A DNA stretch of 49,899 nt from Octopus bimaculoides. Lineage: Eukaryota. The notes below the pieces were generated by a model. That model was not told where the DNA came from and did no database searches. It saw only the letters and a program-made list of their open reading frames with translations. The position numbers and the translations under genes were made by a program. This document shows positions 1 to 49,899 of the stretch, piece by piece. The stretch lies in NCBI RefSeq assembly GCF_001194135.2, contig NC_068982.1, positions 135,866,591 through 135,916,489 of the forward strand, in the 5' to 3' direction. How positions within the stretch are numbered: position 1 is the stretch's first letter; each line of letters begins with the position of its first letter.

Positions 1-51
<51 letters not shown>

Positions 52-381
52 CATGAATACATTCATACATACACACATATATATGTGTGTGTGTATGTAT
101 GTGTGTATGTATCTAAATCTGTATTGTATACATGTATACATATGTATGTGTGTATGCGCGTGTGTGCGTGTTATGCTTGTTTTACCGTTTATCAAACATT
201 GTAAACAGACAAATCTACTTATGCTAAGTATTAGCACACCTTATTCTATATATACATACATACATACATACATATATATATATTGCGTGTGTATATATAT
301 ATATATGTATATATGTATCTATGGATATATATACATGTATATATGTATCTGTGGATATATATATATATATATATATATATA

Positions 382-784
382 NNNNNNNNNNNNNNNNNNN
401 NNNNNNNNNNNNNNNNNNNNNNNNNNNNNNNNNNNNNNNNNNNNNNNNNNNNNNNNNNNNNNNNNNNNNNNNNNNNNNNNNNNNNNNNNNNNNNNNNNNN
501 NNNNNNNNNNNNNNNNNNNNNNNNNNNNNNNNNNNNNNNNNNNNNNNNNNNNNNNNNNNNNNNNNNNNNNNNNNNNNNNNNNNNNNNNNNNNNNNNNNNN
601 NNNNNNNNNNNNNNNNNNNNNNNNNNNNNNNNNNNNNNNNNNNNNNNNNNNNNNNNNNNNNNNNNNNNNNNNNNNNNNNNNNNNNNNNNNNNNNNNNNNN
701 NNNNNNNNNNNNNNNNNNNNNNNNNNNNNNNNNNNNNNNNNNNNNNNNNNNNNNNNNNNNNNNNNNNNNNNNNNNNNNNNNNNN
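382..784. other. Assembly gap (N run). Other gaps: 25572-26013, 29670-29679, 30722-31035, 36920-37001, 40919-41436, 41779-42081, 47412-47778, 48688-49170
   Basis: Runs of n in the sequence; nearly all abut (TA)n, (CA)n, (GA)n or (CTG)n tracts. Confidence 0.99.
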
Positions 785-1135
785 CTTTAGTCGAGCAAAT
801 CGACCCGAGGACTTATTCTTTAGAAGCCTAGTACTTATTCTATCGGTCTCTTTTGCCGAACCGCTAAGTTACGGGGACATAAACACACCAGCATCGGTTG
901 TCAAGCGATGTTGGGGGGACAAAGACAGACACACAAACACATACACACATACATATATATATACATACATACGACGGGCTTCTTTCAGTTTCCGTCTACC
1001 AAATCCACTCACAAGGCTTTGGTCGGCTCGAGGCTATAGTTGAAGACACTTGCCCAAGATGCCACGCAGTGGGACTGAACCCGGGACCATGTGGTTGGTA
1101 AGCAAGCTACTTACCACACAGCCACTCCTACGCCT
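785..1135 (-). mobile_element. tRNA-derived SINE, family A (CORE-like); 3' end lost in the gap
   Basis: Minus strand reads AGGCGTAGGAGTGGCTGTGTGGTAAG (A-box-like), GGTTCAGTCCC (B-box-like), GGCATCTTGGGCAAGTGTCTT (similar to the start of the MIR/CORE domain), an internal (TA)/(TG) tract, then the 3' half shared with the other family A copies. Confidence 0.9.
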
Positions 1136-3408
1136 TGATAATTAGTTAATTATAACAATGTAGAAAATAGGATGTTATAACAAAACGTAAAATATCACCT
1201 AATGATGTTTATTTGTAAGTTTTGAGGAAACAAATGAACGAGTCATTGCTTCGATGCATTTGTTACTTCGTTCCCTTCATTGCGTCTCCCTCTTCTTATA
1301 ACTGTGTTTCATTCACTGCGTTATTGATTTGCGAAAATAGTTAGTATCGGCTTTTGAGTAGAGTTTAGCATGTTCCTGTACTATTCCATATTTTCATTAT
1401 GAATCTTAATGTTTAATTTTTCCTCTCCAGGTTTGATGGGTATCGTGATTTCAAAGCATATCTGCTATGCTTAACTAGTTAATAGGGAATGTAATAGTAA
1501 TAATAATAAACTATTTCTATAATAAACACGTTAATAATTCAATTATAATAAGTCTGTTAATGATATTAGACAAAAATGATATTCATTAGTGCGTATAATC
1601 AGAAAATATATAATTGTGATTTTCTGAAATTCTAATTAAATATTAATCACTACTGGCAAATAGACAGCCATATTCCATCTTTAATTTGTCAGTTCCGCGA
1701 TTATTACATATATGCACGGCAATTGGCAAATATTCCTTATATAACTTACAATCTAATATTCAATTATACAAACTTGCAAACAGTTACAAGTTATATATGT
1801 AAGACAAAAGAATAATCTATTAACTGGCGAGCGAGGAGCTTTCCGCCATAATATTTTATTGTATGCCATGTCGGAAGACCATCCAGAATATTAGCACTAG
1901 TTGTTTTACTACTTGGAAGCTGACAAGCGGGATATTAATCACGTACAATCGACTGAAAGTCACGTGAAACTATAGATACTAGCAATTCACAATCGATATT
2001 TTTATAGAATTCCTGAAGCAATGATATGACCAGTGCTAGATTATACGTTTACTCAGCAATTGTGGGCTTCATATTCAAAGGAAAACAGGTTTCACCGGTT
2101 ATTATCAAAGCTAAAAGTAAATAGAAGGGATCTTATTGTTAATAAGAGAGACACCCTTTTAAAGATGCTAGGTCTTTATTTGATGTTTGTATGAGATAAG
2201 AGTAATCAATTGAATTGATATTTTAGGGGAAAGTGTTAATAGTAAAATGATATATCTCTGATATGTAGAATAGAACTGACAGAGTATAGTATATTGTTAA
2301 AAAACTACATGAAAGAATTGTAGTTACGCTGAATGTCTCCTGCAGAATGATGATGAAAAGCATATATATATGCTAATAAAAGCTGGCATCTCAAATGAAA
2401 CAAAGACAAATGATAAGCAAAAAACAGTTGTTTATATCCGTGTAAGATTGATTTTTATCTAATGCATTTATAAGCGAGGGTTGTTAATACGTTACACCTG
2501 TTTTTCTTACCTCGATCAACATACTCATTTAGCAAGCCACATCAATAAAGAAAAATATAAATAACTAGATAAATTAAAATGAATGAAAAGTAGCAAGCTT
2601 GAAGTTTCTGATCCTAATATATACATCATGTGTTTTTCTATTTCATATGTGAAACTAAAACATGGTTTATTGGCAACGAAAACATTAGTGAAAATCAATT
2701 GAACACAAAAAATTCGAGAAGTTACAATTTATGAATTTTCTCAATTAAATTCTTTCTATTATTTAGTGATACAATGGATTATTTATATGCTTTTAATACC
2801 TATAATGATAATCATGGGAAGGTTCTTTGAATCGTACAGGATAAGCTTGAGTTTATCTGAAATTTTAATAACTTTTAGCTTTGAGAACAGGCGCCCCACC
2901 GTTACGAGGTTATCTTCAGACACCACAGATGGAGTGCAGCAACGGGAAATGCCACTCCGTTCTAATTACCGTAAGACCAACATCGAATTTTAATGAAAGG
3001 TGTGAAGATATCCATTTTTTACCCTTTAGTTTAGGTAAGAATGAAAGCGCACCTGATTTGTCATGCATTCAGGTCTTCCAAACGTGTTAAAAAAAGAGGA
3101 GGGCGTTATCCCCTAAATCGGGGCTTGCAACAGTGTAAACAAGCTCAAATGCTTGGAAGAGAGTAACTTACTCCAAAGACGTACAAGACATCGAATAGTG
3201 GTGTGACATCGGGCGTCATATGAAGCTTATCAATCAATAGAACAGCATTTTGTCTTCTGTTCTGGCAAATCCTCCAATCGAGTGTAGAAGATAGTTATTT
3301 TATTTTGTGAAGTCAGAAAGAATGAAAGTAAGGTTGGGGGCAGTGGGATCGTGAAATCATAGTGCAGAGGAAAGACAATCACTGCAATGCTTTTTGTTAT
3401 ACACTATA

Positions 3409-3715
3409 GTGGCACTACGACGAAGATTCCAGTTGAACCGATCAACGAAACAACCTGCTCATGAAGTTAACCTGCATATGGCAGAGCACTCCACAGACAC
3501 CTGTACCCATAATGTAGTTCTCAGGGAGATTCAGCGTGACACAGAGTGTGAAAACGCTGGCCTTGTGAAATGCAGGTACAGTACAGTTTTGCCATATGAA
3601 TGGACTGGAGCAATTTGAAATAAAGTGTCCTGTTTAAGAACACAACGTGTCAACGGGAATTGAACTCACGACCGAGCGATCGTGTGCCAAATGCCCTAAC
3701 CACCAGGCCACCCGC
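3409..3715 (-). mobile_element. tRNA-derived SINE, family C1
   Basis: Minus strand has TGGCCTGGTGG (A box) and GAGTTCAATTCCC (B box). Its body resembles family D, and its ~170-bp 3' tail (3409-3580) is homologous to 20400-20582. Confidence 0.8.
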
Positions 3716-4497
3716 TTTTTACATGCACTATAACATCATCGACAATTTGTCTCTGTAAATATTATTTTCTTAAACAGATCCACGTATAACGCTTAGAGAT
3801 ATCGCTTTGTAATGTATTCAGTGAAAAGTTGTTAGACAAGCAGAGTTGTTTCTGATTAAGATTAATCAAAGTAAAATAAAAGTACGACATTTATAATAAT
3901 AAAAACAATACACATGTGAGTCACGCGTTTGCTTTGAAGTCGTAGCCAATACAAAGACTTCTTGAGTGCGTAAAGGAGATTGTTACAATAGTGTGGTTAT
4001 TATACATTTCTGTCGCTATAAGAAAACTCTAGCGGATCTCACAAAAAAATCTTTAGAAATGGTACCATTTATTAAAACTAACTATTATTCCTTGTTAATA
4101 GTATGACAATTATTCAGTTCTAATGCTCCAAAGTCAAATATATGAATTCAGATTTGATCGCTTTTCCTTCATCAGAGATGACGAATTCTTGTCCAAGCAA
4201 GGGCCTCACTGAACGTGCGCGCCATTCAAAAGACTCTCAAAAGATCGAAATGCTACTGGTGTTTTCGCTGGCCGCTACTGGAAGGACTTTTGTGTCTCTC
4301 TGATATTCTGTATTTAACTCAGGAGGTCAATAAGGGATATTATCTCAGGACAAATATCGCTTTAATTAATCTATCGACAGTATGAATAGGCTTAACGCAT
4401 GTACGCATGTACGTATGTACATACGTATGTAGCTATATTAATTAAATATTGACAAAATTGCGTATAGTGGTTATATATCTGTGCGTATATACATAAA

Positions 4498-4540
<43 letters not shown>

Positions 4541-4542
<2 letters not shown>

Positions 4543-4928
4543 GCGTGGCTATGTGGTAAAAAGTTTGCTTCTCAAGCACATGGTTCAGGATTCATTTCTA
4601 CTGCGTGGCAACTTGGACAAGTGTCTTCTACTATAGCTTCGGGCCTATCAAAGCCTTGTAAGTGGATTTGGTAAACGGTAACTGAAAGAAGCCCGTCGTA
4701 TATTTCTATATATGTATGTAGTTGCGTGTCTGTGTTTGTCCCCCACCATCGCTTAACAACCGATGTTGGTGTGTTTACATCTCCATATCTTAACGGTTCG
4801 GCAAAAGATGCCGATGGAATAAGTACTAGGCTTACAAAGAATAAATCCTCGGTTCGATTTGGTCTACTAAAAGCAGTGCTCCAGAATAGCCGCAGTCAAA
4901 TGATTGAAACAAGTACAAGAATAAAAGA

Positions 4929-4930
<2 letters not shown>
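4541..4930 (+). mobile_element. SINE family A, near full length, diverged
   Basis: TGGCTATGTGG head, GGCAACTTGGACAAGTGTCTT core, internal TA/TG tract after GAAGCCCGTCG, and a 3' end GCAGTCAAATGATTGAAACAAGTACAAGAATAAAAGAATA. Flanked by (AT)n and (AC)n. Confidence 0.9.
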
Positions 4931-4972
<42 letters not shown>

Positions 4973-6451
4973 CCGCGCAATCCCTTACACTTGTATAACG
5001 TATCTCCTTAAATTTGTGCAGTCATTGTCTGTAAATTCCTCTGAAGCGACGCCACAGCTCTTTCATCTTAACAATGATAAGATATTCATAAGTTACTGAA
5101 TCCATAATGTGTTGTGTTTATTTCTTTGCTTTAATCAGTAAGTTCACTTTCAGACAATTTCTGTCTTTCTACGTTTCTCTCTTTAGCAACTGTACTTATC
5201 GGATGGAAGAACAAATTAGAAACTAAGCTATAATGTGGTTTCATTGCTAATGCATTGACGACCTAACGTATTGGCAGTGTGGTAATACTTGTGTGAAGTG
5301 CGTGAAACACCTTTAGACGCATACACACATACACACACTTGCGCTCGCACACACACACACAGACGTACACACACACTCGCAGCATAATTAAATTGATTCT
5401 GATTTGGAATTTTAGCCTGCAGTGGAGTTGTTTTTTATGATATTTATTTTTTTATGGTGGTGCCCCATCATGGCCACAGCCTGTAGATGAAGCGAATAGC
5501 TGAATGAAAGAACACTTACAAAATGCATTCTTCAAATATTTGTCTGTTTCTGCGTGTTTATGCGAATGTGTATTGGATGTTTGACATTTAAACATAAACT
5601 TGCTTGAAAAGAGTTAGTATTCTTGCCTGAGGGAAACATTGTGAATATTGGTGGGAATATTAATAGTATCACGTCAAAACTAGTGGCTTACCCATTTCAA
5701 ATTAGCTTAAATACTTTCCGAATAAGTTAGAATTCAATATAAGCTTAGACTTCCAGCAGTGGCGCAACAGTTAATATCAGTGTGATTTGTAGAGCACAAT
5801 AGCAATTTTTAACGTTTTAATCCCAAAGCAGTTTGTACGTTGGTTGTGTGTCACCAAATTAATTTTTAATAATATTTTGAGAACGGTGAAAATGCAGTAA
5901 AATATATTAAACTAGTTCGTTGTACATGCATATCCAGTTAAATGGAATTGACCTCACACAATTTTATTGATTATAAAATGGTATATGTATACACACTATT
6001 ATATACAGGTTTATATTCAATGTCATAAAATCATATTAGCCTAATATGATCTCACGACAATGTAATTGATCAAATCACTTGTGTATAAAGATGAAGAGAC
6101 AGAAACTAGTTTCTTTCATATACTTTGTAAATTCGAACCTTCATAATGATGAAGAATTATAGATCATTGCTTATAAATGTATATTAAGCTGTTAACAGAT
6201 TAGTCTTGCGTTTAATTCGCTAGCATAACAGATGAATTATGAAGCAGAAATGATCCACTTGTATCAGTCACTAGAAGACCCCCCCCCACCCTTTTCATCG
6301 CAATGACAATTTTGCTCTAATAAATGGTAAATATTTTTGCGTAGAAATATTTAGACCGACCACACATATATTTAATCACATTATAGAATTTTAATCTCAA
6401 ATCTTACTTCTTCGTATTATGAAACAAATCTCATATATACATACTAATGTA

Positions 6452-6580
6452 CAGGGTGTCCACAAGGTCTGGGTACATGGAGTAAATAAAATCATAACAT
6501 AAACAATTAAATAAAAGAAATAATAATTTCTTAAAGTATGTGTTAATACCCCCATGTACCCAGACTTTGTGGACACCCTG
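6452..6580. mobile_element. Tc1/mariner-type MITE, 129 bp
   Basis: 29-bp terminal inverted repeats (6452-6480 and 6552-6580, 28/29 match, CAGGGTGTCCACAA...) with TA on both sides (6450-6451, 6581-6582) and an AT-rich non-coding interior. Confidence 0.9.
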
Positions 6581-7121
6581 TAGAAATATATTTCTACTTC
6601 TCCCAGTAACCATTAAATCTTTACGCACGCAACTCAGATGTAGTCTACGATAACTTCCTTGTCTCTTACATGGATACAGGCAAAAGCATCATACATTTCA
6701 TCTAAAACAAGACCATTAGATTCATTCACAAAACTCTACTCAACATACACTCTAACAACAGGTCAAAATACTTACTGCCTTCTTTCTCTACTGATTTTAT
6801 TGCTACTACAGTGGTTTCTAGTCTTTAGCGCCAACTGGTTTCAACCACCTTGATTCAGTCCTGATTCGCATTTCTCTCTCGCTCTCGTCACCCACGGTAT
6901 TTCCGTCACCTCTCAGTCATTGTTCTAATCACTCTACTTAAATTTTGCTCCCACAGAACATCGATGCCCTGGATCTCCACTCCACCATCTCTCGTGCATG
7001 GCTTACCTGTTGACGTGGATTAGCAAATGTTTGAGAACATGAACTATGTCAACCTTACCAACTTTTTAAAACCCTGATGTAGCCTCATCCTCCACGTTAA
7101 TCTAAACGCACACACAGACAT

Positions 7122-7183
<62 letters not shown>

Positions 7184-7210
7184 ACACTCACTCACACACA
7201 CATACATATA

Positions 7211-7431
7211 GGTTTCAAATTTTGGCACTAGGTCAGTAAGTTCGAAGAAGGGTCTAAATCGATTACATTAACTTCTGTGCCCAACTGGTACTTATTTTAT
7301 CGAGCGCGAAATGGTGAAAGTCAAAGCCGAACCCAGCGACATTTGAATTCAGTTGACTTCAGAACGCGAAGGCGGATGAAATGTCCCTAACCATCTTGTC
7401 CGGTGTGCTAACGATTTTCTGAGGTTGCAGC
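7211..7431 (-). mobile_element. SINE family B (Nin/Deu-domain-like), diverged
   Basis: The reverse complement aligns along its length to the + strand copies at 27410 and 32622 (GTTAGCACACCGGAC head, CGATAAAATAAGTACCAGTTG core, GTGCCAAAATTTGAAACC tail). Confidence 0.8.
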
Positions 7432-8313
7432 ATTAGACATATACACATATATATTAGAAAATAAAGATGATATGCATTAACGTTGATTACTGCCTCGTTG
7501 TTGTTGCTTATTCATCGCTGATATTTCGAAATATGATGAACACACCCAAAAGTTAGGAGCCAAATATAATGTGTTATTCAAGTGTCGCTCATAATTGTTC
7601 AATACTCAGAAGAAAAACAAAACCCCGCAAGGTTACTGATGCCGTAATGCATTGAGCCACACCTCTTAACTAAACAGAGCCCTATAGGGATGAAAACAGA
7701 AAGAAAACTTAGGTTCATTGTACCAAAAGAAACAACCGGCGCAATATAAATCTTGCTAATTTGTTGAAACCTTCAATAACTAATAATTGCTTTTTATTTG
7801 CCATACGGATGACTTTAATACATAGTAATGATATACAACAGACACGTACTACTAATATTTTCGACCTTTCAATTCGGGGTGGAAATTCTGATTAATCGCC
7901 TTGGTCACCTGCTTATGCTGCTACATAAGTGTTATAGAATCCAATTTAATTACCGAAAAAATGATATACTAATCGAAATAAAAGATCCTCTCATAAATTT
8001 TCAAACACGCCAGCAAAATAATTTTAAGGATTATAGGTATCTTAAGTTTTAAACGTTATGACATAAGGAGTCAAAATTAGTAAGAATAATATTTTGTTTA
8101 AACATATCTCGCATACTTCTTTGTGTTTCGTAAATTATATTCACTGGAAAATATCTGTAAAACTTAAAAAAAAAAAAACGCTAGTATTTAAAACTTTATT
8201 GATAAATAAACAATATGATAAGCTATACAATAGTTATATTTCAGATATACACTAGATTATAAAAGAAAATGAAATGTTGATATAAACATGCAATATATTT
8301 CCAATTATGATAT

Positions 8314-8404
8314 CAAAATCCCACTGGTTTCTACTAGCATTTCATCTTTCCGGAGTCAATAATTAACAACTAATTACATAGCGTAGTCTATTCAATTAAC
8401 TAAT
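8314..8404 (+). repeat. 91-bp decayed family-B-like fragment, ~90% identical to 14680-14770
   Basis: 9 mismatches in 91 bp by hand alignment, including a 48-bp identical block. TTTCATCTTTCCGGAGTCAATAA resembles the family B core. Confidence 0.8.
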
Positions 8405-10999
8405 ATATGTAAATATAATTGATAATTCACGAAGCTAGTTAAATATTTTATAACATGATATACTTGATTTATAATGAAGCTGAGTATGGTCAACTATATT
8501 GCATAATAAGTATTATAATTATAAACAATACATTACATATAACAGCTAAATATACAATAATATTGGTGTATTTTTATGAGAAGTGGAAATTGAAGTTTTT
8601 TGATTTTATATATAATCTGGATATCTTATTGCAGGAACTTAATTCAACCTCCGCAAATCCCACAATTCCAAATTGGTAATATTGGATCGTTGTGGTTCAA
8701 TGCATTACATTATCGATAACCTATCTCAGTTCTATCAGTTTTCTCTCTCATAAGTGCAGTAAAATATCGACCAACAATCAGGTTTATTATTTCTTCAGGA
8801 ACTGAACATCTACGTTGGCGATAATTATAAGAAAGTGATAGCGTGAAGTTAAATACAGATAAGAATAATTTCTCTTGATTTTCTTTAGATTCGCACTCTC
8901 GATTCATGGAAGAAATAAAATGTACATCTTGCTGATAACAGACTTCACTTCATAACAGTGGCATCAAACTTTAAAAATATTTCCCAACAGATATTTTTGT
9001 TTTTGTATTATCGAACGAGTGAAAAATATTCTTGCCGATTAAATTCCTGCTGGTACCATTTTGATATTATAATTGTTTCTCATATAAGATCATGATATCA
9101 TACATATTGAAAACTGCAAGTGAATCTTTCTATATAGAAAAGTGTTTCTAATTAATGCTTCAATGTAAAGAATTCTCGTCAAGTGAAAAAAAAAAAACAG
9201 AATAATTCATATATGACAGAAGTAAGCTAAGCGTACGCAGAGACCATCAAACAATTGTTATCTGTTGAGAATTGCTGTCTCTGTTGAGACTATCTCATTA
9301 CATTTACACTCCTAATTTCCTTGATAGAGCTTTGAGATTAAACCTCCCATTTCTCCATCTTTAAAATATAGGTCCACCGTGTGTATTTAAGCGGAAGTGA
9401 ATAAATTACTGAAGACATGTCGATTTCCCTTTGTTTAGCGATATCTCTCATGTTATCGTTATTGTTATAAAGAATGGAAAAGTTCCTGAGCAAGTCATAT
9501 ACACCCGTGAAATGAGAACGTGGGCAACTTCCGATGTGAGGTTGAAGTTAATTTAGCTTGTGCAAAATAAGCTGTTAATATATGTCAGAAACCTATGAAC
9601 ATCTCACTATTCAATTCCTCTCCTTTCTGTGGTTATGGACATGAACCTAGGAAAAGCTTCAATATTGATTAGATTACCTGATGTTCACTAATATCTTAGT
9701 TTGTGACGTAATGACATATATTTCTACATTAATAGAACTGAAAGGAAAACTAAAAGCTAGATGTAAAGTAAAAACAAGTGAATATGCACACAATTAGATG
9801 AGGTATGTCAGGAAACACTTAGTTTTCTTTATTCACAAACTGATCGTTATCTAATCAATAAGACACACAGAAGCAGAAAATAAATGAGAAAGTGGTAGCT
9901 CAGGAGATTAAAAACAAAACAGAAGCAATATGGCGTGGGTGTATTAAAAAAATGCCTTTTTGTGGTGGCGGTGTAGTGATATTTCCATTGTTTAGCTTTT
10001 CATACGCCTATGTAATACATAATGCAATATAGGACTTCCCCCGTTATACATTAATGAATGAACAGATCGATCTATCTATCGTTACGTTTGCACATAGGTA
10101 TTGATTACTTCTCTTTGATGTATGCATCCCGTCGATTTTTTCTTTATCTCTTTCAAAGGTACAAATGTCTCAGTGTTGAACTGTGCGTTGGATCGAAAAG
10201 TAGAGCATAACGGTTATCCACCATTCACAGTTTCTTTCTTACTACTAACTTAATGTGCAAATATATCGGATAATGAAATTACTGGCTCATGAAATATAGA
10301 GAAAGAGAGCGAGAGAGATAATTATTCATTACACATGTATATATTTATCGACCAAGTATATTTCTCATTAGATTTAGAACACTATTTTCATGATATATTT
10401 ATATATTTTAAAAGTATCATTACAGAGGTTAATATGCCAATAGATATCATGCATACAATCACCTGATTCGTATTTCGTTACAACAGTCTCCTTAGTCCTA
10501 CAAAGGTAAATATTGGTGACCGATGTTTTTTAAAATTCGCCAATACATGGATTAACATTGTCTCGGTGGATTAGTAGATTTACTAAAGTTTTAGACGAGA
10601 TATCACGTGGTATATGCGTCGGCCCTTGACGTTCTTGAGTGATAGACTTACTCCGTCATTAGTTTAACAACGCACTTCGCCAAGCCCTTGGATGATTTAA
10701 AGAATTTCGGCCCAGGTTTCTGGTTTGAGTATACCTTCCTTCTATTCATCTTTTCAGTGGCCCTTTAAATGACGTTAATTCTGTTACCATTTCCCGAAAT
10801 ACATGATGAAAATTAAAATGTAATTTAACTAGATTCGATAGTCATAAATCTGTTCACGTTAAAAACATTTTCCATTGTGTGATCCGGTAGATCGAGTAAT
10901 TACAAGTTGTCCAACAAAACCTTTACACGTTTGAAAAGCTGTGTTCACTAGTGAAAGCTGACTGAAACACAGAATGTAACAATAGTGCGGAACATCCAT

Positions 11000-11095
11000 T
11001 GAAAATAATATCAGATGGGTATTAGTCTCATGCAATCAAGTTACCTTCTTTCCTAAACCTTCAGGTCTTATGCCGATGTTTGAAACATTATTATT
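11000..11095 (+). mobile_element. SINE family B 3' fragment, strongly decayed
   Basis: AATCAAGTTACCTTCTTTCC...GGTCTTATGCCGATGTTTGAAACATTATTATT resembles the family B tail and its (ATT)n end. Confidence 0.55.
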
Positions 11096-11353
11096 AATTT
11101 TATCAATTTCAATACTCGATCTTATTCCTTGTAGGATTTACGTGGGTAGCGGGTTACTACCTTATGTGTCCACAAGTTTTCAGCTGTCTTTAAAGTGCTC
11201 GAAACCCTCTTGATAATCCTTGCTGTCACTAAGAGACAAACTTTCTGAAGGAGCTCTACCGGGCATTCTATTCTAATCTCCTTCAGTTTATATCTTTCCT
11301 TACTGTTTCCAACACACCGATTATTTGATGTACGACCTTTACTATTCTCATGC

Positions 11354-11354
<1 letters not shown>
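11096..11354 (-). mobile_element. R4/Dong-type non-LTR retrotransposon 3' fragment (a)
   Basis: Minus-strand translation KLKEIRIECPVELLQKVCLLVTARIIKRV matches the C-terminal LQK..LL.TA.I.RKV motif of RLE-bearing elements. A 3' UTR and TAA tail follow. Confidence 0.75.
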
Positions 11355-11426
<72 letters not shown>

Positions 11427-11436
11427 CATCATTATT
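11355..11436. repeat. (ATT)n/(TAA)n microsatellite between two R4/Dong fragments; a second tract lies at 12101-12164
   Basis: Read directly from the sequence. Confidence 0.98.
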
Positions 11437-12100
11437 CAGTTGTCTTATTTTTATCACGTGCTTTCACTGCACTACCAAGCACTGCTCTGTGTACCTTGGG
11501 TATATGCTGTGGTGTGTTGTGATGCTCTTGTTTTTACAGTATTGAAAGTGTTTTACGTAGGATGTCTGGGGTGCCTATTAGTACTGTTTTCTCAATGTTA
11601 TATACTTGTAAGTCCTGGTATTTTTGTTATGTATTTGTCTGATAGGAATTGTTTCTGTTTTTAGACTCTACATTCGAGTTACCTTTATTTCCATGTCTTC
11701 GCATTTTGAAGAAAATTCCCGTTTCTTTTAGAGAAACAGTTTCATCTGTTGGTATTGATCCAGTGATTAGAAAGCATTTTTTTCCTTCATGGTCTTTGAC
11801 AACTATATCCGGCTTGTTGGCCTTAATTTCTCTGTGTGTATTGGCATATCCCACAGTATGGTTGCCATCTTATTTTCTTTGACCTTTTCTGACGTGTGCC
11901 TCTACCATTTTTTTGGTGTTATTATTCCAGTGTTAGCATAGCTTCCAGTGTATATAGGTCCCAAATCTGTCGTGTCTTTGAATATATTCCTTCTTTGCCA
12001 GGATTGGGCAGCCAGAAACAATATGTTGTGCTGCAAATAAGATTCCTTCAGTCTCTGCTTTGAGTCCTGAGCTTCTCGGCCATTGTTGAGACTTTGCTTT
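11437..12100 (-). mobile_element. R4/Dong-type retrotransposon fragment (b): end of zinc knuckle, RLE endonuclease and 3' UTR; 5'-truncated and internally deleted
   Basis: Minus-strand peptides across stops and frameshifts: SSGLKAETEGILFAAQ / HIVSGCPILAKKEYIQRHDRFGTYIHWKLC / REIKANKPDIVVKDHEGKKCFLI / DKYITKIPGLTSI. These carry the RHD and PD motifs typical of R4-clade ORFs. (TAA)n on both sides. Confidence 0.9.
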
Positions 12101-12123
12101 TATTATTATTATTGTTGTTGTTG

Positions 12124-12164
<41 letters not shown>

Positions 12165-12325
12165 GGCAGTGAGCTGGCAGACTCGTTAGCACGCCGAGGT
12201 CGATTTTGCCTTTCCTCCTTTTGGGGTCGATAAAATAAGTACTAGTTGAGCACTGGGGCCGATGTAATCAACTTACCTCTTCCTCTGAAATTGCTGCCCT
12301 GTGCTAAAATTTGAAACGATCATTA
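12165..12325 (+). mobile_element. SINE family B with an internal ~57-bp deletion
   Basis: GGCAGTGAGCTGGCAGACTCGTTAGCACGCCG joins directly to AGGTCGATTTTGCCTTTC; the core TTTGGGGTCGATAAAATAAGTACTAG is present. Confidence 0.85.
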
Positions 12326-12351
12326 GAATTATTACTAGTGTTATTATTATT

Positions 12352-13575
12352 TAAACAGACTGAAATTATGCTGATTATTTCTGTTGAGAAAGTGAGTTAT
12401 AACTAAAACTCCGTTATATCACTTTCATTTCAAGAACCTTCCTCAGCATCCAAGTTACTCTTAAGAATGTCAATTGGAGATGTTCCATACGTATCTGAAT
12501 TCAAAATTTAGCTATTCTTGTATTTAAATTTACATGTTACTATCCCCAAGAGGGAAAGTAATATCTATATTGTATACATGACTGAAAACATTTCCATACT
12601 TAACGTTTGAGAAATGTTCATCTTCAACACTTGATGCCGCTCGTTTTCTTTTGATTTTCACATACTCTCTGATTCACTGCTGTTCAACATTGTGTCTTCT
12701 TTTTCACAATAGCAACATCAAATCGTAAATCGTTTCTCATCTGTAGTGTAACATATGGGATATTAAAAAAGCAAAGTTGCTTCACTTCATTTGAGTTTAC
12801 CACTGAGTCAAGCTGGTTTTTATAGGATTTCTCTGTTCCGATCAGTTATCTTCTTCTCGTATAACTCCAGAATACAATCCAAGCAATGCTGTCGTATTTT
12901 ATATTGTGTTCCTTTTATATATCTCCTGAGCTATTGAACTGGATTCACTTTCATTGTAGTTAGCCGTCCTTTCATTCGACAGACCTTAAGCACTGGTAAC
13001 GCTATGGTTTTGTGGACGTTATATTTCGCACAATTAGATTCTAGGGATTCTCTTGTACTGCATATACTAAGGCTTCGTTTTCAACATCAAGGTGTGATGC
13101 TAGCATCCATTCCAATGATGCATGCTTATCTAATCCAGCTAACGTGCCTCGTAACTATTGGCGATGCACAAGTTTATGGATCCACTTCTTAAGCTTCATC
13201 TACCATTTTTCCCATAATAATTATTTGCAATGCAATTTACAGCTTCTAGAATGTGCTTACTTGTATCTTTGAGGATTTAACTTTGCTTCTTTCAAGTCCA
13301 ATCAATGTTATTTTATTCAATTTTTATACAGCTTTTCTGGTTTATGAATTTTTTTTCCCTCTATGTAATACATATATGGTAAGATAAGTTTACGATGCAG
13401 TTCACCATTCAGCATCACTATCTTGGGTGTTTTGCACCTGTCCTAACCTCTTCGTTCCCCTTTTCCAAGAATCTCAGCTCCGTACCTTATCAACGAGAAA
13501 CTCAAGTGTTTATCGCTATATTTAATATTGTTGTTCTTGTTATTATCATTCGGGAGTCTAAATACTAAATTATCA
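12352..13575 (-). mobile_element. R4/Dong-type retrotransposon fragment (c): post-RT region through RLE, heavily decayed
   Basis: Minus-strand peptides appear in the expected order: AINT*VS / SLIRYGAEIL...MLNGELH / LDKHASLEWMLASHLDVENEALVYAVQE / SESSSIAQEIYKR / KYDSIAWIVFW / RFDVAIVKKK / TWMLRKVLEM. It ends at a TAA tract (12341-12351). Confidence 0.7.
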
Positions 13576-13664
13576 GTGAAGAACTGAGCTCATTCCAATC
13601 GACTTCTCACTTTCAGGCAAAATTGCTGGCCTCGTGTCTATAGTAGAAACCATTGATATTACAT

Positions 13665-13779
<115 letters not shown>

Positions 13780-13794
13780 AATATCATATGTATG

Positions 13795-14473
13795 GGTTTT
13801 CTTTAAGTTTTTATTTAAGTTCGTCTTGAGAGAGTTCAAACGGGTCGCTAACAAAGTGACAGGACTTTTTGAGTTAGGAGAGTTCCCAGTATTTGTAAAT
13901 ATTTAATTGAATTGATGTGTTTGTTGAACTCTCGATGCATAAGAATCTCAGATGAATATTTTTTGGAATGTTTCCAAATTTTCATTGTTCCAAATCCTCA
14001 CTGTGCCACAAATAAATTGAATTTCGAGAATCTGTGTGAGTTTGTTTTGCTCTTTCGCCATGAAACCAAGTACCTCAAGGTTTTTGAGAAAATTTACGGG
14101 TGCATAACCTAATGCACATATAAATATGGGTACATATAAAAATTCATATTCAGGGTACAAGAGCTGTAAGTTCCGCATTAATTTGCCTTAAATGTTCTAT
14201 TTTTTCTGCACCTTTGTTTGTACATTTACATTTGCTGGGCAGCTGGCCTCTACAAAAATGCATGAATTTTGTTCTCTGTCTCACAGAACAATATCAGATC
14301 TATTGTGTTTGCTCCGAGTTGATGGTTTTCTTGGGGTTCTTTCACCAGTATTCTTTGTTTTTGAAGGTGTAAATACTTGCCTTTTCTGACACGCCTTTGG
14401 TACATATGCCAGGCAAACCTTTCTGCAGATAACATTATAAATACTCTTTACGACTATATCATGACTCAGGGGC
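13795..14473 (-). mobile_element. RLE-type non-LTR retrotransposon 3' fragment (d), a family distinct from a-c
   Basis: Minus-strand peptides SHDIVVKSIYNVI / KHNRSDIVL*DREQK / VEASCPANVNV / GKLMRNLQLLYPEYEFLYVPIFICALGY (decayed RHD, PD, E..CP and GALG motifs), then a 3' UTR with AATAAA. Confidence 0.75.
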
Positions 14474-14679
14474 ATGTATGTATGTATGTATGTATGTATG
14501 TATGTATGTGTGTATGCATCTATATATGTCTATGTATATGAATGTATGTATGTATATCATTATTATAGTTATTGCTATTGTTGTTATAATATTGAAGACA
14601 ATCAAAGACAAGTGACAATGTCGATTACATCAGATCTATTGAACTGCACCAATTAGTTACATCATTTTATCTTTGTGTT

Positions 14680-14770
14680 CAAAATCCCACCGGGTTAAAT
14701 TAGCATTTCATCTTTCCGGAGTCAATAATTAACAACTAATTACATAGCACAGTCTGTTTAATTAACTAAT
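14680..14770 (+). repeat. 91-bp decayed family-B-like fragment, partner of 8314-8404
   Basis: See 8314-8404. Confidence 0.8.
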
Positions 14771-15930
14771 GTCATTCCCAGATTGTATGACAATGCGCTA
14801 GAATTCTATAAAAGAATTGAATGTTATTATGAGGCAATATACGGTAAGTTCGGTAGAGCGTTCAACAGAATATCTTGAAGTATTTGCGTACGTATTATTG
14901 GATTCTAAGTTCAAAGCTGCTGCACTTAAATTTCAATTTAGCTTTAATTCGTCGAGCGAGTCGATAATAAAATGTATCAATTTGCAAATATGTTGTCTTT
15001 CTTCCTCTATTACACATTATCATTAAATTATGACGAATTTTAGACTTTAGTCAAAGAAAAATTGAGAAGATTTGATAAATTTTGTTAAAATTCTATCAAA
15101 ATTATATTCCGATGAAGTTCACAATTCTTCAGTATTATCCTCCGTGTCTTAGCATCCCTCCTTTAAATCTCTTCTTTGCTTCACTTTTTAATCCCAGCGT
15201 CTTACCTTATCACCGAGAAGCCTATATACTTATTACCATACTTTGTATTGTTGTTCATATTACCGCTGTCTTCATGACAGTATTGTCCAGCAAATCTTTG
15301 AAGATAAATTCACATGTCGATTGTACGTTATATAAAGGCAGTACATTTGCCATATAAAATTATAAGCTAAAAGAATCCTTGACTTACTTTAAATACTGCA
15401 TCAGTAACATAAATTTGGATCTAATAATTTTATAATACAAAGGAATCCTATTTTATGCACCATCAACTTTTGAGGAGGAAATTATACCCAAGTAATTTAA
15501 TATTGTATCAGCATGAAGCAAACATAAGCTGTTTTTGACGTAGTCAGTAGTTGTCGTCTAGATACTAAGTCTATTATAAAAATATAGGTCACTTTGACAG
15601 ACGTACATTCATTTGAATGTCATCTTCTAGTGGCAAATATGAAAGACGTTTGATATATGTTTAGTGAGATAAAAGATCTTTGAAGGATATTTAGAGAATT
15701 GATCAATAGTTTGAATATCGCCAAGTTTGTCATTTCATTTGAAACACCGCACACTCCGGAGAATCTAGCGATGTGGCGTCAATAAAAGTACAAATACTTC
15801 TTATCAGGAAGTACAAAGGAAAACGTATGATTCATTCTACAATCTTCTTCGCCCTTAGGCATCAAAGATCGTTTCACGTTCTAGGAATTAGCTATATATA
15901 TTGCTGTATATATATTTTGTGCGTGTATAA

Positions 15931-16250
15931 GTATGGCTTAGTGGTTAAGGTGTTGCATTCACGATTGCGAGATCGTGGGTTCGATTCCCAGACAGTGCCG
16001 TTGCGTTGTGTTCTTCAACAAAGCACTTCATTTCAAGTTGCTCTGCGATCATTTCGACCTCTAACACGTGACACCCGTTGTTGCACCTGTACAGGTAATG
16101 TCGATCTGATGGGGGTGAAGAGTGGGGGGTGGCGGGGGATGAGCTTATGTCTACACAAACATTTGATCACTATAAACAATTCATCTGTGTGGGTGTTCAG
16201 TAAGAAATTGTCGATCTCTCATAGGTCGTCTAACGACGGGAGAGTCCATT
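15931..16250 (+). mobile_element. tRNA-derived SINE, family D
   Basis: A box TGGCTTAGTGG (15934-15944) and B box GGTTCGATTCC (15978-15988). Homologous along its length to the reverse complement of 38881-39180. Confidence 0.85.
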
Positions 16251-16263
16251 ATATATATATAAC

Positions 16264-17189
16264 ATACATATTAGATGGATGACCACTAAGTGGACATCCA
16301 TTATGCTAGAAGTAGATCACCTACGATCTGATCACTAAGAATAGATTGTTCTCAAGAAAATTCAGCAAACACTAGAACGTAAGCGAGCAAGACAAATGAA
16401 AAGATACAAAATATATAGAATTAATCATAGACCGGTTTCGCTATTAACGAAATTACTTACGTAATTGTCTGTAGCTCATCAGTATAATCGTTCTTTTGAA
16501 TATAATATGCAGAACTATAAACGAGACGTCCGCATAAAATTAGACATGTATATAGTTCTACCAATTATATTGGAGTTATATTTCAAATTTCTTCGTTTTG
16601 GCGCGCCAAATACCGCCAAATAATTCAGCAGAAGATAATTCACTGCAGAGAATTATATGTATGTAATATAATTTTTCTGAATCTTCAGACTTTTTCAATA
16701 TGCTAGGCCACTGGTTTTAAATTGATATTAATCAGATTAATATTCAAATTACCACCCTTATTATTTAAATTTGTAATAACTATGTTCTCTAACCGGCAAA
16801 ATTCTCTGCAGTGAATTATCTTCTGCAGGATTATTTCCGGTATTTGGCGCGCCAAAACAAAGACATTTGAAATATAACTCCGATATAATTGGTAGAACTA
16901 TATACATGTCTAATTTTATGCGGACGTCTCGTTTATAGTTCTGCATATTATATTCAAAAGAACGATTATACTGATGAGCTACAGACAATTACGTAAGTAA
17001 TTTCGTTAATAGCGAAACCGGTCTATGATTAATTCTATATATTTTGTATCTTTTCATTTGTCTTGCTCGCTTACGTTCTAGTGTTTGCTGAATTTTCTTG
17101 AGAACAATCTATTCTTAGTGGTCAGATCGTAGGTGATTTACTTCTAGCAAAATGGATGTCCACTTACTGGTCATCCATCTAATATGTAT
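16264..17189. repeat. Long inverted repeat: arms 16264-16654 and 16800-17189, 145-bp spacer
   Basis: Hand alignment gives 10 substitutions and 1 indel over ~390 bp (~97%); 16333-16570 is the exact reverse complement of 16883-17120. Confidence 0.98.
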
Positions 17190-17294
17190 ATAATATAATT
17201 TTTCTGAATCTTCAGATATTTTCAATATGCTAGGCCACTGGTTTTAAATTGATATTAATCAGACTAATATTCAATTTGTCACCCTTATTATTTA
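17182..17294 (+). repeat. 113-bp direct repeat of the palindrome spacer segment 16655-16767
   Basis: 7 mismatches in 113 bp (~94%), no indels. Confidence 0.97.
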
Positions 17295-19410
17295 TATATA
17301 CATATATTACAGATATGTGTATACATACATATATGACTTTGTGTGCATGTGTATATATATGTATATGGAAGTGTGTATATACAATTATGCATTCGTGAAT
17401 ACAGATCTGTATGTCTGCGTGTGTGTCTGTGTATGTATCAGTGCCGCGTGAAGATATGAGTGAGTCTATGTTTCTAGTTTCAATGAACGCTATTATTTTA
17501 TCATGAACCCTCCGCACTCTCCATACGTCTCACTATGGACAACTACACTGTTGATCTACATTTATTCTCCCGAACCTAATAGTCCAGTTCCTTACAGCTT
17601 ACTAACCCTTTCAATTTTATTTATAGTTCTCCTACAAATACTTCATAATCCATGGCTCTAAGCACACTTAGTTGTATATTCATTCTGAACTCTATTCTTA
17701 TACAATTACAATTCACCTTGTGATTGCAATTATATTTCTTTGTCGTAAGTTTCCTGCCGTTTCTGGACAGCCATCTCACCTTTTTCACTACCTGAGCCAC
17801 TACTTTGACCATCACTGTCCTACATGTTGCTTCTTTCAATATCTGACTACCCCCTCACGATGCATACCTCTTTCCATACCATTCATTCGCATATTGGTTC
17901 TTCCCTGTCCACTCATACCTATCTCAAAGTTCATTCTTCAAATATTCTTGTATCTTTCTGCCAAACTCAAACCCTTTAATTGTTTCTCTCTCGTTGAAGT
18001 ATATCAAATATCCGAAGCCTTAAACAGTTCTCCTTCTCAATAACACATGTTCTCTATCTATTCAAACTATTATTAATATAGGTGTCTCACTTTGACATAA
18101 ACTTTTAAGTTGTAATATGCGGTATTTTAAAATCAATTACATTCGCATTATAAACTGGGAGTTTATAGAATCTTATCGAAGTTCCGCAAAGAATTCATTT
18201 CGTACACTACCAGTTATCATACCATGAACCTTTTAAAATGTAACTAATATTGAAATGTACCTACTCCCATCATACCACGGAATTTCATTTACTATTTCAT
18301 TAGTAAGGTCCCATTTCGTTACGTGTTCATCTCTGGCAGTTCGTGTTGGGCACGTATCAGTGCAGAAATAAGCTACATTCCGTACCTAGTCTTGAATACT
18401 ACAGCTCACATACAGAATAGCAAGATGATTGTCTCAAATGCGTTTTACTCTTCATTTCATTAAATATAAAGGTATATAAAAGTATTCAATGTCAGCTAAT
18501 CGCAAGATAAATAAAGAACTAGCGGAACGATAACTATCTTGTTGACTGATATGAATCGTTCCTTACAAAAATGATTTATTAATTTAACCATTAGTTTTAT
18601 ACGTTCGTTAACAACGAAGTTGTGATTGTGTCCTGCGTAACAATAAGAATAAGTTGCAACATTTGAATGTACTTGTGTTAGTTAATTACTTTTCTTTCTT
18701 GTTTGTGGCTAAGGACAAAAAAAGTTGTAAAACAATCATATTGTAAAATATAATTTATGTGATTAACATTTAAATTCTTAATAAATTTAATATACTAAAC
18801 ATTTCCTGCGTGATTTCTCAGAGGAAAACACATAAACACATAAACACACACAGGGGTAGTTCGGGTCTGTGCAGTTACTTTATATCCCAAGGTCTAATTA
18901 TCTGAGTTGGCCTTCGTTTCAATTTAGAATCCGCAGAACCGCAGAATTAGCGACACAGAAACACTAACTTTAAATGAATTAATACAAAGTGCTATTTTGT
19001 TGAATACTTTCATCCCACATCTTATAAACTGAAACAAATCTACACACACACCCACGCATACACACACATATCTCACAAGCTGCAAATTCTCTCCGTTCTC
19101 CATCTTGCAAGACATTTTCTGAGCGTTATCCACTATTCTATTCTCCTTCGCCCCAATGCCATAATTTGGTCGGCAATTGGTCCTTGCCCACCGTCCTAAA
19201 TCCCACTCTGTGTTATTTTCCTTTTTTTGTTTTGTTTTATTGTCATCTCCAGTTCTCCGCAAGAAAACTTTTTTCGAGCACTGCCAACTGGGAAGCGCCC
19301 AGTCTAATCGTCAAAGGTGCGAAACTGAATATTACTAATTGGACGATAATTGATGAAGAAATTATGAACCATAGGTTTTTACATTCAGTATACGCCATGT
19401 AGTTTGTTTA

Positions 19411-19640
19411 TTTACTCTTTACTCTTTTACTCTTTTACTTATTTTAGTCATTTGACTGCGGCCGTGATGGAGCACCGCCTTTAGTGGAGCAAATCGAGCC
19501 CAGGACTTATTTTTTGTAAGCCTAGTACTTAGTCTATCGGTCTCTTTTGCCGAACCGCTAAGTTACGGGGATATAAACACACTAGCATCGGTTGTCAAGC
19601 GATGTTGGGGGGGGGGGAAACACAAACACACAAACACACA

Positions 19641-19704
<64 letters not shown>

Positions 19705-19868
19705 AACATATATACGACGGGCTTCTTCCAGTCTACGTCTACCAAATCCACTCACAAGGATTTGCTCGGCCGGAGTCTGTAGTAGAAGACACTTGCCCAA
19801 GGTGCTACGCAGTGTGAGTGAACCCGGAACCATGTGGTTGGTAAGCTAGCTACTTACCACACAGCCAC
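19411..19868 (-). mobile_element. SINE family A, near full length, with tandem (GAGTAAAA)n 3' tail
   Basis: Homologous to 785-1135 and 49178-49560. Internal (CA)n/(TA)n tract at about 19620-19715; TTTACTC repeats at 19411-19439. Confidence 0.92.
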
Positions 19869-20204
19869 TTTTGCGACAATACATTTTTTCATTTAAGTAA
19901 TGGAAAGCAACGCACACCGAATTTCTACATGCATACATACATACATACATACATACATGTATGTATGTATGTATATGTATGTATATAGATGTATTAATAG
20001 ATGCGCATACATATACATGCATACATACATAAGAACATACATACAAACATACATACATACATGAATACCCACACATATCCATCCTTATATTCATGCATAC
20101 ATGGGTATATCTATCTATCCGCCTATCTATCAGTCAATCTGTCTATCTGTCTGCCAGCATGTCTGTTTGTGTGTGTGTGTGGCTTCGTGTGTACATATTT
20201 GTGT

Positions 20205-20582
20205 GGAGGCGCAAAGGCCAGTGGTTAAAGCAGCGGACTCATGGGCGTAGGATCGCGGTTTCGATTCCTTGACCGGGCGTTGTGGGTTTTTATTGAGCGA
20301 AAACCCCCTACACTCCACGAGGCCCCGGCAGGGGGTAGATTGAACTCTGCAGTACTCTTTCACCACAATTTTCTCACACTTTTTCTTCCCGTTTCTGTTG
20401 TACATGTATTTCAAAGGGTCAGCCTTGTCACACCCTGTGTCACGCTGAATATCCCTGAGATCTACGTTAAGGGTACACATGTCTGTGGCGTGCTGAGCCA
20501 CTTGCACGTTAATTTCACGAGAAAGCTGTTCCGTTGATCCGATCAATTGGAACCCTCGTCTTCGTAGCTGACGGAATGCCAC
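20205..20582 (+). mobile_element. tRNA-derived SINE, family C2, full length
   Basis: GGAGGCGCAAAGGCCAGTGGTTAAAG head and GGTTTCGATTCC B box. The body is unique among copies here; the 3' tail is shared with 3409-3580. Confidence 0.85.
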
Positions 20583-20957
20583 GACCACATATTTGTAAAT
20601 AAATGCAGATAATTTTCTTGGGAGATTTTTTGCAGGGTAGAAAGAAATCATATTTAAGTTTATTACAGGAAAATATATAAGTAAACACAATTTCATAATA
20701 GCAACTATTACTCAAAAACGCAGTGTGACTCAAATATGCAAAATGTGTAAGCGCTGTACACTTAGAAGCGTAGTATAGAAGATGAAGTTACCGTATACCG
20801 CTCCAGCGAGGCAGACGATGAGTAAAGCACTAAGTAGAGAGAGTCCTGATAAAATTGTCTTTGACTCCATGTGACGGCAGAAAACTGAAAAACAAAAGAG
20901 AAAACGAAAGGTTAAACAGTATGAACAACTTGTGTCTTATGTTCAAATGTCTATCTC

Positions 20958-21021
<64 letters not shown>

Positions 21022-21249
21022 ATTCCTTTACACATTATATATGTAGGTGTGTTTATAAATATATATATACATATTTATACATAAATGTATGTATACATAT
21101 ATGTGTGTGTATGTGTGCATGTGCGTATGTGTGTATGTATGTATGTATGTATGTATATATATATATATATATAAAATATATAGTTTTAGGTAAAATAACC
21201 AATTTTCAAGAACTCATCGATGAAATTGTCCCTAATATTATTATTATTA

Positions 21250-21322
<73 letters not shown>

Positions 21323-21449
21323 GCGTTTGAGTGTGCGTATGTTTGGTTTCAAATTTTATCACAAGTCAAACAATGTCAGGGTTGTTGAAGTCATGACTGT
21401 GTGCGCTTTGAGATATTCCAATATATATTTATATGTGTGTTTTTGTGTG

Positions 21450-21482
<33 letters not shown>

Positions 21483-24400
21483 ATGTGTGTGTGCGTGAGT
21501 GTGAGAGTGTATGTGAGAATGTGTGTATTAGCATAGGAAAGTAAGCGCGCGTACTAGCGTGTGTATATGCGTATATGTAAGCGTATATATGTAAACTTGA
21601 TATTCATTGAAAGTCTACTTTGATGCACCTGATATAATTGATTGTGCAAATGAATATATGAATACACGATAGATTGCTCAAGGTTTAGCAGTTAAACAGT
21701 TGTCAACGGGTTGGGTCTTACAACATCGAGGATGCAACAAATGCACACACAATAAAACAAACTGCTGAGTTGACAGATAACAAAGCAGAATAGCTGTGAA
21801 GCGTATTATATCGATCAAATAACTTAGAAACTTCAAGCGCCTGTTTTAATTGATTCGCTGAGTAAAAGTCTATTGATATATCATTGATTACAAGCAAGCC
21901 GTGTAATGCTGAGTCAGTCTAATATTGATATAATCAGTAAATTCTTGTTTGGTTCATGTCTTATTGTAATGGTTTATCTTTGGTCAAGAATCCTAAGTAT
22001 GGATGTGGAGTTCACTCAACTCTAAGAATAGGCATTCATTCCTTCTGAAACGGTCTCTTTCTGAGATTAACTGTACCGTCGTCCTATTTTACCTTCATTT
22101 TTCCCTCACAGGTTCTTTTCCAAAGTACGGAAAGAGTCTGTCCTATTTCCAAGGAGCGCTGACATCGTAAGAACTAACGTGTTTCTCTTTCAACAATTCT
22201 TTCAACAAGTGAAACAAATGTCGCAAAGAACAAACAATTTTATTCCTTTTGCAATCTCACGTTTGTCAGATACCATCAATAGAATCTCCGTGAAGCCGCA
22301 TCTACCGGAGAACTGATCGCACATGTAACATTCTTGTTGTCAAGCGTAAACAGGAATATCTATCTACAGTTTCTTGCTAAATTTAGCTACCATTTCTTCA
22401 TAATGCACTCTACTATTTTTCTGGAAGGAGAAACCGCTATATGGGTGTTTTCCAACCTATGTAAAAAGTGTGCCCTATTTTCAAGGAACCGAACATTGCT
22501 AACTATTTTACATTTCTTGACTTTCAACTATTTTTCCAGATTACTAAGAACCGACTGAATACTATCATACATACCTGAAAGCAATACAAATGATCGCTGC
22601 GGCAGTAAAATGTTCGTTATATGCCTGCTCAGTTAGGGCTTATATAGGAGCGAGTAACAATAAGAATTAGTAGTTCCTGGGCTGTTACAACTCTTTAAAG
22701 GCACATCACTCACACTCACTCACACATATACACGCACAGACATTCAAATACACACACAGACACAAACATAGACACACACACACACTCATATCGATGTTTC
22801 ACGGTATGATATTGAAGTTACATACGACGTGTGCAGATACTGTATATCTGACTCTTTCGACAACATCCAGATGAAGCCATCGAGAGCTTAACAAGATGTC
22901 GCCCACCAATGACCGCTCCCCAATGTCTGCTGTTACTAATCGACATACTTCTTTATAGACTCCCTTATTTCTCCTTCTCCTGTCGCCTCTAACATTTATC
23001 CTTAATCCATATTTATTTCATAGTGCACAGACCTCCAGACCCTCAGACTAAAACTCTGACGTGTTGAAGAATATTGCATCACATCATAAAGTTCCATCCA
23101 GTTCAAAATACAAGTATACTCTTCCTCGAAAACGCTGTCTGAGATGCCGAGCAATGATATTCGTGAAGAGTAAAAAGGAATAAGAGTAGTTTGTTCAAAC
23201 TAATACTCAGACGCTAGAGAAACTCGTAAAACTTAAAGTGAAACATAGTGTTATTCTTGGATAATTTTCTTTGCCAGCTGCTTAATAGGGATATTTAACC
23301 TTTTGTGCTTGTTTATCATTTCTTGTTACTTTGTAGTGATCTGACTTAGAGCAATTTCATTGAAATATCTCGTTTTAAAGCTCTGCTCACTTTTTAATAA
23401 TGTAGAGAACTGTATAGTTTATTGCATAGTTTATTATATATTATATATTTACCCTGTATAATACTAATAATATTATATAACATGTAATTACATGCATGCA
23501 TGTAGATACTCATACAAACATATGAACACATACATGCATCTAGCAGACATACACGCATACATGCATGCGTGTTTGAGCACGTATGTCTTTATGCTTGTAT
23601 TTATTTATATGCATGCAACGGATATATCTGACTGGGTAGCTATGCTTTCATTGGGGAGCAAATAAATTAATATGAAAGCGATATCAACATGACAGAAACA
23701 GCTAAAATAATAAGCTACTTGTTGATAGAGGAAAAACAACTTCGATAAAATATAACAATTCGGAGATTACTAGAATGACATTTCAAATGCGTATACAAGA
23801 TTGCACATATTCTTAGATTCATAAACATACCAAACACACGAATTAAACAATAAAACACAAAACCCCTAAACGTGTATAGTTTGCTGTGTATTATTTATTT
23901 TATGTATTCTGTTGGAAGGAAAAATGACATATAACTTATAGAAATACTGACCGCGTGACAGAAAAAGAGCAGCTTGTAATAACAGGCTCGTACATGCATA
24001 TACAGAGCACAGATACAACATTCATGCAAGTACAAACGCATACGTACACAAACGCACACATAGCCATATACACATACTCACAGACACACTCAGAAAAACA
24101 TTTGTATATGTACAGAGAAAACAGCATGCATAAATAGATAACAATATAAATGAGATATATGCAGAGAGATATGTGATGTGTGCTCTGTGTACATAAGGAT
24201 ATATAATCATTAGTGTAAAAATTCGTTCATACTTTGCAATGTATCAACTAAGTCGCATTTTACTAAATTTCAACTAAATATGAAGAGAAAGGGAATAAAA
24301 TGATTAATTATTCATATTCCCTGCTGGAGAATATTTTTGTTGGTATCGATTTGTTTATTGTACATGACTCAATGCTTACGTATGCAATCACATGACCAGA

Positions 24401-25179
24401 TCTTAAACATTTACATAAAATCCAATATACATCAGTTTCTCACTGATTAACAACATTGATTAACTGTATTGCTTATAAAAGCAAAAGAAAGTTACATTCA
24501 TTTGTGCAGTCTTTAAATCTTACAGCTTGCACTTCTTAAATGATACACAACGGACCACTCAAACGAACTTTGAATCCTGTTGGTTGCTCTTAAATTAGAA
24601 TCGGTCCTTTCACTCATATCAATAATGCAATAGAGAACTTCTCGATTCCGTTAGACCATCATTAAATCAAATAGATTAATTCAATATTCCCATTATAAGT
24701 TCTATGAAGAAGCTTTTATCACTGTTGTAAAAAGTATTTCAACATCGTGAAATTCAAAATCTCCACCTAAATACGCGGAAATGAACGTATCACTAATTTA
24801 GTTTCATGTTTGATTTCTTACTTTTGTACATCATGAATTCTTAAAGACAAAATAGGATTTATCGTTGTTCATGCTTTTCCAAAGGTAATTCGTTATATGT
24901 TGTTTTATATTTAAAATATACTGAAAATCAGTGAAAATACAGATATTTCTTCTTTGATTTCTTTTTTTAAAAAATTTTCTCAGAGTAAAACCAAAAAGAG
25001 TGACGAAAACTGTTGGAGACCATTTATGTCTGAAGTGACACAGTGGTGATCGTAGAGATTTGAAGAGACAGACATTTGATTCAAATTCTTGTAATAGAAT
25101 AATAAAAATATAAGAGCAGGTGAGATGTTGTTTGGTGTTAATGTCAGCTGATTACCACGTTGTTTTGAGCTCACTCCGC

Positions 25180-25230
25180 TCCGACAAGGCTTTGTGAGTG
25201 AATCTGATTGACGGACACTGCTTCTAAGCC
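25180..25230 (+). mobile_element. Decayed family-A-like body fragment followed by (TATG)n
   Basis: CCGACAAGGCTTTGTGAGTGAATCTGATTGACGGACACTG resembles CCGACCAAAGCCTTGTGAGTGGATTTGGTAGACGGAAACTG. Confidence 0.6.
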
Positions 25231-25370
25231 CGTTGTATGTATGTACGTATGTACGTATGTATGTATGTATGTATGTATGTATGTATGTATGTATGTATGT
25301 ATGTATGTATAGATAGATAGATAGATAGATAGATATATGTGTGCGTGTGCATGTATGTGTGTATGTGTGT

Positions 25371-26013
25371 AGGCACAGTAGTGGCTGTGTGGTAAGAAGT
25401 TTGCTTTCCTACCACAGGTTTCCGGGTTCAGTCCCACTGCGTGGCACTTTGGGCAAGTGTCTTCTACTATAGCGTCGGGCCGACCAAAACGTTGTGCGTG
25501 GATTTGGTAGACGGAAACTGAAAGAAACCCGTCATGTGTGTATATATTTATATATATATATATATATATATNNNNNNNNNNNNNNNNNNNNNNNNNNNNN
25601 NNNNNNNNNNNNNNNNNNNNNNNNNNNNNNNNNNNNNNNNNNNNNNNNNNNNNNNNNNNNNNNNNNNNNNNNNNNNNNNNNNNNNNNNNNNNNNNNNNNN
25701 NNNNNNNNNNNNNNNNNNNNNNNNNNNNNNNNNNNNNNNNNNNNNNNNNNNNNNNNNNNNNNNNNNNNNNNNNNNNNNNNNNNNNNNNNNNNNNNNNNNN
25801 NNNNNNNNNNNNNNNNNNNNNNNNNNNNNNNNNNNNNNNNNNNNNNNNNNNNNNNNNNNNNNNNNNNNNNNNNNNNNNNNNNNNNNNNNNNNNNNNNNNN
25901 NNNNNNNNNNNNNNNNNNNNNNNNNNNNNNNNNNNNNNNNNNNNNNNNNNNNNNNNNNNNNNNNNNNNNNNNNNNNNNNNNNNNNNNNNNNNNNNNNNNN
26001 NNNNNNNNNNNNN

Positions 26014-26085
<72 letters not shown>

Positions 26086-26290
26086 TGTCGTTGTGGTTCT
26101 CTTTGTCCCCACCACCACTTGCCAACCAATGTTGATTTTCTTTCGCCTCTGTCACACAACGGTTCGTCAAAAACCGACCGATAGAATAAGTATCAGACCT
26201 AAGAATAAGCACTGGTGTTAATTCGTTTGACAAGATCATTCATGGTGATGCACCAGCATGGCTGCTGTCCAATGAGTGAGACAAGTAAAA
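25371..26290 (+). mobile_element. SINE family A spanning an assembly gap inside its internal (TA)n tract
   Basis: 5' half at 25371-25535 has A box, B box and core; 3' half at about 26080-26290 is diverged but collinear. Confidence 0.75.
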
Positions 26291-26569
26291 AAAAATTAAG
26301 CATTGAGAAGAAACAAAGGAAAATGGTTACAGTCTAAATGAGAAAACTATTCACTAGAGTTCAGCTTAAATATGATTTATCTGGTTGAAGTGAAATAGGA
26401 GCAATACGCGCAGCGTCTACTTTTAATGAGTTACAAAATCTTATATTATAGAGAAATGCCAATGTTATAGCAAGCTGGCATTCTTTAAGACACAACTTAA
26501 AGTTCATAATTCTTTCAGGAAACTGAAGTAGCAACCGAGTCACTGCTTGAGAGCCATTGCCTCTACTGT

Positions 26570-26745
26570 AAATGATGTTGATGTTGAAGACGATGATGAT
26601 AATGATAATGATGGTTATGATGGTTATGGTGATGATGATGATGATGATGATGATGAAGACGAAAAAGATGATGACGACGCTGACGAAAACGAAGAAAACG
26701 ACGATAATGATGATGATGATAATAATGATGATGATGATGAGAGTT
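26570..26745. repeat. Degenerate (GAT)n low-complexity tract; similar tracts at 29240-29760 (including (CTG)n 29627-29712) and 30245-30400
   Basis: Read directly; source of the poly-D/M/I ORFs in the track. Confidence 0.95.
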
Positions 26746-26921
26746 GATGACAGTCGCGACGTCGTCGGATTTTATATATATATATAAACGAGACGCATTT
26801 AATCGTCCGATCGAATAAAACCTCTACCCGTTGATTTAATGTGACAATGGCTGAGTACTCCGCCAATATGAATTGCCTCTTCAACTGATATTCAAGCTGA
26901 ATGTTAACAAGATAATAAAAT

Positions 26922-27160
26922 CTTATTATCTTTTAGCCACAGGTTTTGTTTGAACCCCTGGAGTCCTGCATGCGTGGCGGGCTCACTACCTGCAGCCTAC
27001 AGTACCATGCTATTAGTTCTTTTCAGCCCTCTAATACTTTCCTTATTAATCTGGCTGTGCTAAGGTGGTAAACCTTTTGTAACAGTTCTACTGGGCACTC
27101 TATTCCAATTTCCTTTCTATTCCCCTTGATGGCTTCTGATACTGCACTCTTCGTCTTGTG
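26922..27160 (-). mobile_element. R4/Dong-type 3' fragment (e), related to fragment a
   Basis: Minus-strand KEIGIECPVELLQKVYHLSTARLIRKVLEG*, sharing IECPVELLQKV with 11096-11354. Its 5' end abuts TAA repeats. Confidence 0.78.
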
Positions 27161-27187
27161 TATTATTATTGTTATAATAATAATAAT

Positions 27188-27239
<52 letters not shown>

Positions 27240-27242
27240 GTA

Positions 27243-27323
<81 letters not shown>

Positions 27324-27326
27324 GTT

Positions 27327-27409
<83 letters not shown>
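27161..27409. repeat. (AAT)n followed directly by (ATT)n, a self-complementary trinucleotide tract
   Basis: The polarity switch is centred at 27288/27289 (AATAATAA|TTATTATT). Confidence 0.95.
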
Positions 27410-27630
27410 GGCCGCGAGATCACAGAATCGTTAGCACGCTGGACGAAATGCTTAGCTGTATTTCGACTATCACTACGTTTTGAGTTTAAATTCCGCCGAG
27501 GTCGACTTTGTCTTTAATCGTTTCGGGGTCGATAAAATAAGTACCAGTTGAGCACTGGGATCGCTGAAATTGATTTACCACTCTCTCGAATTGGTGGCTT
27601 TGTGCCAAAATTTGAAATCATTATTATTAC
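27410..27630 (+). mobile_element. SINE family B, full length, tail type 1
   Basis: AGAATCGTTAGCACGCTGGACGAAATGCTTAG head, GAGTTTAAATTCCGCCGAGGTCGACTTTG, core TTTCGGGGTCGATAAAATAAGTACCAG, and an (ATT) tail. Confidence 0.9.
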
Positions 27631-27977
27631 TAAAATTGACTACATCAGATTTCGTGCCTAAAACTTTTTGTTTTTATTGGTAAAGACTTCTATCCGTCTC
27701 CCTAACCACGAAATGTGTCACACTCTTTGGACAATGATTATTATATCAACTTAGAGCTAGATAAGGATGAAATATCGACTAAATATCATTCGGATATTTG
27801 TCATTATATTTATTCATTAATTAATTTTTATTTTCAATTCTTCCCACCGAAGTTAACTTTATTTTCTTTCCTTCTGCGATCGATTTAATAAGGATTGGTG
27901 GAAATATACGGCTGAATCTCTTCAGATAATTCATGCACTCGTGCATGAGTGAAAAGTCAATTAATTATTATCAGAAT

Positions 27978-28110
27978 AATGGTTTCAAATTTTGGCACGA
28001 GGCCAGCAATTTCGAGGGTGAGACATGTCGATTACGTCGATCTCAGTAATCAAATGTTGACCTCGATAGAATTTAATGTCGGAACGTAAAACTAGGTTAA
28101 AACGTCGCTC
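27978..28110 (-). mobile_element. Decayed, internally deleted SINE family B
   Basis: GGTTTCAAATTTTGGCACGAGGCCAGCAATTTCG is the reverse complement of tail type 1. Confidence 0.6.
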
Positions 28111-28117
28111 AATATCT

Positions 28118-28287
28118 TCTCCAAAACATTAAGGGAAATTCCAGCTCGTCAACGTCTACGTAATAAAGCAGCCTTATTGGGCACAAAGCACATCTTAAGG
28201 AAAGTATTATCTGTCTGAGGTCTTTCTTGTGACTTGACAGATGACTAAAGACTCCGGTGCATTTTAACCTATACTGTGTTAGGAAGG
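28118..28287 (+). mobile_element. R4/Dong-type 3' fragment (f)
   Basis: NKAALLGTKHILRKVLSV* (stop 28216-28218), the 3' UTR motif GAGGTC...GACTTG, then (AAT)5 at 28288-28302. Confidence 0.75.
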
Positions 28288-28302
28288 AATAATAATAATA
28301 AT

Positions 28303-28616
28303 TGACAGCGAAATGAGCTGATTACTACCTAGCTCAGATACCAGGAAACCCCAAAATGGCTGAAGTTCAAAAGATAGTGCTCATGGGATGTGCCCATATC
28401 CTACGTAAAATACTGTCTATGTGATCTCAAATTTTAAAACAAACACATAATTTTATTATGGTTTCTTAAACATTCACTAGAACAAAACTGTACAAATCCA
28501 AATATATGGTACCCTAGGCATAACACCTACATGAACTTCTAACTTGTTGTCTCTTGAGGTCTCTGGGTGAGACTTGGATCCAACTTGTACAAATGCAAAA
28601 CAAAACTCAAACATAA
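28303..28616 (+). mobile_element. R4/Dong-type 3' fragment (g), well preserved
   Basis: YLAQIPGNPKMAEVQKIVLMGCAHILRKILSM* (stop 28422-28424), 3' UTR motif GAGGTCTCTGGGTGAGACTTGG, and (TAA)n on both sides. Confidence 0.85.
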
Positions 28617-28653
28617 AATAATAATAATAATAATATATAATAATGATAATAAT

Positions 28654-28720
28654 TTCATTTATTTGCCTCGAAGGCGCGAAAGATGAAGGGGACAACACAG
28701 AGACAGACATGAAGTGTGAG
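28654..28720 (-). mobile_element. SINE family B tail type 3 fragment
   Basis: Similar to 34161-34215; embedded between TAA tracts. Confidence 0.5.
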
Positions 28721-28746
28721 GGTTTACATATAATAATGAAATAATG

Positions 28747-28798
<52 letters not shown>

Positions 28799-29632
28799 TA
28801 ATAATACTAATAATTTATTCTTTATTCAATAACTCCTGCATTATCTCTAACAATAACTATTAATGATACTTCTATCGTCATTCTGCCATTGTAATTATTA
28901 TTAACGATATCTTTAAAATAAATCATTGTTAAACGACGATTAATCATTTGTATGATACTTCAGTCGAGTTTGATTATAAAGTGGTTTTGTGTATGTTTTT
29001 GATATTGTCTTATACGTTTGAGGAAATATTTCCTAATAAAACGTTATCCGAACCACCACCATCACCACTATCAGCACCACTACCACCACTATCACCACTA
29101 TCACCACTATCAGCACCACCACCACCACTATCACCACTATCACCACAATCACCACCACCACCACCATTAACATTATATTTACAGCCAACATTATTATATA
29201 CACGATCATTATCATTACTACATTTACATCTGCAGGTTGACAGATGATGGTGGTTTTGGCGATGCTTGTTGAAATGATGATGATGACGATGATGGTGATG
29301 ATAATGATGACGATGATGATGACGATGAGGATGATGAGGATAACGACGACAAGACGATGACGATCATCATGATGATCATGATGATAATCATGATGACGAC
29401 GACGACGACGTCAGTGATGTTGATGATGATGATGATGATGATCATGATGGTGGTGATTACGAAACCGGTGATGAGGATGTTAGTGACTACGATGCCAATG
29501 ATCATGATGATGATGGTTGTACAGAAACCGGTGATGCTGGTGCTACTGATGATGCTGATTCTGATGTTAACTAAAACTATGCTAATGTATATGTGATGAT
29601 GATCATGAGGATGACGATCATGATTATATTAA

Positions 29633-29669
<37 letters not shown>

Positions 29670-29679
29670 NNNNNNNNNN

Positions 29680-29713
<34 letters not shown>

Positions 29714-29785
29714 AAGTGGATGATGACGACGCTGTCTATAATGATGACAATGATATTAATAAAATTAACGATAGATGTGCATTAG

Positions 29786-30133
29786 CAGTGGCGGACTGGC
29801 CAGGTTGCCAGCTTGCCCGATGGCAAGTGGGCCCGTGAGCCATTAAAATCCATATATGGAGGCCCATATTAGTATCTAAGGTGACCATCCCCTTAAATTT
29901 GAGAATTTTTTATTCACTCCTGGAAGAATGCATTAATTATTTCAGCCTGGCTGTGTTTGTAGACAGTTGAAAAAAATACATTTAACAAAAAAAAAAAAAT
30001 AATAATAATAATAAATGATGGCATTGTAGTTGCGGGTGGGTCCACCTGTAGTTGCGGGTGGGTCCACTTGTAGTTGCGGGTGGGCTCCATTAGTCTCTTG
30101 CCTACCAATATTTTTTGACCCAGTCCACAACTG
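29786..30133. mobile_element. hAT-type MITE, 348 bp, with an internal 22-bp tandem repeat
   Basis: Ends are CAGTGGCGGACTGG and CCAGTCCACAACTG (12/14 inverted match). The 8-bp flanks TGCATTAG and TGGATTGG match at 6/8. TGTAGTTGCGGGTGGGTCCAC(C/T) is repeated ~2.8 times at 30025-30085. Confidence 0.7.
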
Positions 30134-30420
30134 TGGATTGGTGATGCTTTCTATTGCTAGTAGTGAAGAATAAATGACCATGTGAAATGCTATTAAATCA
30201 TTGCCTGTGTAATGAAAATATTCATGATGCTAGCGCTGGACATGTCTTGCTGGTGGTGATGGCAAGGATGATGACAAGGATGTATATGATGAAGATGACG
30301 AAGACGACGGTGTGATGAGAATGATGACGACGACAATAACTACCACAATGACAACGACAACGACCATGACAGCGATTGTGACGACAACAATGACAATAAT
30401 AATTATAACGTCTACCATGA

Positions 30421-30638
30421 GGCGGCAAGCTAGCAGAATCTTTAGCACACCGGACGAAATACTTAGCAGTAATTAGTCTACCTTTAAGTTCTGAGTTCTA
30501 ATTCCGCCGAGGTCGACTTTGCCTTTCATCAATTTGGGGTCGATAAATTAAGTACCAGTTGCGTACTGGGATCGATCTAATCGTCTAGCCCCTCCCCACA
30601 AATTTCAGGCCTTGTGCCTATAGTAGAATGGATTATTA
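30421..30638 (+). mobile_element. SINE family B, tail type 2
   Basis: Family B head and core, then GATCTAATCGTCTAGCCCCTCCCCACAAATTTCAGGCCTTGTGCCTATAGTAGAA. Confidence 0.88.
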
Positions 30639-31093
30639 CGTTCCTTTGTCTCAGAAGGTCAAGCTGTATTTCGTTGACGAGAAAATATAATGGCGGAAGT
30701 GGTTTTATAAGAGCAAGGCTANNNNNNNNNNNNNNNNNNNNNNNNNNNNNNNNNNNNNNNNNNNNNNNNNNNNNNNNNNNNNNNNNNNNNNNNNNNNNNN
30801 NNNNNNNNNNNNNNNNNNNNNNNNNNNNNNNNNNNNNNNNNNNNNNNNNNNNNNNNNNNNNNNNNNNNNNNNNNNNNNNNNNNNNNNNNNNNNNNNNNNN
30901 NNNNNNNNNNNNNNNNNNNNNNNNNNNNNNNNNNNNNNNNNNNNNNNNNNNNNNNNNNNNNNNNNNNNNNNNNNNNNNNNNNNNNNNNNNNNNNNNNNNN
31001 NNNNNNNNNNNNNNNNNNNNNNNNNNNNNNNNNNNATATATACTTACGAATATATATACATAAATACGTGTGTATATGTACATATATACATAC

Positions 31094-31177
<84 letters not shown>

Positions 31178-31801
31178 ACATACACACAAATATATGAAAT
31201 GTGTGTGTCTGTGTGTGTATGAGAAAGACAGAGAGAGACAGACAAAGAGAAACAGTAGATATATTAAGAGTCGTTTCCTAAGATAGTCAACAACGACATA
31301 GTATCGCTCACTAGATTCATCCAACTGTCTCATTCCGTTGTATTTGAAACAAACCCCTCCCAGTGTTGAAGCAATCTGATGCTTGATGTTATGTCAGTAT
31401 GACATTCTCACGAATCTTGTTGAATCTGATTGCAATACGTTATACTACATTAAAGTTTAACAACTAGTTTTTTGATCTTTCTTTTAATGTATTACAGTCG
31501 CATATATGTTAAACAAACATATGTATTATTCAGTTATTTACCCAGGAATTTTGTCTTTTAATTACGTTCATACGATTGGAGAGAAAAAAAATGATGAATT
31601 TAAAATGGGAACCATAAACGAGTGAGAGATTTTGGAGAGTGAGAAATGAGAGAATATTGAAGGCAGGAGAGGAAATTGGAGAAATGAATAAAGCGAAGGA
31701 AAAGTTAGGGAACGAGTGTACAATAAATAAATGGAAAGGGACACGGAGAGGCGAAAGGAGAATAAAAGTGGAAAAACTGTGGGGGAATTAATGTGTGTGT
31801 G

Positions 31802-31858
<57 letters not shown>

Positions 31859-32260
31859 GGGGTGGGGGAAGAGAGAATACGATTAAGAAAGGTTGAAGAG
31901 AAGAAATAAGAATGATAAAAGGTCAGAGAGAATGAATGTATAAGAGAAAATAGAAGAATAATATTAAGGAAAGAGGAAGAGAGAGTGAGAGGGGTAGAAG
32001 AGAAAGGGAGGAAGAGAGAGCAGGAAGTGAGAGAAGGAAGAGAGAGAGTTGTACCAAAGAGGGGGATGATAGGTGGACAGGAAAAATTCTGCGAATTTGA
32101 GCGGGAAAATTTGGGGAGGAGACAGACGAAAAGAGCGCGTGATAAGCAATAGTATTTAATAAACATCAATGTGAGCGCATATATAAATACATTTTCATGT
32201 CACAGAGATCGAAGATAGTGGTTGAAATGTATAAATATAAAATATTGGTTTTTCCAAGAG

Positions 32261-32294
32261 AATGGTGCTAAGACAACAATGGTGCTAAGACAAC
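32261..32294. repeat. Perfect 17-bp tandem duplication (AATGGTGCTAAGACAAC x2)
   Basis: Read directly from the sequence. Confidence 0.95.
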
Positions 32295-32415
32295 AATGAC
32301 AATTTCTGTGTCGTTTCCTGGCTGCGGCCACTTTACTTCCTTTGCGTTTGAGTATATCATAAACATACCCAGAAGCTTATTGTTATCAATATTAATGTAA
32401 TGTTTCCATCGATGT

Positions 32416-32608
32416 CGACTTTGCCTTTCAGTCTTTCGAGGTCAATACATTAAGTAGCAGTTGCGTATAGGGTTCGATCTACTCGACTGCTCCCTCCCCA
32501 AAAATTTCGGGCCTTGTGCCTAGAGTAGGAAAGAATATATAGATATAAAATGTAAACGGTCCCCTCCTACCAAATTTCAGGTATTGTGCCTTTAGTAGAA
32601 ATGATTAT
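32416..32608 (+). mobile_element. Two 5'-truncated family B fragments with tail type 2 (32416-32537 and 32560-32608)
   Basis: Both end in AAATTTC(G/A)GG..TTGTGCCT..AGTAG. Confidence 0.75.
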
Positions 32609-32621
32609 GAATGTAATGTAA

Positions 32622-32842
32622 GGCGGCGAGCTGGCAGAATCGTTAGCGCGTTGGACGAAATGCTTAGCCGTATTTCGCTCGTCGTTACGTTCTGAGTTCA
32701 AATTCCACCGAGGTCAATTTTGTCTTTCATCATTTCGGGGTCGATAAAATAAGCACCAGTCCAAAACTGGGGTCGATGTAATCGGCTCATCACTACTTCC
32801 TTCAAGCTGCCCTTGTCTCAAAAAAATTTGAAATAACTATTA
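32622..32842 (+). mobile_element. SINE family B, full length, tail type 1
   Basis: GGCGGCGAGCTGGCAGAATCGTTAG head, GAGTTCAAATTCC B-box-like motif, and the Nin/Deu-like core. Confidence 0.9.
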
Positions 32843-34158
32843 ATGTGATACGTTAAGTTTTGTAACTATTCTGTCCATTACGAAGGGGCAACATTCAGTT
32901 ATAGAAAGGGCAATTGGAATAAGCCCTCACATCTCTCGAAATCTCTTTGATCTCACTAATACTCCTGACCGCCTAACCTCCAAACAACATTTTTTCTCTT
33001 TTGAAGTATAACACCTTTATGACTGATCAAAAAGAATCCTCCATTCACTGCTTGATATGCTAAAACAAGTGTTTGTGTAAGTAATCATGCAATTTCTGGT
33101 TTTTAGTAGATTTGAAAGCAATATCCCGGCTTCATATCCTAATTACGTGGCTTTTAAGTAGATTTGTCTTGCGGATGGCATTGTAAATTCCATGCACTTC
33201 AAAGAACTGGCTTAAAATGATTTTATATTTCCTATTCATCTTCGAATTAATTCGAACACCTAGAGCCTTTGTAAGCAGTAAACTCATAGTAAAATAAAAT
33301 AAAAAAAAGCCATTAGTGTTGAGTAGGATACCTAAAAAGAAACTAGTTATAATAATGACGTTTAGTATGTTCTTCTCTCCAGCTCTCTCATTCTTTATCT
33401 ATTCAACTTTATCCTTCTCCCGATCTCAGTCATCCTCCCTCTGCTATTGTATTTCCTCTGGTTTATCTCCCACTCCCCCTCTCTCTCCCACACTATTTCT
33501 CCCTTTAATACGCCCTCCTCTCTCTCTCCACCTTCTCTGCCAGTATTCTTCCACATATTTTAACAAATTTTCATCAAATTGACTCGATATCAATCTCGCG
33601 GAAAAATACAAATCGACAGCAGTATCTATCTGTCTACCTATCACTACATAATACGTACATACATATATATGAATATACATATTTATATGCTTTAGATAGA
33701 TGAATATACAAATACATATGCATGCATATGCATGTATGGTTTTAGTGACAGACACATGCACACGCACGCACACACACACTAACATAAACGTATGCATGTG
33801 TGTGTTTAATTACGCAGAATGAGGCTGGGTTGTTAACAATGTCAGAGAAAAAGCTTTGTTCCGATTCATTGCACTCTGACCTCACTGACCTCTAGGAAAA
33901 CATTGACATGCGCCCTTTCGGTACCAATAAATAAAGTAATAACCTCTGGTTGTATTGGCTGAATTGTGGAATCTGCTCCGTATCTGAAGGTTCTGAGTTC
34001 AAAAATTGCCCCCGAAAGATAGTATAACCAATGGAATTTTCAGTGGCAGAATATTTATTTTGTTCACTTGGGAAATCGATTGACACCCCCAAAATCCCCA
34101 TTATGCATCCCTCAAAAATACATAGGTGCAGATTGAATGAATAAGCGGTTGTATATAT

Positions 34159-34391
34159 AATTCATTATTGCCCACAAGGGGCTAAACATAGAAGGGACAA
34201 AGAAGGACAGACAAAGGGATTAAGTCGATTACATCGACCCCCAGTGCGTAACTAGCACTTATTTAATCGACCCCGAAAGGATGAAAGACAAAGTCGACCT
34301 TGGCAGAATTTGAACTCGGAACGTAGCTGCAGACAAAAAAAATACCGCTAAGCATTTCGCCCGGCATGTTAACGATTCTGCCCTCGTATAT
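34159..34391 (-). mobile_element. SINE family B, tail type 3, with an 18-bp target-site duplication
   Basis: ATAAGCGGTTGTATATAT occurs identically at 34141-34158 and 34392-34409. Confidence 0.92.
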
Positions 34392-34670
34392 ATAAGCGGT
34401 TGTATATATGCATGTATACGTATAGGTATGTATACGTTTGTAACAATATTCTTTCAAATTAATGCATGTAAAATCGGCTGCCATTTAAAGGGGGAAAATA
34501 TTGCGTTAAAGATAAGAATGCTTTTTCAAAACTGTCATTAATAATAAAAATATCAAGCAGACATTTTGGTATAAGGCTACGAATATTTCGATAATTGCGC
34601 TGCATTTGAGCCGGAAAGGATACATTGTTATTTTCTGGGATTAAGTTTCAAGCTGCTACATGATCTAAAC

Positions 34671-34830
34671 CAGTACTTCCCAAATTGCTTTTGTGGATTG
34701 GGGTTGCCACCGATTTGGCACTTATGTCACATCGCTAGCGAACCGCAACACTCACTACCGCAAACATAGGTAACTTTTTGTAGCTAGCAAATTTAAAGCA
34801 ACTTCATTTCACCAGAAATAACTTAACCTA
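34671..34830 (+). mobile_element. Possible orphan hAT/Charlie-type left end
   Basis: CAGTACTTCCCAAA is preceded by ATCTAAAC, which resembles a Charlie target site. I found no matching right end. Confidence 0.3.
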
Positions 34831-36222
34831 TTATTAACCCATTCTTTTGTTGTTTTTACATCCATCGTCCCCATTTGACCATCCCATTATCGTCACACTT
34901 TTCTTCAACCACCTCTGGATCTTTCCCCACACCTCAGGAGTAGAGTACCGCCCACTTTTGGTACCACTGAAATGAACTGCCATAGCATATAAATTAGCCA
35001 TTTTCTATATATCCATATAGCCTCCATTGCACGCACACACACACACATACATACACACATATATAAATGTAAACGCAAACATATACATAAAATCGATCAC
35101 TCTTTGTAGTTATTGAGTCATTAGGGGGCCGATAGTTTCTTACACTGGCTCTTATGAGAGTGGTGTGAAATTATTTATATAGACATTTCACGAAACCCTC
35201 GGCCCTTCAGTCGGTGTAAATTTTGCTTATTTGTATATATGGTGGAATTCCCCCGACGAATACACATAAGGTCAGTTTCTACCGAACGACCGGAACAAAT
35301 GTTTATATGCGATTAGGTTTTGAGTTCTGTTTTTCAATTTGTATCGCCAAACCTATGTATGTGTGTGGAAATCTCTCTCTCTCTCTCTCTCACTATATAT
35401 TTATACACTTCCGGTCATTTCAAAATGTAACCACATGTGAATCGTTGGCTATTTCCCCCCCTCCGTCTTCCTTTTCTATTGGAATTTCCTCTGTTTCCCA
35501 AGAAGAGCTTTGCTTGAAATGTTAAATCATCCTTCCCTAAACATCTGCTAATACTTTACATGGAACCCCTGCTCGTGTTGCTGTTTTTTTGTGTTTGTTC
35601 TTCGTTTGTTTATTTACTATGTATATATATATATATATATACGCGTACACACACATAGGTGAGGTAGCGAGGACATGTGTGCGTGTGTGATAGAGAGATA
35701 TTTAGACAGAGACACGTATATATATATATATATATACACACATATATATATATATAGGATTGAAATGTTGGAAAAGTGATGCTGTTTTCATATTTTCTTC
35801 CTTTTGAATATCAAATATTGACTTTTCTCTTTGATATCTCGTTCCACTTGTTTTCCTTCTCTTTATTACTGATTTCCTCTGATTCTACTATCCTCCTCCC
35901 CCCTCCCCCAACAAACACACACACATACAGTCACACAACCATATATGCTATCGTGGCAGTTCATTACGCAAAATTCTCGATTTGTTATATAATGTAGCTG
36001 AGAAATATATTGAGTTTAAACGCTTTTAATATAATGTCTTTCCTTGTGTGTTAATATAATGGAACATGCAGGTGCTGATATATAAACATCGATGGCTTGT
36101 ATCGTATCGCATGACATGACATAACATGATACTGACATTATATTCGACCAAGTAATTTCCGATATGATACACATATCCATATACACACACATACACACAT
36201 ACACATTCACACACACACACGT

Positions 36223-36290
<68 letters not shown>

Positions 36291-36345
36291 GTATTCATAT
36301 GTGGGTGTCTATATATATAGATATATATATACACGCATATGTGCG

Positions 36346-36392
<47 letters not shown>

Positions 36393-37001
36393 GTATGTTT
36401 ATATATGAAGAGAAAGAAATCTATTAATGAATTACGTCCAGTTTGCAGTTGACATTTAGTCAATCGTAGATCCGTTTCCTTGACAAAATATGCTGATCAA
36501 TTAACCTTATTCTTTCAATGAATATTTTATTTGATTCTATATCTTTCTCTAGATTATCGCAATTGCATTCAAAATATATTTCCATATGCTCCAACGTATA
36601 ACAACAAGCAATAGTGTTGAATCGGTTCACGATTATAAAGTGCTAAAATCTCTAACTGGATTGCTTCTGTCAATCAGTTTTGCATAACTTCATCATCACA
36701 AATTTTTAAAAATCTCCTTAGCAACTGATACTTCATTTCATTATTTCGTTTTATTTGTATCTCTAGGGATCATAACATGATTCCCTTACTGATACGTGAG
36801 TTTATTTCAGTATTGGATTAAACTGCATTAGGTAAAACTTCAAATCCCAGTCAATATTCCTACAAGTTATGTGTGTGTGTGTGTGTACGCTAATCCATGT
36901 ATATATATATATATATATANNNNNNNNNNNNNNNNNNNNNNNNNNNNNNNNNNNNNNNNNNNNNNNNNNNNNNNNNNNNNNNNNNNNNNNNNNNNNNNNN
37001 N

Positions 37002-37049
<48 letters not shown>

Positions 37050-37224
37050 TGCTTATATATACCCACATATATACTGAAAACCCATGCACACGCATATATA
37101 TATATATATATATGTACACATATTGCCTTAAATATTGAGCAGATTCCATCACAGGAAGGTGCAATTATGAATATCCATATATGATTCACCATCATGAACA
37201 TGGATTAATTAACAGTATTCTACA

Positions 37225-37850
37225 CTGAACAAGAAACAACAGGGGACCCCTCCCTTTCCTTGATGACCAACTCAAATTTACGGACGGAAGTGGTATCAGC
37301 ACCAAGTTCTAAACGAAATTTACCTGCGGATCTTAAAGTAACCCTCCTTATCAGTTCAAAGACCAGTTAGATAAAATTCAAACGAATTCATATCCAGAAT
37401 AGTTGCATTTATATAGGAAATTCATACAACGCACGTTTAAAAGCTGCAGAAGGTCTACGGATACTCTGCATCAGTAACCCTCACATTCAGAGTCGCACGT
37501 CCAAGAAACGTAACAATGCTTCCAACACGTGATTTCTAACTTTATCACACTTCAGCAACAGAAAATATCCGTTTCTGCAAGGATATCTGTTGAGAAATGC
37601 TAGGTATAGAGCTGGTCTTCTTACGATCTTCCCAGCAGTATAGTTTATCGGGAAAATGGCCCTCAAACGAAAGAAATCTAAGCGTGCTGACTACCTGCTC
37701 TCCAACAAGACGAACATCCAATTTTCCATTTTTGAACAATATGCAGTCAATTTTAGATGGCCACCACCATTCAGATATCACATACGAGAACAAAACGTCG
37801 TCGTGTAGGAATCATCAAATTTAGGAATATCAGCAGAGATTTGGGTGCTA
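37225..37850 (+). mobile_element. Possible decayed Penelope-like retroelement fragment
   Basis: TEQE / NNRGPLPFLDDQLKFTDGSGISTK at 37235-37310 resembles the E.E....LPFLD motif; QFKDQLDKIQTNSYPE follows. The remainder is not confidently alignable and the right boundary is approximate. Confidence 0.4.
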
Positions 37851-38207
37851 CCACTAAAGACATAGACTGTAGTAGCGATAATCAAAAAATACATTTTTCT
37901 TAACAAATATTTGCAGGTTAATGTATAATTTCATTTTATATAAATATTGCATTTTAAAATTAAAATATAATACATAAAATTGAATAAGGACCAATAGGTA
38001 TCATAAATAGATACTCATTATCGTTACTATGATAATAAGACTCAACCCAATTTTTCTTTGAGTATATATCATGGTTCCTCCGAAATTCCTCATGTCGCAC
38101 AAGTCAGATGTTGGTAGTAACACAAGGCATCAGGTGCTAAACCTCTACGTACGTGATAATTCAATATTAGATGCAAGGAGCCAACGCACCAAAATAAGGA
38201 ACACTTT

Positions 38208-38282
<75 letters not shown>

Positions 38283-38514
38283 ACACGTATGTATGTATGT
38301 ATGTATGTATGTTTCTATGGAGTTTTCAGCAAGAAATATCTAGATTAAGTGAATATATCAAACGTAACATTTCTATATATTTGTTATCGTTCTTTTTGTT
38401 ATTTTGACTAATTGTCTACTTTGCTATCTCCTAGCTTCAGTTTATTTCACAGTTTCCGACAAACATCATTGCATTTTTGTCACTTCTTTTATGCATAAGG
38501 CAAGTAAGCAAATG

Positions 38515-38868
38515 TGTGCCTAGAAGCCCATGCTATCCACCCACAGCATAGATCATACTCGCATCACATAACAACAATAATGCACAATAATTTCACCTCA
38601 ATTGACCCCGCACTCTTTAACATTACACAAAAAAAAAACACATTAAATCAGGAACAGACCCCCAAAGTTCAAGAAGTATTTCGACAAATTCTTTCAAATA
38701 ATCCCGGATAAACCTTACACACCCGGATATGTCTCCATAAACAATAACTCTCTCCTCGAGTGAGCCATGTTATCTGATTCCTGATTTGAATGACTTTGCC
38801 AGTTGGTGCTATTATTTTAGACATGACCTGGGCTAATACTGACCGAAACCTACCAAAGTATCAAAGTA
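38515..38868 (+). mobile_element. CR1-type LINE 3' end
   Basis: HHITTIMHNNFTSIDPALFNI, a frameshift, then FKKYFDKFFQIIPDKPYTPGYVSINNNSLLE*, a short 3' UTR and a tandem CAAAGTA tail. This matches recalled invertebrate CR1 ORF2 C-termini. Confidence 0.75.
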
Positions 38869-38880
38869 TATATAAATATA

Positions 38881-39180
38881 TGATGGACTCTCCCGTCATG
38901 AGACGATGTATGAGGATTCGACAATTTCTTACCGAACAAGCAGAGAGTTTATTTGTTTATAGTGATTAAATGTTTGTGTATACTTAAGCTCACTCCCTCC
39001 ATCAAATCGACATTGCCTGTACAGGTGCAACGGGTGCCACATGTTAGATGATGAAATGATCGCAGAGCAACGTGAAATGAAGTGCTTTGCTCAAGAATAC
39101 AACACAACACCCGGTCTGGGAACCGAGCACACGATCTCGCAATCATGAGTGCAACACCTTAATCACTGAGTCATGTGCCT
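38881..39180 (-). mobile_element. SINE family D
   Basis: Reverse complement is collinear with 15931-16250. Confidence 0.85.
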
Positions 39181-39471
39181 TCAAGAAGGATAATGCACAA
39201 AGTTTACATAGTTATGATATATTTTAAATGAAAGAGTATTGTGGTTGTCGATCAGTTTCACTTTCGCTAATCATGACATTGAAGTTATTGTAATTTCGTA
39301 TTTCCTTAAGAAGATTTTTGTCCTTGTTCTTGTATGAAAGTTTGCGAACGAATCAAGTAGAAAACTCTCATATATCCTTTATCCTTTATCTTTTTGACTA
39401 AGGTCGTGCCGGGATCCCACCTTCATGACATTTTTAGTGGAAAGAATCCACACTAGTAATTATTTCTTTTT

Positions 39472-39733
39472 AAGCTTGGTAGTTATTCTATCGGACTTTT
39501 GCCGAACCGCTAGTTTACGGAGATGTAAACACACTAACAGCAGTTGTTAAGGGGAGTTAAAAGACAAAAAAAAAACGCATACATACGCACACAGACACAC
39601 ACAAACACAGATACATACACACACGCACAAATACACACAACACACACATATATACGGGATTCTTTCAGTTTCTGTCTACCAAATCCACTCAGAAATGTTT
39701 GGTCGACCTGAGGTTATAGAAGAAGTTACTTGT
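39472..39733 (-). mobile_element. SINE family A lacking its tRNA head and its 3' end
   Basis: TTTTGCCGAACCGCTAG and TCTTTCAGTTTCTGTCTACCAAATCCACTC are present around an internal (CA) tract. Confidence 0.85.
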
Positions 39734-39734
39734 A

Positions 39735-40050
39735 CTAGATAAGATGCTTTTATTTTGCTGGCCTCAAATCTCGTTTGCGAACCCATAGAAAATGACCCTC
39801 CACCAACTATTCTGCCTATATGTCTGTGCACCCCTTTCAACGCAATGTATGCTAGAAGATCTGCAAATCTCACGGAGGCCTCAAAAGACAGTTTAAGATC
39901 CACAAATATTAGAACTTAAATGCAGCTCTTGGTGGTCCAAGAGGACATGCAATCTATGTGGGTATCTTTTCAAAACATTGTTTGATTATAAAAGCCACAT
40001 CAGACACCATGAAAGATCTCACATATAAGAACAAGAGATGGTCAGGAGTA
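39735..40050 (+). pseudogene. Decayed array of three C2H2 zinc fingers (LINE C-terminus or ZNF pseudogene fragment)
   Basis: RCFYFAGLKSRLRTH; HPFQRNVC*KICKSHGGLKRQFKIH; after a frameshift, CNLCGYLFKTLFDYKSHIRHH (39948-40010) with intact C-x2-C-x3-F-x5-Y-x2-H-x3-H spacing. Confidence 0.7.
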
Positions 40051-41436
40051 GACAACTACCATGATTTTATTTTAGAAAACCATCTTTACCAAATATATGA
40101 AAACATCCTTTGTCCAAAACCTAGTAAATTACGACTATAACGCTGTAATTCGTGACGTTTATGAGGCCGACTGTATGAAGGACAAGGTCACTGAGCAGCT
40201 ATCCTGAAAACCCTGAATCGAGGAGCTGAATGAGAAAATTGTGTTTAGCGGTCGTTACTCAATGCAATACGGGTACGAACGAAGCCTATTTTGGTGACAT
40301 ATGTATTGTAGAGCAAAGGATTAATAGAGGGAAGACGAGTTGTACATTAAAAAATATCAAGTGAAATCAAATGACCTAGGTCGCTTGTCGGCTTATATTA
40401 AAAATACAATAATTCTTATATCACCTTTCAGTAAAATATATTATACATACACATTCAAACATTAGAAATGTATTATATATATTTATTTATATAGTATACC
40501 TAAAATAGAGTATCTTTATATGTTATGTTTGTAGACTTTCGCTCTTATAGAATAAGTGCAGAGAACTCAATACCTAGCGTAGTGTAAATATATGATATAT
40601 ACCAGTTCAAATCACTTAAAGTATAAACCTTCTCTCGAAGTTTCATGCAGAGGTAGCTTTAATCAGAGAAGGCTTTTACTGGTAGATTTAGTGGTGCGAT
40701 CGGATGCGCATAGACATATACATTTAAATCAACGATATAATTTCATTCTCTCGCACGCTCCCTGTCTGTCTGTTTGTACACACACACACGTACACACACA
40801 AACAAACAAACACACACACACACACACTCTCACACACACACACACTCTCACACACACACAGAACACTTGAAAATCTTTTGTGCTTTTTATCGAACAAATG
40901 AACAACTGACTGATATATNNNNNNNNNNNNNNNNNNNNNNNNNNNNNNNNNNNNNNNNNNNNNNNNNNNNNNNNNNNNNNNNNNNNNNNNNNNNNNNNNN
41001 NNNNNNNNNNNNNNNNNNNNNNNNNNNNNNNNNNNNNNNNNNNNNNNNNNNNNNNNNNNNNNNNNNNNNNNNNNNNNNNNNNNNNNNNNNNNNNNNNNNN
41101 NNNNNNNNNNNNNNNNNNNNNNNNNNNNNNNNNNNNNNNNNNNNNNNNNNNNNNNNNNNNNNNNNNNNNNNNNNNNNNNNNNNNNNNNNNNNNNNNNNNN
41201 NNNNNNNNNNNNNNNNNNNNNNNNNNNNNNNNNNNNNNNNNNNNNNNNNNNNNNNNNNNNNNNNNNNNNNNNNNNNNNNNNNNNNNNNNNNNNNNNNNNN
41301 NNNNNNNNNNNNNNNNNNNNNNNNNNNNNNNNNNNNNNNNNNNNNNNNNNNNNNNNNNNNNNNNNNNNNNNNNNNNNNNNNNNNNNNNNNNNNNNNNNNN
41401 NNNNNNNNNNNNNNNNNNNNNNNNNNNNNNNNNNNN

Positions 41437-41471
<35 letters not shown>

Positions 41472-41493
41472 GTCTGTCTATCTGTCTGCCTGC

Positions 41494-41551
<58 letters not shown>

Positions 41552-41739
41552 CTACTTTTCACTCTCTTTCTGCCCCTCTCTCTGTCTGTCTGTCTCTCTC
41601 TCTCTCTCTATCTATGTAGATGTCTTTGCCTGTAAGTTTGTCTACTTTTACTCTCATTTCACTTTTGTGTGTGTGAGTAGTACTGAGTTTGTGCGCGCAT
41701 TAGTGTGTATGTGTACGCGTGCGTGGGTGTGTATATCTG

Positions 41740-41778
<39 letters not shown>

Positions 41779-42081
41779 NNNNNNNNNNNNNNNNNNNNNN
41801 NNNNNNNNNNNNNNNNNNNNNNNNNNNNNNNNNNNNNNNNNNNNNNNNNNNNNNNNNNNNNNNNNNNNNNNNNNNNNNNNNNNNNNNNNNNNNNNNNNNN
41901 NNNNNNNNNNNNNNNNNNNNNNNNNNNNNNNNNNNNNNNNNNNNNNNNNNNNNNNNNNNNNNNNNNNNNNNNNNNNNNNNNNNNNNNNNNNNNNNNNNNN
42001 NNNNNNNNNNNNNNNNNNNNNNNNNNNNNNNNNNNNNNNNNNNNNNNNNNNNNNNNNNNNNNNNNNNNNNNNNNNNNNNNN

Positions 42082-42148
<67 letters not shown>

Positions 42149-42339
42149 TATATATATATATGCATGTATCAATATACCTGAATGGAAAGGCAAATAGTTA
42201 CAGAGAGGTAGAAGAATAAATAGAGAGACTAGAAAAGCTAGAAGCAAATGAAGAGGAAATATATTAAATGGAGAGATACATAGAATGATGACAAGATTGG
42301 GGATGTACGTTCGAATAAGAGTAGACAAACGAAAGAAGT

Positions 42340-42797
42340 TGATTTATCTCTCTTTCTCTCTCTTTATTTATTTATAGCTTTCTATGTCTCTCTATTTTTC
42401 TTTGTCTTTCTCTCTCTGTTTTCGGTCCATTTGACCCTCTATCGTTTTCGTTCTCTCTCTCTCTGTTTCGCTTTTTTTGTAGCTTTCTCTGTCTCCCTGT
42501 TTTTCTCTGTCTTTCTCGGTGTCTTTCTCTGTCTACCTCTTCCCTTTGTCCCTCTCTCATTTCCTTTCTCTCTCACTTACTCTCTCACTCACTCACTCAC
42601 TCAATCACTCACTTACTCATTCACTCACTCTCTTTCTCTTTCTCTTCATAGCTTTCTATCTCTCTCTGTTTCGCTCCCTTTGTCGCTCTCTCGTTTTCTT
42701 TTTTCTCTCTCTCCCTCTGAACATTCTTCTTTCCCTCTATGTTTTTCTCTTTCATTCTCTCTCTGTCTCGGCCTCTGTGTTCCCCTATTTGTTTGCT

Positions 42798-42844
<47 letters not shown>

Positions 42845-43200
42845 CTCTCTATCTCTCTCTCTCTTTCTGCTTTATTCAGTCTTTTCTCTCTCTCTCTCTC
42901 TCTCTCTCTGCTTTACTCTATCTTTCTCTCTCTCTCTCTCTCTTCTTTACTCTGTCTTTCTCTCTCTTCTTTACTCTGTCTTTCTCTCTCTGTCCCTATA
43001 ACTTTCTGTTCTCTCTGCCCTTCTCTATCTCTATGCATCTCTATTTCACTTTCTCTCCCTCTCTCCTACTTTCATTTTCCCGTTTTCTCGCTTTCTTACT
43101 CTGAATGCCTTTCTTTGCCTCCCTCTGTTTTTCTCTATCTTTCTGTCTCAGTCGCTGTGTATTTCTCTGCTTCTCTCTCTCTCTCTTTATGTATACTTTT
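42340..43200. repeat. Pyrimidine-rich (CT/CTTT/CACT) low-complexity tract
   Basis: Read directly; source of the S/L/F-rich ORFs. Confidence 0.95.
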
Positions 43201-43529
43201 GTCTGTGTATGTGTGTCTGTGTGTATATGTGTGTCTGTGTGTATATGTCAGTGTGTGTCTGTGTCTCTATGATGTGACGTGCGTTTATATGCACGTCGTA
43301 TTGTGCGAATATATGCGCACGCACAGGTAGCGCTCGTTTGCTTAAGAAGATTTTCCCAGAGTCACATGAATAATGATATGCAGATTTTCCTAAGACTTGG
43401 TGTTACCATAATTACATGGTTGCATCCCCCACAAATAAGTCCATGCCTTAATATAATCTGTTTAATCTATATTTAGGGTGTGTAAATTTGGGAAGGCTGT
43501 ATTTCATTTTCGACTGCATATGATTATAA

Positions 43530-45585
43530 TATTAATGAGGAAGACCGGACTACAGATAGACTAGCACAGAGATTTGTAAAGAGAGAGTGAGTGGGAGAGG
43601 TGGGAGAAAGGGAAAGATAGAGAAAAATAGATAAAGAAAGAAAGAAAGAAAGAAGAAGAAAGAAAGGAAGAAAGAAAGGGAGAGAAAGACATGATAGTGG
43701 TAAATGTGGAGACGAAAACGAGAATGATACTGTACGGAAAACAAAATGCATGATGAGGTAATACAAACTTTAGAAGAATCAGTGGAGTATAGAGGAGACG
43801 TGATAGTATATGAAAAAGTGGCAGAATGAAGAGAGAGGAGGAGAGAGAGAAAGCGAGAGAGGGGGAGGGGGAGGGAAATAGAAAGACGAAGAAAATGATA
43901 AGGTGTATGAGACATAATTTGAAAGAAAAGTCAAGAGGAAGGAACGGAAAGTTTAGGAGAATTGGTGAGAGAGAAGGTGAAAGAAATTTATGAAACAGAG
44001 AAGAAGAGCGAAGCTTGAGAGAGAGAGGGGGAGAGACAAAGAGAGATGAAGGAATAGAGAATAAAGGAAATGGAGACAAAAGGCTAGAAGAAAAATGGAG
44101 CCTTTAGGAGAATTAACCACATCAATAAAGAGAGAAATATTGTGAGATAAATGACAAGAGACAAGTTGTATGAGGAAAATATGATGCTAGAGAATGAGAA
44201 AAAGTCATGTGACTGAAAGAGAAAGTTTAAGAGATAAAGAATAAGTATAAGAAAAAGAAAGAGATATACGTAAGAAAGAACTCATGTCAGAGAAAGAAAA
44301 TATTGTAAGAAGGAAAGAAAAATGTACGTAAGTTAGAAAGAGAAAAGATGAAGGGATGTAAAAGAAAAAAATGATGTTTGACGGATAGAAAATATACGTC
44401 AGAGAAAAAGTTTGAAAGAACTTGAGAGGATAGATAGATAGATAGATAGATTATCAGATATAAGAGTGAAAGAAAAAATATTTTGCAGAAAAGGAATAAT
44501 GGAACGTAAGACGAAAATAATAATTAAAAAAAACCTATGAGGGAGAAAAAGCAGTGTGAGGGAAAAGAAGGAGAAATGGATGGGAGAAGGAGAAGCAGAA
44601 AACAAAAGAGATAAAGAAACTTTTAAGCAATTAGATAAAAAAAACTAGGAAAAGGAGGGAAAAAGAAGTGATGGAAAAAATAAAATGCTGTATGTGAAAA
44701 GAGAATAGTCAAAGAAAGGCAGAGAGAAAGAAAACGAATGAGAAACAAGAAAACCAAGAAAAAACGAGTTAGTAGTCGAATAAATGAAGATAATGAAATG
44801 AGAGAGATCATGTGAGTGATAGAAGTTTGATCTATGAAAATGAGAGGGAAAGAGAAGTCTGTAAGGTGTATGAATGAAAAAAGTGAAGCAATGTTTTTTT
44901 TTTATAAAGAATGGTTTGAAAATATGAATAACGGAGAGAAGGAGAGAAAGAGCCAGAAAAAACGGTAAGATGGAGATGGAAGTTGGGTGGTGGATACAGG
45001 TGAATCGGAAGAGAAGCAGAAGTAAATGGACAAAGGTAGATAAAATGTGAACGAGGCATGTGATCAGGTTGGAGGGAGAGAAAGGAAAGTTTAGAGGAAA
45101 GACTGAAGAAATTTGTCAGAAGGGATGAAATATTAGATCAGAGCCAAAAGAAGGGGGAAAAGTGAATGAAAAGAAAAGAAAGCTTAGGAAATCAGTGAAA
45201 AATATTTTGAGATGGAAATTATAAGAAAATAGAGAATAGCAGGAGAGACGGAGATATTTTAAACAAATAAATAAGAAAGATAAATTTGTTACATTTCTGT
45301 ATTACGAATTACTCTGCAAAAGAGTCGTAAGTCACACAGAAATAATGTGCCACAGTAGTTTAAAAGCGACATCCCCGATATATTTAATCAGTAGTTATTT
45401 TATCGACCGCCCATGAGCAAAAGTAAAGAAAACCCATGAAAGTATGAACTCGTTTCAAGTCTTTGTCTTGGACGAGGAACAAATAGCTAAAAGCTTAAGC
45501 GAGAAATAGACCAAGCGATCTATCTACTTCACAACCTTTCACTTTCACTCCTCTCTCTCTCTCAGTCTTTCATTCTGTGTATGTA

Positions 45586-45669
<84 letters not shown>

Positions 45670-45770
45670 CATACATACATACATACAGAGAGAGAGAAAA
45701 AGAGAGTGCAAATAAAAGAAAGACAGAGAGCGGTATGTACATACGTACCAAATCATATATGTATGAGTTA

Positions 45771-45811
<41 letters not shown>

Positions 45812-47030
45812 GTCTGGTTATCCATGGAATGCAAGTGAGAGAAAGAGAGATGCTAGGAGTTAAATGCTAAAAATGAAAAGGAAGGGAAAGGAAAGAAAGA
45901 AGGGAAAAAAAGGAAAAATAAGGGAAAGAGAGAAAAAAAGAAACTCAAAGGAATGAAATTTGTTTGGGAGAAGGAAAGGAGATTAAAAGAAAGAGATGAA
46001 AGAAAAAAAGTAAAAATCTTGACAGATAAGAGAAAAAGCGACATCGAAAAGGAAATAAAGAAGGAAGAAAAACGAATCAAAAGGAAGAAGTACCCGAAAG
46101 TAAAATATATGTTTGATTCGATCAGTGGTTCTCAACAGGGTTCCGCATGGCCCTTAGGGGTACATATAAGATATTGTTGCTAAAGTTTATATTCAATAAA
46201 TTGATTATATTTCTACAATACACAAAATATTTAAACGTTTTTCTATTTGATTCCTAATACTTTTTGATGATAGAAATGTAATAGTTTTTAAATATCGAAT
46301 GGCTATGAGGGTCGTCGCTCCTGAACAAAATAGGAATCAAAGGGATCCATAGGTAAAAAAAAAATGTTTGGGGATTACAGGGTTAGATGATAGAAAGATG
46401 CAATGAAAAAAATAAAATGTGAGAAAAAGAATGACTGAGAGTCTGACAGGAAAAAAAAAAAAACGAAAACGACAAAAAAGAAAGAATGAAATGGATTGAA
46501 GGTTCAAAAAAACTTATAATGAAAGATTAAAAAAACGAAGTAAAAATGTGTGGAATAATTTAGAATGAGAATCAAGATTTAAAAAATTTTGAGGAAAAAA
46601 AATTATCATGAAGAAGGAAGTAAAAAAAAGAGGTAGAAAAAAGAATAAGAAAGGATAAAAATGAAAAGCTGAAGTGAAAAATGGAGAGAAAATAGAAAGA
46701 GGATCACAGAAAGAGAAATGTAGGAGAAAAAAAAATTGATAGAGAAGAAAAAGAGAGGAGGAAAATGAAAAGGAAAAAAGTAACGAGAAATCACATGAAT
46801 TTGGAAAAAAGAATTGGCTACAATTAGAGGAAGAAGAAAAGAGTGAAAAAGAGACAAAAGCAGAGAGAGGGGGAAGGGAGGAAGAGAGGGTGGAAGAGGG
46901 GGATATAGAAAAAGGGAGAGGAAATAAGGGAGTGAGAAATGAATGAAGTTTAGCAAGAATGGATAAATGAATTCAAGAAATCAAGTTGAACGAAGGAGAA
47001 AATGAAGGAACTTAAGCGCATGATTGGAGG
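43530..47030. repeat. Long purine-rich (A/G) low-complexity region, interrupted at about 45290-45850 and 46120-46400; a similar tract lies at 31580-32140
   Basis: Read directly from the sequence. Confidence 0.9.
46123..46380. mobile_element. hAT/Charlie-type MITE, ~258 bp
   Basis: Left end CAGTGGTTCTCAAC; decayed right end GTTTGGGATTACAG; 8-bp flanks GATTCGAT and GGTTAGAT match at 6/8. Confidence 0.6.
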
Positions 47031-47277
47031 AATGAAACTTGGAAAGTATGAAAGTACGATAGAACATATATCCATACACTACATACATACTCACATATAC
47101 ACATGCATGCATATACACACATACGCACACGCACACACACACGCAGACTCACACACACACACACACATATATATACCTAGATGGACATACACGTATATGT
47201 ATGTATGTGTATAAGTATAGACATACATACATGTATACATATACATATATATTCATTTAGTGGTCTATTCATTAATT

Positions 47278-47320
47278 TGCTTCAGTCATTTGACTGCGGC
47301 CGTGTTGGAGCACTGCCTTT
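47278..47320 (-). mobile_element. SINE family A 3'-terminal fragment
   Basis: TTCAGTCATTTGACTGCGGCCGTGTTGGAGCACTGCCTTT matches 19444-19482. Confidence 0.75.
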
Positions 47321-47778
47321 GCGTATATATGCGTATATATGTGTGCGTGTGCGTATATGTGTGTGTGTGTGTGTGTGAATATATGTGTGTGTGTGTGAAT
47401 ATATGTATATANNNNNNNNNNNNNNNNNNNNNNNNNNNNNNNNNNNNNNNNNNNNNNNNNNNNNNNNNNNNNNNNNNNNNNNNNNNNNNNNNNNNNNNNN
47501 NNNNNNNNNNNNNNNNNNNNNNNNNNNNNNNNNNNNNNNNNNNNNNNNNNNNNNNNNNNNNNNNNNNNNNNNNNNNNNNNNNNNNNNNNNNNNNNNNNNN
47601 NNNNNNNNNNNNNNNNNNNNNNNNNNNNNNNNNNNNNNNNNNNNNNNNNNNNNNNNNNNNNNNNNNNNNNNNNNNNNNNNNNNNNNNNNNNNNNNNNNNN
47701 NNNNNNNNNNNNNNNNNNNNNNNNNNNNNNNNNNNNNNNNNNNNNNNNNNNNNNNNNNNNNNNNNNNNNNNNNNNNNN

Positions 47779-47830
<52 letters not shown>

Positions 47831-48620
47831 AGCAATCAAAAAAGAGAAATTGATAGAAAATCACACGGAGAATGGTCCGTTAGAATCAATTGAAATAATT
47901 AAATACGTTGCAATTATTAATTGAAATTAATTCTGAAACAGAGTTGATGGTTTTATTGTCTGTCATAATCAATTGAAAACTCGTGAGAGACTTTCTAAAT
48001 GTATTCAGGTTTTTGGAGCCTTCGTTTACGATTCGAACACATACACACATGCGCGCACACACTCACACACACATATTATATATAACGTAAGAAAACTTAT
48101 ATATATATGTATAAATAAGCATATATAAAGATATATACACGCTTACACACATTTTTTTTCATATATTGTATATATATATTCATATATACATGCATATGTA
48201 CGTATTTGTGCGTTTGTGTGCGTCTGCGTGCGTGTACCTGTGTGGAAAACTTTTAAGATAGGTTTAGAGTGGACACCTTACTCCTCTATGCAAGTAAGTG
48301 AGCGCACATACATACATACATACATACATACATACATACATGTATATATGTGTGTGTGTGTGTGTGTGTTTACGTATGTACGTGTGCGTATATATACATG
48401 CATTCGCACGTGCTAAGAAAGACAAATGCACACATACGATATGGAGAACAACAAAAAAAGAGGTTCAGTAAAACACATTCCGTAAACGGAGAGAGGGTAA
48501 CTGACAAAGAGCGATGGAGTAGCTGACAGAAACGTTTATTGTATGGCTATTGAAATAAATAGTTAGGTAGATAACTTCCAGTATAAATTAACACTGAGCT
48601 AAAGGAATATAAAGACGATA

Positions 48621-48681
<61 letters not shown>

Positions 48682-49177
48682 TCTTTTNNNNNNNNNNNNN
48701 NNNNNNNNNNNNNNNNNNNNNNNNNNNNNNNNNNNNNNNNNNNNNNNNNNNNNNNNNNNNNNNNNNNNNNNNNNNNNNNNNNNNNNNNNNNNNNNNNNNN
48801 NNNNNNNNNNNNNNNNNNNNNNNNNNNNNNNNNNNNNNNNNNNNNNNNNNNNNNNNNNNNNNNNNNNNNNNNNNNNNNNNNNNNNNNNNNNNNNNNNNNN
48901 NNNNNNNNNNNNNNNNNNNNNNNNNNNNNNNNNNNNNNNNNNNNNNNNNNNNNNNNNNNNNNNNNNNNNNNNNNNNNNNNNNNNNNNNNNNNNNNNNNNN
49001 NNNNNNNNNNNNNNNNNNNNNNNNNNNNNNNNNNNNNNNNNNNNNNNNNNNNNNNNNNNNNNNNNNNNNNNNNNNNNNNNNNNNNNNNNNNNNNNNNNNN
49101 NNNNNNNNNNNNNNNNNNNNNNNNNNNNNNNNNNNNNNNNNNNNNNNNNNNNNNNNNNNNNNNNNNNNNTATATATA

Positions 49178-49560
49178 GTGTCTGGGTGGTAAATAGCTTG
49201 CTTACCAACAACATGGTTTCTGGTTCAGTCCCACTGCGTGGCACCTTGGGCAAGTGTTTTCTACTATAGCCTCGGGCCGACCAAAGCCTTGTGAGGGAAT
49301 TTGGTAGATGGAAACTGTAAGAAGCCCGTCGTATATATATATATATATATAGATATATATGTATGTGTATGTTTGTGTGTGTGTGTTTGTCTTCCAACAT
49401 AGCTTGGCAACCGATGCTGGTAACATAGCGGTTCGGCAAAAGAGACCGATAGAAGAAGTACTAGGCTTACAAAGAATAAGTTCATGGGTCACTTTGCTTG
49501 AATAAAGGCAATGCTCCAGCATGGCCGCAGTCAAATGACCGAAACAAGTAAAAGAATAAA
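49178..49560 (+). mobile_element. SINE family A, near full length
   Basis: GGTTCAGTCCCACTGCGTGGCACCTTGGGCAAGTG, an internal (TA)/(TG) tract, and the 3' end CAGCATGGCCGCAGTCAAATGACCGAAACAAGTAAAAGAATAAA. Confidence 0.92.
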
Positions 49561-49566
49561 CGAATA

Positions 49567-49612
<46 letters not shown>

Positions 49613-49899
49613 TGTATGTATACGCATACATACCATCGAACAAATATTAGTTGGCTAGCTAGATGTTGTTGAGGTCCAAACTTCGTTAGCCAGAGCACAA
49701 AGTATTTTGGGCGGATATACGATTACCCAATCAGTGGACAATACACTATCACCTATTCACACGTGGAAGACCGGATTCAGAGGAAGAACTGATTTCTTGC
49801 CCTAAGCGGAACACACACAGACACACACACAGAAACATTCATAGACACACATGGAAGTACCGGGAGCCTTCTGTTCATTGATTATATATATATATATAT

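What the first reader, a model, noticed from the sequence alone, without database searches (positions are those of the whole stretch)
16264..17294. 926-bp palindrome with A-B-c-A(inverted)-B architecture and an 8-bp junction microhomology
Seen: arm A (16264-16654) and its inverse (16800-17189) are ~97% identical. The first 113 bp of the spacer (B, 16655-16767) recur as a direct repeat immediately after the right arm (17182-17294). A begins with ATACATAT, and its reverse complement ATATGTAT is both the start of B and the last 8 bp of the right arm. A 32-bp segment c (16768-16799) has no partner that I could find. Inference: this is not a TIR transposon (no target-site duplication, and the spacer is duplicated outside). 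It fits a two-switch replication template-switch event: copy A-B-c, switch strands and copy A backwards, then re-anneal at the 8-bp microhomology and resume at B.
Basis: partly seen in the sequence, partly recalled or inferred. Interest (0 to 1): 0.75.

Follow-up and report, generated by a model that had tools for sequence, protein, structure and literature searches.

The report
Local inverted duplication beside a SINE
A 0.5-kb stretch of non-coding animal DNA was copied backwards into its own middle by a replication or repair slip, leaving a roughly 930-bp palindrome; this is a real but ordinary one-off rearrangement scar with no sign of being a mobile element or a gene.

Summary
Arms 16264-16654 and 16800-17189 are 97% complementary. 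B (16655-16767) recurs at 17182-17294 at 94%. c (16768-16799) has no partner. No other copy of A, B or c lies in the window.

New facts:
- The left arm starts exactly at the tail of a SINE-like repeat, and the right end abuts a TA/TG microsatellite, so target-site duplications cannot be judged.
- The 8-bp microhomology is part of a 16-bp (15/16) inverted repeat bracketing the A body. It was probably 10 bp when used.
- All 11 arm differences lie in the arm ends (7.2%, like B at 6.2%). A 238-bp core is perfect (P=0.0003), which suggests later arm-to-arm gene conversion.

With the 145-bp spacer flipped, the structure is an inverted copy of A+B plus 32 nt of filler, inserted at the A|B boundary. 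I favour that single-site switch-and-return event followed by a spacer flip (0.45).

No related sequence could be fetched, so ancestry, copy number and assembly correctness remain untested. Interest is low.

The parts
15933..16263 (+). SINE-like interspersed repeat forming the left flank. It has pol III A-box-like (15934-15944) and B-box-like (15978-15988) motifs and a (TA)n tail ending at about 16263.
   Evidence: 79% identical over 330 bp to 39174-38871 on the other strand. Motifs located. ARAGORN and Rfam do not call it a tRNA.
16256..16271 (.). IRL, the left half of a short inverted repeat (TATATAACATACATAT). Its last 10 bases, ACATACATAT, are the reverse complement of the start of B.
   Evidence: 15/16 complementary to 16655-16670. 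It is the only site within 1 kb upstream of B that gives 8 bp or more of inverted overlap.
16264..16654 (+). Arm A, the left arm of the palindrome. The A body 16272-16654 is exactly the spacer between IRL and IRR.
16275..16301 (.). 27-nt local palindrome near the outer end of arm A, mirrored at 17152-17178.
   Evidence: DNA fold -10.2 kcal/mol, z = -3.7, 0 of 200 shuffles as stable.
16333..16570 (.). 238-bp core of the arms that is 100% identical to 16883-17120. Presumed arm-to-arm gene-conversion tract.
   Evidence: All 11 arm differences lie outside it. P(longest identical run of 238 or more) = 0.0003.
16655..16767 (+). B1, the first 113 bp of the spacer. It starts with IRR (16655-16670, ATATGTATGTAATATA).
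   Evidence: 93.8% identical to 17182-17294.
16768..16799 (+). c, 32 nt of filler with no identifiable template.
   Evidence: No partner in the window. No exact match longer than 10 nt within 14.5-19.5 kb.
16800..17189 (-). Arm A', the inverted copy of A.
17182..17191 (.). Junction microhomology between the end of A' and the start of B2. It is 8 bp now (ATATGTAT) and inferred to have been 10 bp (ATATGTATGT), because both possible templates carry G where 17190 now has A.
   Evidence: Sequence. Difference 16663 G vs 17190 A. Overlap test.
17182..17294 (+). B2, the direct repeat of B1 immediately after the right arm.
17295..17440 (.). TA/TG-rich microsatellite-like tract forming the right flank.
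   Evidence: Sequence. Tandem repeat 17315-17376. Only weak sub-threshold low-complexity miRNA-model matches.

Best explanation
This is a one-off local rearrangement scar in non-coding, repeat-rich eukaryotic DNA. It is not a mobile element.

Inferred history:
1. The ancestral order was SINE tail - A - B - microsatellite.
2. DNA synthesis stalled or broke at the A|B boundary (16654|16655). This could have been at a replication fork or during break repair.
3. The free 3' end picked up 32 nt of filler (c, read on the other strand).
4. It then switched to the opposite strand at the end of B and copied B and then A backwards (504 nt).
5. When it had copied the ACATACATAT at the start of A, its new end (ATATGTATGT) matched the start of B. 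It re-annealed there and resumed exactly where it had left.
6. The product was A - c' - B' - A' - B, switch-point order 3-1-4-2.
7. Later the two 390-bp arms recombined with each other. This homogenised a 238-bp core and flipped the 145-bp spacer, giving today's A - B - c - A' - B.

Shown: the architecture, the microhomology, the pre-existing short inverted repeat, the uneven divergence and the adjacency of the two switch points.

Inferred: the ancestral state, the order of events, the spacer flip and the enzymology.
For: 1. Local origin. The spacer's first 113 bp repeat directly outside the right arm. No other copy of A, B or c is in the window. The copies (97%, 94%) are more alike than any dispersed repeat pair here, which are 74-90%.
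2. Microhomology. The A'-to-B2 junction overlaps by 8 bp now, and by 10 bp against B1. Random junction pairs in this window reach 8 bp or more in only 0.04% of trials. IRL is the only matching site within 1 kb upstream of B.
3. Adjacency. The inverted copy begins at 16654 and the resumed copy at 16655. A single departure-and-return site predicts exactly this. Flipping the spacer B-c turns the sequence into A + c' + rc(A+B) + B, in which rc(A+B) is one contiguous inverted copy.
4. Event class. Order 3-1-4-2 is a class seen in human-chimpanzee data. Orders in which point 4 precedes point 1 were not seen (PMC5453318).
5. Arm interaction. All 11 arm differences lie in the outer 69 bp and inner 84 bp, and 238 bp are perfect (P=0.0003). 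The arm ends (7.2%) match B1/B2 (6.2%), Fisher P=0.81. This fits one event of one age followed by conversion of the core. At about 6.7% divergence, zero differences in 238 bp has a chance near 7e-8 (my arithmetic).
6. Precedent. Arm-to-arm gene conversion with occasional spacer inversion is documented in palindromes (PMC3723533).
7. Assembly. The arms are diverged, there is a 145-bp spacer, and unique sequence continues for kilobases on both sides within one gap-free stretch, 785-25571. This argues against a chimeric-read artefact.
Against: - No outgroup, second individual or genome-wide copy count could be obtained. The ancestral state A-B is therefore assumed.
- The history needs two steps, and the spacer flip leaves no testable trace in this one sequence.
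- The 32-nt filler c has no identified template.
- In Loytynoja & Goldman, 3-1-4-2 events are rare (1% of events) and tens of bases long, not 504 nt.
- The microhomology motif is one of the commonest 8-mers in the window.
- The perfect core could in principle come from the assembler merging similar paths rather than from gene conversion.
Confidence: 0.45

Rival explanations
1. Synthesis copies A-B, adds c, switches strand and copies A backwards from 16654 to 16264. It then re-anneals through the microhomology at the start of B and copies B a second time. Read in the opposite direction, the first switch goes through the 16-bp inverted repeat and the second lands 113 bp behind with 32 nt of filler. 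This is the logic proposed for DUP-TRP/INV-DUP rearrangements.
For: It gives the observed sequence with no later flip. The microhomology is real. The arm ends and B have equal divergence, which fits one event. At kb-Mb scale, a first switch at an inverted repeat followed by a second junction with microhomology or insertion is an established model (PMC11293582).
Against: The switch-point order is 3-2-4-1, so point 4 precedes point 1. That class was not observed among the 794 filtered human-chimp candidate events (PMC5453318). It also needs the start of the inverted copy (16654) to fall next to the return point (16655) by coincidence, roughly 1 in 100 or less for independent landing sites (the figure is my own estimate).
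Confidence: 0.15
2. A mobile element. Either a foldback or long-TIR MITE (A - loop - A') inserted into the TA-rich SINE tail, or A itself is a small element present twice in opposite orientation.
For: The arms are long terminal inverted repeats with a short loop. Both outer borders lie in TA-rich sequence, where a TA or TATATA target-site duplication cannot be excluded. There is a significant 27-nt palindrome near the outer end of each arm. One 47-kb window says little about genome-wide copy number.
Against: The loop's first 113 bp duplicate the DNA just outside the right arm, which a transposon insertion does not predict. No other copy is in the window. The arms are far more alike than the dispersed families here. 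Helitron-like ends fail: the homology between copies runs 7-8 bp past CTAA|T and 3-4 bp before TC. Two independent insertions of A at the same base next to two B copies would be a large coincidence.
Confidence: 0.12
3. A two-stage history with an older direct repeat. B-c-B existed first as a 145-bp-period tandem duplication. An inverted copy of A was later inserted at the c|B2 boundary by a switch-and-return event of order 3-2-1-4.
For: 3-2-1-4 (with its mirror case) is a common class, 31% of events (PMC5453318). Overall B divergence (6.2%) exceeds overall arm divergence (2.8%).
Against: That difference is not significant (Fisher P=0.14). The unconverted arm ends (7.2%) are as diverged as B, which argues for the same age. 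It still needs the inverted copy to start at the base homologous to the insertion point, which is unexplained.
Confidence: 0.08
4. An assembly artefact of a short-read draft scaffold. This could be a mis-joined inverted repeat, a wrongly oriented spacer, or a core made identical by merging of similar graph paths.
For: The window has 9 N-gaps, typical of short-read scaffolding. The 238-bp perfect core exceeds typical short-read lengths, so arm phasing and spacer orientation rest on read pairs.
Against: The arms differ at 11 sites and B at 7. There is a 145-bp unique spacer and long unique flanks in one gap-free stretch. Chimeric-read palindromes are expected to be near-perfect and spacer-less (general knowledge). 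Merging about 16 expected differences seems unlikely (my own judgement).
Confidence: 0.07

Closest known systems
Short-range template-switch mutations (four-point model; Loytynoja & Goldman 2017, PMC5453318)
   Same: [quoted passage not shown] After a spacer flip the structure is a 3-1-4-2 event with points 1 and 4 adjacent.
   Different: The copied fragment is 504 nt rather than tens of nt. There are 32 nt of untemplated filler at the first switch. The present spacer orientation needs a later flip, or else belongs to a class (4 before 1) not observed in that study.
MMBIR/FoSTeS-type complex rearrangements, e.g. DUP-TRP/INV-DUP (PMC11293582)
   Same: Two template switches. One goes through a pre-existing inverted repeat. 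The other junction carries microhomology or a small insertion. An inverted segment lies between direct copies.
   Different: Here the inverted repeat is 16 bp rather than kilobase-scale low-copy repeats. The segments are 0.1-0.4 kb rather than kb-Mb. Nothing is triplicated: A is present once direct and once inverted, and B twice direct.
Fold-back inverted duplications with a single-copy spacer (Hermetz et al. 2014, PMC3907307) and templated inverted insertions at yeast double-strand breaks (PMC11724301)
   Same: An inverted duplication separated from its source by a short spacer. Short inverted sequence lies at the boundary. One end is extended by synthesis and the other captured by end joining or microhomology.
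   Different: Simple intrastrand fold-back cannot produce the extra direct copy of B. There is no terminal deletion. The yeast events are mostly 5-34 bp.
Large palindromes with arm-to-arm gene conversion and spacer inversion (e.g. human Y palindrome P6, PMC3723533)
   Same: The arms are homogenised by conversion, which would explain the perfect 238-bp core. Crossover between arms inverts the spacer.
   Different: The arms here are 0.39 kb rather than tens to hundreds of kb. No genes are involved. Conversion here is inferred from one sequence only.
Foldback transposons and long-TIR MITEs
   Same: Long inverted arms around a short loop, sitting in TA-rich DNA.
   Different: The loop repeats the outside flank. 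No family members were found. The target-site duplication is undecidable. The arms are not made of subrepeats.

Membership tests
Template-switch / MMBIR-type local rearrangement | The inserted segment is a reverse-complement copy of sequence from the same locus. | tested here: met
   A' is 97% identical to rc(A), which lies 145 bp away. With the spacer flipped, rc(A+B) is one contiguous 504-nt copy.
Template-switch / MMBIR-type local rearrangement | Microhomology at a switch junction beyond chance. | tested here: met
   8 bp now and 10 bp against B1. P(8 bp or more) = 0.0004 for random junction pairs in this window. The other junction carries 32 nt of filler instead.
Template-switch / MMBIR-type local rearrangement | An ancestral or allelic state that lacks the inverted copy. 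| not testable with these tools
   No related sequence was found in any reachable collection.
Template-switch / MMBIR-type local rearrangement | A switch-point order of an observed class, in which the return is not behind the departure. | tested here: inconclusive
   As assembled the order is 3-2-4-1, an unobserved class. With the spacer flipped it is 3-1-4-2, an observed class. The flip cannot be tested here.
Foldback transposon / long-TIR MITE | Target-site duplication flanking the terminal inverted repeats. | tested here: inconclusive
   Both borders are TA-rich low complexity. TA or TATATA matches are at chance level.
Foldback transposon / long-TIR MITE | Multiple dispersed copies with different flanks. 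| tested here: inconclusive
   There is no other copy in 46.9 kb, but one window has little power. Genome-wide copy number was not testable.
Foldback transposon / long-TIR MITE | Internal sequence unrelated to the insertion-site flank. | tested here: not met
   The first 113 bp of the loop repeat the DNA directly outside the right arm.
Helitron | 5' TC and 3' CTRR ends with a subterminal hairpin, with the element boundaries coinciding with the limits of homology between copies. | tested here: not met
   A hairpin plus CTAA|T exists at 17152-17185. However, the homology between the two copies continues 7-8 bp beyond CTAA and begins 3-4 bp before TC.
Inversion by staggered breaks with inverted duplications at the breakpoints | Both duplicated breakpoint segments are in inverted orientation. 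| tested here: not met
   B1 and B2 are direct repeats.
DUP-TRP/INV-DUP / ODIRA inverted triplication | The same segment present three times in the order direct - inverted - direct. | tested here: not met
   A is present twice (direct and inverted) and B twice (both direct). Nothing is present three times.
Tandem duplication followed by inversion through the 16-bp inverted repeat | A copy of IRL retained to the left of the inverted A body. | tested here: not met
   The sequence left of A' is ...CTCTAACCGGCAA, not TATATAACATACATAT.

The most novel reading that the evidence does not exclude
The palindrome is transcribed and works as a hairpin-RNA (endogenous siRNA) gene newly born from a template switch. 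On this reading the perfect 238-bp core is kept by selection for a flawless double-stranded stem rather than by neutral gene conversion. Nothing here tests expression. No Rfam family matches.
Probability: 0.04. Interest if true: 0.55.

Novelty: new member of a known kind. Interest (0 to 1): 0.22.

Why it matters
If the reconstruction holds, this locus is a clean natural record of three things:
- a half-kilobase switch-and-return template switch in an invertebrate-like genome;
- the role of a pre-existing 10-16-bp inverted repeat at a SINE tail in that switch;
- small palindromes undergoing arm-to-arm conversion and spacer flipping, as the giant sex-chromosome palindromes do.

That is useful as an example for people who model complex mutations, but it does not open a new question. 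It is also a caution for scanning. The order of blocks in a palindrome can hide a simpler history, because the spacer can flip. Microhomology and target-site arguments are weak in microsatellite-rich DNA unless they are tested against the local background.

Tried and rejected
Searches that found nothing:
- External relatives. Four exact-ORF look-ups, two homology searches with the arm ORF and the left-flank ORF, and exact 23-36-mers of A, B and the SINE in metagenome and viral contigs all returned nothing.
- RNA genes. There are no Rfam matches at gathering score in the window, and only sub-threshold low-complexity hits near the locus. ARAGORN finds no tRNA.
- Origin of c. There is no template of 11 nt or more within 5 kb. 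The 8-10-nt matches are at chance level. c is not rc(B start) and does not resemble the right flank (by eye).
- Exon hunt, aimed at fetching orthologous loci through a gene. A six-frame ORF survey showed only repeat-derived and low-complexity ORFs.

Models considered and rejected:
- Helitron. A hairpin plus CTAA|T is present, but the element ends do not coincide with the limits of homology.
- Tandem duplication followed by inversion through the 16-bp inverted repeat. No IRL copy lies left of A'.
- Staggered-break inversion. B1 and B2 are direct, not inverted.
- Simple fold-back at a break. It cannot make the second B.
- A longer palindrome cut by the SINE. There is no rc(B) upstream of the SINE.
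- Junction-proximal error-prone synthesis as the cause of the clustered differences. About 7% is far above what I recall for break-induced replication, which I did not look up. I therefore prefer an old event with conversion of the core.

Full report
**Observation**

- The repeat finder reports inverted arms 16256-16615 / 16838-17197 (360 nt, 98%) and 16618-16654 / 16800-16836 (37 nt, 95%).
- It also reports a direct repeat 16655-16770 / 17182-17297 at 93%.
- blastn joins the arms into one 399-nt alignment at 96.7% and finds no further copy of A, B or c in the 49.9-kb window.
- A starts with ATACATAT. The right arm ends with ATATGTAT, which is also the start of B2.
- It is the only long non-microsatellite inverted repeat in the window.

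**Context**

The window is a draft eukaryotic scaffold.
- It has nine N-gaps, about 33% G+C, dense TA/CA/TATG microsatellites and several dispersed repeat families at 74-90% pairwise identity.
- From memory it looks like a cephalopod mollusc. I could not test that.
- No convincing exon is visible.

The left flank is a SINE-like repeat, 15933-16261. It is 79% identical to an inverted copy at 38871-39174. It carries A- and B-box-like motifs, although ARAGORN and Rfam do not call it a tRNA. Its (TA)n tail ends at about 16263, so arm A begins exactly where the SINE ends.

The right flank, 17295-17440, is TA/TG microsatellite-like. Both outer borders therefore sit in low-complexity DNA.

**The microhomology**

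ATATGTAT and its complement occur 42 times in 46.9 kb, ranking 44th of 25,234 8-mers. The motif itself is therefore unremarkable. The overlap is still meaningful, for three reasons:
- Only 0.04% of random inverted/direct junction pairs in this window overlap by 8 bp or more.
- The site at 16262-16271 is the only one within 1 kb upstream of B that matches it.
- The motif is part of a 16-bp inverted repeat at 15/16: IRL 16256-16271 and IRR 16655-16670. The A body, 16272-16654, is exactly its spacer.

Both possible templates carry G where 17190 now has A. The overlap was therefore most likely 10 bp (ATATGTATGT) when it was used.

**Uneven divergence**

- All 11 arm differences lie in the outer 69 bp (4 differences) or the inner 84 bp (7 differences).
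- The central 238 bp (16333-16570 = 16883-17120) are identical. P = 0.0003 under uniform scatter.
- The arm ends diverge by 7.2% and B1/B2 by 6.2% (Fisher P = 0.81).
- At that divergence, zero differences in 238 bp has a chance of about 7e-8.

The simplest reading is one event of one age, followed by arm-to-arm gene conversion of the core. Conversion of this kind is documented for large palindromes, where crossovers between arms also occasionally invert the spacer (PMC3723533). Error-prone synthesis near the junctions seems too weak to give 7%. Merging of graph paths by the assembler is a less likely alternative.

**Mechanism**

- departure at 16767;
- inverted copy from 16654 to 16264;
- return at 16655.

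That is order 3-2-4-1, in which the return lies behind the departure. The authors did not observe any class with point 4 before point 1 among the 794 candidate events they classified. They argue that such a return would require reopening the newly made duplex (PMC5453318).

The path also leaves a coincidence unexplained. The inverted copy begins at 16654, and the resumed copy begins at the very next base.

Inverting the 145-bp spacer removes both problems. The sequence A-B-c-A'-B becomes A-c'-B'-A'-B. That is the ancestral A|B with one insertion at the boundary: 32 nt of filler plus a single contiguous reverse-complement copy of A+B (504 nt). The return is primed by the 10-bp match between rc(IRL) and the start of B. 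This is order 3-1-4-2 with points 1 and 4 adjacent, which is an observed, if rare, class.

A break-repair version gives the same product:
1. A double-strand break occurs at 16654|16655.
2. The left end is extended on the sister chromatid in inverted orientation.
3. The right end is captured through the IRL/IRR match.

Templated inverted insertions at breaks, and switches mediated by inverted repeats, are both documented (PMC11724301; PMC11293582).

The later flip is the expected by-product of recombination between the arms, and the perfect core is independent evidence of such recombination. Sequence alone cannot separate them.

**Other rivals**

- Transposon. The loop copies the outside flank, there are no other copies in the window, and the arms are much more alike than the dispersed families here. 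One window is weak evidence on copy number, so I keep this at 0.12.
- Helitron-like ends. A significant 27-nt hairpin followed by CTAA|T is present. However, homology between the copies runs past both putative ends.
- Tandem duplication followed by inversion through the inverted repeat. This fails because no IRL copy lies left of A'.
- Staggered-break inversion. This fails because B1 and B2 are direct repeats.
- Inverted triplication. This fails because nothing is present three times.
- Older B-c-B repeat with later insertion of A' (0.08). The equal divergence of the arm ends and B does not favour it.
- Assembly artefact (0.07). This is unlikely given the diverged arms, the spacer and the long unique flanks in one gap-free stretch (785-25571). 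It cannot be excluded for a short-read draft, and the spacer orientation in particular rests on read pairs.

**What could not be done**

Every attempt to reach related sequence failed:
- exact-ORF look-ups;
- homology searches with the arm ORF and the left-flank ORF;
- exact k-mers of A, B and the SINE in metagenome and viral contigs.

The filler c has no template of 11 nt or more within 5 kb.

**Verdict**

This is a real, well-defined local inverted duplication of a known general kind: template switching or microhomology-mediated repair, followed by palindrome arm conversion. It lies in non-coding DNA and shows no sign of function.

The specific path is probably not the simplest one.

Interest is low, at about 0.2.

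Noticed in passing
window 15933-16263 (+) and 38871-39174 (-): Two copies (79% identical) of a SINE-like repeat about 330 bp long. The copy next to the finding has pol III A-box-like (TGGCTTAGTGG, 15934-15944) and B-box-like (GGTTCGATTCC, 15978-15988) motifs, and both copies end in a short TA-rich tail. ARAGORN and Rfam do not recognise it as a tRNA.
   Followed up: partly
window 785-1135, 4539-4931, 19420-19869, 25371-25569, 39433-39732, 49176-49606: At least six copies (74-89% identical) of a second interspersed repeat family. The copies are regularly followed by TA/CA microsatellites, and several sit at the edges of N-gaps.
   Followed up: no
window 27162-27409: A microsatellite palindrome. 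A (TAA)n run switches to (TTA)n at about 27289, giving 120-nt arms 90-95% complementary with a 0-4 nt spacer. Retroelement-like ORF fragments ('IECPVELLQKV...') lie beside it and at 11122-11457.
   Followed up: no
window 16597-16610 and 16843-16856: Each arm carries the perfect 14-bp palindrome TTTGGCGCGCCAAA, the only two GGCGCGCC sites in the window. From memory it resembles overlapping E2F-type sites. This was not tested.
   Followed up: no
window 382-784, 25572-26013, 29670-29679, 30722-31035, 36920-37001, 40919-41436, 41779-42081, 47412-47778, 48688-49169: Nine runs of N, mostly flanked by microsatellites. The window is a scaffolded short-read draft, so repeat structure near the gaps is unreliable. 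The finding lies in the longest gap-free stretch.
   Followed up: yes
window about 39900-40060 (+): One reading frame contains a single C2H2 zinc-finger-like pattern, CNLCGYLFKTLFDYKSHIRHH (C-x2-C-x12-H-x3-H). It could be a stray exon, a transposon remnant or chance.
   Followed up: no
window 3419-3580 (+) and 20399-20560 (-): Another dispersed repeat pair (81% identical). It underlies the longest non-repetitive-looking ORF in the window (20130-20696, 188 aa), so that ORF is probably repeat-derived and not a gene.
   Followed up: no
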